Source: a virus (lineage: Duplodnaviria > Heunggongvirae > Uroviricota > Caudoviricetes). Taken from it: a stretch of DNA of 32,021 bases. Within the stretch, counting starts at the first letter, position 1; the number at the start of each line of letters is the position of its first letter. The stretch lies in the IMG/VR virus record IMGVR_UViG_2531839667_000012. The stretch is one strand, 5' to 3'. The notes beneath the pieces are model-generated. The model was not told where the DNA came from and ran no database searches. It worked only from the letters and a program-made list of their open reading frames with translations. Positions 1 to 32,021 of this stretch are shown in pieces. The position numbers and the translations under genes are program-made.

Positions 1-1200
1 ATGCTGACCGATACCAAGCTGAAAAACCTCAAAGCGCGGGAAAAACTTTATAAAGTTGCAGACCGTGATGGGCTGTATGTAACCGTATCTCCCAAGGGAT
101 TGGTGACGTTTCGCTATGACTATCGAATCAATGGTCGTCGTGAAACGTTAACGATTGGTCGCTATGGTGACGGTATTTCTCTGGCGCAGGCGCGCGAAAA
201 ATTAGTGGAAGCTAAAAAACGCGTAAATGCAGGAATATCGCCCGCTGGAGAGAAGCGTGACGGTAAAACAAAGCGAAAAGAAGAAAAGACACTCCACGAT
301 TTTACCGTCAGCTACATGAAACACACCCGGCTGGCGGACAGCACAAGGGCGATGAAGCAAAGCATTATCGACAGAGACATCACCCCAGTATGGGGGCGCA
401 AGCTGCTGTCAGAGATAACCCCCTCTCTTCTACGTGAGTATTGCGACAAGATAAAAGCGCGTGGTGCGCCAGCGACAGCGATTCAGGTTCGCAATATCGT
501 TAGCGCGGTGTTTAAGTTCGCCGCGCTTCACGGCAACTATTACCCCAATCCTGCCGAAGAGGTTTTACCGGCTTCAATTGCGACATTCGAAGCGCGCGAC
601 AGAGCGCTCAAACCAGAAGAGATAGGCTGGTTTTTCAATCAGCTTGAACAAACGGGTACATTACCCACCATCAAGCTGGCCATTAAATTGGTTTTATTAA
701 CGATGGTGCGTAAAAGCGAACTGCTGAACGCGCCGTGGGGCGAGGTTAATTTTAATGCCTGCCTTTGGACGATTGACGCTAGCCGTATGAAGGGATCACG
801 GGATCATAATGTTTACCTGTCCCGGCAGGCGCAGGACATTCTGATTGCTCTAAAAATGTGCGCAGGAAGCAGTGATTGGGTTTTACCTTCATGCAATCAG
901 TCATCGCATAAGACCATGTCGGCGGCGACCTTAAACCGGGTCATTAATCTTACGGTTAAGCAGGCGCAGGAACGGGGGATCAGGCTGGCGTCGTTTTCCG
1001 TTCACGATATGCGCCGAACAGCATCGACGTTATTACATGAGGCTGGGTTTAATTCCGACTGGATAGAAAAATGCCTCGCGCACGAGGAAAGAAGCGTCAG
1101 AGCCGTTTATAACAAAGCGGAATACGCAGAACAGCGCCGCGACATGTTGCAGCAATGGGCGGATATGATTGATGGATGGATCAAGCAATACCGCCCGTGA
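1..1200 (+). CDS. int: Tyrosine site-specific integrase, P4/CP4-57 type (N-terminal arm-binding domain, HxxR box, C-terminal catalytic Tyr region)
   Basis: 399 aa ORF; N-terminus LTDTKLKNLK...GLYVTVSPKG typical of P4-family integrases; HDMRRTAST and AVYNKAEY motifs near the C-terminus. ATG is at window position 1, so the true start could lie upstream. Confidence 0.9.
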   Translation: MLTDTKLKNLKAREKLYKVADRDGLYVTVSPKGLVTFRYDYRINGRRETLTIGRYGDGISLAQAREKLVEAKKRVNAGISPAGEKRDGKTKRKEEKTLHDFTVSYMKHTRLADSTRAMKQSIIDRDITPVWGRKLLSEITPSLLREYCDKIKARGAPATAIQVRNIVSAVFKFAALHGNYYPNPAEEVLPASIATFEARDRALKPEEIGWFFNQLEQTGTLPTIKLAIKLVLLTMVRKSELLNAPWGEVNFNACLWTIDASRMKGSRDHNVYLSRQAQDILIALKMCAGSSDWVLPSCNQSSHKTMSAATLNRVINLTVKQAQERGIRLASFSVHDMRRTASTLLHEAGFNSDWIEKCLAHEERSVRAVYNKAEYAEQRRDMLQQWADMIDGWIKQYRP

Positions 1201-1203
1201 GTG

Positions 1204-1470
1204 TTATGCCGGGATTTTGGTGCCAGAGCGCTTTGGGGCTTTGGCCAGATTCTTCTGTACCGCGTTATCAGTAGGGTGATAATTATTTTCCTGCCGTGCC
1301 TTGAGCCAGCGTTCCACTTCCTCTTTGTCCCACGCGACGGCGCGCTTTGTCAGCGCAAAACGCTTGGGAAACAGGCCTTTTTGTTCCAACGCATAAATCG
1401 TACTTTCAGAGAGTGGCACCATCTGTAAAAGCACGTTTTTTCTAATGGCAATTTTCATTGTTTTCCCCAT
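1204..1470 (-). CDS. alpA: AlpA/Vis-family small DNA-binding protein (excisionase-like regulator)
   Basis: 88 aa ORF with LSESTIYALEQKGLFPKRFALTKRAVAWDKEEVERWL, matching the AlpA/Vis pattern; convergent with int, stops 3 bp apart. Start may instead be the ATG at 1458 (GGGGA upstream). Confidence 0.8.
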   Translation of the reverse strand: MGKTMKIAIRKNVLLQMVPLSESTIYALEQKGLFPKRFALTKRAVAWDKEEVERWLKARQENNYHPTDNAVQKNLAKAPKRSGTKIPA

Positions 1471-1819
1471 GCCGTTCGGCGTTCAGGTGTTGCCACTGCG
1501 CTGCAATCCGCTTCATCACCGCATTCCCCTCCGGGATCACCTCCTGCGGCTCTTTCATCAACATTACCCGCCCCCGGATAACGATCAGAGCCTGTTCCAG
1601 CAGGTCATAGTCCAGATAACAGAGGTCGGGAATATCCAGTTGCCACACGTAGCCATTCCATGCTGAAAGCAGCACTTGCGCGGCGGCGCGTCCACCGCTG
1701 GTTTCTGTGAGCGCAACGTCGACAAGGGCATTGACAGCAAGGCGGTATTCCTCCGGTGTTACGCAAAGTCTTTGCCGTTGGGTTTCTTGTGTTGCCAGAG
1801 CCTTAAATATTTCGTTCAT
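1442..1819 (-). CDS. Hypothetical protein, downstream of primase in the same operon
   Basis: 125 aa ORF, backbone-like composition, tightly packed between primase stop (1829) and alpA; no motif recognised. Confidence 0.5.
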   Translation of the reverse strand: MNEIFKALATQETQRQRLCVTPEEYRLAVNALVDVALTETSGGRAAAQVLLSAWNGYVWQLDIPDLCYLDYDLLEQALIVIRGRVMLMKEPQEVIPEGNAVMKRIAAQWQHLNAERHGENNENCH

Positions 1820-1828
1820 AACATTTCC

Positions 1829-4483
1829 TTATCGTTGAAAAACCCAGCACTTCACCGTCGCCGGGCGGCGCGATGCGGCTGGGTAACGGCGGTTAAATTC
1901 GGCGTTAATGCCGCTGTTAACCGTTCTGACTTCAATAAACTTGTGGGTACGGCTGGTTTTTAGCACTCGCTTCAAATCGCTGACCGGCGGGATCTGCTGG
2001 CGGCGTTCGGTAGCCAGTTGAATAAAGTGGTTAAGGTTGACGGCGATAAGCTGTTCATCGCGCGAGTGGTTAAGCTGCGGTTCGTCGTCGCCATCGAGGA
2101 AGTCGAAAATATCCCAGAACTCCTGCACCAGAGGATGATCGGCGCTGATGGCCTGCTGGCGCTCCAGACTGAGGCGGATAAACATTTCTCTGGTTGCCTG
2201 TAGCTGCTCCTTCGTGACCGGAATAACCAGCGCCAGCGCGTCGAGCAGCGCCATAAGCTGGGCGTGGTTTTTAATGATGCGGATATGGCGAATATCGGGG
2301 TGGGCGTGAAGCTGCTGCTCGTATAGCGGGATCTGCCGGTTGACGCACTCCAGCACGGCCTGTTCCGCCAGCGCTGCCTTCAGCATAAAGCCGGAAAGCT
2401 GTTCCACCGGCAGGCGTTCGAGCTGCTCGGCAGCGACCTTGGTCTGAGTATTCTGGCCGCTGCGGTCGGTGTACAGGTGAATAATACGTTCCAGCACCGG
2501 GTTAGAGGCGCTGACGTCGGCGTTTTGCGCAATCACAATCGCGCCCCGGAACGGAGGTTCATAGGTCTCGTTACCGCTGTTACGCAGACCGCGAGACCGC
2601 ACTGACCGCCCGTTGTAGGCGGTTTTTAGCTCTTCCCAATCAAAGCCGCGTTGCTTTGCACCCTCCTGATTACGGTCACCCTCGATCAGCACCACCGGCA
2701 TGTTCGCCACCTGCGCAAAGTTGCGCGCGCGGGCGGCCAGCGTTGATTTAGACGGATCGAAACCTTCATAGTCGCGTCGGCCTAACAGCTTCCAGAGAAA
2801 CTCTATCAGCGTGGTTTTGCCGCTGCCGGGTTCGCCAACGATTTCCAGAAACGGAAAGCTCTTGTGCTTGTCGCGGATCTGTTCGGCAAACATCGTCCCA
2901 AACCAGAACGCCAGCGCCACAAAGCCCTTTGCGCCAAACGCCTGCCAGAGTAGCTGGGGCCACTGGCTGTCCATCTGTTTTAAATTGTTGTTCAGCGTCA
3001 GGCTGACCGACTGGTTCAGGCTTTTAAGGCTGAGTTTGCCCATGTCGAAGAAGTCTTCTTCGTTGAGTGTGTACAGCCGACCATCGCGAACGGCCAGATC
3101 GTTGAACACGTAAGCGCGGTATTCTTTGCTGTAGCCGATAAAATCAGTGGTCTGGACAGTTTTGATTTTGGGAAGCTGCTTGAGCAGCAACTTATCTAAC
3201 TGCTGACTGGTGCCGGTGAAGATGCCGCCCTGCGCGATATGCAGCAGGCGCTTTTTGAATTCTGAGCCGCTGGAAAGTTGGGAGCCGGTGAAGGTGTTTT
3301 TTATCGGCGGCGTGTCGTCCGGGAAGTTAATGCGAAAGTAATACCAGCTTTCGTCGGTAATGGTGTTGGCCTGATAGTAGAGGGCGGTCGGGTAGCAGTT
3401 GGCGATCTCCACCACGGCGGACGACTCTTTCAGCGCCTTCTGTTTCAGCTCTTCTTCGCTCAGGTCGTCATTGGAGAATGAGATGCTTTCATGCACCCGC
3501 ATATAGCGGTCAATATCCAGCTTGAACCAGAACAGGCGGCTGTCAAACTCGAAGTGGAACTCTTTACGCTCTGTCTGTTCGTGCATCAGCAGGGCTTTGG
3601 CGGCGGGAGAGGTGGCGATCAGCAGAGAGCCGTAGTAGCGGTATTTCTTCACCAGCTCCGGGTTAAGCCGGTCGCGCTGGTGCAAATCGTTCCAGTCCAG
3701 CTTGCTGCGGGAATGCGGCGTCTGTGCGGCGGCTGCGCTCCAGCCTTCGTCCCGGCTGCGCTTTACCCATCGCCGGGTATAGCTCATGCCCGCCTTGTCG
3801 TTATCCAGCGCCCAGACCAGTAAAGGGCGCTTTTTATCCACGAACAGCGCGGCCAGTTGACTTAACGCCTGCGCCGGATAGTTGTTGCAGGTCATCAGGG
3901 AAACGGCGGCGATGCCGTGGTGATGCAAGGCGATAGCGTCAAAAATGCCTTCAACCAGCCAGATCTCCTGTTGTTCCTCCAGTTTCAGCGTTGGCAATTG
4001 CCACCATAGCCCGCTGTAAGCGCCGTGAAAGTTGGCTTTGCGATCGCCGAAACGTTGTGGACGGTCAACGATCCGCTCCCACCACACGCCGTCAGCCAGC
4101 GGGAAACGTACCGTCGCTGAACCGATATCACGCCGTGGGTCGTAGTAGTTCTCTTGAGTGTAACAGTCACGGATCAGCGAAAGGTCAAAGCCGCGCATCT
4201 CGCGCAGGTAGGCATCGGCGGCGGCCTGTGGGTTTTCCGGGGTTGGGGGATATCTGTCTGACCAGCTTTCAAACAGATCCGGGTACATATCTTTGATGTG
4301 GATTTCGGCATTGCATTTATTCAGGCGACCGCAGCGCAATACCCACGGGCTGATGGCATTGGTGTACAGCTCTTTTTTCTGGCAGTCCGGGCAGATGCCC
4401 TGCCGCAGCCAGTCGCCCTGTTCTTTAAAGGAAAAGTCGGCCAGCAGTCGCCGCGTAATTTCCTGATGAAGTTGTGGTTGCAT
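1829..4483 (-). CDS. Primase-helicase (N-terminal zinc finger, DnaG-like toprim motifs, C-terminal P-loop NTPase), P4 alpha-like in function
   Basis: 884 aa ORF; CPDC...C cysteine cluster near N-terminus; LVEGIFDAIAL and WALDNDKAG toprim-like motifs; Walker A GEPGSGKTT; AAAGG SD about 8 nt upstream of the ATG at 4483. Confidence 0.85.
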   Translation of the reverse strand: MQPQLHQEITRRLLADFSFKEQGDWLRQGICPDCQKKELYTNAISPWVLRCGRLNKCNAEIHIKDMYPDLFESWSDRYPPTPENPQAAADAYLREMRGFDLSLIRDCYTQENYYDPRRDIGSATVRFPLADGVWWERIVDRPQRFGDRKANFHGAYSGLWWQLPTLKLEEQQEIWLVEGIFDAIALHHHGIAAVSLMTCNNYPAQALSQLAALFVDKKRPLLVWALDNDKAGMSYTRRWVKRSRDEGWSAAAAQTPHSRSKLDWNDLHQRDRLNPELVKKYRYYGSLLIATSPAAKALLMHEQTERKEFHFEFDSRLFWFKLDIDRYMRVHESISFSNDDLSEEELKQKALKESSAVVEIANCYPTALYYQANTITDESWYYFRINFPDDTPPIKNTFTGSQLSSGSEFKKRLLHIAQGGIFTGTSQQLDKLLLKQLPKIKTVQTTDFIGYSKEYRAYVFNDLAVRDGRLYTLNEEDFFDMGKLSLKSLNQSVSLTLNNNLKQMDSQWPQLLWQAFGAKGFVALAFWFGTMFAEQIRDKHKSFPFLEIVGEPGSGKTTLIEFLWKLLGRRDYEGFDPSKSTLAARARNFAQVANMPVVLIEGDRNQEGAKQRGFDWEELKTAYNGRSVRSRGLRNSGNETYEPPFRGAIVIAQNADVSASNPVLERIIHLYTDRSGQNTQTKVAAEQLERLPVEQLSGFMLKAALAEQAVLECVNRQIPLYEQQLHAHPDIRHIRIIKNHAQLMALLDALALVIPVTKEQLQATREMFIRLSLERQQAISADHPLVQEFWDIFDFLDGDDEPQLNHSRDEQLIAVNLNHFIQLATERRQQIPPVSDLKRVLKTSRTHKFIEVRTVNSGINAEFNRRYPAASRRPATVKCWVFQR

Positions 4484-4571
4484 TGCCAGTACCTTTATTC
4501 AGGTAATACTTACCCGTCGCATAGACACGTTGTTTATGCGTTGTGGTTGTGAGTCTTTTATTTACTGAGCG

Positions 4572-4802
4572 TTACGCGATTTTCTGTTTTTGCAGAAATT
4601 GCCCGCGTGTGGATAGTGGTATGTGTATCTTAGGATTCGGGCAACCGCTCGGTACCACCGTTCCCATCACGGTTTCCATTGCGATAAATGAAAACGAACA
4701 GTTAACGTTTTTGCACTGGTAATAGAGCTTACGTACCAGCGGTGACATATATTCGCTGCTGCGAATTATCGCCTTACCGTCGCAGTGTGGGCATTTCATC
4801 AT
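4572..4802 (-). CDS. ogr: Ogr/Delta-family zinc-finger late transcription activator
   Basis: CPHCDGKA...YYQCKNVNCSFSF matches the Ogr C-x2-C...C-x4-C pattern; ORF track begins at a GTG (4820), but an ATG at 4802 with AAGGAG upstream is the more likely start. Confidence 0.85.
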   Translation of the reverse strand: MMKCPHCDGKAIIRSSEYMSPLVRKLYYQCKNVNCSFSFIAMETVMGTVVPSGCPNPKIHIPLSTRGQFLQKQKIA

Positions 4803-4838
4803 GTCCGATCTCCTTACCACTTTTAACTAACTGAAACA

Positions 4839-5045
4839 CTAACGCTTTTCGTTAACGGACTGACGAAATAGTGTGATGCCGTTCAAAAAAATGATTCTTG
4901 CCATGCTGGACATCGAACGGTTCTGATCCAGCGCTAATGCTTCCAGTTCCGCGATTTCAGCGGGGAGCAGGCGCATTGCCACCGGTTTGTTCGACATCAC
5001 CCCGCGAGGTGCTCGTGAGCGTAAGACGTTCTCATTTGTTTTCAT
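4839..5045 (-). CDS. Small ribbon-helix-helix (CopG/Arc-like) regulator, first gene of the leftward operon (Cox/Apl-position analogue)
   Basis: 68 aa ORF; KPVAMRLLPAEIAELEALALDQNRSMSSMARIIF fits an RHH beta-strand plus two helices; divergent from the XRE gene; start may be the internal ATG at 4997. Confidence 0.55.
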   Translation of the reverse strand: MKTNENVLRSRAPRGVMSNKPVAMRLLPAEIAELEALALDQNRSMSSMARIIFLNGITLFRQSVNEKR

Positions 5046-5054
5046 GGTGGTATA

Positions 5055-5077
5055 TTGTGGTTATTAACATTACACAA
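5055..5077. promoter_or_regulatory. Inverted repeat TTGTG-N13-CACAA in the 55-bp divergent intergenic region; candidate operator of the switch
   Basis: Sequence ttgtggttattaacattacacaa lies between the divergent RHH (minus) and XRE (plus) genes. Confidence 0.35.
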
Positions 5078-5100
5078 AGCGTATAGGAAAAATATTCCCT

Positions 5101-5466
5101 ATGTCAACCGAGAAACAGGAAATATTTTACATTATTGGGGCTAGGTTGCGAGAAGAACGTGAGCGACTTGAGAAGAGCCAGAAATTTATGGCTGAGGCAC
5201 TTGGGGCGGATATCAAAACATGGAACAACTATGAGCGGGGGGCATCGGTGCCTGATGCTCATAAATTAACCATTATAGCGGCAGTGGGTGTAGACGTTCT
5301 GTATGTTCTGACTGGCAACCGCACGCCTGTAGTTACGTTGTCCAGTAAAGAGAGTGTGTTGGTCGAAAATTACCGTTCTGCTACGCCAGAACACCAGTCC
5401 ACCCTTGACACGGTTAGCGCTGCGCTTGCGCAACCGGGTGTAGGGAAGAAAGCTGGAGGGGCGTAA
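5101..5466 (+). CDS. XRE-family helix-turn-helix regulator (candidate immunity repressor / operon regulator)
   Basis: 121 aa; N-terminal IGARLREERERLEKSQKFMAEALGADIKTWNNYERG is an HTH_XRE/Cro-C1 pattern; AGGAAA upstream; stops 5 bp before the next gene. Confidence 0.8.
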   Translation: MSTEKQEIFYIIGARLREERERLEKSQKFMAEALGADIKTWNNYERGASVPDAHKLTIIAAVGVDVLYVLTGNRTPVVTLSSKESVLVENYRSATPEHQSTLDTVSAALAQPGVGKKAGGA

Positions 5467-5470
5467 TTTT

Positions 5471-5905
5471 ATGTTTAATACAGTATCTCTTATTATTGTT
5501 GTGATTTTGCTATGTGCTGTCGTTTCAGCTCTTATTACTCAGAAGAGAGAAAAGAAAAAAGGGAGCGTAGATAAAGTTAGTGATGAAATTTTACGTATCA
5601 GGTCTCTTGGGAAAAAACAACCGCTTTATTATTCTAACGCAACCACAAGATATGAAGAAATACCGCCGTCTGTTCAAAAAAATAGAAAAATTAATATACT
5701 GAAAATAGGAAAAGTAAAATATATCGCTTTCAGTTACATAGATAGTAAAGGTGATTTTACTCACCGTGAGGTGGATGTTTCATCTATAGATAATGAATAT
5801 TTACAAGGGTATTGCCACTTAGCTAAAGAGTATAGAACATTTCGCCTTGATAGGATTCAGGGGGATGTTATTTGTAGAGATACAGGGGAAGTTATTTTAA
5901 ATTAA
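5471..5905 (+). CDS. Membrane-anchored WYL-domain protein (N-terminal TM helix, C-terminal WYL-like ligand-binding domain)
   Basis: 144 aa; hydrophobic N-terminus VSLIIVVILLCAVVSALI followed by KREKKK; C-terminal YIAFSYIDSKGDFTHREVDVSSIDNEYLQGYCHLAKEYRTFRLDRIQ resembles the WYL signature; strongly AT-rich. Confidence 0.6.
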   Translation: MFNTVSLIIVVILLCAVVSALITQKREKKKGSVDKVSDEILRIRSLGKKQPLYYSNATTRYEEIPPSVQKNRKINILKIGKVKYIAFSYIDSKGDFTHREVDVSSIDNEYLQGYCHLAKEYRTFRLDRIQGDVICRDTGEVILN

Positions 5906-5929
5906 CGATAAATATTAAGTGAGGATGTT

Positions 5930-6331
5930 TTGAATACATATAATTTATTTATTAGTCATTCATGGAAATATAATGATACATATGAATCATTGGTACGTCT
6001 TTTAAAAGGAAGAGGATATTTTGATTTTAAAAATTACTCAGTACCAAGAATAGATCCTATCATTGGTGCTAATAGCCATTCAGCTTTATATTCAGCAATT
6101 CAAAATCAGATGCGACCGTCTCAGGTAGTTTTGATTTTAGCCGGTGTATATGCATCATATAGTACTTGGATTGATGCAGAAATAAGGATAGCCAAGGATT
6201 GGAAAAAGCCAATTATCGCTATTGAACCTTGGGGATCTGAGAGGACATCCAAGGTAGTAAAAGATGCAGCGAACAGAATTGTAAAATGGAACTCAGATAG
6301 TATTGTTAAAGCAATTAGAGAGTTGGCATAA
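5930..6331 (+). CDS. Minimal TIR-like domain protein (predicted NAD+-processing signal generator)
   Basis: 133 aa; begins LFISHSWKY (TIR betaA-like) and contains YASYSTWIDAEI, resembling the TIR SxWxxxE catalytic-glutamate motif; TTG start with GAGGA upstream; AT-rich. Confidence 0.6.
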   Translation: MNTYNLFISHSWKYNDTYESLVRLLKGRGYFDFKNYSVPRIDPIIGANSHSALYSAIQNQMRPSQVVLILAGVYASYSTWIDAEIRIAKDWKKPIIAIEPWGSERTSKVVKDAANRIVKWNSDSIVKAIRELA

Positions 6332-6341
6332 GGATTAACTG

Positions 6342-7307
6342 ATGAGAAAGGCTCTGTTTGTTGGGATTAATGAATATGCGGAAATTTCTCATCTTGCGGG
6401 ATGTGAAAATGATGCTATGAAGATGTCTGCGGCATTGTCCAGACATGCGGATGGGCGTCCTAATTTTGAAGGGAAAGATTTGATTCACCGTGAGCAGATG
6501 CCTGTAACTAAGGTATTGCTTGAGCAAGAAATTCAGACTTTATTCAGTGGTTCAGCAGATATAGCTTTATTATTCTTTGCTGGGCATGGGTATTTTGATG
6601 AAAATATAGATGAAGGGGTTATCATTCCTCATGATTACTCTTCTCATCAAAGCAATGGTGTGAGAATCAGTGATATCATGCTATGGGCATCGAGAGCAAC
6701 CAATATTAAAAATAAAATAATAATACTAGATTGCTGTCAGGCGGGCGCTGCCGGACAAGTCAGGAACTTAAGAGGTGGAGACTCCATTCTTGCTGATGGC
6801 ACAACAATATTAACCGCATGTCAGCGTGATGAATATGCGCAAGAGCAGGATGGTCAGGGTATTTTTACAGCCTTAATGTTGGAGGCTTTATATGGCGCAG
6901 GTGCTAATATATTGGGGCATGTAACACCCGGTAGTTTGTATAGCTTTGTTGACCAAGCATTAGGTGCATGGGAGCAGCGACCGGTATTTAAAACAAATGT
7001 ATCCAGATTCGTAGTGCTAAGAGAAGTCGGGCCAAGAATCCCGTTAGAAACATTAAGGCAATTACCTGATTGGTTTGCTAGTGGTAGTGCTGAATATCCT
7101 CTTGATCCTAGTTACGAGCCTGATTCAGGAGCACCAAATGAGGATAATGTAAGGATATTTCGGCAATTACAAGCCTGTAATCGTCATGGCCTTGTTGAAC
7201 CTGTTAACGCAGAACATATGTATTATGCAGCGATGAATTCAACTGCATGTAGATTGACCGCTTTGGGAGCCTATTATAGAAAACTGGCAGAGAAAAGGCG
7301 TTTTTGA
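6342..7307 (+). CDS. Caspase-like protease (peptidase C14 / metacaspase-like His-Cys dyad) with C-terminal domain of unknown function
   Basis: 321 aa; KALFVGINEY start, FFAGHGYF (His-Gly) and IILDCCQAGAAG (catalytic Cys) in caspase order and spacing; AAGGA SD 7 nt upstream; AT-rich. Confidence 0.8.
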   Translation: MRKALFVGINEYAEISHLAGCENDAMKMSAALSRHADGRPNFEGKDLIHREQMPVTKVLLEQEIQTLFSGSADIALLFFAGHGYFDENIDEGVIIPHDYSSHQSNGVRISDIMLWASRATNIKNKIIILDCCQAGAAGQVRNLRGGDSILADGTTILTACQRDEYAQEQDGQGIFTALMLEALYGAGANILGHVTPGSLYSFVDQALGAWEQRPVFKTNVSRFVVLREVGPRIPLETLRQLPDWFASGSAEYPLDPSYEPDSGAPNEDNVRIFRQLQACNRHGLVEPVNAEHMYYAAMNSTACRLTALGAYYRKLAEKRRF

Positions 7308-7332
7308 TTAATCGGGTGTACGGGGGTTGGTT

Positions 7333-8436
7333 TCAATCCAGCCCTAGCTCACACTCCACCGCCGTCCCATACCCACTGCTGTTATCCAACGTATGCACGC
7401 ACCGCGTAATCACCCACGCGGTGCCGTCAATCTCCGCCTTAAACCCCTTCACCTGCACCGACAGTTCCGGGAACAAATCGGGCCGTCCGCGCGCAAGATT
7501 CAGGCTGAACGTTGCCGCGCCGCGCTGTAGCTGCTCCCACGCGCTTTTTGCCGCTCTGTAGGCGTTATTTTTGTTGGCATAGGTGTGGCGCAGCACCTTG
7601 ATATTTCCCTCTTCGCCAACCATCACGTTATCAGCATTGAATGAGGCGTCTGACGGCGGTGATTCTGTTGGTTGCGTTTGTGGACGGTTTTTCCGTGTCT
7701 TGCGCTTCATGTCAGTGGACTGCTTTTTTGCCTGCCGTGTATCCAGCCAGTAGGCCGTCACACCGGTATACGCCTCCCTGTCCGCGATGCTGAACCGGTG
7801 GCTGTCGCCGTCCTCGCGGGTAATGGTTGCGACCGGCAGCGGTTTGCCGCTGGCACTTTTACCGGAACCTGTCGGCATTAGCAGCAGAGCATCATTTTTC
7901 ACGCAGGCGATAGCGCCGTGCAGTTGCGCCAGCCGGGTCAGGAAGGAGGCATCGGATTCGTTAGTCTGGTCAACGTGCTCAATGGCGATCCCAGCCAGCT
8001 CGCCGCTGACGGTTGATTCCAGCTTATGACGCGCCGCCACGGTTTGCACAATCGCGCCCAGCGTCACATCATGGTAGCTCTGTTCCCGTTTAACGTTCAG
8101 CGAATCGCGGAAATCGGCGCTGCGGGCGCGGAGGCTGAGTACGTCCGGTGCGCCGCTGTGCTCCAGTTCGTCCACTGTGAAGACATTCTGGTGCATCACG
8201 CCGTCACCCTTCCAGCCCAGAGAAACCGTTAGCTTTTCGCCCTTTGCCGGAAACGCCAGCAGGCCGTCGCTGTCGTCCAGTTCGAGCTGCAGTTCGTCGG
8301 CCTCAAAGCCCCGGTTGTCGGTGATACGCAGGCTGATTAAGCGGTTGTCCAGATTCCGCGTAATGTCCTTACCGTTCAGCACCACGCTGTACTCCGGCTG
8401 CGGCTGGGCGTTTAAGAGTGCGTTTAACATCGTCAT
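7333..8436 (-). CDS. D: P2 gpD-like tail protein (late control gene D)
   Basis: 367 aa, sequence and position (after U, before ogr) match P2 gene D. Confidence 0.85.
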   Translation of the reverse strand: MTMLNALLNAQPQPEYSVVLNGKDITRNLDNRLISLRITDNRGFEADELQLELDDSDGLLAFPAKGEKLTVSLGWKGDGVMHQNVFTVDELEHSGAPDVLSLRARSADFRDSLNVKREQSYHDVTLGAIVQTVAARHKLESTVSGELAGIAIEHVDQTNESDASFLTRLAQLHGAIACVKNDALLLMPTGSGKSASGKPLPVATITREDGDSHRFSIADREAYTGVTAYWLDTRQAKKQSTDMKRKTRKNRPQTQPTESPPSDASFNADNVMVGEEGNIKVLRHTYANKNNAYRAAKSAWEQLQRGAATFSLNLARGRPDLFPELSVQVKGFKAEIDGTAWVITRCVHTLDNSSGYGTAVECELGLD

Positions 8437-8861
8437 AGTCCGTCTACCATCGTGATGATGTCGCCCAGCAAGCCACCCAGCTTCGGCGGATCGACACGTT
8501 TTAACGCCAGCGTAAACTCAATGCGCCGGGCCGCACCGTCGCGAAAAAAGACGCTCCGGGTGACGTTCAGACTCTCAATCACAAACCAGCCATGCAGCGA
8601 TCCGGTGCCTTCAATCAGCGGCCAAGCCATCCCCTGATCGGCCATCTTTCGCAGGAAAAACAGGGTAAATCGCCCGCCGGTCAGTTCCGGCAACAGCACG
8701 CCGTTTAGCGTAATGGTTTCGTCACCCACGCCGATAAACTGGCTGGCCGGACGTAGCCCCACGCGGGAACTGGCAGGATGCCGCCACGCTACGGCGTGCT
8801 GCATATCCTGATAGGGCAGGGTTTTCAGGCTGAAGACGAACAGCCCCAGTACCATCATCAT
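8433..8861 (-). CDS. U: P2 gpU-like tail protein
   Basis: Start taken at ATG ATG ATG (8861) preceded by AAGGAGG that overlaps the T stop; the longer ORF in the track overlaps T and is unlikely. Confidence 0.85.
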   Translation of the reverse strand: MMMVLGLFVFSLKTLPYQDMQHAVAWRHPASSRVGLRPASQFIGVGDETITLNGVLLPELTGGRFTLFFLRKMADQGMAWPLIEGTGSLHGWFVIESLNVTRSVFFRDGAARRIEFTLALKRVDPPKLGGLLGDIITMVDGL

Positions 8862-8871
8862 AAGAGCCTCC

Positions 8872-11721
8872 TTAATCAATATCGCGCAGGCTGCTGCGGG
8901 TTCTGGCGGCATTCTGCCGTTCGCGCTTGTCCAGTTCCTGCGCCACCAGTTTCGCCAGTTGTTGTTCATTCATGCCGGGAGCAGCGTGGATGTGAATAGT
9001 GACAGGCCCGCCGCTGGCTGCCGGTGCAGAAAGGGATGCTGGCGCGAGCGGGGCGCGATTATCCGGCAGGGCGGCGATAGGGGGCATGGCGACAGCGGCG
9101 GCGCTGAGCGTCAGCCCGGCACCGGCGGCGATTAACTGCTTCGAAAGTTGCCCTACGCTGGCCAGCGCCGTTTGCGTGTTGCCCTCAATCCCGACCGCCA
9201 GCCCGTCCACGGTATAGCGGCCCATTTCGGCGAATACCCGCGACGGTGAGTGAATACCGAGCTTGTCCTTGAACCAGTTGGAAATATTGCTGCCCAGATC
9301 CAGCACGCCCTGCTTAATCGCTTCCCATTTGTCGAAGATCCCCTGTTTCAGCCCTTCCATGATATTGCCGCCGATCTCGGTAAAGCGGGTGGACAGGTTA
9401 CTGAAACTGTTCAGAACGTTATCCCAGACTGTGGTAAACACCGTGGACAGGTTCCAGTTGGTGAAAAAAGCAATGATGGAGTTCAGGGCGGTGCTGACGG
9501 TGGTTTTAATTCCCTCCCAGACGCCAGTGGCGGTAGTGGTAATGCCGCTCCAGATTTGCCCCAGAAATGCCACCACGCTGTTCCACGCCTCAACGGTCGT
9601 CGCTTTGATAGTATCCCAGTGCTGGTAAATCAGACCGGGCAGCGTCCAGTTCAGCAGGATATTCACCAGCCCGTCCCAGCAGCCGAAGAGAAACGTTTTA
9701 ATCCCTTCCCAGACGGCGCTGGTTGTGGCTTTTACGCTGTTCCACGCATCGCTGCATACCTGCTTAAAACTATTCCAGAGCGCGGCGAACTTCGGCCCCA
9801 GCCAGTCCCAGTTACTCCAGATCCAGATGGCGGCACCGGCGATCAGCGCAATCACCGCCAGAATCGGGTTAGCCATCATTGCGCGACCCAGCCAAATTAC
9901 CGCTTTTCCCGTGCCTTTAAAGGCATTCGCCAGCAGCCCCAGCGCGCTGCCGCCCTTAATACCGAGCACCGACAGGCTGAGTTTTAGCGCCGCCATCGGG
10001 GCGAGGATACCGGCCAGCGTCAGGGATATGCCACCGAGCGCTACGGCGAACGCGCCGATCGCCATGCCGATTTTCACCAGCGTGGCGGTTAGCTGCGGGT
10101 TGGCCTTCATCCATGCGCCGATGGACTGTAAAACGCCGGTCATACGTTGGGTAATGCTGCGCAACGGGCTGTCTACCGATTCGAACATCTCAATACCGAG
10201 ATCTTCCCACGCTGAGTCAAGATTCTGGAGATCCCCCTTCATATTATCGGCCATCGTTTTGGCAACTTTGCCAGCGGTACCGAGGGAGGCTTTCACCTGT
10301 TCGGCATAGGCTTCAATGCGCTGCGACGGATCGAGTGACGCCTGTTTGTCGAGCAGTTCCATCATAGCGGAGGAGGCTTCCACGCCGAAAATATCCTTGA
10401 TGTAGGACATTTTCTTCACGTTGCCGACACCGCCGATCCCTTGCTTCTCAAATGCGGCGGAGATTTCTGCCAGTAGCTGCGGCATCTCTTTCATTTTCCC
10501 GGTGCTGTCTGCCACCGAGACTTTCAGATCTTCCAGCGCGGCGGCGGCTTTTTTCGGCTGTGATGCCAGCCGCAACAGCGCCATACGTAAGGATGTACCT
10601 GCCTGCGATCCCTGAATCCCTACGTTGCCCAGCATCCCGACCATTGCTGACATGGTTTCAAAATCCTGCCCTGCCGCCTGCGCAGCCGGGCCAACGTATT
10701 TCATGGTTTCACCCAGCATCTGCAGGTCGGTATTAGACGTAGTGAACGTGAAAGTCAGCGCGTCAGCCATGCGTTGCATCTGGTCTGCCGGGATTTTATA
10801 GGCGCTCTGGATGTTGGAGGCGATATCGGAAACCTGTGCCAATTGCGTATCCATCCCCGCCGCTTTCGCTAGATCCAGCATGTGCGGCATCGCCTTTTCG
10901 ATTTTGTCAGGCGAATAACCTGCCATTGCCAGAAAGCCTTGCCCCTGCGCTACGTCGTTAGCGGTGAAGCTGGTTGATGCGCCCAGCTCGCGTGATTGCA
11001 CCCGCAACCGCTTCAGTTCGTCAGAATTTTTATCGGTACGGGTTAGCGCCTGTACGCGCGACATGCCCACGTCGAAATCGTAGCCGGGCATCATTACCCG
11101 CGCGCTGCCGTAAAGCATACCCACGCCGGTGGCCGTCGTGGTTGCGCCGAATCCGGCCAGTTTGTTGCGGGCGTCCATTGCTCCTGCGTAGCTATTTTTT
11201 GCAGAGTTCATCCGCTGCTGCTGCCGGTTTAGCCGTTCCAGTCGCCTGCGCTGTTCCTCCATGCTACGGTTAGCACTCTCCAGTCGTTGCCGTAGTTCAC
11301 TCTGGCGCTGGCTGAGATTACGGGTATCGATACCAGCGTTGCGCAGTACGGTGCGGCTACGCTGCTGGGCTTGAGTAAGCTGACCATGCCGTTCTTTAAG
11401 TCGCCGCGCCTCCTGCTGAGCACGTTCAAACTCCCGACGCATCGCTGCCGTGGGCGCAGTGCTGCTTTGCATTGCCGTGGCCAGCGCCCGGACGCGATCC
11501 TGCGCGCTATTAAGCTGGTTGCCGGTGACGGCGACATCGCGCGCCAGCTTGCGGTAGCCATCGATTTGTCCGGCCTGTTTGTTCAGGTCTTTGACCTGCT
11601 GCTGCGCCGCTTTCAGCGCTCTGGCGGTGTCGCTACTGCTTTGCGTGACGGCTTTTAGCGGGCGGGTGATTTTATCTACGGCGCTGAGTAGTACCTGTAA
11701 ACGAAGGTTTTGTGTGCTCAT
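8872..11721 (-). CDS. T: Tail tape measure protein (P2 gpT-like)
   Basis: 949 aa; coiled-coil-rich N-terminus, Gly/Ala-rich hydrophobic central segment; start ATG overlaps E' stop (ATGA). Confidence 0.9.
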   Translation of the reverse strand: MSTQNLRLQVLLSAVDKITRPLKAVTQSSSDTARALKAAQQQVKDLNKQAGQIDGYRKLARDVAVTGNQLNSAQDRVRALATAMQSSTAPTAAMRREFERAQQEARRLKERHGQLTQAQQRSRTVLRNAGIDTRNLSQRQSELRQRLESANRSMEEQRRRLERLNRQQQRMNSAKNSYAGAMDARNKLAGFGATTTATGVGMLYGSARVMMPGYDFDVGMSRVQALTRTDKNSDELKRLRVQSRELGASTSFTANDVAQGQGFLAMAGYSPDKIEKAMPHMLDLAKAAGMDTQLAQVSDIASNIQSAYKIPADQMQRMADALTFTFTTSNTDLQMLGETMKYVGPAAQAAGQDFETMSAMVGMLGNVGIQGSQAGTSLRMALLRLASQPKKAAAALEDLKVSVADSTGKMKEMPQLLAEISAAFEKQGIGGVGNVKKMSYIKDIFGVEASSAMMELLDKQASLDPSQRIEAYAEQVKASLGTAGKVAKTMADNMKGDLQNLDSAWEDLGIEMFESVDSPLRSITQRMTGVLQSIGAWMKANPQLTATLVKIGMAIGAFAVALGGISLTLAGILAPMAALKLSLSVLGIKGGSALGLLANAFKGTGKAVIWLGRAMMANPILAVIALIAGAAIWIWSNWDWLGPKFAALWNSFKQVCSDAWNSVKATTSAVWEGIKTFLFGCWDGLVNILLNWTLPGLIYQHWDTIKATTVEAWNSVVAFLGQIWSGITTTATGVWEGIKTTVSTALNSIIAFFTNWNLSTVFTTVWDNVLNSFSNLSTRFTEIGGNIMEGLKQGIFDKWEAIKQGVLDLGSNISNWFKDKLGIHSPSRVFAEMGRYTVDGLAVGIEGNTQTALASVGQLSKQLIAAGAGLTLSAAAVAMPPIAALPDNRAPLAPASLSAPAASGGPVTIHIHAAPGMNEQQLAKLVAQELDKRERQNAARTRSSLRDID

Positions 11722-12139
11722 GATTCAACACCGCTGCGCTGGCGGGCCTGCTCCCGCCAGTAAAGGGTTTCGCCAAGGGTTAATGCGTCCATCGCGGATA
11801 GCGGCCAATGGAAGATGACGGCTATGTCGCCTTGAGCATCCTCTATGCGTCCGGGGTATCCGCTGCTTCCGGCGAGGTCTGAGGCAAAAAACCGACAAGC
11901 GCCGTACCGAAGGCTGTCAGGTCGATAAAATCCAGTTGCGCCACCTCATGCTTATTCAGCGGCGGTGCGGTGATGCGCGGCAGAACGTTGGTGAGTGCAT
12001 CTACGTTAAGGCTTAACAGCTCCACCAGACTGACACCGCGCAGGTCGCCGCCCAGCGGTTTACGGATCTGGAACTCGACAAATTCGGTTTCACCGCGTTT
12101 CAGGGGAGTATTCAGGGTAACGGTTTTACGTTCGCTCAT
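11718..12139 (-). CDS. E': E+E' fusion produced by programmed -1 ribosomal frameshift at T_TTT_TTG (minus-strand heptamer at 11885-11891)
   Basis: In-frame codons GGT TTT TTG give the slippery heptamer; hand translation of the -1 frame continues about 57 codons to a TGA at 11718-11720 overlapping the T start codon, giving a fusion of about 141 aa as in P2. Confidence 0.75.
11843..12139 (-). CDS. E: Tail assembly chaperone E (P2 gpE-like)
   Basis: 98 aa ORF directly upstream of T, downstream of FII. Confidence 0.85.
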   Translation of the reverse strand: MSERKTVTLNTPLKRGETEFVEFQIRKPLGGDLRGVSLVELLSLNVDALTNVLPRITAPPLNKHEVAQLDFIDLTAFGTALVGFLPQTSPEAADTPDA

Positions 12140-12148
12140 GGTTCATCC

Positions 12149-12664
12149 TTACAGGCCAATGGCGCGACGTGCGCCAGCCAGACGGTCTTTGCCGTCGATA
12201 TTTTCAATAAAGTTCACGGTGTCGATTTCGACGATGGTTTCACCGTTGACGCTCTCTTTGTAATAGGTACAAAGGGTGCTGATTTTGGTGGCGGAGTTCT
12301 CGCCCTGCTTGTATTCGCCGCGATCCAGCTCTTTGTGGCGACCACGCACCACGATTTCCACTGCGTCGTACTCTTCGCTGTCTTCACGCTGGATAGCGCC
12401 GGAGAATCGCAGCATCACGCCGCTGATCTTCGTCCAGCCGATCTGCCGCAGCACCAGCAGCTCATAGCCGCCGATTGACCATTCCACGCTGAGCGCCTCG
12501 TCATCCAGCCCCAGATCGACATGCGCTGCGCCGTTCATGCCGCCGCCACGATAGGCTTCCAGCTTGCGCGTCAGCTTTGCCGGAGTGAAGGACTCCACCT
12601 GCGCCAGATAGATATCGCCCTCGTTAAACAGGTTGAGGTATTTCAGTTTGCTGGGTAGTGCCAT
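12149..12664 (-). CDS. FII: Tail tube protein (P2 gpFII-like)
   Basis: 171 aa; position and sequence consistent with P2 FII. Confidence 0.85.
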   Translation of the reverse strand: MALPSKLKYLNLFNEGDIYLAQVESFTPAKLTRKLEAYRGGGMNGAAHVDLGLDDEALSVEWSIGGYELLVLRQIGWTKISGVMLRFSGAIQREDSEEYDAVEIVVRGRHKELDRGEYKQGENSATKISTLCTYYKESVNGETIVEIDTVNFIENIDGKDRLAGARRAIGL

Positions 12665-12678
12665 GGTGCGTTCTCCTG

Positions 12679-13857
12679 TTACACGGTGGTGGCGATGGAT
12701 TCAGCCAGATTGACCAGATAGCGGTCAGTGATACGCTGGCGGAACATCAGGTTTTCCAGCGGCGGCACCGGGGTGTAGTCGTAGTCGATATACGCTTTAC
12801 CCGCTTTCAGGATGTCCGGCGTGTTGGCGGCGGGATCGAACCATGCGGAACCATCGACGATGTAGCCGTTGCCTTTCAGTTCGCGGAATTTGGCGTTCAC
12901 GCCTTCGATAATGTCGCGGAACAGAGAAGCGTGTTGCGGTTTATCTACCGCCCAGAAGTGGGCGTCGGCGATGGTATCCGCCAGCACCTGCGCGGTGCGG
13001 GTGTAGTTCTCAAAGGCAAACAGCGGATCGGTGCTGCAGGTGCGCGATCCCCAGAAGCGATAGCCGCCGTTGCAAATCAGCGTGGTGACGTCGTGGCTGT
13101 TGAGGTAATCGGAGTCGGTGGCGGTGGACTGGAGATCCCAGAATACGCTGCGGGAAATGCCGGTCACGCCGTTGACGTCAACGTTGGACAGCGTTTTATG
13201 CCAGCCGATTTCTTCATCAATTTTTGCACGCAGGCCCACGGCGCGGGCGGTGGCGTATAGGGTGCGTTCGGCAGCAGCCTGCGTATCAAAGCCGACAAAA
13301 TCCGGCCAGATAATCATCGCCTCCCGCGCACCGAGCTGATCGCGATACAGCACTGCCTCTTCTTTGGTCTGCGCGCCGAACGCCGACAGATAGCTGAAGG
13401 CGCGAAGCTGTTGTGAAATGCTGACCAGTTCGGTGGCGACGGGCAGAGAATCCAGCCCCGGTACCGCCAGAATGCGCGGTTTTATTTTCAGTTTGGTTTG
13501 CGAGTCCAGCAGTGCCTTCATGCCGGTGTATTTCCCGGCTGGCGTGCTGCCGCCGATGATATTGGCGGTGGTTTCGGCAGCGGAGTCACCTTCGGCTACG
13601 CGCACGGCGACCACCACCGGCTGCGTCTGGTCGGCGATGGCATCCAGAGAGTGCGCCAGCGTACCGCTATCACCGGCTTTACCCAGCGCAGATCGCACGT
13701 CGGTTAACAGTACCGGGGTATCAAGGGGAAAGGTTTTTTCATCGGCGTCTGATCCGGTGCAGACGATGCCGATCACGGCGGTGGAGATGGTACGGATCGG
13801 GCGTACGCCTTCATTGATTTCAATAACGCGCGCGCCGTGGTGGTAGTCGGTTGCCAT
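12679..13857 (-). CDS. FI: Contractile tail sheath protein (P2 gpFI-like)
   Basis: Start chosen at ATG 13857 (MATDYHHG...) with GGAGG 9 nt upstream; 393 aa. Confidence 0.9.
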   Translation of the reverse strand: MATDYHHGARVIEINEGVRPIRTISTAVIGIVCTGSDADEKTFPLDTPVLLTDVRSALGKAGDSGTLAHSLDAIADQTQPVVVAVRVAEGDSAAETTANIIGGSTPAGKYTGMKALLDSQTKLKIKPRILAVPGLDSLPVATELVSISQQLRAFSYLSAFGAQTKEEAVLYRDQLGAREAMIIWPDFVGFDTQAAAERTLYATARAVGLRAKIDEEIGWHKTLSNVDVNGVTGISRSVFWDLQSTATDSDYLNSHDVTTLICNGGYRFWGSRTCSTDPLFAFENYTRTAQVLADTIADAHFWAVDKPQHASLFRDIIEGVNAKFRELKGNGYIVDGSAWFDPAANTPDILKAGKAYIDYDYTPVPPLENLMFRQRITDRYLVNLAESIATTV

Positions 13858-13927
13858 AGGGCTGGCCTCCATCAGGTCAATAAATGACGATGGTGGCACA
13901 GAGCGAAAAGGGCGGTGACGGCTTCCA

Positions 13928-13950
13928 CTTGTAACCACTGGCACTACAAG
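13928..13950 (-). promoter_or_regulatory. Ogr-box dyad (CTTGTA-N11-TACAAG) of the late promoter for the FI operon
   Basis: cttgtaaccactggcactacaag about 80 bp upstream of the FI start; same 23-bp pattern occurs at three other late-operon heads. Confidence 0.6.
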
Positions 13951-13962
13951 CAGAAGCGGTTT

Positions 13963-14721
13963 TTAATTCAGGATAATCAATTCTGATGTGGCGCTGGCTG
14001 GCTTTCCACCTACGGTATAGCGAATCCCTACCGTTGAGAATGTCAGGCCGTGGAAGATATCGCGCATTTCCGGGATGTCGTTAACCGAGATAATCATCCG
14101 GCCCTGCATGGTGCGCGCCAGCTCTGCCATACGCTGGTACTGCTCAAGGCCAAATGGTACGCCGTAGCCTTCGGTTTTCCAGTATGGAGGGTCGCAGTAG
14201 AACAGGGTATGCGGGCGGTCATAGCGGCGAATACAGTCGGCCCAGTCCAGATTTTCAATGCAGACGCGCGCCAGCCGCAGATGGGCGGCGGATAAATCCT
14301 CTTCCATACGCAGCAGGTTCAGGCGCGGCGGTGAGGTGGTAGCGGTACCGAACGTGCGGCTTTCCACTTTGCCGCCGAATGCCAGCTTTTGCAGATAGTA
14401 GAAGCGCGCCGCGCGCTGGATATCGGTCAGCGTTTCTTCCGGGGTGATCTGGAGCCAGCGGTACATTTCGCGGCTGACCAGCGACCATTTAAACTGGCGG
14501 ACAAACTCTTCTAAATGGTGCTGAAGTACGCGGTAGAGGTTGGTAACGTCACCGTTGATATCATTCAGCACCTCGGCCTGTGCGGGCTGTTTCATAAAGA
14601 ACAACGCCGCCGCCCCGCAGAACGGTTCAACGTAGCAGCGGTGTTTGGGAAACAGTGGCAGAATGTGTTTTGCCAGCCTGCGCTTACCGCCGATCCACGG
14701 AATAACGGGTAACGTATTCAT
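13963..14721 (-). CDS. dam: DNA adenine N6-methyltransferase, Dam/D12 class
   Basis: 252 aa; motif I EPFCGAAALFF and motif IV FYCDPPYW; located between tail-fibre assembly gene G and FI. Confidence 0.85.
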   Translation of the reverse strand: MNTLPVIPWIGGKRRLAKHILPLFPKHRCYVEPFCGAAALFFMKQPAQAEVLNDINGDVTNLYRVLQHHLEEFVRQFKWSLVSREMYRWLQITPEETLTDIQRAARFYYLQKLAFGGKVESRTFGTATTSPPRLNLLRMEEDLSAAHLRLARVCIENLDWADCIRRYDRPHTLFYCDPPYWKTEGYGVPFGLEQYQRMAELARTMQGRMIISVNDIPEMRDIFHGLTFSTVGIRYTVGGKPASATSELIILN

Positions 14722-15185
14722 ATTGTCAATTTTCCAGACCGACTGCTGACCAACGCATACAGCAGATTAGGAGACCAGCGCCAACTATCGCGCAGGTGCA
14801 GAAATTCGGCGCAGAACTCGCTGCAAAACAGGCGTTCCTGTTTACCCTGACTGAGTAACACAAAACCCATGGCGCCCAGCCAGTCGTAACCTTTATCGTC
14901 GTGCTGACGAAAAAAGGTTTCCAGTGCCAGCGGATCGGCGTTGATCGGGAGTAAATCCCATTTCTCAATCGGCAGCGGCATTCTCTTGCTGCGCACGCCT
15001 TTATCCCGTACCGATGATGAGTAACAGATAAACAGGCCATCCGGCAGGCGTTCGACCAGTTCGCAGTGAGAGTAAGGGCCGCGCGTGACCTGTCGCGTCA
15101 ACCAGTCGGAGAGCCGGGCAAGGCTGAAAAAGCGTTCAGCCCGGCCACGGTAGAACGCCATGTAAACCTGACTCATGGTTGCCAT
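14718..15185 (-). CDS. Hypothetical protein (moron), translationally coupled between G and dam
   Basis: 155 aa ORF overlapping the G stop by 13 nt and the dam start by 4 nt; no motif recognised. Confidence 0.5.
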   Translation of the reverse strand: MATMSQVYMAFYRGRAERFFSLARLSDWLTRQVTRGPYSHCELVERLPDGLFICYSSSVRDKGVRSKRMPLPIEKWDLLPINADPLALETFFRQHDDKGYDWLGAMGFVLLSQGKQERLFCSEFCAEFLHLRDSWRWSPNLLYALVSSRSGKLTI

Positions 15186-15880
15186 CCTGACGAGTAGTCG
15201 TAACCCATAACCGCCTGCACCTCCGTCAATGCTTCAACGGCGGCAATATGCTGCTGGGCAGCGGCGAACAGGCGCATATCGTGCGCCATTGTTTCGGTTT
15301 CAAACCGGGCGGCGATTTCGTTGGTCAGTTCAATCAGGTTGTGATTTTTGGTCTGCCACATTAAGCCTGCCGGTATTTGTTTAGCCACGCCCATTTTGGT
15401 GAGCGAGAGCTGCTGGATGCGGCTGTTAGCGTCGCTGTGGAAATGGTGATTATCGATGATGATGTAGTCGGCGGTGATTCGATCGCGATACTGCTTTATT
15501 TCCGCCACCTTTGCCTGTCGGGCTTTTTCGATATCAGGCCGCCAGCGTTTGCCGTCCCAACGGACAAAGGCGTTATCGGGCTTCAGCAGAGTGACGTTAT
15601 CCGGCAATGGCCCCAGATGATGAAGCTGTACCTCACTGCCCGCATCGGTATCAAACGCGGTTTTACCGCGATGATCTTCTACCGCAAGCCATGTTTCTCC
15701 GTTGAATGTCAGGGCAAAGCCGCTCTGGCATTCGGGCGGTTCGATAGTGGTACAGCATTCCGGTAAGCCGGTGTTGGGGGCGATATAGGCGTCGCTGACG
15801 CCGATAAATTCCTGAGTATCTGCCGCGTAGTTAAAGATGCGCAGGGTTTGCGGTTCGTCGGAAAATGCGAATGTGCTCAT
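15173..15880 (-). CDS. G: Tail fibre assembly chaperone (P2 gpG-like)
   Basis: 235 aa directly downstream of the tail fibre gene, overlapping its stop; conserved N-terminal region of Tfa proteins. Confidence 0.8.
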
Positions 15881-17760
15881 GCCAGCCTCACGATATAGTT
15901 GAAAGCGATATTTTTAACGGTGTTTTCGGCGTTCCCGGCGGCGTTCACCGTAATAGTGTGGCTGTGGGAACCCAAGGCGATAGTGTGGTTATGCGCGCCG
16001 ATAGTCAGCGAATGAGTATGAGCGCCGATGGCTACTGTGTGAGTATGGACACCGTCTGTACTGGTTCTGAATTTGTAGTTATCCCAGTCTGTGTCTGCAG
16101 ACCCCTGATTATTACGGGTACTGTCGAAGTAACCGTGACGCCCACCGCTGGCTTCACCCCATCCGCTGTCGTGGTTGTGAGCACCGGCTGACGCTGTTGA
16201 TTTTGTCCCGTAGTCAAACGCGCTGGTATTTTTAGTACCCAAATCAGTGGAACTGGCGGTTTTAGTGCCTAAATCCGTGTTAGCGGCGCTGGCGGTGTGA
16301 CCATGAGATTTAACGCCATCCTGTTCCTGAGACAGTATCGTGCGTCCGCTGGCGGGCTTCCCCTTGATTGTCCAGCCTCGCATATCCGGGATTACACCGG
16401 AGGGGTAAGCGATTGCCAGTTTAGGGTAGGCGGTTTTATTGAAGGACTGACCGACCATCAGTGCATAGCCGCTAGGGATGGCATCGGATGGCCATGGAAT
16501 GGGAGCGCCTGCTGGGTAGAGTTCTTCTGGTAAGTTTCTGCTATTAAAATCTCGCCGCCAGCCGGGAGAGTATTGTGCTCCGTGATCGATATAGATAAAT
16601 TGCGCGTTGGCTATGCCTTTGGTCGATGTAGAGGGGGTAGTAATGCGGATTGTTTTTGCCGACTCAATACCCATGACCTCAATGACAGCGCCAGCCAGTT
16701 GAATATCGCCACAGCCTGTATCAGAAATGACTTTATTCGAGGCATAACTCCATGAACCTTTACACATCCAATAGGGGGTACTGAAAGCTCCCTGAACACT
16801 CAGCCAGCTTAGAAATTCAGTCGTAGTCCATGAGGCATCATTTCCACCAATAGACAGACTGCCGCTGAAGGCACGGCAGCGGCTATTGGCATTATCCATT
16901 ACTATTTTGACAGCCTTCGGTGTTGCGGCCATCGCCTCACTAACGTTATTGGTTTCGCTGTTAAGCTGGATTATCCCTTTGCGCATGGTGGTCGCATCCA
17001 GTGCGGTATATTTTCCATTAGCCAGATCGTAGGCCGCTTTCACGGCTTTAGGCGTGGCGGCCAGCGTTTCGCTGATACTGTCGATGGAGCTACTAAGCTG
17101 GACAATCCCTTTACGTGAGGTGGTGGCATCCAGTGCGGTATATTTTCCATTAGCCAGATCGTAGGCTGCTTTCACGGCTTTGGGCGTGGCGGCCAGTGTT
17201 TCGCTGATGCTGTTGGTCGCACTGCTTAATTGAGTAAAACCTTTGGCAGTTAACGTGGCGTCAGGATGGTTACGGGACTGCGCGTGGCGAGTCAGGCTTT
17301 CATCCACATACTGCCTCGTTGCCAACACTACGGCAGGGTCGATTTTCAGTTCCACGTTTTCCGTATGGGAGACAATCAACACCATGCGGATAATCTGCGT
17401 GCGACCCGAACCTTCGATTAGCTGCGGCTTGTAGGTTGGCGGGCAGTTGCCGACGGCAATCAGCCGGTCGTGCTCGTCGTACAGGCCAATTTCTCTGATC
17501 CACCATCCGCCTACGTCCTCCGGCAGCACCTGTTCGGCAATAATCTGGTTGGAGTTGTTAGGGTCAATACTGAGCGTATTCAGCGGTGCACGTCGACGTT
17601 CGTTGACTAGCCGGGTTTGACCGGTCTCCGGCGTTGGCAGGTTACCGTTTCCGTCGCCCACGGCCATTTGCGTCAGATGAAGAGGTGAACCCTGTGTGGT
17701 GGCGGTCGCCAGCGCGGATTCGCCAGTAGTGGTTAATAGCGTGAAATAGGTAGCGCTCAT
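15877..17760 (-). CDS. H: Tail fibre protein (P2 gpH-like N-terminus, divergent receptor-binding C-terminus with His-x-His repeats)
   Basis: 627 aa; N-terminal region and [37 protein letters not shown] repeats as I recall them in P2 H; C-terminus [33 protein letters not shown]. Confidence 0.9.
16862..17257. repeat. About three tandem copies of a 132-bp coding repeat inside the tail fibre gene
   Basis: Near-identical DNA blocks starting at about 16994 and 17126 (two full copies), with a diverged third copy at about 16862-16993; they encode the 44-aa protein repeat. Confidence 0.7.
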
Positions 17761-18371
17761 GGGGCGATCCTTAGCGTATCAATCAGATGCAGCGCAGCCC
17801 CGCGGTAGTCACGGCCCACGCTGTATACATGTTCGGGAATAAAGGGATAAACGGTGAGCGTATCGCCGGTATAGTTCGTCGCGCTGAACCAGACGTATCC
17901 GTTGCTTTGCAGGCTGATCGCCAGTCCGATTAAGTGGCGTGAACAGGGTTTTGCATCATCGATCAGGCGCTCCAGCTCTACATACATCTGCTCGGTGATG
18001 CCCTGTTCGCGCACGCCGACTTCCAGCGCGAAGGTGCCGGGAATACCTTCCGGGCGCAGTTGCCACCATTCGGTTACCCGGATAAGGAAACCGAGCGGTT
18101 CCACCGCACGCTGCAGTGCGCCGATGGTGCCTTTGTGCTGATGGATGTAGAAAGAAGCAGCAATCACCTGCCGCTTGGTATCGGCTGGCCAGTTTTCATC
18201 CCAGCGGTCAACGGAAAACGCCCATGCCAGATAAGGCAACAGCGCGGCGGGGCAGCTATCCGGTTGCCACAAGCTACGCAGCGGGACTGGCATTTGTTCA
18301 GTCAGACTGCCGGTTTGCGCCAGATTCTGCTCCAGCGAGCTGGCATTGTTGGGGAGCAGGGAGCTATTCAT
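17757..18371 (-). CDS. I: Baseplate protein (P2 gpI-like)
   Basis: Start chosen at ATG 18371 (MNSSLLP...) adjacent to the J stop; the longer ORF overlaps J by 77 nt. Confidence 0.8.
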
Positions 18372-19275
18372 CGCTTCCCCCGATGGCAATTTGCCATCCG
18401 GTGCAGTAGCTGGCCTGCGTTTTGTTGATAATGACATCAACGGCAGGGGAGAGCAGTTCTACGCGCTGAACGCCGGTGACATGCAGTGCGGCGTAAATCG
18501 CGCTGCGGCGAATATCGCGCCCGATTCGATGCTGGTCATTGACGTAGCTTTGTAGCCGCTGCTCGGCGGCCTGCCGAATGGGTTCCTGCTCCGGGCCGGG
18601 ATAGCAATAAAGTACGGCATCAATCTGATACGGGATCACTTCGGCGGACTGAATGGTTGGGCGATCGCCTACCGGACGAATATCAATATCGTTCAGGGCG
18701 GAATCGACTATCGCCAGCAGTTCTGCGCTGGCCAGCCCGTTGCCTTCGCGGGAGAGTACCGACACGGTGACGTAACAAGGATAGGGGCTGATAGCGGAGA
18801 CGTCGGCGATACGCCCGTCTGCGCTGCGGGCGTGATATTCGTAGGCGGCGGTCGGGCCAGCGACGGACAGACCTTCAAACGCCTGCTGTGCGCGCATTCG
18901 TAAATCGCTGTCGGATTCATAAACCGGATCAACGGGCGGTATCGCCGTACTGTCTCCGGGCGAGATTTGCAGGCGAAAAACCTTAAAGTTAGCGACCAGA
19001 TTATCCAGATCGCGCCCGGCGGCATGGGCCAGCATATTAGCAACGGCGGCTTCATTAATGCGTACCCGCAGCGCCATCTCTAAGTAAGTATTTTCCTGCA
19101 ACAGCTTGACGAAGGGTTCTGATTCATAGCCCAGCGTGCGGGTAACTTCTGCTTGCTGTTCGGCAGGATACAGGCTGATAAAGCGCTGCTTGCGGGCGGT
19201 GAACAGGGTTTCAAAATCGACTGTTTCCACTACATCGGGGATCGGTAACTGGCTTAAATCGGCCAGCGCGCTCAT
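18364..19275 (-). CDS. J: Baseplate wedge protein (P2 gpJ-like)
   Basis: Start chosen at ATG 19275 (MSALADLSQLPIPDVV...), overlapping the W stop as ATGA. Confidence 0.85.
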   Translation of the reverse strand: MSALADLSQLPIPDVVETVDFETLFTARKQRFISLYPAEQQAEVTRTLGYESEPFVKLLQENTYLEMALRVRINEAAVANMLAHAAGRDLDNLVANFKVFRLQISPGDSTAIPPVDPVYESDSDLRMRAQQAFEGLSVAGPTAAYEYHARSADGRIADVSAISPYPCYVTVSVLSREGNGLASAELLAIVDSALNDIDIRPVGDRPTIQSAEVIPYQIDAVLYCYPGPEQEPIRQAAEQRLQSYVNDQHRIGRDIRRSAIYAALHVTGVQRVELLSPAVDVIINKTQASYCTGWQIAIGGSDE

Positions 19276-19622
19276 GAACGTCTCCTGTCGATCGGAATGG
19301 AGAATGCCCACGGCTGGCCGGGGATATCGGTACGTTCGGCTTCAATAGTGACGCTGAGATCGGCATTTTCCGCAGCAAAGTCCACGCCGATAATCTCGAG
19401 GCGGGGTTCCCAGCGCGTCAGCGCCATAACCACCGCCGACATCACCCGCAGTCGGGTACTGCCATCGTTGGGCTGGTCGATCAGGTTACCGATCAGTGAG
19501 CCATAATCGCGGCGCATCACGCGCGTACCTACCGGCGTGGTCAGAATATCTTTTACGGATTGCTTAATGTGCAGCTCGTCGCTTAACGCTCTGCCGGTTT
19601 CGGCGTTCATACCGAGGTACAT
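19272..19622 (-). CDS. W: Baseplate protein W (gp25-like)
   Basis: 116 aa; position between V and J; gp25/GPW-like sequence. Confidence 0.85.
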   Translation of the reverse strand: MYLGMNAETGRALSDELHIKQSVKDILTTPVGTRVMRRDYGSLIGNLIDQPNDGSTRLRVMSAVVMALTRWEPRLEIIGVDFAAENADLSVTIEAERTDIPGQPWAFSIPIDRRRS

Positions 19623-20221
19623 TACTGTGGCCCTCCGGTATTGCTACCCCCGCGCTCCACGCCTGTGTGCGTGTGGGTATGGACGGTGACGCCGTTGGAG
19701 GTAAAACTGCCGCCGCTGTGAGTGTAAGCGCCTTTAAGCGTGCCGCCTTTTTTAACCGACAGCGTGGTGGTTTCCAGATGCTGGGTGCAGACGACGAGCG
19801 GTGTATCCAGCGTGACGAGGGTACTGGCTTCGACCAGTGCGGTCTTGATGCCGGTGGCTTTTAACGCGCTGGAGCGCGGATCATATTCAATCACCGCACC
19901 ATCGGGGTAAATGGTGTGGTGAACCTGTTCATCCAGCATCGGGGCGGGGTTGGCGTCAGAGTAAATGGCCGGAAGCGCCACGGCGGTGGTTAACTCTCCG
20001 CTTAAACAGAGCAGTAACACCTGTTCGCCTGTTGATGGCCGCCACCACGTCCGGGCATCACCGGCGCGTAGCGTCAGCCACGGTATCCAGTTGGTGGTCA
20101 GTTCACCAGTGTGAATGCGTACTCGATCGCCCTTCACCTCTTCAACGGTGCCGGTACGGATCAGGTTTTCAATGCGCCGGTGCAGCTCGGCGATGTTGGC
20201 TGGGTGGTTTGCGTCGCTCAT
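19622..20221 (-). CDS. V: Baseplate spike/hub protein (P2 gpV-like)
   Basis: 199 aa; first gene after an Ogr-box promoter; C-terminal Gly/His/Thr-rich tip. Confidence 0.85.
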   Translation of the reverse strand: MSDANHPANIAELHRRIENLIRTGTVEEVKGDRVRIHTGELTTNWIPWLTLRAGDARTWWRPSTGEQVLLLCLSGELTTAVALPAIYSDANPAPMLDEQVHHTIYPDGAVIEYDPRSSALKATGIKTALVEASTLVTLDTPLVVCTQHLETTTLSVKKGGTLKGAYTHSGGSFTSNGVTVHTHTHTGVERGGSNTGGPQ

Positions 20222-20265
20222 GCCGGAATCATTGGGATTCGCGGGCGAAGAGGGAAGGGCTAAGG

Positions 20266-20288
20266 CTTGTAGGATAATGGGCTACAAG
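20266..20288 (-). promoter_or_regulatory. Ogr-box dyad (CTTGTA-N11-TACAAG) of the late promoter for V-W-J-I-H-G
   Basis: cttgtaggataatgggctacaag located 45-67 bp upstream of the V start. Confidence 0.6.
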
Positions 20289-20312
20289 TAAAACGCCCCT
20301 GAGTAGGGGCGT
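20284..20312 (-). terminator. Rho-independent terminator downstream of hicB
   Basis: Hairpin ACGCCCCT-gagt-AGGGGCGT (8-9 bp stem, 4-nt loop) followed on the minus strand by TTTACTT. Confidence 0.6.
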
Positions 20313-20327
20313 TGAACGAAAAAGAGC

Positions 20328-20663
20328 TTAACCGTGCGCAGCCTTCATCAGTGTATCGTTAATCCACTGGTTAACGCTTTTACCGGAGACTTCTGCCGCA
20401 ACGTTAATGGCAGAGTGAATTTCAGGTGGAATACGCAGGCTGATTTTTCCGCTGGCCGGACGCAACGGCTCCCGGCCCCGTTCCTCGCAGTAAGCCAGAT
20501 AGTCGTCTACCGCCTCTTCAAACGCTTTACGCAGATCGGCAACATTATCGGCATGAAAGCCAATGACATCCCGAATGCCTGCAACGTGACCAACAATGCA
20601 TTGATCTTCATCGCTGTATTCAATTTTTGCGGCATAGCCTCTATATGTCATGGTATTCATCAT
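20328..20663 (-). CDS. hicB: HicB-family antitoxin (RNase H-like fold N-domain plus C-terminal RHH DNA-binding domain)
   Basis: 111 aa; YRGYAAKIEYSDEDQCIVGHVAGIRDVIGFHADNVADLRKAFEEAVDDYL and C-terminal KISLRIPPEIHSAINVAA RHH-like segment; overlaps hicA by 4 nt. Confidence 0.85.
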   Translation of the reverse strand: MMNTMTYRGYAAKIEYSDEDQCIVGHVAGIRDVIGFHADNVADLRKAFEEAVDDYLAYCEERGREPLRPASGKISLRIPPEIHSAINVAAEVSGKSVNQWINDTLMKAAHG

Positions 20664-20923
20664 GGTGTTACCCCTACAGCTTCAAGGAATGTTCTGGCAT
20701 CGCGAACCTGATAGGCTTTCGCTTCTTTTTCCGGGTGTGGACGATGAAATGAAGCCACAACCTGATTAATTTCAAACCTGACGCGGGAACCGTTTCCTTC
20801 CGTAGCAATAGCCCCCAAAGCAATAAATAAGGCTTCTATTTTTCGCCATTCCAGCGTGACAGGTGTTGGCGTAGAAAAAACAGCTTGTAAGGTTTTTTTA
20901 TGTTTGGCGCTTAACGTATTCAT
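20660..20923 (-). CDS. hicA: HicA-family mRNA interferase toxin
   Basis: 87 aa; GNGSRVRFEINQVVASFHRPHP resembles E. coli HicA ANGSNHLKLRFHGRRSVMPRHP. Confidence 0.8.
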   Translation of the reverse strand: MNTLSAKHKKTLQAVFSTPTPVTLEWRKIEALFIALGAIATEGNGSRVRFEINQVVASFHRPHPEKEAKAYQVRDARTFLEAVGVTP

Positions 20924-20972
20924 ACAGGGTATTTTCCATAAGTTATTTTATTCTTCCGCCAAGATATAATGA

Positions 20973-20996
20973 TGATATCATTTTTTGATATCATTT
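20973..20996. promoter_or_regulatory. Two copies of palindrome TGATATCA(T) upstream of hicA; candidate HicB operator / hicAB promoter
   Basis: atgatatcat at 20973-20982 and tgatatcat at 20988-20996 in an AT-rich stretch between the S start and hicA start. Confidence 0.5.
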
Positions 20997-21442
20997 CAAG
21001 TCAGGAAGTGAACGATTAGCGCCTCTATCTTTCGCACATCCTCCGCCGAAACCCCCAGCAACTGCCTTTGTGCGTAATCCACCTCCAACCCGTAGCGATT
21101 TACCCGATCGCGCAGGCCATACTGATGAACGGCGGCCATATGTCGAACGCTGCTGAGAAACGAAATGGTTGCTCCCTGCCCATCTCCTTTTCCTTTCATA
21201 TAGCGTGCGGTACGCAGCTTACGGAACATCTGGCGGCGGATCTTTCCTTTTTTACTGCGTAGCTGGGGCTTACGGGGGGCGAACGATGAGCCGTCCGGGT
21301 TTTTCTGCGCGGCTATCCGCTGGCTTTGTGACTGGCGCAGGCTGCGGGCGATTTCCCGCGCCAGTTGGGTTCGGCTTGCCGGGGAGAGCTTTACGAGCAG
21401 GCCATCGGCCCAGCGGTGGAGTTGTTGCAGGTCTTCGCTCAT
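20996..21442 (-). CDS. S: Tail completion protein (P2 gpS-like)
   Basis: 148 aa; position after R; basic central region. Confidence 0.85.
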   Translation of the reverse strand: MSEDLQQLHRWADGLLVKLSPASRTQLAREIARSLRQSQSQRIAAQKNPDGSSFAPRKPQLRSKKGKIRRQMFRKLRTARYMKGKGDGQGATISFLSSVRHMAAVHQYGLRDRVNRYGLEVDYAQRQLLGVSAEDVRKIEALIVHFLT

Positions 21443-21900
21443 CAGGTGCTCACAATCGTTTCACCGCGACAGGCGATTTCCCAGCCGTTGTAACCGCTTT
21501 CTGGCTGCTGGTCGTTACAGTGCTTTGCTTCCAGACCACCGTCGCGCTGGCGAACAATGACGCGCTCGGTCAGCGCCAGTTTGATGCTGATATCGTAGCT
21601 CTGATGGTCGATGGCTTCGGCCTCAAACTGAAACGCCTGCTCGCGCAGGTCGCTATTGGCGAAGGCTTCCTGCTGGTGAAGCGACATCCAGCCGACCAGC
21701 GGCACCATCAGCGTATCGGGATCGGCGGCGTAGTCGGTGATCAACAGTTCCAGCGTGTACTGGTATTCAAAACTGGTGCTGCGCCCTGCGGTGGCGACGA
21801 TCCGGCCCTTATTGATAAAGATCCGCAGCGCGTCCGGGTTCTGCTGTAGATGCGGGACGCTGGCGGCCAGCAGTTCACGGATGAGCTGCGCTTTGTGCAT
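21442..21900 (-). CDS. R: Tail completion protein (P2 gpR-like)
   Basis: 152 aa; position between lysis genes and S. Confidence 0.85.
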   Translation of the reverse strand: MHKAQLIRELLAASVPHLQQNPDALRIFINKGRIVATAGRSTSFEYQYTLELLITDYAADPDTLMVPLVGWMSLHQQEAFANSDLREQAFQFEAEAIDHQSYDISIKLALTERVIVRQRDGGLEAKHCNDQQPESGYNGWEIACRGETIVST

Positions 21901-22150
21901 CGATACGCTCCTGACAGCTAATCGTCATATCCACCTGCGCAGCGCACTGGTGCCACGCGTTTTCAGTGTCCAGCAGTGCGCGGCTTAAATCTTCATTACT
22001 CTGCGGTTGCAGCGCCGGAAGCTGGCAGGGCCTCAGTTTCGGGCAATTGACGGTAAGCCGCACTGCCGGTAATGGTGGTGTGCTGGTGCAGGCGGATAAT
22101 ATCAGCGGGCAAAGCAGTATCAGCCCATTCACGAAGCTGTTGATTTTCAC
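21875..22150 (-). CDS. lysC: o-spanin (Rz1/LysC-like outer-membrane lipoprotein)
   Basis: 91 aa; signal peptide with lipobox LILSAC, Pro-rich mature part; starts inside the i-spanin gene in another frame and extends past it. Confidence 0.75.
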   Translation of the reverse strand: MKINSFVNGLILLCPLILSACTSTPPLPAVRLTVNCPKLRPCQLPALQPQSNEDLSRALLDTENAWHQCAAQVDMTISCQERIDAQSAAHP

Positions 22151-22445
22151 GTTTCAGTTTCTCCAGTTGTTGATTGTGCTGCCGTAGCTGGTCATGGGCG
22201 TCGGCGGTTTGCTGTTGCAGCGTCAGGTATGCCTGCTGGTCGGCGTCGGCCTGTTGCTGGAGTTCGTCCAGTTCCTGCACTTTTGTCATCAGGGATTCGG
22301 TCAGGCTGGCAATCTGAGTGTCGGCCAGCCTGATGTGCTGCTGCTGTTCAATAAGCTGTTCCTGCTGCGTCATACGCTGCCAGTTCGTCCAGAGCAGCAT
22401 CACGCCGAGCAACAGCAGCGGCGCGGCTTTTATCCAGCCCATCAT
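21996..22445 (-). CDS. lysB: i-spanin (Rz/LysB-like)
   Basis: 149 aa; N-terminal TM helix, Gln/Leu-rich coiled-coil periplasmic domain. Confidence 0.8.
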   Translation of the reverse strand: MMGWIKAAPLLLLGVMLLWTNWQRMTQQEQLIEQQQHIRLADTQIASLTESLMTKVQELDELQQQADADQQAYLTLQQQTADAHDQLRQHNQQLEKLKRENQQLREWADTALPADIIRLHQHTTITGSAAYRQLPETEALPASGAATAE

Positions 22446-23032
22446 GCTGCCGCCTTACTGAATTTTTCGAAGGCGATCGCCAGCTTCGTATCGTACTGGT
22501 TGCGTTTGTACTGTGGCCCGTTGTAGCGGCGGGCGAACTCTGGCCAGTTCTGTACCTTCATCGCGTCGTGGATCTTCGAATTGGCCTCAACGAAGCGCAC
22601 GAAGGCGTCAAGCTGCATCTGCTCGCTGTCGTTCATCTGCTTTTCAAAGTCGGCGGCAGAGGCGTAGCCCAGCGCTTTCCAGTGAAAGCCCATAATCTGG
22701 AACAGTCCCCAGCTTGCGCTCTCAATGGCGGCGGTGCTGTGGATCTGTTTCGCCAGATTCAGACGGTAGTGCTCACGGCTTCCGCCCTGATAGCCGCCTG
22801 TGCTCTTGTTCACCAGATCCGGGTAATTCTGCGCCAGCCGGTCGGCGTCCAGTCCGTGGCTTTTTAACTGGCGGTACATGATGTGGCGTTCAAACAAAAG
22901 AGCCGGGTGGCCATCGGGCAGGAAGCCGTGAGATCGGGCTTCAACCTCCTGCACCGCCTGTAATGCCGCCAGCGGGATACCCAGATACAACGCGGCGGCC
23001 TGCTGCTGATCATGGGTGAGTGTACGAGTCAT
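22442..23032 (-). CDS. Endolysin, N-acetylmuramidase-like
   Basis: 196 aa, lies between the membrane proteins and the spanins; family assignment from overall resemblance to phage muramidases, not from a single catalytic motif. Confidence 0.7.
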   Translation of the reverse strand: MTRTLTHDQQQAAALYLGIPLAALQAVQEVEARSHGFLPDGHPALLFERHIMYRQLKSHGLDADRLAQNYPDLVNKSTGGYQGGSREHYRLNLAKQIHSTAAIESASWGLFQIMGFHWKALGYASAADFEKQMNDSEQMQLDAFVRFVEANSKIHDAMKVQNWPEFARRYNGPQYKRNQYDTKLAIAFEKFSKAAA

Positions 23033-23324
23033 GGCGTGGCTCCTTCGGGTGATGACGTAAGGGGTTAATCAGACTGGCGACGTTGCCGCGTGCAGCGCTC
23101 AGGCAAATCAGCAGCACGATGTTGATGGCGGTTTCGGCGATAAACACGTAGCGGTACAGGCTGAAACAAATCAGTACCGCCACCGATGCGGTGCAGCACA
23201 TCAGCAGCCACGCCAGCCAGCTATACAGCGGGCGATAGGTAGTACCGTGAATGCGGCGATAGAGGAACAGGCGGACGGTAATCAGCAGGCAAATAATGGC
23301 GTTAAGGCTCAGGATTAGTTTCAT
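23010..23324 (-). CDS. Small membrane protein of the lysis cassette (antiholin/LysA-like candidate)
   Basis: 104 aa with at least two hydrophobic helices; ATG at 23324 with AAGGGGA upstream, overlapping the holin stop as ATGA. Confidence 0.6.
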   Translation of the reverse strand: MKLILSLNAIICLLITVRLFLYRRIHGTTYRPLYSWLAWLLMCCTASVAVLICFSLYRYVFIAETAINIVLLICLSAARGNVASLINPLRHHPKEPRHDSYTHP

Positions 23325-23698
23325 TTGCGTCCCCTTAAAAAGTCGAGCAGTTGACCGGGGTTATCCAGTTGTCGGATGGCCCATAGCAGCGCCTTGACGG
23401 TAAGCGCCGATGAGAGCAGCGCCCCGATACCGGGGGAGACTTTTTCCATCAGATGCTGCGGCAGATATCCGGCGACCAGCGCGGTAAACAGGTCGGCGGT
23501 CAGCAGGCCGATCACAAACGCCACGCAGAAGAAAATGATGCGCAGGAACAGGCCGATCTCTTTTTGCGAAATCACCAGCAGCAGCGCGCCACACAATGCG
23601 CCGAGCACTACCGGAGCCTGTAGCGTCGGGAACAGCGTGGCAATGGAGAATGCGCTTACGGAAGCGGCGACGACGGTGCCGGTTACGGGTTCGTTCAT
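23321..23698 (-). CDS. Putative holin
   Basis: About 125 aa from the ATG at 23698 (MNEPVTG...), three or more predicted TM segments, position directly after X and before the endolysin. Confidence 0.65.
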   Translation of the reverse strand: MNEPVTGTVVAASVSAFSIATLFPTLQAPVVLGALCGALLLVISQKEIGLFLRIIFFCVAFVIGLLTADLFTALVAGYLPQHLMEKVSPGIGALLSSALTVKALLWAIRQLDNPGQLLDFLRGRK

Positions 23699-23700
23699 AG

Positions 23701-23904
23701 TCAGTCCCACAGGTTGATTCGTTGACGTGCGGTGGCGGGAGCCTGTTCCGGTACGTTAACCGCCGTACCGTGTGGCAGGCGCAGCGGCAGTTCGCACAGG
23801 CGCGGGTTGTTCTGGTAAAGCTGTTCGACAATCCCGGCAGTGCGCCCGAAGATGCGCCAGCAGAGCTGATCGAGCGTTTCGTTTTGCAGGCTATAGACAA
23901 TCAT
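23701..23904 (-). CDS. X: Tail protein X (LysM-like)
   Basis: 67 aa; DQLCWRIFGRTAGIVEQLYQNNPRLCELPLRLPHGTAVNVP...LWD matches the P2 gpX pattern as I recall it. Confidence 0.85.
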   Translation of the reverse strand: MIVYSLQNETLDQLCWRIFGRTAGIVEQLYQNNPRLCELPLRLPHGTAVNVPEQAPATARQRINLWD

Positions 23905-23976
23905 GGTGTTTCCCGCGCGGCGTCAGGTGATGCGGGGATGGTGGCACAGGGGCGGGAAGTGAAGGGAAGGCTTCCG

Positions 23977-23999
23977 CTTGTAACTGAGGGCAGTACAAG
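23977..23999 (-). promoter_or_regulatory. Ogr-box dyad (CTTGTA-N11-TACAAG) for a late promoter heading the X-lysis-R-S segment
   Basis: cttgtaactgagggcagtacaag about 75-95 bp upstream of the X start. Confidence 0.6.
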
Positions 24000-24018
24000 C
24001 GGAAGCGATTGGCGAGGG

Positions 24019-24339
24019 CTATGCCTCGTCGCTGTCGGTATTGATGATTTTCAGTTCAGCGGACTTCTGGAGCTGGATCAGCGCCGGAAGCAGAAGCGCG
24101 GTAGCCGACAGGCCATGCCCTAGCTGGCACAGGCTTTCAGCGGAGAATTCCAGCACGTTGCTGTCGGCAAAGGAGACGAAGGTTTTACCCAGAAAATGCA
24201 GGCCGTGACATAGTCCGGCGTAGCACTCTTCGCTGCTGTTGGCCAGTAGCAGAGTATCGTCGGCGTTCAGGTGTGAAATATCCATCTTGCGGATCGCGTC
24301 CGCCAGTTCAGAGGACAGAATATTGGTTTCAGGCACCAT
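24019..24339 (-). CDS. Hypothetical protein
   Basis: 106 aa ORF, backbone-like GC, overlaps the upstream 68-aa ORF by 11 nt; no motif recognised. Confidence 0.4.
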   Translation of the reverse strand: MVPETNILSSELADAIRKMDISHLNADDTLLLANSSEECYAGLCHGLHFLGKTFVSFADSNVLEFSAESLCQLGHGLSATALLLPALIQLQKSAELKIINTDSDEA

Positions 24340-24535
24340 GGCGCACCTCCAGCGGTTTGCAGGAGACGAACACCAGCGGGAAACCCGCCAGCAGGTCGCG
24401 AGCCTCGATTTCAGTTGTTGCCAGTACAGACACCAGACGCAGGGGCTGGATCTCGCGCAGCAGGCGGTTGGAACGGGCGTTCAGGAAGGTGTAGAGCTTT
24501 GAATGTGCGCGTATGTTACTATTAGCGGTAGCCAT
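24329..24535 (-). CDS. Hypothetical small protein
   Basis: 68 aa ORF, divergent from the Arc-like gene. Confidence 0.35.
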   Translation of the reverse strand: MATANSNIRAHSKLYTFLNARSNRLLREIQPLRLVSVLATTEIEARDLLAGFPLVFVSCKPLEVRHGA

Positions 24536-24635
24536 AGCATTAGCCTCTTTAATGTTGTGGTCAGAGGCCCGTTGGTGTTGGTAGCACCTGCGGGCTTCGT
24601 TCGTTTAAGGGTTGCAAAACATCACGTAATTGCGA

Positions 24636-24676
24636 TGTAATTACAACTACATCATTCTAAGGATTTTGTAATTACA
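24636..24676. promoter_or_regulatory. Two copies of the perfect 10-bp palindrome TGTAATTACA (24636-24645 and 24667-24676); candidate operators in a divergent promoter region
   Basis: Second copy ends immediately before the ATG of the Arc-like gene; an additional half-site-like GTAATTG at 24626-24632. Confidence 0.55.
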
Positions 24677-24847
24677 ATGTCAAGTGAAAAGGCTAAAACA
24701 GATCAGTACCAACTTCGTCTTGCTCATGAATTTAGAAAGCAGCTTGAAGAACAGGCTCGTAAAGATGGAGATACCTCTCTCGCAACATGGATAAAACGCG
24801 TTTTGCGTAAGGAACTTCAGTCACGAGGTATTGAACCCAAAGGATAA
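24677..24847 (+). CDS. Arc/MetJ-type ribbon-helix-helix repressor (56 aa; below the ORF-track size cutoff)
   Basis: Hand translation MSSEKAKTDQYQLRLAHEFRKQLEEQARKDGDTSLATWIKRVLRKELQSRGIEPKG; QYQLRLAHEF...SLATWIKRVL resembles Arc beta-strand and helices. Confidence 0.6.
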   Translation: MSSEKAKTDQYQLRLAHEFRKQLEEQARKDGDTSLATWIKRVLRKELQSRGIEPKG

Positions 24848-24948
24848 TTACGGAGATATCAAGCAGCGCTAAGAAGTTAGGATTATTTGTTCAGCCCAGA
24901 TTAGTCGATATGCACTGATTAACTTAAACATTGTGTGTAGGAGGTGTT

Positions 24949-25602
24949 GTGGATATTGAATTTTTTCTTAAAGAGCGCACAAGATTCGTTACTTATTTCT
25001 ATGAAACGGCTGCTGCACCATTTGTTAACATCATGAATGATATTGAGAATGAAGTGGAACCTTATATTCAGCCGTATGGTGAGAGTGATGAACCAGCTTT
25101 TTTAGATGAATGGTTAGATGCAAAGTCGGGATTAGAAACCTGTGGGCACCATGCATTATCGATGCTTTCGTCTTCTCTTCAGTTGTACCTGAAGGCGTGG
25201 GTAGATCGCTTAGGATATCATAGCGTGAAATCTGATATAAATTTCAAGAAGGGTTGGTTTAATGGCTATCGTGAAATTTTCAACAAAATTGAGTTGGAAA
25301 TGGCAAAATGTCCTGCAAATTTGGAAATAATTGAACAAATTCCCTTGGTGAGAAATCGTGTCCAGCATCCTGAGGAACTTACCTCAATTAATATTTCTCA
25401 CTCAAAAAATGACTTGGAAAAATATCCTCGCCCATACTTTATTCAGGAGTGTGAGCTACTTTTGGCTTCCGAACAGGAAGAAAAATCGTGGTTATTCCCA
25501 CCTACAATATCCCCGACTAAAGAGAAAATATTCGAAGCTATCAGAAATGTTGAAATGCTGTGCTCTTGGTTAGAGTCTGAGTATTGGTCGGCTCTTGACT
25601 AA
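24949..25602 (+). CDS. Hypothetical protein, AT-rich cargo gene under the Arc-like regulator
   Basis: ORF in the track starts at TTG 24931; GTG 24949 follows a GGAGG SD (short spacing). About 217-223 aa; no motif recognised. Confidence 0.5.
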   Translation: MDIEFFLKERTRFVTYFYETAAAPFVNIMNDIENEVEPYIQPYGESDEPAFLDEWLDAKSGLETCGHHALSMLSSSLQLYLKAWVDRLGYHSVKSDINFKKGWFNGYREIFNKIELEMAKCPANLEIIEQIPLVRNRVQHPEELTSINISHSKNDLEKYPRPYFIQECELLLASEQEEKSWLFPPTISPTKEKIFEAIRNVEMLCSWLESEYWSALD

Positions 25603-25637
25603 ATGTAGAATAGAGTAAGTCAGCGTCAAATGAAAAC

Positions 25638-25655
25638 AGCCCGACGAATCGGGCT
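25638..25655. terminator. Hairpin between convergent genes (candidate bidirectional terminator)
   Basis: AGCCCGA-cgaa-TCGGGCT stem-loop; T-run follows on the minus strand (GTTTTCA), weaker on the plus strand. Confidence 0.5.
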
Positions 25656-25691
25656 ATTATGGCTATCAGGCAAACACTACCTTCAAACTCA

Positions 25692-25928
25692 TTATGCCGC
25701 CTCAATACCCGCTCTGGTTAACATATAGTGGCCCCAGTGGGTTTTCTTCAGATAACCGGCCAGTTCCATCTGTGTCACAATAAATTCAGCGTTAACTATT
25801 TCTATATCTGCGTAGTCGGCCAGATCGCGCAGCGGCCATGTGCTGCGAACTCCGACGCTAACTATGGTATCTCTGATGCGGCGAGCGGTATCGGTCATTG
25901 GGCGGGTTCTGGCTGCCTGAATAGTCAT
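25692..25928 (-). CDS. Hypothetical small protein downstream of L
   Basis: Start chosen at ATG 25928 (MTIQAART...) with GGGGA upstream; ORF track begins at a GTG (25967). Confidence 0.4.
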   Translation of the reverse strand: MTIQAARTRPMTDTARRIRDTIVSVGVRSTWPLRDLADYADIEIVNAEFIVTQMELAGYLKKTHWGHYMLTRAGIEAA

Positions 25929-26043
25929 GGTATTTTCCCCTGTAAGTTCTTTCGTTGGGTCAGACACTAACTCTGGTGGGGAAGGGGCATCCAGCGTTCA
26001 GATGAGGCGATACGGTGATGCGCATCGCATATCCGTACTCTTT

Positions 26044-26511
26044 TTATACCAGAACAAACGTGCTACGCGGCTTGCCCAGAATATCCCGCACTGCGAAGCG
26101 GGCATCGCGCGCCAGATCGTCGGCGGTGCTTTCCTTTTGTTCCACCAGTTTGCTGCCGTGGGCGGTGGCATCAAAGTTACGGTAGCGTTCCAGCAGGTTT
26201 GCGTGCGTCAGGCTGTACACCGCGTGGCGGTAGCGGTGCAGGTTAACGCTTGCGCCGTCCAGTCGTTCGGTCGTGGTTTCCGCAATGCAAGTTGTGCCAC
26301 GGTTTTCCTGTTCCAGCCGCCATTCCCGCAGGTCGTCGTTTACGCTGGCCAGCGCAATCAGCAGCGCCTCGCGCAGCCGTTCGTTGGTGACGGTGCTGTC
26401 CAGCCGTTGGGTCGCACGCAGATGTTGCGTATCAATATCGGGAAAGAAAGGGTGGTTGCTGATAACCAGCCCCGGCAGACTGGCGGCGGGGGCAACCTGA
26501 ATAAAGCTCAT
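26044..26511 (-). CDS. L: Head completion/stabilisation protein (P2 gpL-like)
   Basis: Start chosen at ATG 26511 (MSFIQVAPAAS...) with AGGGAG upstream; about 155 aa. Confidence 0.75.
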   Translation of the reverse strand: MSFIQVAPAASLPGLVISNHPFFPDIDTQHLRATQRLDSTVTNERLREALLIALASVNDDLREWRLEQENRGTTCIAETTTERLDGASVNLHRYRHAVYSLTHANLLERYRNFDATAHGSKLVEQKESTADDLARDARFAVRDILGKPRSTFVLV

Positions 26512-26596
26512 TATATTCTCCCTGTTCGGCGGTGGACGGCGGGCGTTGCAGTGGTATAACCACGCGCGGCCAGCCGTGCCGCCGGTCGTGAGGGTC

Positions 26597-27250
26597 TCAC
26601 TCGGTAGGCTGACTGTTGCGAATTTGTCGCTCCAGTTGCTCAATCAGTTTTTTCACGCCGACGTTCTCATCCAGTTGTAGCGCGCGCTGGAACTGCGCCA
26701 GCGCCTCCTGCGGCTGGCTTTCGCTGTGTGCCAGCCCCAATGCCTTGTGCAGGCGGGCGCGAACCTGATCCGGCATGTCTTGGGAGGCTAACAGTCCGGC
26801 AAAGGCCAGCAGGCTGTCCAGCGCCACAAAGGTACCGGCGGCAAGCTGTTTCAGAGCGGTATCGGCAACCTCTTCAGCCACCATGCAGGCGGTCTGCCGT
26901 TGGTACTGATCCGGCGTTACCCAGCTGTGTTTCAGGGCGTGTTCCGCCATGGGGTAGGCAGCGGGAAAGTCGCCGGTATCCAGCGTCCAGAGCAGCACCG
27001 TCATAAACACATCGTCCTGATGCTTGCTGTCAGCGGCCAGAACGCCGCTTACCCACGGCTGGTAATCGGGCAGCAGTTCACCCTTAACCTCGATTTTACG
27101 TTCAATGGACTGGATCGCTTTCAGGCGGCGTTTATCGGTTGCCAGCTTTGCCAGCATCAGTTCATAGCCGCTGGCGTAGGTCTGGTTTTCCTGTTGATTT
27201 GCGGCCTGCGCCTGATGGCGCAACAGGTGGCGGCGGGCAGGCGTCATCAT
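26597..27250 (-). CDS. M: Terminase small subunit (P2 gpM-like)
   Basis: 217 aa; sequence resembles P2 M as I recall it; position after N. Confidence 0.85.
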   Translation of the reverse strand: MMTPARRHLLRHQAQAANQQENQTYASGYELMLAKLATDKRRLKAIQSIERKIEVKGELLPDYQPWVSGVLAADSKHQDDVFMTVLLWTLDTGDFPAAYPMAEHALKHSWVTPDQYQRQTACMVAEEVADTALKQLAAGTFVALDSLLAFAGLLASQDMPDQVRARLHKALGLAHSESQPQEALAQFQRALQLDENVGVKKLIEQLERQIRNSQPTE

Positions 27251-28266
27251 GCGTCTTTATCCTCAAACTTAATGTTTTCAAACAGGCAGCCGCAGCCGAA
27301 GTCTTCCACCACAAATGCATCGTTGGAGGACTCGAAGTTCTCTACCCGGTCACGTTTGGGGTTATCAATAATGGCGCGGCGGCGGGTGCCTTTCTGGACA
27401 TAGATAGACAGGTTGCTGAAGGCGGTGACCAGAATGGTGTTGCGCGGGAAACCCGGCACGCGCACGGCAGGGCGTCCGCCGATGGTTTTCTGGCTGACCA
27501 GAATCTGCCCCGCCAGTTTTTCGCTGTTTTCATTGTGCTGGTTGAGGATCGGGAAGTATTTGTCGTGCAGGACGCCACGGCCACAAATGGCGACCAGATC
27601 TGCGCCGTCGACGTGCCATTCGTCAATCAGGTTTTCTTCGCCGTCATTGACCATGGCGTCCAGATTCTCATAGTCGCCGCCTTTGCCAATGATGATTTTG
27701 CCGGAACCTTCCACACCTTCGTTCATGACGCGTTCCGGGGCGTGGTCGCGGTACTGTTGCAGCCAGCCCTTGTTAACGTCCTGTAGAAGGGGGTAACGCT
27801 GGAAGTCGGTCTGGGCGGCAACGAGGATACCGTTGAAGCCAATCAGGATGCGGTCTAATCCCTGTCGCCGGGTGATGCTGTCGCGCACGCGGATCTGAAA
27901 ATCCGGGTGCACGGCCCATGCGTCCAGTTTGGCGTATTTCAGCGCGGTGTCGTAGTTGGTTTTTTCGCAGCGGTAACGATTAGTCGTCATCGACGTGGGG
28001 TCGATGGGTTCACGCTCACGCTGGCTGGTATCGGTGCGACTGGCCGTGGGGCGATCAATGCCGATACCGACTTTTTCACCTTCCTGATCCACCACTTCAT
28101 GGACGTTGATTTTGGTCAGGAACTCCACGGACGCCTGAATTTTAGTTTCCAGCGTCTGCTGTACGGAAGGTTCTACCGTGAATTCGACGGCGGCGCTCTG
28201 GACACCGGACAGCCCGGCGACGGTTTCAACGTAAGCGTTGTATTTTAAGCGGGTTTCGTTACGCAT
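27247..28266 (-). CDS. N: Major capsid protein (P2 gpN-like)
   Basis: 339 aa; position between O and M. Confidence 0.9.
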   Translation of the reverse strand: MRNETRLKYNAYVETVAGLSGVQSAAVEFTVEPSVQQTLETKIQASVEFLTKINVHEVVDQEGEKVGIGIDRPTASRTDTSQREREPIDPTSMTTNRYRCEKTNYDTALKYAKLDAWAVHPDFQIRVRDSITRRQGLDRILIGFNGILVAAQTDFQRYPLLQDVNKGWLQQYRDHAPERVMNEGVEGSGKIIIGKGGDYENLDAMVNDGEENLIDEWHVDGADLVAICGRGVLHDKYFPILNQHNENSEKLAGQILVSQKTIGGRPAVRVPGFPRNTILVTAFSNLSIYVQKGTRRRAIIDNPKRDRVENFESSNDAFVVEDFGCGCLFENIKFEDKDA

Positions 28267-28276
28267 CGGGGGTTCC

Positions 28277-29104
28277 TTAACAGTCGGTTTTCAGGTCGGT
28301 GTTGCCACCGGTGGCAGGCTGGCGCGATGGTGTGGCCGGTTGCTTTGCAAGCTGAGTTTTCAGCGTGGAATAATCGGCCTGTAGCTGCTGATGCTGCGTT
28401 TGCAGTTCAGACAGCTCAGCGCGAATTTGGTCGACCTGTTCGCTACAGAACGTCGCTACTTCCTCCACCGCCAGATGCACGTCGTCCCGTTGCTGGTCGT
28501 CGTGGTTCTGCTTTTTACTTAACAGCGCCTTGATGCGGGTAAACAGCGATTCGCCGCTGCTTTCCTCCACTTCTTCAAACTCCAGTTCAATCTCTTCTGC
28601 CACGCTGAAAATGTTCTTCGGCGAGCGCTTACGCGCCGCCAGCGGGTTGCTCTGCGCGCTGGCGCAGAAGGAGAGCATTTCGGTGCCGAGACTGGCCGGA
28701 TCGTCGGTGACTGCCAGCCCGACCAGATAGGCTTTGCCTGTATCGGCAAATTTCGGATCGACTTCCACCGAGGTATAAACCTTCTGCCCTTTGCGGTTCA
28801 TTTCGACCAATGAATCCGTTGGGGCCAGACGTGCCAGCAGCGCCAGTTTGCCTTTCAGGGGGCCGTCTTCGGCGATCTCTTCTTTCTTCACCATCGCCAC
28901 GTCGCCGTAGCGCTGGAACGGGCCGTCCGGCAGGATGCCTTTCAGGTGCTCCAGATTAATGCGCGCGCCGTACACTTTTGGGCTGTATGTATCGGCCATT
29001 TGCTCGATCCACTGGCGTTCAATAGTGCGCTTGTCGCAGGTTGCGCCTTCTACGGCGATACGCACCCATTTAGAGAGCAGTTTTTTCTTTGGCTTTTTGT
29101 CCAT
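28277..29104 (-). CDS. O: Capsid scaffolding protein (P2 gpO-like)
   Basis: 275 aa; first gene of the leftward capsid operon, divergent from P. Confidence 0.85.
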   Translation of the reverse strand: MDKKPKKKLLSKWVRIAVEGATCDKRTIERQWIEQMADTYSPKVYGARINLEHLKGILPDGPFQRYGDVAMVKKEEIAEDGPLKGKLALLARLAPTDSLVEMNRKGQKVYTSVEVDPKFADTGKAYLVGLAVTDDPASLGTEMLSFCASAQSNPLAARKRSPKNIFSVAEEIELEFEEVEESSGESLFTRIKALLSKKQNHDDQQRDDVHLAVEEVATFCSEQVDQIRAELSELQTQHQQLQADYSTLKTQLAKQPATPSRQPATGGNTDLKTDC

Positions 29105-29176
29105 AACGTTCAGTCCCGGCGTTGGCTAAATAAGCGAATGGTCGGGTAGTCCTCCGCTATCAGGCAACGGGCTTCG

Positions 29177-29199
29177 CTTGTAATCATCCGGGTTACAAG
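29177..29199. promoter_or_regulatory. Ogr-box dyad (CTTGTA-N11-TACAAG) in the divergent O/P promoter region
   Basis: cttgtaatcatccgggttacaag, 73 bp from the O start and 61 bp from the P start. Confidence 0.55.
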
Positions 29200-29259
29200 C
29201 GGCATTGCTACGCGCAGGCAGCGGCTTGTTTACGCTGACGGCAGAAACGAGAGGACGTT

Positions 29260-31044
29260 ATGCCGCCAGACATCGAAAAACATCTGCTTGCCCTTCAGGA
29301 TGAAGATCCACGCCGCAAAGCCCGCTATCTGTACTGGCAGGGTTTTCGCATCGCGCGGATCGCCGAACTGTTGGGGGTGAAAGTTACCACGCTGCATAGC
29401 TGGAAGCGGCGCGACGGCTGGGATGAATCCGCCCCGCTGGAGCGGGTGACGGCGGTGACCGAGGCGCGTCTGATCCAGCTCACGGTGAAGGAAAATAAAG
29501 AGGGGAAGGATTTTAAGGAGATCGATTTGCTCTGGCGGCAGATGGAGCGCGGGGCAAGGGTTGAACGCTATCAGCAGGGAGGCAATGAGGTCGACCTGAA
29601 TCCTGCTCTTGCGAAGCGTAACGCCGGGCCGCGCAGACAGCCGGAAACCAACCATATCAGCGAGGAGCAGGCGGAGAAGCTGAAACAGCTATTTCTGGAC
29701 GGGCTGTATCCGCACCAGAAACACTGGTACCGCGCCGGACTGGAACACCGTATCCGCGATATCAACAAGTCGCGCCAGATTGGGGCGACGATGTTCTTTG
29801 GGCGGGAAGGGTTTATGGATGCGGTGGAAAGTGGGCGCAACCAGATCTTTCTCTCTGCTTCCAAAGCGCAGGCGCACCAGTTCCGCCAGTACATTGTCGA
29901 TTTTGCTCGTGAGGCGGATGTTGAGCTGAAAGGCGAAGTCATTCACCTGCCGCATAATGATAGCCGGATGTATTTTCTCGGCACTAATGCCCGCACCGCC
30001 CAGACCTATCATGGCAACCTGTATCTGGATGAATACTTCTGGATACACCGCTTTCTGGAACTGCGCCGTAACGCGGCGGGGATGGCCAGCCAGAAGCGCT
30101 GGCGGCAAACCTACTTCTCCACGCCGTCCAGCATCACCCATGAAGCCTATAAGTTCTGGACAGGGCAACTGTTCAACAAGGGCAGGCCGAAGAGCGAACA
30201 GATTCGACTGGATATCAGCCATCGGGCGCTGTCGGCAGGGCGGTTGTGTGAAGACGGCCAGTGGCGGCAAATCGTCACCGTTGAGGATGCCATCAATCAG
30301 GGTTATGACCTGTTCGACCTTGAGCAACTCAGGCTGGAGAACTCGCCGGAAGAGTTCGCCAACCTGTTTATGTGCCAGTTTATTGACGATACCGCATCGG
30401 TATTCCCGCTCAGCATGTTGCAGGGTTGCATGGTCGATAGCTGGGAAGTCTGGGACGACTACAAGCCGTTTGCCCTGCGTCCGCTCGGCGAACGCTCGGT
30501 ATGGGTGGGCTACGATCCGGCGTTAAGCGGCGACAGCGCCGGATGCGTGGTGGTCGCGCCGCCGGTCATTGAGGGCGGCAAGTTTCGGGTAATTGAAAAG
30601 CACCAGTGGCACGGGATGGACTTCGCGGCGCAGGCGGAGAATATCCGCAAAATTACCGAGCGCTATAACGTGACGTACATCGGCATTGACGTGACCGGTA
30701 TCGGCCACGGCGTGCATCAACTGGTGAAACAGTTCTTCCCGGCAGTGCAGGCATTCTCTTATTCCCCGGAAGTGAAACAGCGTCTGGTGCTGAAAACGCT
30801 GGACGTTGTCCGTAAACACCGACTGGAGTTTGACGCTGGATGGACGGATCTGGCGCAGGCATTTATGGCGATCCGCAAAACCCTGACCCCGTCCGGGCGT
30901 CAGGTGACCTTCGAGGCCAGCCGTTCGGAAGAAGTCTCCCACGCGGATCTGGCATGGGCGTGCATGCACGCCATTATCAATGAACCACTGGAAAGCTCTG
31001 GCGGCGCGAACAGCGGGCGGGGCTTAATTAAGGTGTATGGATGA
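29260..31044 (+). CDS. P: Terminase large (ATPase) subunit (P2 gpP-like)
   Basis: 594 aa, close to the P2 gpP size; stop overlaps the Q start (ATGA). Confidence 0.85.
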   Translation: MPPDIEKHLLALQDEDPRRKARYLYWQGFRIARIAELLGVKVTTLHSWKRRDGWDESAPLERVTAVTEARLIQLTVKENKEGKDFKEIDLLWRQMERGARVERYQQGGNEVDLNPALAKRNAGPRRQPETNHISEEQAEKLKQLFLDGLYPHQKHWYRAGLEHRIRDINKSRQIGATMFFGREGFMDAVESGRNQIFLSASKAQAHQFRQYIVDFAREADVELKGEVIHLPHNDSRMYFLGTNARTAQTYHGNLYLDEYFWIHRFLELRRNAAGMASQKRWRQTYFSTPSSITHEAYKFWTGQLFNKGRPKSEQIRLDISHRALSAGRLCEDGQWRQIVTVEDAINQGYDLFDLEQLRLENSPEEFANLFMCQFIDDTASVFPLSMLQGCMVDSWEVWDDYKPFALRPLGERSVWVGYDPALSGDSAGCVVVAPPVIEGGKFRVIEKHQWHGMDFAAQAENIRKITERYNVTYIGIDVTGIGHGVHQLVKQFFPAVQAFSYSPEVKQRLVLKTLDVVRKHRLEFDAGWTDLAQAFMAIRKTLTPSGRQVTFEASRSEEVSHADLAWACMHAIINEPLESSGGANSGRGLIKVYG

Positions 31045-32021
31045 ATAACGCAATGGCTTTCACCTTCGGTGAACCCGAAGCCCTGCTGGACAGGCGGGAA
31101 ATACTGAACTATCTGGAGTGCGTAGACTTTGGCAAATGGTATGCGCCGCCGGTGGATTTTAATTCGCTGGCGCTGTCGTTCCGCGCTTCGGCGCATCATA
31201 CCAGCCCGATCTGCGTGAAGCGCAATGTGCTGGTTGGTACCTTCATACCTCATCCGTTGTTGACCCGGCAGGCGTTCAGCCGCCTTGCGCTGGACTATCT
31301 GGTGTTCGGTAATGCCTATCTGGAGCGGCAGGATAACCGGCTGGGCCAGCCGTTAACGCTGGTGCCTGCGCTGGCGAAGTATGTCCGGCGCGGCAAGGCG
31401 CTGGACAGCTATTTCTTTGTTCAGCCCGGTAAAGTGGATCATGAGTTTGCGTCGGGCAGTATCGGCCACCTGCTGGAGCCGGATATCAATCAGGAAATCT
31501 ACGGCCTGCCTGAATACCTCTCTGCGCTGAACGCGGCATGGCTGGATAACTCCGCCACGCTGTTTCGCCGTCGCTACTACAAGAACGGCAGTCATGCCGG
31601 TTTCATCCTCTACCTGAGCGACCCTGCCCATAACGAGGCGGATATTGGGGCGTTACAGGAGGCGCTGGCGAACAGCCGTGGCCCCGGCAACTTCCGCAAT
31701 CTGCTGATGTATCTGCCGAACGGCAAACCGGACAGCGTAAAGGTGATCCCGATTGGCGAGGTGGCGGCGAAAGATAACTTCTCCGATATCAAGAGCGTCA
31801 GCCGTGACGACCAGTTAGCCGCGCACCGGGTACCGCCCGCGCTCATGGGCGTGGTACCGAGTAACGCCGGTGGCTTCGGCGACGCTATCAAAGCGGCGAA
31901 GGTATTCAACTGCAATGAGATCGAGCCGCTGCAGGAACGCTTTAAAGAACTGAACGACTGGCTGGGGCTGGAGGTTATTCGCTTCAAAAAGTACCGCCTT
32001 GCCGACGACGATTCAGAGTAA
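31041..32021 (+). CDS. Q: Portal protein (P2 gpQ-like)
   Basis: 326 aa; follows P; stop codon is the last three bases of the window. Confidence 0.8.
   Translation: MNNAMAFTFGEPEALLDRREILNYLECVDFGKWYAPPVDFNSLALSFRASAHHTSPICVKRNVLVGTFIPHPLLTRQAFSRLALDYLVFGNAYLERQDNRLGQPLTLVPALAKYVRRGKALDSYFFVQPGKVDHEFASGSIGHLLEPDINQEIYGLPEYLSALNAAWLDNSATLFRRRYYKNGSHAGFILYLSDPAHNEADIGALQEALANSRGPGNFRNLLMYLPNGKPDSVKVIPIGEVAAKDNFSDIKSVSRDDQLAAHRVPPALMGVVPSNAGGFGDAIKAAKVFNCNEIEPLQERFKELNDWLGLEVIRFKKYRLADDDSE

Follow-up and report, generated by a model that had tools for sequence, protein, structure and literature searches.

The question raised by this locus is what role is played by the repeated His-x-His (H-x-H) motifs found at the end of a P2-type tail fibre, and whether these motifs bear on host range. 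The first-pass annotation of the 32,021-nucleotide stretch of viral DNA analysed here (the window) had proposed that they coordinate metal ions in a trimeric fibre tip. Our analysis makes it highly probable that the C-terminal 214 residues of the fibre form a tip of the T4 gp37/lambda Stf type, i.e. a metal-riveted trimeric needle that makes contact with the receptor by a loop and depends on Tfa for its folding. This tip is a well-understood and very common module, found here in a mosaic combination that is new; its distal loop is rare, and the optional seventh site has the variant H-x-Y.

The fibre gene (15877..17760, minus strand, as are all its domains) encodes a 627-aa protein at the position of P2 gpH, and its mosaic nature is apparent from the ORF and its Pfam matches (Phage_tail_fib at residues 1–150, three stretches of Phage_fiber_2, and Collar at 418–465). 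The N-terminal domain (residues 1–150, 17311..17760) is a P2 gpH-like baseplate-attachment domain (PF12571, E 2.6e-61). It is followed by a shaft (residues ~169–295, 16876..17256) with the three stretches of Phage_fiber_2 repeats (PF03406). Within these repeats TRF detects a 132-bp tandem duplication (16962-17244, period 132 x 2, about 2 copies with 84–90% matches). Since the nearest fibre of an E. coli prophage has 74 aa fewer, shaft length varies by gain or loss of repeats. The next domain (residues 296–410, 16531..16875) is a Mu S'-like shaft/knob domain, recognized by a phmmer match to 8JU3 (E 1.2e-60 over residues 188–410), which is the Mu gp52 tail fibre S/S' (PMC11821841). The tip itself starts with a collar domain (residues 414–485, 16306..16521), equivalent to T4 gp37 D10 and near-identical to gp37 812–882 in the 2XGF alignment; the Collar match (PF07484, residues 418–465, 37.8 bits versus a cut-off of 24) lies directly upstream of the needle. 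The descending arm of the needle (residues 486–530, 16171..16305) is made of HGH at 486–488, three 10-residue xDxGTK repeats and HNH at 528–530. It leads to a hypervariable distal tip loop (residues 531–571, 16048..16170), which contains H542-G-Y544 and is the predicted receptor-contacting end. The ascending arm (residues 572–601, 15958..16047) carries four G-x-H-x-H boxes with a 9-residue spacing, and corresponds to the repeat originally noticed. The C-terminal strand (residues 602–627, 15880..15957) is almost identical to those of T4 and lambda, with a mean identity of 0.91; its T4 counterpart returns to the collar, gp37 1010–1026 being part of D10 (PMC6957217).

The fibre gene sits between a gpI homologue (17757..18440) and the Tfa gene. 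Its upstream neighbours are homologues of gpI (PF09684), gpJ, gpW and gpV (PF04717, PF18715, PF18946), with the sheath and tube genes further on, and a parallel gene order and annotation is found in a related E. coli prophage. Because of these neighbours and of the same order in the annotated E. coli prophage, we consider the element to be a P2-like (Peduoviridae-type) prophage with its fibre at the gpH position. The N-terminal attachment domain, the shaft repeats and the position in the V-W-J-I-H-G operon are those of P2 gpH/gpG, and P2 gpH is 57% identical over residues 29–314 of the fibre, while a longer P2 variant aligns to residues 24–409. In contrast, the C-terminal half of P2 gpH is unrelated. 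The proposal that the tip differs from that of P2 is thus borne out, as P2 gpH has zero H-x-H and no significant alignment past residue 314 (409 for the P2 variant). A receptor-binding C-terminus of the P2 gpH type was rejected, since there is no similarity to the C-terminal half of gpH and no significant similarity between the Tfa chaperone and P2 gpG.

The peptide on which the first-pass annotation relied is an exact match in the minus-strand translation of 15877-16060, at the C-terminus of the 627-aa ORF. It was said to hold five H-x-H units at regular spacing; the translation gives only four, HTH at residue 572, HTH at 581, HNH at 590 and HSH at 599. Their regularity is confirmed, as they sit exactly nine residues apart. 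Two more units are present upstream of this segment, HGH at residues 486–488 (16297-16305) and HNH at residues 528–530 (16171-16179), which gives a total of six H-x-H for the fibre, and the half-motif H542-G-Y544 is also part of the tip. The last 214 residues contain 13 of the 19 histidines of the 627-aa protein. The expected number of H-x-H is 0.53 for the whole fibre and 0.72 for the C-terminal 214 aa alone, and in both cases six was reached in 0 of 20000 shuffles (composition-preserving for the whole fibre). The H-x-H pattern is therefore real and not due to chance. An antisense ORF in the same region (15865..16191, plus strand) was taken as a shadow of the fibre reading frame.

The suggested comparison with T4 gp37-like tips reveals a full-length homology. 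Residues 414–627 match 2XGF, the T4 gp37 tip (residues 28–242), with E 3e-68 by phmmer (HMMER), and BLASTP against gp37 813–1026 gives 56% identity over 213 aa (E 2e-69). Both proteins (in 2XGF, D10 is the collar and D11 the needle) have the collar, the descending xDxGTK repeats and the G-x-H-x-H boxes, the last three of which are spaced by 9 residues, and their C-terminal strands are nearly identical. The T4 gp37 tip carries seven H-x-H, at 883, 915, 929, 966, 980, 989 and 998, against six here, which align with T4 883, 915, 966, 980, 989 and 998. The tip-most iron site of T4, H929-S-H931, is replaced in this fibre by H542-G-Y544, the spacer that separates it from box 2 being of 11 residues in both; the far end of the needle must therefore differ from that of T4. 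HMMER and L-INS-i (the latter with diverse representatives) agree on this register, in which HNH528 is equivalent to T4 HTH915, and H542/Y544 to T4 H929/H931; a first MAFFT --auto alignment was rejected for the register of the boxes, as it put T4's second and third boxes out of register. Other differences from T4 are one extra 10-residue descending repeat, the lack of a 14-residue spacing on either arm, an unrelated distal loop, the location of the tip on a 627-aa P2-type fibre instead of the 1026-aa gp37, and the presence of a Tfa-like chaperone (235 aa, carrying DUF4376) in place of gp38.

In T4, the H-x-H motifs of three chains coordinate seven iron ions in the needle core, one ion per motif, according to PMC6957217 and to PMC11705849, which cites Bartual 2010. 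The same two papers report that changing H929 or H931 to Ala abolishes plaque formation. T4 tip residues 929–959 are critical for the receptor, and the LPS and OmpC receptors are contacted by residues of the tip loop, the iron ions being buried in the needle core (PMC6957217). Homology to 2XGF, whose H-x-H bind seven irons, supports the original view of a metal-coordinating trimeric tip; it is from this homology that we infer metal binding and the alignment of the histidines on the axis.

A similar tip, 57% identical along its entire length (E 4e-93), is found at the C-terminus of lambda Stf (orf-314), and the gene order, fibre then tfa, is the same. The lambda protein differs by the presence of eight H-x-H and by a longer needle and loop, and it is a siphovirus side fibre, whereas the protein studied here is a baseplate fibre of a contractile tail. 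At the DNA level the fibre region is too diverged for such a comparison: megablast against phages detected nothing but one segment of 122 bp in lambda stf (82.8% identity), and protein searches were therefore needed. Among other P2-like phages, with which a comparison had also been suggested, Peduovirus P24A7b, Salmonella phage STYP1, SEN1 and Escherichia phage Chuche combine a P2-type N-terminus with a gp37/Stf-type tip, as does the fibre of the window; these Peduoviridae fibres are 54–64% identical to it over the tip or the whole fibre, and their distal loops differ. More widely, 686 phage records contain the tip according to tblastn, among them side fibres of lambdoid phages, long fibres of T4-like phages and further Peduoviridae (P24A7b, STYP1, Chuche), and a full HMMER scan finds the module in 1506 representative clusters at E <= 1e-3 (240 at 1e-30), on proteins of 214–1599 aa. 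Among sequenced phages, none is above ~68% identity over the tip, the differences being in the loop.

Over some 230 homologous tips, all 12 histidines are essentially invariant. In 100 distinct close tips all 12 are invariant, with the exception of one H-to-Y in one sequence, H486, H488, H528 and H530 being invariant in all 100. In a 62-sequence alignment the glycine located two residues before each pair is invariant too, which defines the motif as G-x-H-x-H; in the ascending arm there is no variation, or almost none, in the boxes G570/H572/H574, G579/H581/H583, G588/H590/H592 and G597/H599/H601. Among 135 diverse tips, taken from cluster representatives at 50% identity, 132–135 retain each of five boxes, 100 retain the sixth (572/574), and 134–135 have the histidines of the descending arm.

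The architecture of the needle leaves a trace in the lengths of its two arms. In 233 tips the boxes were split into descending and ascending sets, and the span of each arm was measured. The two spans co-vary strictly, taking the values (32,18), (42,27), (52,36), (62,45) and (72,54) residues, with a parallel series (46,32), (56,41) where a third descending box is present. The fibre of the window belongs to the commonest class, (42,27), which accounts for 113 of the 233 tips, and T4 belongs to (46,32). Owing to this strict co-variation, the addition of a 10-residue xDxGTK repeat to the descending arm goes with that of a 9-residue His box to the ascending arm, and the series makes the 9-residue spacing a constant of the ascending arm in this family. 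Such a matching is what an antiparallel hairpin needle would require, so that the co-variation of the arms (+10 down and +9 up per rung) provides a confirmation of the hairpin-needle architecture that is drawn from sequence only; it also offers a simple way of sorting tips of this type into classes according to how many metal sites they have. The AF2 model of residues 414–627, made with the 62-sequence alignment, has an overall pLDDT of 66 (83–93 in the collar, 50–70 in the needle and below 50 in the loop); it is a model of a monomer, and the intertwined trimer is beyond what a monomer can reproduce. With this model as a query, Foldseek against the PDB placed 2xgf_A on top (E 5e-16, TM 0.29, the TM being low because the monomer is not straight), together with weak fold matches to the gp12 structures 1ocy and 5iv5. 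The top rank of 2xgf_A is in line with the sequence homology, to which it adds nothing.

On the model of T4, the tip would assemble in the following way. Three chains would first form the collar domain; each chain would then run down the thin needle, turn in the variable distal loop and run back, its C-terminus thus reaching the collar again. Every level of the needle would receive one G-x-H-x-H from each chain, facing the core, and the six imidazoles would octahedrally coordinate one metal ion, which is probably Fe2+, as in T4. Six sites are predicted, two on the descending arm (H486/H488 and H528/H530) and four on the ascending arm (H572/574, 581/583, 590/592 and 599/601), and, if occupied, this ladder of metal ions would rivet the intertwined trimer. 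The hypervariable loop 531–571, at the far end, would contact the host receptor, and a chaperone of the Tfa/gp38 family, encoded by the next gene downstream, would be needed for the trimer to fold. As for the half-motif H542-G-Y544, it might bind metal as a hybrid site of three His and three Tyr, or cap the needle without metal, and, together with the long loop, define an undescribed tip geometry and receptor specificity, a proposal to which we attach a low probability. A second, independent type of H-x-H metal site is present in the same tail: the gpV-type baseplate spike (19622-20221, minus strand) ends ...GVTVHTHTHTGVERGG, which Pfam recognizes as the GpV Apex motif (PF18946, E 8e-08), a type of site that is known from the P2 gpV spike.

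The tail fibre assembly chaperone (235 aa, 15173..15880, minus strand) has a start that overlaps the fibre stop (ATGA). It is composed of an N-terminal half similar to lambda Tfa (41% identity, E 5e-39) and to T4 gp38 (32%, E 3e-13), and of a DUF4376 domain; it also has a weak Caudo_TAP match and matches phrog_105, 'tail fiber assembly' (E 2e-43). In work by Montag and Henning in 1987 and by Hashemolhosseini et al. in 1996, lambda Tfa is said to be able to replace gp38 in T4 fibre assembly. The Tfa/gp38 homology of the gene downstream of the fibre indicates that tip and chaperone travel together. In the prophage of E. coli strain 24A16CRGN010 the tip is almost identical and Tfa is 99.6% identical, and the shaft is different and 74 residues shorter. 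The G+C content is 58–60% in the sheath/baseplate backbone (within 12679-20221) versus 49–55% in the middle and tip of the fibre and in Tfa (15173-17300), a drop that is consistent with a horizontal acquisition of the fibre–Tfa cassette. The best nucleotide matches of the sheath are Ralstonia P2-like phages (73.5%). Because of these matches and of the G+C contrast, the backbone appears to be that of a divergent P2-like lineage, equipped with an enterobacterial fibre cassette.

Several other genes of the window are worth mentioning. Between Tfa and the sheath gene, where P2 has the conversion gene fun(Z), lie (13963-15185) a D12-class N6-adenine DNA methyltransferase (13963-14721, minus strand; PF02086, E 6e-29) and a 155-aa ORF (14718-15185, minus strand), which matches phrog_1128, of the category 'moron', and has no Pfam or PADLOC match. 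Just beyond gpV, a HicB-family antitoxin is encoded (20328-20663, minus strand; PF05534, E 3e-18), and a HicA/HicB pair is annotated at the matching position in the E. coli relative. Four co-directional genes (5101-7307, plus strand) adjoin gpD (7333..8436, minus strand). Their products are an HTH protein (5101-5466), a protein of the WYL-like type (5471-5905), a TIR-like/ThsB-like protein (5930-6331), which PADLOC matches to ThsB (E 5e-12), and a Peptidase_C14 protein with a caspase domain (6342-7307), matched by Pfam (E 1e-14) and by PADLOC as 'caspase' (E 6e-18), and from these matches the group looks like a TIR-plus-caspase anti-phage defence cargo of the prophage.

The distal loop is the part of the tip in which this fibre is unusual. 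Residues 531–571 (41 residues, between boxes 2 and 3) have a mean identity of 0.16, compared with 0.8–0.91 in the collar and C-terminal strand, and loop length and sequence vary freely among tips. In the present fibre the loop is unusually long (44-residue spacing), acidic and aromatic (DTDWDNYKF), and has been met in no more than a few E. coli prophages, the only proteins that share it being P0001 (96%), that of strain 24A16CRGN010 and, in part, P0004. A string search with the tip loop finds segments shared only by P0001 and, partly, P0004, and blastp-short of the loop against the fetched proteins gives no match. The distance from His box 2 to H542-G-Y544 is exactly 14 residues, which is the place of the third descending H-x-H site in T4 (929/931); 69 of the 233 tips (~30%) have H-x-H at this +14 position, and this fibre and P0001 are the only ones with H-x-Y.

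How far could other explanations account for the histidine repeats? The fibre end is repetitive and compositionally simple (G, S, T, A, H), and its H-x-H could be a chance or low-complexity trait of a Gly/Ser/Thr/His-rich sequence, with no specific role. This reading has practically no chance of being correct: it is refuted by the shuffle and conservation tests, as six H-x-H are never obtained by shuffling and every histidine is invariant in hundreds of homologues next to a loop that is free to vary, and the block is moreover homologous to a solved metal-binding structure. The nature of the metal is a different matter. The related collar-proximal His site of T4 gp12 is modelled with zinc, and sequence alone cannot tell the metal, so that the boxes could bind, e.g., Zn2+ or Ni2+, or be partly occupied, and still be structural rivets. 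We regard this as unlikely, because the closest solved homologue, 56% identical and with the same G-x-H-x-H boxes, has iron at all seven sites.

Two further explanations would give the boxes a role outside the rivet. Tetart et al. are said to have proposed, in 1996, recombination at the His boxes of gp37, and the DNA of the boxes could mainly provide short homology patches for swapping the tip loop, the repeats being then important for evolvability and not for structure. The presence of the module on fibres of 214–1599 aa in lambdoid, T4-like, P2-like and other phages, the lower G+C content of fibre and Tfa compared with the backbone, and the E. coli prophage that shares the tip and Tfa but not the shaft all point in this direction. 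However, what is conserved is the amino-acid sequence, together with the geometry of the metal ligands, and TRF gives no DNA-level tandem repeat in 15958-16047. A predominant role in recombination is thus possible but doubtful, and exchange at the boxes would complement the structural role, not replace it. Much less probable still is the 'Ferrojan horse' idea discussed for H-x-H-bearing fibres (PMC11705849), in which an iron-loaded fibre acts as a bait for host siderophore/iron receptors and H-x-H takes part directly in receptor recognition. The burial of the T4 irons in the core and the contacts made by tip-loop residues with LPS and OmpC (PMC6957217) argue against it, as does the invariance of the boxes across phages with different hosts, which is unlike a specificity determinant. 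The metal-riveted needle of the gp37/Stf type remains the reading that we favour.

This reading has direct consequences for the use that can be made of such motifs. The idea that the presence of H-x-H may help to predict host range is not supported: the histidines are an invariant scaffold in hundreds of fibres with different hosts, so that their presence alone does not predict the host. The histidines identify the tip family, and, as judged from its variability, the loop 531–571 is likely to be the specificity determinant. Nothing here challenges current understanding of these fibres, and for annotation purposes the protein should be labelled as a gp37/Stf-type His-box needle with a Tfa chaperone. 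In conclusion, prediction or engineering of host range should target residues 531–571 and the cognate Tfa, and not the histidines.

Follow-up and report, generated by a model that had tools for sequence, protein, structure and literature searches.

The window analyzed here, a stretch of 32,021 nucleotides, holds a complete P2-like (Peduoviridae) prophage of E. coli in which hicA and hicB lie on the minus strand between the tail genes S and V (Table 1). We read the pair as a class-4 (HicB-RHH) hicAB type II toxin-antitoxin cassette carried as S-V cargo, and we give this reading, together with the mechanism and the exclusion benefit proposed below, a probability of about one half. Judged by comparison with related sequences, hicAB is swappable cargo (a "moron") in an S-V accessory slot. 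It is an ordinary kind of prophage cargo, and the NCBI annotation of the exact proteins already names them HicA and HicB.

Table 1. Features of the hicAB insert, its flanks and the putative late activator (positions in the window).
Feature	Position	Strand	Details
Ogr/Delta-like zinc finger (CPHC...CKNVNC)	4572..4820	-	ORF; PGAP annotation of a 94.5%-identical E. coli prophage
gpV (baseplate spike); heads the V late operon	19622..20221	-	TIGR01644 188 bits; Phage_spike, Phage_base_V, Apex
Ogr-type box of the V promoter	20266..20288	-	CTTGTA-N11-TACAAG, CTTGTAGCCCATTATCCTACAAG; abuts hairpin
Intrinsic-terminator-like hairpin	20288..20313	-	AACGCCCCT-ACTC-AGGGGCGTT, then TTAC; 9 bp stem, 6 GC pairs
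hicB, 111 aa, C-terminal RHH	20328..20663	-	Pfam HicB PF05534 66 bits (residues 55-105); TacA1 RHH model 24 bits (73-110)
hicA, 87 aa	20660..20923	-	Pfam HicA_toxin PF07927 33.5 bits, cut-off 27, residues 26-75
TTGGCG motif	20957..20962	-	About 10 nt downstream of the -10 (predicted transcript start); conserved in most homologue loci
Sigma-70-type hicAB promoter (predicted)	20972..20999	-	TTGAAA (-35, 20999-20994), 16-nt spacer, extended -10 TGaTATCAT (20980-20972)
Candidate operator palindrome 2	20973..20980		TGATATCA; doubles as extended -10
Candidate operator palindrome 1	20986..20993		TGATATCA; abuts -35
gpS (tail completion / virion morphogenesis)	20996..21442	-	Pfam Phage_tail_S 124 bits, TIGR01635

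Identification of the hicAB pair

The stop codon of hicA and the start codon of hicB overlap by 4 bp (ATGA). The Pfam model that recognizes the window HicA gives E. coli K-12 HicA a score of 30.9. The AlphaFold2 model of HicA (pLDDT 92) had an alpha-beta-beta-beta-alpha core (helix 26-35, strands 39-42, 47-52 and 55-60, helix 70-82) and an extra N-terminal helix (6-16). Its top PDB matches in Foldseek were 6G26_E (B. pseudomallei, probability 0.99), 6HPB_A (E. coli) and 1WHZ (T. thermophilus); the E-values were weak (0.02-0.4) because the domain is small. The HicB model was of lower confidence (pLDDT 74). Its N-terminal part consisted of four strands and a long helix (pLDDT 71-86), and the RHH region comprised the segment 72-78 and the helices 80-93 and 97-110. 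The best PDB matches of HicB were the N-domains of other HicB proteins, 6G1C (probability 0.82), 4P78_A (0.87) and 5YRZ_C (0.91), from B. pseudomallei, Y. pestis and S. pneumoniae, respectively, with weak E-values of 0.2-0.9. The PDB was also searched by sequence and by profile, using HicA, HicB and a profile of 25 HicA sequences; this returned only chance matches to CBP, and NCBIfam gave nothing useful for either protein. The profile matches and the predicted folds agree with the preliminary description of this DNA, which had recognized a HicA-like protein and a HicB-like protein with a C-terminal RHH. An ORF of 125 aa on the plus strand (20334-20711) was rejected as a gene, being the antisense shadow of hicB.

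HicA lacks the canonical catalytic histidine

The preliminary description had called hicA a HicA-like toxin; the family assignment held by profile and predicted fold, but the canonical catalytic His is missing. In place of the catalytic G-S-H of characterized toxins, HicA carries G45-S46-R47, residue 47 being the first of beta2. Among 151 aligned HicA sequences (150 cluster representatives and the window HicA), position 47 was R in 123, A in 11, S in 6, G in 3 and H in none. The catalytic His was also absent from this position in HicA homologues down to 25% identity. Near-invariant instead were H60 (142/151) and H63 (143/151), which lie within an H-R-P-H-P motif. An hhalign comparison of the 25-sequence profile with E. 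coli HicA reached a probability of 1.6% and gave no alignment, so we mapped the His by means of the G-S motif, the DSSP strand boundaries and the Pfam coordinates.

All characterized HicA proteins, among them those of S. pneumoniae, B. pseudomallei and N. gonorrhoeae, depend on the His that opens beta2 (PMC6159526, PMC12297915). Since this residue is absent here, the toxicity of the window HicA is an assumption. With R47 in place of the canonical His, catalysis, if any, probably proceeds via H60 and/or H63. Both the essential role of the His elsewhere and its complete absence from the 151 sequences would also fit a subfamily of non-catalytic RNA-binding proteins, or proteins of some other activity, in which the pair acts as a regulator. 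We consider this very unlikely. H60 and H63 are conserved beyond almost all other HicA positions, and a tight hicA-hicB overlap with an autoregulatory operator is a hallmark of a first gene that needs neutralization. Furthermore, H60 is placed across the beta2-beta3 hairpin from position 47 by the hairpin register of the predicted model, not by its coordinates, and this pairing suggests an active site that was relocated rather than lost.

The HicA subfamily comprises 1,214 clusters at 50% identity, from Gamma- and Deltaproteobacteria, Bacteroidota and Chlorobi. This abundant G-S-R / H-R-P-H-P subfamily is named "HicA toxin" by annotation pipelines although it lacks the residue that underlies the accepted mechanism, and learning how or whether its members cleave RNA would refine that mechanism.

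The hicAB promoter and its candidate operator

The predicted hicAB promoter was the best sigma-70 match of the region in the promoter scan (10/12 plus the TG extension), and the TGA stop of gpS lies inside its -35 hexamer. The two palindromes, 13 bp apart from centre to centre, overlap the promoter spacer and the -10. The window has four copies of the 8-mer TGATATCA where 0.41 would be expected, and 0 of 100 shuffles reached four. We compared the regions upstream of hicA in 34 fetched loci that hold a close homologue and in which the hicA start is intact. They represent at least six genomic contexts, and some are chromosomal copies, in Enterobacter, Kluyvera and Yersinia. The arrangement TTG-N3-TGATATCA-N5-TGATATCAT was invariant upstream of hicA in 34/34, and the -10 TATCAT was likewise conserved in all of them, while the N5 varied and the flanking sequence had diverged. 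The double palindrome was also retained in one gammaproteobacterial locus of 62% identity (35 loci counting that one). More distant homologues had another palindrome, TGCAACTA-N5-TAGTTGCA, which would fit co-evolution of the operator with the RHH.

Because it precedes hicA in the chromosomal copies too, the arrangement TTG-N3-TGATATCA-N5-TGATATCAT belongs to the cassette. This phylogenetic footprint supports the earlier proposal that the two palindromes, in their AT-rich stretch, are a candidate HicB operator. With palindrome 2 serving as the extended -10, such a promoter-operator would be a compact and portable model for RHH autoregulation.

Terminator, late promoter and read-through

The GC-rich hairpin proposed as a terminator after hicB was predicted and stable (20313->20292, -17.3 kcal/mol, z = -4.1), with a short U-tract (UUUUAC). 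It is the first strong terminator past the late X...S genes and hicAB: the scan found no terminator between S and hicA and no strong one from the X-operon box (23978) to this hairpin. An AU-rich hairpin that the palindromes would form in read-through RNA was considered as a late terminator and rejected, as it was weak and the z of the whole region was -1.2.

The window contains four copies of the dyad TTGTA-N11-TACAA (13929, 20267, 23978, 29178), where 0.36 would be expected; each late operon (FI, V, X and O/P) has one in front of it. The Ogr/Delta-like protein presumably reads these four dyads. The dyad of the V promoter is centred at 20277, 56 nt from the V ATG, and this distance was the same in 8/8 cargo variants. 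Its spacing is TGT-N13-ACA, compared with N11 in the P2 V promoter as we read it. The consensus for the P2-type late-promoter dyad is N12. The box is therefore a lineage variant. Copy number, operon placement and the geometry of the P2 V promoter all favour the Ogr-box late promoter that had been assigned to V.

The insert had also been described as an autonomous transcription unit. It has a predicted promoter, operator and terminator of its own, so this part stands. The autonomy is not complete: hicAB points the same way as the late X...S genes, with no terminator ahead of it, and late read-through is to be expected. The same orientation and lack of a preceding terminator would suit a pair that mainly serves the lytic cycle, for example in host mRNA shut-off, as the tail end of the X...S operon. 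This role seems to us extremely improbable: hicAB has a sigma-70 promoter and operator of its own that are conserved, cargo of the equivalent kind is encoded on the opposite strand in the sister phages L030 and L031 and in P2 (orf30), and in many relatives the slot is empty.

The S-V interval is an accessory slot

Several lines of evidence set the insert apart from its surroundings. First, the GC content is 0.36-0.45 over the insert and 0.58-0.61 in the flanks. In addition, gpS is the final conserved gene of the late X...S run, and in the alignment its last 15-20 codons or so diverge in step with the cargo. The mobile unit measures about 0.68 kb, with the -35 of its own promoter at one end and the stop codon of hicB at the other. 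Finally, near-identical prophages carry other cargo at the same S-V position, which supports the description of the pair as an insert. Deviant composition, a predicted promoter and terminator of its own, and alternative or no cargo in relatives are the features of a moron in an accessory slot.

No match to the insert came up in a megablast search of 50,697 phage records. The prophage lineage itself is absent from the phage collection, gpV being at most 53% identical to that of any deposited phage. Rfam at gathering thresholds found zero RNA families in the entire window.

In E. coli genomes, an S and V backbone of 96-99% identity carries hicAB, AbiTii or PD-Lambda-3. In IMG/VR contigs the slot holds a second hicAB allele, AbiTii, a RelE with an HTH protein, or a Gp49/HigB-like protein with an HI1420-type antidote. 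S and V are adjacent, without cargo, in more distant relatives and in phage 186. The comparison with prophages lacking the insert thus showed either other cargo or adjacent S and V. The slot holds one small module of 0.5-1.1 kb, mostly toxin-antitoxin or Abi genes, and small toxin-antitoxin pairs make up four of the six cargo types seen. For the AbiTii and PD-Lambda-3 cargo, promoter and terminator scans scored no better than shuffles. In PADLOC-DB v2, AbiTii (1e-42) and PD-Lambda-3_A (1.3e-38) matched defence models; neither HicA nor HicB did.

Homologues of the cassette with 86-89% identity in HicB are chromosomal, in the contexts dusA-hicAB-traF (Enterobacter, Kluyvera) and norR-hicAB-gst (Yersinia). 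No defence genes neighbour these chromosomal copies.

Possible benefit of the cassette

Judged from its slot-mates, the selective benefit of the cassette is most likely the exclusion of other phages by abortive infection. We weighed two other explanations for its presence. The pair may be a selfish passenger without benefit to phage or host, in a slot that tolerates about 0.5-1.1 kb and with the difficulty of losing a toxin-antitoxin cassette keeping it in place. The occurrence of the same cassette at unrelated chromosomal sites without defence neighbours, the lack of a PADLOC match for HicA and HicB, and the prevalence in the slot of small toxin-antitoxin pairs, typical selfish elements, all fit such a passenger. 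We nevertheless regard it as unlikely. A 32-kb phage has a packaging limit that should work against keeping useless DNA, and the other two types of slot occupant are recognized defence genes. Moreover, the exact HicA and HicB proteins occur on about 590 contigs, with the S-V context in 24/24 contigs read.

The other explanation is prophage addiction by post-segregational killing: in cured cells the labile HicB would disappear first, leaving the longer-lived HicA to arrest growth. Toxin-antitoxin pairs on mobile elements classically have this role, and the predicted sigma-70 promoter of the cassette is of a lysogen type. In P. putida, the deletion of the prophage pair hicAB2 came with frequent prophage loss, a first hint of such a role, but when measured directly by qPCR, the stability of the prophage did not depend on hicAB2 (PMC12894663). 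Sister prophages of the window carry AbiTii or PD-Lambda-3 in the slot, with no toxin-antitoxin pair there. P2-like prophages are also very stable already, and P2 is non-inducible. In our view addiction is unlikely, though both it and the selfish passenger are serious alternatives.

Exclusion of other phages remains the benefit that we favour. Two results speak against it: HicA and HicB match no PADLOC model, and HicAB2 of the P. putida prophage P1, the one prophage pair that we found examined for such roles, is a working toxin-antitoxin system that had no effect on resistance to the phages tried, or on prophage stability (PMC12894663).

Proposed mechanism

The two palindromes would be bound in the lysogen by RHH dimers of HicB, either free or in complex with HicA. 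Since the palindromes span the spacer and the extended -10, binding would hold the operon at a low, autoregulated level. HicA would be sequestered by the N-terminal domain of HicB. If HicB is lost or outnumbered, free HicA would arrest the cell. During lytic growth the pair would also be transcribed by read-through from X...S, and the hicB hairpin would end this transcript before the V promoter. The HicAB systems of E. coli and B. pseudomallei are known to be autoregulated: HicB represses its own operon via palindromic operators, and an excess of HicA lifts the repression (PMC10865869).

The role of HicAB modules as defence systems is a so far purely bioinformatic proposal (Gerdes 2024, PMC10865869), and exclusion of phages by the cassette would give it experimental support. 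The S-V junction would then also join the P2-like defence hotspots as a place to search for new systems. The S-V slot lies outside the named hotspots and is alluded to only as "within the tail genes" (PMC13586616). Rousset 2022, Vassallo 2022 and the 2026 NAR survey make no specific mention of either HicA or the S-V slot.

A more far-reaching, linked reading is that the active site has moved to H60/H63 across the HicA subfamily and that the S-V interval of this Peduoviridae lineage is a dedicated mini-hotspot for abortive infection. We offer it tentatively and with some doubt. If it is true, the site would have passed from the start of beta2 (Arg/Ala/Ser) to H-R-P-H-P, possibly with a different RNA specificity. 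The mini-hotspot would hold single small modules, namely hicAB, two RelE/HigB-type pairs, AbiTii and PD-Lambda-3. hicAB would then be a bona fide phage-exclusion system and the first experimental handle on the hypothesis of HicAB in defence.

Comparison with known systems

The arrangement here corresponds to class 4 of Gerdes 2024 (PMC10865869). With the class 4 systems of B. pseudomallei (6G26), Y. pestis (HicA3B3, 4P78) and S. pneumoniae (HicBA, 5YRZ) it shares the order hicA then hicB, the gene overlap, the dsRBD-like fold of HicA and palindromic operators in its own promoter. HicB likewise ends in an RHH, and its N-terminal part is putatively a partial RNase-H-like domain as in those systems. 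It differs from them in that neither protein has a sequence-level match to any solved HicA or HicB. In addition, HicA has an extra N-terminal helix, G-S-R for G-S-H and the H-R-P-H-P motif, and HicB is shorter, at 111 aa. The hicAB of E. coli K-12 (6HPB) has the same toxin fold (TM 0.74 normalized to the target, rmsd 2.2 A) and the same operon logic, with HicB autorepression. However, K-12 HicB has an HTH (class 3) instead of an RHH, K-12 HicA has His23 at the start of beta2, and the locus is chromosomal with two promoters.

Pairs annotated as HicA/HicB with the same HicB type are found in the Burkholderia phage ST79 (Peduoviridae) and in the lambdoid phages mEp234 and HK106, at 47% and 36% identity, respectively. 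They are not in an S-V slot: the ST79 pair lies beside the portal gene, in an old/tin-type hotspot, and those of mEp234 and HK106 are in the immunity region.

In P2, orf30 occupies the same slot, from S to the V promoter, as non-essential cargo followed by the activator-binding site. The P2 annotation places the centre of that site 55.5 nt from the start of V transcription, a point identical with the V ATG. As a single gene, orf30 runs on the opposite strand, and in P2 the terminator of the late operon comes directly after S. In the window, by contrast, the cargo runs in the direction of the late genes and has the terminator behind it. The defence hotspots of P2-like phages (old/tin between gpA and gpQ, Z/fun, and gpD-CI) likewise place variable cargo between conserved genes (PMC9122126, PMC9519451, bioRxiv 10.1101/2024.10.15.618418).

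Organization of the hicAB locus

The window holds a complete P2-like prophage, with the integrase at one end (position 1) and the portal gene at the other (position 32021). A prophage next to guaA in E. coli 24A16CRGN010 is ~97% identical to it, and its PGAP annotation lists hicA and hicB as HicA and HicB family proteins, flanked by 'virion morphogenesis protein' and 'baseplate assembly protein V'. The preliminary description had placed a HicA-like toxin and a HicB-like antitoxin between S and V. This agrees with the Pfam matches of the pair and the TIGR matches of its neighbors, and the genes, palindromes, hairpin and dyad were each recovered at the positions it gave. The hicA and hicB genes overlap by ATGA, and the GC content is 0.36-0.45 over the insert versus 0.58-0.61 in the flanks.

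Features of the hicAB locus and related features of the prophage
Feature	Position	Strand	Details
Ogr/Delta-type zinc-finger ORF	4572-4820		
WYL protein	5471-5905	+	
ThsB-like TIR protein	5930-6331	+	PF08937, 60 bits
Caspase-like protein	6342-7307	+	Peptidase_C14
gpV	19622-20221	minus	TIGR01644
Late-box dyad CTTGTAGCCCATTATCCTACAAG	20288->20266	minus	3 bases beyond hairpin
Hairpin 3' of hicB	20313->20292	minus	9 bp, 6 GC pairs; -17.3 kcal/mol, z = -4.1
hicB	20328-20663	minus	111 aa; Pfam HicB, 66 bits; TacA1 ribbon-helix-helix model
hicA	20660-20923	minus	87 aa; Pfam HicA_toxin, 33.5 bits (cut-off 27)
TGATATCA palindromes	20986-20993; 20973-20980		occupy promoter spacer and -10
hicAB promoter	20999->20972	minus	sigma-70 TTGAAA-16-TATCAT plus TG extension, 10/12
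gpS	20996-21442	minus	TIGR01635
56-aa ORF	24677-24847	opposite to late genes	slot 24570-25690
223-aa ORF	24931-25602	opposite to late genes	slot 24570-25690

E. coli proteins identical to the window HicA and HicB were found on ~590 contigs, and the S-hicA-hicB-V context was present in 24/24 contigs read. Among deposited phages, V was at most 53% identical to that of phage 186, PSP3 and Klebsiella phages, and no DNA-level match to the insert was found; the prophage lineage lies far from them. Elsewhere in the prophage, a variable spot near the integrase end (1463-1829) has 365 bp in the window, and the E. coli relative (L006, 2509-3903) has a DNA adenine methylase and a DUF7673 gene there instead. 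One copy of the same prophage (L011, 623-2283) carries an IS200/IS605 element (TnpA Y1 transposase and TnpB/OrfB) in the lysB region.

The S-V interval is an exchangeable cargo site

The S/V backbone was found in 4 of 5,426 complete E. coli genomes. The slot was occupied by hicAB in one, AbiTii (301 aa, PADLOC 1e-42) in two and a PD-Lambda-3_A homologue (151 aa, PADLOC 1.3e-38) in one. In IMG/VR contigs whose V is 80-100% identical, the cargo was a second hicAB allele, AbiTii again, or one of two pairs on the opposite strand, RelE (PF06296) with HTH and Gp49/HigB-like with HI1420-antidote. S adjoins V with no cargo in phage 186 and more distant relatives. The relatives lacking hicAB thus bear out that the pair is an insert. 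When cargo variants were compared, homology faded within the last 15-20 codons of S and returned at the dyad half-sites, which points to recombination within the conserved flanks, and not site-specific insertion, as the means of cargo exchange. Because these last gpS codons (~21000-21045, minus strand, in the window) vary among cargo variants, the C-terminal tail of S travels with the cargo. In the window, the -35 of the promoter of hicAB contains the S stop codon. We found no description of this apparent mini-hotspot rich in toxin-antitoxin and Abi genes.

The HicB homologues that are 86-89% identical are chromosomal. In Enterobacter and Kluyvera the hicAB homologue lies between dusA and a traF-like gene, and in Yersinia between norR and a gst gene. 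Aligned prophage and chromosomal copies are homologous from exactly the -35 to the hicB stop codon; the hairpins 3' of hicB are not alike.

Promoter and candidate operator

The 72-bp S-hicA spacer contains the best sigma-70 match of the region. The 8-mer TGATATCA occurs in 4 copies in the 32 kb (0.41 expected). The second palindrome doubles as the extended -10 (TGaTATCAT), and a repressor bound there would therefore block RNA polymerase. The arrangement TTG-N3-TGATATCA-N5-TGATATCAT was found upstream of hicA in 34 fetched loci, which are all the close homologues with an intact hicA start. The N5 took the forms AAAAA, AAAAG, AAATA, TAAAG, CTTTA, ATTTG and GTTTG, and the sequence flanking the operator in the Yersinia loci was unrelated. 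A 35th locus, from an uncultured gammaproteobacterium (62% identical), retained the double palindrome. This conservation around a variable N5 strengthens the proposal that the palindromes form a HicB operator, and binding by HicB is predicted. Homologues at ~30% identity (L103-L131; Legionella, Chlorobi, Bacteroidota and various MAGs) carry TGCAACTA-N5-TAGTTGCA instead, which suggests that operator and ribbon-helix-helix (RHH) domain co-evolve across the family. A TTGGCG motif (20962-20957, minus strand) lies ~10 nt 3' of the hicAB -10, close to where the transcript is predicted to start; it is kept in most homologue loci, L014-L028 and L057-L068 included, while neighboring bases vary.

Terminator, late box and transcription

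Directly downstream of hicB, the predicted hairpin is stable enough to uphold the proposed GC-rich terminator. TTGTA-N11-TACAA occurs four times in the window (13929, 20267, 23978 and 29178) versus 0.36 expected, a number reached in 0 of 100 shuffles. Mapped onto an annotated relative, the dyads precede the late operons: one lies upstream of the tail sheath gene, and the others upstream of V, of X and of the divergent O/P genes. The V dyad is centred at 20277, 56 nt from the V ATG. Across 8 loci with 6 cargoes, the half-sites and a distance of 55.5-56 nt to V were kept and the 11-nt spacer was free to vary. In P2, V transcription is annotated to start at the first base of the V start codon, and the activator site of the V promoter is centred 55.5 nt from that start. 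The copies before operons and the P2-like distance sustain the claim of an Ogr-box late promoter for V. The window box is TGT-N13-ACA, compared with N11 by our reading of the P2 V promoter; the published late-box consensus has N12. The dyad is a lineage variant of the late promoter box. Upstream of V (20221-20288, minus strand), an AATGAT -10-like hexamer ends 6 nt 5' of the ATG. Given this hexamer and the 56-nt distance, the V mRNA is probably leaderless or nearly so, in line with the P2 annotation.

We considered whether hicAB is an autonomous transcription unit, as had been proposed. Its own promoter makes expression in the lysogen plausible. However, hicAB has the same orientation as the X...S late genes driven from the box at 23978, and a terminator scan from that box to the hicB hairpin found weak 5-bp matches only, so late read-through into hicAB is expected; autonomy therefore holds only in part. 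In P2 the late-operon terminator directly follows S, whereas in the window the hairpin after hicB probably takes that role as well.

HicA and HicB proteins

The pair belongs to class 4 of Gerdes' scheme (PMC10865869). The HicA model (pLDDT 92) shows an alpha-beta-beta-beta-alpha core with an additional helix at the N-terminus; in the PDB it best matched HicA of B. pseudomallei (prob 0.99), E. coli (rmsd 2.2 A) and T. thermophilus. The HicB model (pLDDT 74) has a four-stranded sheet, a long helix and an RHH-like C-terminus; its best matches, with weak E-values, were HicB of B. pseudomallei, S. pneumoniae and Y. pestis.

Characterized HicAs all require a histidine at the start of beta2, after Gly-Ser (PMC6159526; PMC12297915). 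In contrast, beta2 of the window HicA begins at residue 47 with G45-S46-R47. The subfamily comprises 1,214 clusters at 50% identity (E <= 1e-3). Among 151 aligned sequences (150 cluster representatives and the window), position 47 is R in 123, A in 11, S in 6, G in 3 and H in none, and G45 (149), S46 (146), H60 (142) and H63 (143) are near-invariant. The pattern persists in homologues with as little as 25% identity. In the hairpin made by strands 47-52 and 55-60, residue 60 is the pairing partner of residue 47. No solved HicA gave a direct alignment with the window protein; from the predicted model, we infer that the active-site histidine may have been relocated to the neighboring strand. We found no description of this His-less HicA subfamily.

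Possible benefit of the cassette

The most likely benefit, though with low certainty, is phage exclusion by abortive infection. The slot-mates at S-V are Abi/defence genes and other toxin-antitoxin pairs, and a defence role has been proposed for HicA (PMC10865869). Other slots of the same prophage hold defence-like cargo. The three-gene cluster at 5471-7307, between a CI-like repressor (5101-5466) and gpD, looks like TIR-plus-caspase (Thoeris-type) defence cargo; the 97%-identical E. coli prophage lacks it and has DUF6037 and a nucleoid-associated protein there. A third slot (24570-25690) is bounded by gpL and by the late box that precedes gpX. Its two ORFs had no match in Pfam or PADLOC, and the equivalent slot of the E. 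coli relative holds a YlcI/YnfO protein and a Doc toxin.

Against exclusion, HicA and HicB match no PADLOC model. In addition, the one prophage hicAB we found tested for these roles, a working toxin-antitoxin pair of P. putida, had no effect on the phages tried (PMC12894663). Prophage stability was also unaffected in that study, which weighs against addiction; we tentatively rank both addiction and pure selfishness below exclusion. The architecture alone is very probably as described; taken jointly with the exclusion benefit, the probability is about 0.5.

Comparison with known systems

Phage-borne hicAB is already known from annotation, NCBI annotates this very HicA and HicB under those names, and in phage P2 the S-V slot holds orf30. 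Lambdoid phages mEp234 and HK106 have an annotated hicAB in the immunity region. Burkholderia phage ST79 (L135, NC_021343 8207-8847; Peduoviridae) carries hicAB of the same subfamily (HicB 47% identical), but there it adjoins the portal gene, in the old/tin-type hotspot, whereas the window hicAB occupies the S-V slot.

Follow-up and report, generated by a model that had tools for sequence, protein, structure and literature searches.

A predicted SymR-like antisense RNA opposite a probable translationally coupled two-gene operon in the gpL-gpX interval of a P2-like prophage

INTRODUCTION

SymE/SymR has so far been regarded as an isolated chromosomal type I system. In the immI region of phage P22 (mnt, arc, ant, and sar RNA), small ribbon-helix-helix (RHH) repressors are found at divergent promoters and an antisense RNA lies over the effector ribosome-binding site (RBS), as we propose here; its gene order and proteins differ from those described below. 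The icd gene of phage P1 overlaps with ant1, and according to its annotation ant expression depends on it. The inhibition of FtsZ by P1 Icd maps to residues 12 to 51, and this region (Icd12-51) consists of three strands and a small helix (PMC11897509). Two reports catalogue the systems carried as cargo at the accessory/defence hotspot of P2-like phages (PMC13586616, PMC9122126).

We analyzed two small open reading frames (ORFs) of a P2-like prophage that lie in its gpL-gpX interval. The whole stretch of DNA analyzed, 32,021 nucleotides in length, is referred to as the window. The two ORFs are as follows.

24329 to 24535, minus strand: ORF1, 68 aa, a probable divergent Icd-like small protein and also the leader ORF of the operon (ORF listing, NF033153, hhalign, and AF2)
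24019 to 24339, minus strand: ORF2, 106 aa, a three-helix protein of a small family without annotation (full-length match to phrog_19484; AF2)

RESULTS

ORF1 and ORF2 are separate genes under purifying selection

An initial annotation of this DNA had described a 68-aa ORF and a 106-aa ORF that overlap by 11 nt on the minus strand. The ORF listing agreed with this description, and both ORFs start with ATG. The shared nucleotides lie at 24329 to 24339 (minus-strand letters ATGGTGCCTGA), and the RBS of ORF1, read from the sequence as AGAGG at 24544 to 24548, is 8 nt 5' of the ORF1 ATG. The GC content over both ORFs was 0.57, which is backbone-like as had been claimed (0.58 to 0.62 in the backbone versus 0.37 to 0.40 in the payload at 24600 to 25650). 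The absence of a P2 counterpart was likewise confirmed, as a tblastn search with both proteins and a megablast search with the region returned nothing from 50,697 phage records. These phage-record searches were empty although both ORFs are full-length matches to PHROG families (E values of 1.5e-45 and 3e-59). With no P2 homologue, and with the pair present in only 4 of 5,426 complete E. coli genomes, ORF1 and ORF2 do not count as P2 core (late-operon) genes.

The initial annotation had also allowed for spurious, unconserved ORFs. This is not the case, because both have homologues in many Enterobacterales. The pairwise dN/dS ratio was between 0.00 and 0.40 for both ORFs in every informative comparison (0.09 to 0.32 for ORF2); the exception was a ratio of 0.73, on a dS of 0.06, in one near-identical Photorhabdus pair. 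ORF1 and ORF2 are real, separate genes under purifying selection.

ORF1 resembles the core of P1 Icd, and ORF2 is a helical protein of a small family

Against the NCBIfam model NF033153, which has a curated cutoff of 25 bits, ORF1 scored 24.1 bits (E = 2.8e-5) and P1 Icd itself scored 52.6 bits. Eighteen of the 20 ORF1 homologues matched this model at an E value of ≤0.01 (best value, 4.5e-7), and several close homologues carry the NCBI name Icd-like. When the ORF1 family profile was compared with P1 Icd by hhalign, it aligned with P1 residues 26 to 48 (probability, 74%; E = 2.8e-5), an alignment that spans only about 23 to 30 residues. The AF2 model of ORF1 has a beta-beta-alpha-beta order (pLDDT, 72), and its top structural match in BFVD was an Icd-like protein (TM score, 0.65; nonsignificant E value of 0.07). 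In both similarity and fold, as judged by hhalign and AF2, ORF1 thus agrees with the functional core of P1 Icd at residues 12 to 51. ORF1 is probably a divergent Icd-like protein and, by analogy with P1 Icd, would therefore be a probable inhibitor of FtsZ and cell division.

The AF2 model of ORF2 (pLDDT, 87) consists of helices at residues 4 to 17, 26 to 59, and 67 to 105. Its family is small: an exhaustive profile search found 40 cluster representatives among 1.84 billion, and none of these ties it to a named family. ORF2 had no match in Pfam, NCBIfam, PADLOC, or, by sequence, the PDB. Foldseek searches of the PDB and BFVD gave nothing significant and only generic helical hairpins. Because ORF2 has no recognizable fold relative, motif, or transmembrane segment, its toxicity is a guess; it may be a growth-inhibitory or regulatory effector.

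Several possible relatives of ORF2 were considered and set aside. By hhalign, the ORF2 family is unrelated to SymE (probability, 0.1%) and to the ORF that follows the Icd-like gene in an E. coli satellite. The comparison with the 135-aa ORF2 of variant viral contigs (E = 0.033; probability, 1.5%) was suggestive but was not counted as evidence; the local alignment pairs TFITKK...LIALAHGIH with TFVSFA...LCQLGHGLS. Metal binding by GLCH/CQLGH motifs was dropped, as Cys and His are not retained in remote homologues.

The start of ORF2 is embedded in the end of ORF1

The region in which the two genes meet is as follows.

24329 to 24350, minus strand: coupling junction, with the ORF2 RBS (GGAGG, 24346 to 24350) and ATG (24337 to 24339) inside the end of ORF1

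The ORF2 RBS is placed 6 nt 5' of the ORF2 ATG. The overlap was kept in E. coli, Yersinia, Leminorella, Kosakonia, Phytobacter, and Photorhabdus, with a length of 8 nt in Photorhabdus versus 11 nt elsewhere. The last four codons of ORF1 (codons 65 to 68) were 94% identical at synonymous sites. In every lineage the ORF2 RBS was paired in a local hairpin, and the hairpin sequences differ between lineages. A translationally coupled pair, one of the readings first offered for this locus, is thus supported by the conserved overlap, the frozen synonymous sites at the end of ORF1, and the sequestered ORF2 RBS. The computational evidence establishes both the reality of the genes and the geometry of their coupling. 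As for the toxin-antitoxin-like unit suggested at the same time, its logic fits the locus, but the antitoxin-like part probably falls to a cis-antisense RNA, as in type I systems, and to neither of the two proteins.

A conserved SymR-like RNA is predicted opposite the ORF1 leader

The main new result is a conserved, predicted plus-strand antisense RNA of about 77 nt, which is complementary to the leader, RBS, and start codon of ORF1.

24530 to 24606, plus strand: predicted SymR-like cis-antisense RNA of about 77 nt (symR match, fold, covariation, and strand bias)
24514 to 24522, plus strand: extended -10 promoter of the antisense RNA, TGtTACTAT, inside ORF1 codons 5 to 8, with the predicted start at A 24530

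Hairpin 1 of this RNA (24531 to 24561) has the loop CCUCU at 24544 to 24548, which is the complement of the ORF1 RBS, and the complement of the ORF1 start codon is within its stem. Hairpin 2 (24564 to 24598) is followed by a U-rich tail, which is found on the plus strand only. The Rfam symR model (RF01809) matched with its positions 1 to 77 at 24530 to 24601 on the plus strand. The score of 34.9 bits (E = 4e-5 to 3e-4) is far below the gathering score of 61 bits, and the true K-12 symR scored 95.3 bits. No C4, isrK, or any other Rfam family was found within the window. With a covariance model built from these loci (model R1), whose E values are rough, the true K-12 symR was recovered with its start exactly as annotated (27.7 bits; E = 5e-5), and further sites turned up ahead of Icd-like genes carried by three E. 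coli satellites (44 to 50 bits).

The antisense RNA folded with an energy of -39.2 kcal/mol (z = -6.8). Among 22 distinct sequences of the element, 97% of cells were paired and five pairs were compensatory, with such changes seen in the terminator hairpin. The covariation score was 0.223 versus 0.110 in shuffles, above 500 of 500 shuffles and all slid controls. Hairpin 1 is invariant and therefore adds nothing to the covariation; the RBS and the start codon alone could account for this invariance. The promoter pattern TGnTAC[TC]AT was kept in 25 of 27 distinct sequences across three coding contexts. Consistent codon use was found at the same end of the gene: among amino-acid-identical pairs, 95.6% of codons 1 to 13 of ORF1 were identical, compared with 63 to 66% in the middle of the ORF. 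The element has the SymR layout, namely, a length of about 77 nt, two hairpins, a promoter in the ORF, and coverage of the RBS and start codon, with expression predicted. Its structure, strand specificity, promoter footprint, terminator, and resemblance to SymR are established computationally. That the RNA is expressed, starts at the indicated position, and represses translation is predicted from these features.

Promoter, operators, and surroundings of the operon

The other features of the island and its borders are as follows.

24654 to 24683, minus strand: sigma-70-type promoter of the ORF1-ORF2 mRNA, TTGACA/18 nt/TAGAAT, with 11 of 12 consensus positions (a consensus match only)
24626 to 24675, unstranded: three GTAATTRC palindromes (24626 to 24633, 24637 to 24644, and 24668 to 24675), probable RHH operators
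24677 to 24847, plus strand: divergent 56-aa Arc/YlcI/YnfO-like RHH gene, the first of the cargo operon (phrog_228)
24931 to 25602, plus strand: AT-rich 223-aa cargo gene, the variable part of the island (phrog_28203; E = 2e-128)
25635 to 25658, minus strand: terminator-like hairpin at the L-side island boundary, with the 91-aa ORF that follows gpL on one side and the convergent cargo gene on the other
23978 to 23998, unstranded: TTGTA-N11-TACAA dyad at the center of the strong inverted repeat that separates ORF2 from gpX (pattern count and fold)

The mRNA leader predicted from the sigma-70-type promoter is about 110 nt long and spans the entire antisense RNA. The pair is divergent from the Arc-like gene and shares with it a promoter region that contains palindromes, as was initially described: the three GTAATTRC sites lie in a 141-nt intergenic region, one of them within the spacer of the promoter and the other two shortly after the predicted mRNA start. 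Across the window there are 7 such sites versus 1.8 expected. The repeats vary between loci in step with the N-terminal, DNA-reading beta-strand of the divergent RHH protein. They are probable operators of this protein, which would then be a repressor of the ORF1-ORF2 promoter. The 56-aa gene matched the Arc-like repressor family phrog_228 (E = 3.5e-6), and its matches to Pfam Arc and NCBIfam YlcI_YnfO were below threshold. The 223-aa cargo protein had no match in Pfam or PADLOC.

On the gpX side, the pattern TTGTA-N11-TACAA occurs exactly 4 times in the window versus 0.36 expected, and the remaining three dyads are upstream of the V, sheath, and O/P operons. The dyad at 23978 to 23998 is probably an activator site of a P2-type late promoter from which X and the lysis genes are transcribed. 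The ORF2-gpX hairpin (z = -4.5 for its fold) was also considered as an intrinsic terminator, but it lacks a U tail and the late-promoter dyad explains it better.

The module occurs in three layouts, within and outside phages

The ORF1-ORF2 pair, overlap included, was found in at least five genera. In E. coli, L725 and CEC15 have the module at 97% identity. Relatives showed three layouts: an Icd-like ORF followed by a 106-aa ORF, a truncated 40-aa leader ORF followed by a 105-aa ORF, and a single ORF of 113 to 116 aa. The antisense RNA was present in all three layouts and the divergent RHH gene in nearly all, with a homologous gene in 31 of 36 leader-carrying loci. ORF1 is shortened to 40 aa in Kosakonia-type loci, and the Icd core is absent in Pectobacterium-type loci; therefore, Icd activity is not essential to the module. 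Icd-like genes in satellites and other viral contigs precede unrelated small genes.

The equivalent cargo region, on the RHH side of the module, carried toxin-antitoxin pairs in relatives. Phd/Doc was found downstream of the RHH gene in two E. coli loci (L002 and L003), a RelE/ParE pair within the cargo region of a third (L001), MazEF and RelB/YafQ in Yersinia, and a HigB-like/HTH pair in Photorhabdus. The module was also found outside phages: in Pectobacterium, Serratia, and Symbiopectobacterium it adjoins a P4-type integrase and toxin-antitoxin genes, with no recognizable phage, and in Kosakonia it adjoins toxin-antitoxin genes.

DISCUSSION

The locus is probably a repressor- and antisense-gated, translationally coupled operon, comparable to type I toxin-antitoxin systems or to the immI regions of P1 and P22, with protein activities that we infer. 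According to this proposal, a sigma-70 promoter overlapped by operators of the RHH protein would yield an mRNA with a leader of about 110 nt. A cis-antisense RNA of about 77 nt, beginning 6 nt inside ORF1, would be fully complementary to this leader, and with the RBS complement in its hairpin 1 loop it would block ribosome loading on ORF1. The 11-nt overlap, together with the hairpin in which the ORF2 RBS is paired, would tie translation of ORF2 to that of ORF1. With ORF1 blocked and ORF2 coupled to it, both proteins would therefore be made only once transcription outruns the antisense RNA. We also think it likely that the two ORFs are one arm of a self-contained mobile regulatory-effector module in the gpL-gpX accessory/defence hotspot.

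A broader version of the proposal is plausible but tentative. A portable "translation lock," made up of the SymR-like RNA together with its internal promoter and roughly the first 10 codons, might have been joined by mobile elements to unrelated effectors; SymE/SymR would then be a domesticated offshoot of an immunity cassette of mobile elements, and ORF2 would belong to a toxin or antirepressor class not recognized before. The targets of such a lock would include SymE on the E. coli chromosome, the Icd-like genes that head satellite replication operons, and the 106-aa family. The 106-aa protein would then be freed once the RHH repressor and the RNA are overcome, for example, upon infection or induction.

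The alternative that survives best, which we nevertheless regard as unlikely, is an immI-like antirepressor module in which ORF2, as a small antirepressor or anti-regulator, inactivates the RHH protein or a phage immunity repressor and ORF1 is mainly an antisense-controlled leader. ORF2 does stand in the place of Ant, downstream of icd in P1 or of arc and sar RNA in P22, and the P1 order c4-icd-ant, with icd overlapping ant1, is matched. Moreover, the leader cassette is found 5' of several unrelated ORF2s of 119 to 135 aa in viral contigs and, in satellites, 5' of small ORFs that precede the primase operon, and genuine C4, isrK, and c4-target RNAs adjoin it in Yersinia and in one satellite. 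ORF2, a soluble helical hairpin, is also retained where ORF1 is truncated or lost. However, ORF2 has no similarity to any known antirepressor in Pfam, NCBIfam, PHROG, the PDB, or Foldseek searches, and the integrase and toxin-antitoxin surroundings of the Pectobacterium, Serratia, Symbiopectobacterium, and Kosakonia modules speak against this role.

It is much less probable that the conserved hairpins work in the sense mRNA leader, in stability, in processing, or as a cis-acting switch, and that the antisense RNA is not made. Inverted repeats can fold on either strand, and the invariant hairpin 1 gives no strand-neutral covariation evidence. However, the mean folding energy was -37.9 kcal/mol for the antisense strand versus -20.8 kcal/mol for the sense strand, and the antisense fold was better in 22 of 22 sequences; the sense strand is about 17 kcal/mol less stable, since G-U pairs are numerous in the plus-strand fold. 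The run of T 3' of the hairpin on the plus strand only also favors the antisense RNA, as does the conserved plus-strand -10 element, which is correctly spaced upstream and has frozen synonymous sites, and SymR, with an identical layout, has been proven experimentally (PMC1891008).

Slightly weaker still is a type II-like pair in which one protein neutralizes the other, which we consider very improbable. The small, overlapping, cotranscribed genes, the abundance of type II toxin-antitoxin cargo in the hotspot, and the growth inhibition known for Icd-like proteins (PMC11897509) would suit it. However, searches of Pfam, NCBIfam, and PADLOC placed neither protein in a family of toxins or antitoxins, and both lack a DNA-binding antitoxin domain. 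In many loci each gene occurs without the other, contrary to the obligate co-occurrence expected of such a pair, so the initial idea of a small toxin-antitoxin-like unit is improbable in the form of two proteins.

Finally, a single gene broken by a frameshift or sequencing error, also raised in the initial annotation, is already refuted by comparative data: purifying selection acts in both frames, ORF1 belongs to an independent Icd-like family of its own, and the two-ORF layout with an identical overlap recurs in independent assemblies of several genera and in about 25 viral contigs. The uninterrupted ORF that had been expected under that reading does exist, as single ORFs of 113 to 116 aa in Pectobacterium, Brenneria, Serratia, Erwinia, and Symbiopectobacterium, but these consist of the first 14 or so leader codons joined to the 106-aa body, lack ORF1 residues ~15 to 68, and are therefore not the product of mending a frameshift here.

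If the resemblance to SymR is borne out by experiment, SymR-like cis-antisense RNAs would make up a wider family, with Icd-like and other small genes under their control in P2-like prophages, in satellites, and in integrase-borne islands. Three classic designs of RNA-controlled immunity (SymR, P1 c4-icd-ant, and P22 sar-ant) would thereby be connected, and a known defence-gene hotspot would have a conserved anchor at its edge. An unusually tight expression lock is usually a sign of toxic or switch-like activity, and the uncharacterized 106-aa helical family is predicted to be under such a lock. In annotation, ORF1 and ORF2 should be entered as genes, with no pseudogene, and a predicted small RNA gene, so far unannotated, should be added.

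Comparison with known systems

The module has the same gpL-gpX location as the defence/accessory hotspot downstream of gpL in P2-like phages, as presented in PMC13586616 and by Rousset et al. (2022; PMC9122126). Its relatives carry variable toxin-antitoxin or defence-type cargo between gpL and gpX. The conserved anchor, consisting of the RHH gene, the antisense RNA, the Icd-like ORF, and the 106-aa ORF, was not found in the portions of PMC13586616 considered.

In the immI region of P1/P7, and probably here, the first gene is a small ORF of the Icd family with an end that overlaps the next gene, and the RBS of icd is the target of an antisense RNA, as that of ORF1 would be. However, c4 of P1/P7 is encoded 5' of its target on one and the same transcript and relies on short loops for pairing, whereas the RNA predicted here is a fully complementary cis-antisense RNA, and no C4-family match was found within the window. 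The downstream gene also differs: Ant1 has 348 aa, and the unrelated protein here has 106 aa.

SymE/SymR (RF01809; Kawano et al., 2007, PMC1891008), whose properties we took from that report, has a cis-antisense RNA of about 77 nt with its promoter in the first codons of the target, as predicted here. K-12 symR overlaps symE by 6 nt, the same overlap as that with ORF1. Both RNAs have two hairpins with the RBS complement in the first loop. Covariance-model matches between them are reciprocal, yet below the Rfam gathering threshold. The two loci also have similar spacing from the -10 element to the start, a GTGTC discriminator, and similar N-terminal codons (MTDTHSI versus MADTDSN). In both, transcription of the target is under a DNA-binding repressor, LexA for symE and, putatively, the divergent RHH protein here. 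SymE has an AbrB fold, whereas the targets here are unrelated to it (no Pfam SymE match; hhalign probability of 0.1% for the 106-aa family). Unlike symE, the target here is a coupled two-gene operon, and whereas SymE/SymR resides in the hsd/mcr region, the element described here resides in mobile elements.

Two small genes between gpL and gpX

By gene content and Pfam matches, the window is a P2-like prophage. The features surrounding the ORF pair are as follows:

26044-26643 (-), gpL (Phage_GPL)
25692-25967 (-), 91-aa ORF directly downstream of gpL
25635-25658, terminator-like hairpin after the 91-aa ORF, facing the convergent cargo gene
24931-25602 (+), cargo gene, 223 aa, AT-rich (37-40% GC), downstream of the Arc-like gene
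24677-24847 (+), divergent Arc/YlcI-like (ribbon-helix-helix) gene, 56 aa
24683-24654 (-), predicted sigma-70 promoter of the ORF1-ORF2 mRNA, TTGACA-18-TAGAAT
24530-24606 (+), predicted SymR-like antisense RNA
24329-24535 (-), ORF1, 68 aa, good ribosome-binding site
24019-24339 (-), ORF2, 106 aa, good ribosome-binding site
23701-23904 (-), gpX (Phage_tail_X)

The minus-strand order was gpL, the 91-aa ORF, the island with the ORF pair, gpX, two holins, and N-acetylmuramidase. An annotated E. coli prophage, 97% identical, had the same order, flanked by P/O/N/M on one side and lysis/R/S/V/W/J/I on the other. The coordinates, sizes, strand, and 11-nt overlap of the ORFs (ATGGTGCCTGA) were as the initial annotation had placed them. 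Its description of the surroundings also held: the GC content of the pair (0.57) is close to that of the backbone (0.58-0.62) and differs from that of the neighboring payload (0.37-0.40), and the divergent Arc-like gene is accompanied by a palindromic promoter region with three GTAATTRC palindromes. As it had further claimed, P2 has no counterpart; no match to either protein or to the region DNA was found among 50,697 records of P2 and other phages.

A single gene broken by a frameshift had been considered as one explanation of the pair. However, both ORFs matched PHROG families over their full length (ORF1, E = 1.5e-45; ORF2, E = 3e-59), and homologues were found in Escherichia, Salmonella, Klebsiella, Yersinia, Serratia, Leminorella, Kosakonia, Arsenophonus, and Photorhabdus. 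Pairwise dN/dS, with dS up to saturation, was 0.00-0.40 for ORF1 and 0.09-0.32 for ORF2, the sole exception being a near-identical Photorhabdus pair (0.73 on a dS of 0.06). The two-ORF layout with the 11-nt overlap recurred in four E. coli prophages, Yersinia, Leminorella, and about 25 IMG/VR contigs; in Photorhabdus, the overlap was 8 nt. Therefore, a frameshift or sequencing error is excluded. Judged by this constraint on both ORFs and the same overlap across genera, ORF1 and ORF2 are real, separate genes. In another IMG/VR record (IMGVR_UViG_2531839446_000022), ORF1 was identical to that of the window and ORF2 was of equal length and identical over the 70 residues compared; this is probably the same prophage or a near-identical one.

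ORF1 and ORF2 proteins

NCBIfam NF033153 matched 18 of 20 ORF1 homologues and scored 24.1 bits against ORF1 itself (cut-off, 25), and several close homologues carry the NCBI name Icd-like. An hhalign comparison of the ORF1 family profile with phage P1 Icd gave a probability of 74% (E = 2.8e-5). The AlphaFold model was beta-beta-alpha-beta (pLDDT 72), and its best BFVD match, not significant at E = 0.07, was an Icd-like protein. ORF1 probably belongs to the Icd-like family as a divergent member. Residues 12-51 of P1 Icd block FtsZ ring formation (PMC11897509). The ORF2 family is small, with 40 cluster representatives among 1.84 billion in a profile search and no relatives in Pfam, NCBIfam, PADLOC, or PDB. 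Its model (pLDDT 87), a long helical hairpin plus a short helix, had no significant match among PDB and BFVD structures.

Two sets of loci were atypical. In Arsenophonus (L007-L009 and L018), an intact, chromosomal 104-aa ORF2 homologue adjoins fur, ORF1 has degenerated (31% identity) and is not called as a gene, the TG is missing from the antisense -10, and the ribbon-helix-helix gene is absent; these loci are probably a decaying or domesticated remnant. In E. coli 24A16CRGN010 (L003, 5826-6171), the conserved leader ATG is 335 nt upstream of the 106-aa gene rather than 196 nt, and the annotation splits ORF1 into two 58-aa ORFs. An insertion or rearrangement within ORF1 seems to have left ORF2 and the overlap unharmed.

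A predicted SymR-like antisense RNA

Under permissive settings, an Rfam scan yielded one notable match, to the full-length symR model at 24530-24601 (+), antisense to the leader, ribosome-binding site, and start codon of ORF1. At 34.9 bits (E, 4e-5 to 3e-4), it is below the gathering score of 61, and by that criterion the predicted RNA falls outside RF01809. The 77-nt stretch folds into two hairpins (-39.2 kcal/mol, z = -6.8), with a U-rich tail directly after hairpin 2. The 5-nt loop of hairpin 1, CCUCU (24544-24548), is the exact complement of the ORF1 ribosome-binding site, and the complement of the start codon lies within its stem.

The element was kept in all 36 leader-carrying loci picked from the collected set (L001-L041), with varying operators upstream of it. 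Among 22 distinct sequences, standard pairs filled 97% of cells and five pairs of hairpin 2 showed compensatory changes; hairpin 1 was invariant and thus contributes no covariation evidence. The covariation score was 0.223, versus 0.110 after shuffling (reached in 0 of 500 shuffles) and at most 0.068 in slid controls. The antisense strand folded better than the sense strand in 22/22 (mean, -37.9 versus -20.8 kcal/mol) owing to the many G-U pairs that form on the plus strand. A T-run follows the hairpin on the plus strand only. Of 27 distinct sequences, 25 have an extended -10, TGnTAC(T/C)AT, 7 nt before the predicted +1 A, and the codons overlapping it belong to three different coding contexts. 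The G-U-dependent fold, the plus-only T-run, and the conserved -10 mark the plus strand as the one under selection. Among amino-acid-identical pairs, 95.6% of codons 1-13 of ORF1 were identical, versus 63-66% in mid-ORF, a freezing consistent with the predicted embedded promoter.

The 77-nt symR of K-12 and the symE start share 6 nt, as do the predicted RNA and ORF1 (24530-24535). A covariance model built solely from loci of this family (R1) found K-12 symR at its exact annotated start (L042, 3336-3422; 27.7 bits, E = 5e-5 in ~100 kb), as well as sites immediately before Icd-like genes in three E. coli satellite-like islands (44-50 bits). The -10-to-start spacing and a GTGTC discriminator are common to both RNAs, and the N-terminal coding sequences are alike (MTDTHSI in symE, MADTDSN in Pectobacterium-type loci). 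The targets of the predicted RNA are unrelated to SymE. Experiments have shown that SymR is transcribed from a promoter within symE and represses symE translation (PMC1891008). In architecture, position, and reciprocal similarity, the predicted RNA is SymR-like.

Architectures and predicted translational coupling

Three layouts were found. In the first, an Icd-like ORF1 precedes a 106-aa ORF (E. coli, Salmonella, Yersinia, Leminorella, and Photorhabdus). In the second, a 105-aa ORF follows a 40-aa ORF1 retaining only the N terminus (MAxANG...) and C terminus (...EVRxAA), again with an 11-nt overlap (Kosakonia, Phytobacter, and an Enterobacter MAG). The third is a single ORF of 113-116 aa (Pectobacterium, Brenneria, Symbiopectobacterium, Serratia marcescens, and Erwinia). 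The uninterrupted ORF that the initial annotation had envisaged elsewhere does exist, but it joins the initial ~14 codons of the leader to the 106-aa body. Many remote family members start with MA[DTN]xNS[TN]T, which is, on our reading, the protein image of the predicted antisense promoter. In other viral contigs, the same leader carries a truncated ORF1 of 41 aa, which shares an 8-nt overlap with unrelated ORF2s of 119 or 135 aa. What stays constant across these layouts is therefore a leader under predicted antisense control followed by a coupled gene, and the Icd core is optional.

In every lineage, the end of ORF1 contains a complement with which the ORF2 ribosome-binding site pairs, and the sequences differ (UCUCC/GGAGG, UUUCUC/GAGAAG, and UUCCUUUGG/CUAGGGGAA). 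This predicted pairing is a classic translational-coupling arrangement. The reading as a coupled, toxin-antitoxin-like pair is partly right: the coupling geometry is conserved, but the probable antidote is an RNA and not one of the proteins.

Predicted promoter and operators

A divergent ribbon-helix-helix gene (54-64 aa) was present in 31 of the 36 leader-carrying loci. The proteins share a C-terminal motif, WIKRxLRKEL..RGIE, and their N-terminal beta-strand is of five or six types, each paired with different operator repeats. Of the GTAATTAC sites in the window, one lies in the spacer of the predicted ORF1-ORF2 promoter and two just downstream, positions suggesting that the protein is likely its repressor. 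Two more GTAATTGC copies, 105 nt apart and remote from the island (7058-7065 and 7163-7170, -), may be chance or additional sites of the Arc-like protein.

Cargo and spread

The ribbon-helix-helix gene heads variable cargo. The 223-aa cargo gene matched phrog_28203 (E = 2e-128) and had no match in Pfam or PADLOC. It may encode a defence or toxin function not yet recognised, because relatives hold toxin-antitoxin pairs in the equivalent region: Phd/Doc after the ribbon-helix-helix gene in two E. coli relatives, a 177-aa gene there and RelE/ParE on the opposite strand in a third, MazEF and RelB/YafQ in Yersinia, and HigB-like/HTH pairs in Photorhabdus. PMC13586616 describes the gpL-downstream site as a recognised P2 defence hotspot with 16% of P2 defence systems.

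The module adjoins a tRNA and a P4-type integrase, not a P2-like phage, in Pectobacterium, Serratia, and Symbiopectobacterium, and toxin-antitoxin genes outside P2-like phages in Kosakonia. In E. coli satellites, the ribbon-helix-helix gene faces an Icd-like gene at the head of a primase/helicase operon. A related RNA cassette occurred in about 100 of 5,426 E. coli genomes, the ORF1-ORF2 pair in only 4. In three integrase-borne satellite-like islands of E. coli (L043-L045), a cassette with a YlcI/YnfO-like gene facing a SymR-like RNA, an Icd-like gene, and a small ORF heads a DUF4222 - primase/RepA helicase - SSB operon; the small ORFs have no relation to the 106-aa family. One of the islands sits among capsid genes and may be a capsid-forming PICI-like element. 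Rfam C4, isrK, and c4-a1b1 matches above the gathering score adjoin the cassette in Yersinia (L010, 6561-6646 and 9377-9582) and lie within the Icd-like gene run of an E. coli satellite (L043, 3215-3881). P1-type RNA immunity elements are therefore found alongside the SymR-like cassette.

Probable insulation from the late operon

Between ORF2 and gpX, a strong inverted repeat lacks a U tail and is centered on TTGTA-N11-TACAA, which occurs exactly 4 times in the window versus 0.36 expected, each upstream of a late operon:

29178-29198, O/P
23978-23998, X/lysis
20267-20287, V
13929-13949, sheath gene

These dyads fit the P2 late-promoter activator dyad, TGT-N12-ACA, and they look like P2-type Ogr/Delta activator sites. 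Given the dyad before gpX, this gene and the lysis genes are probably served by a late promoter of their own, implying that an extra late promoter arose or was retained at the point where the L-X island interrupts the P2 O-operon. The ORF pair is probably not simply part of the late transcript. The 91-aa ORF had weak winged-helix-like matches (phrog_331, E = 1.3e-6), and E. coli relatives carry homologous small ORFs at its position.

Proposed mechanism and comparison with known systems

From the sequence-level signatures that we observed, we infer RNA expression, repression, ribbon-helix-helix control, and activities of both proteins. The ribbon-helix-helix protein would hold the ORF1-ORF2 promoter low, and abundant antisense RNA would bind the full leader of any mRNA made, hiding the ribosome-binding site and AUG. 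With ORF1 untranslated, the ORF2 ribosome-binding site would remain sequestered. Upon repression failure or a transcription surge, ORF1, a probable division inhibitor, and ORF2 would be made together. The main rival, that ORF2 is an antirepressor-like regulator and not a toxin, seems to us unlikely. The proposed logic of the module is that of SymE/SymR and of the P1 c4-icd-ant region; in the latter, icd overlaps ant1 and is annotated as needed for ant expression. As predicted here, the module is type I toxin-antitoxin-like or immI-like with a SymR-like RNA.
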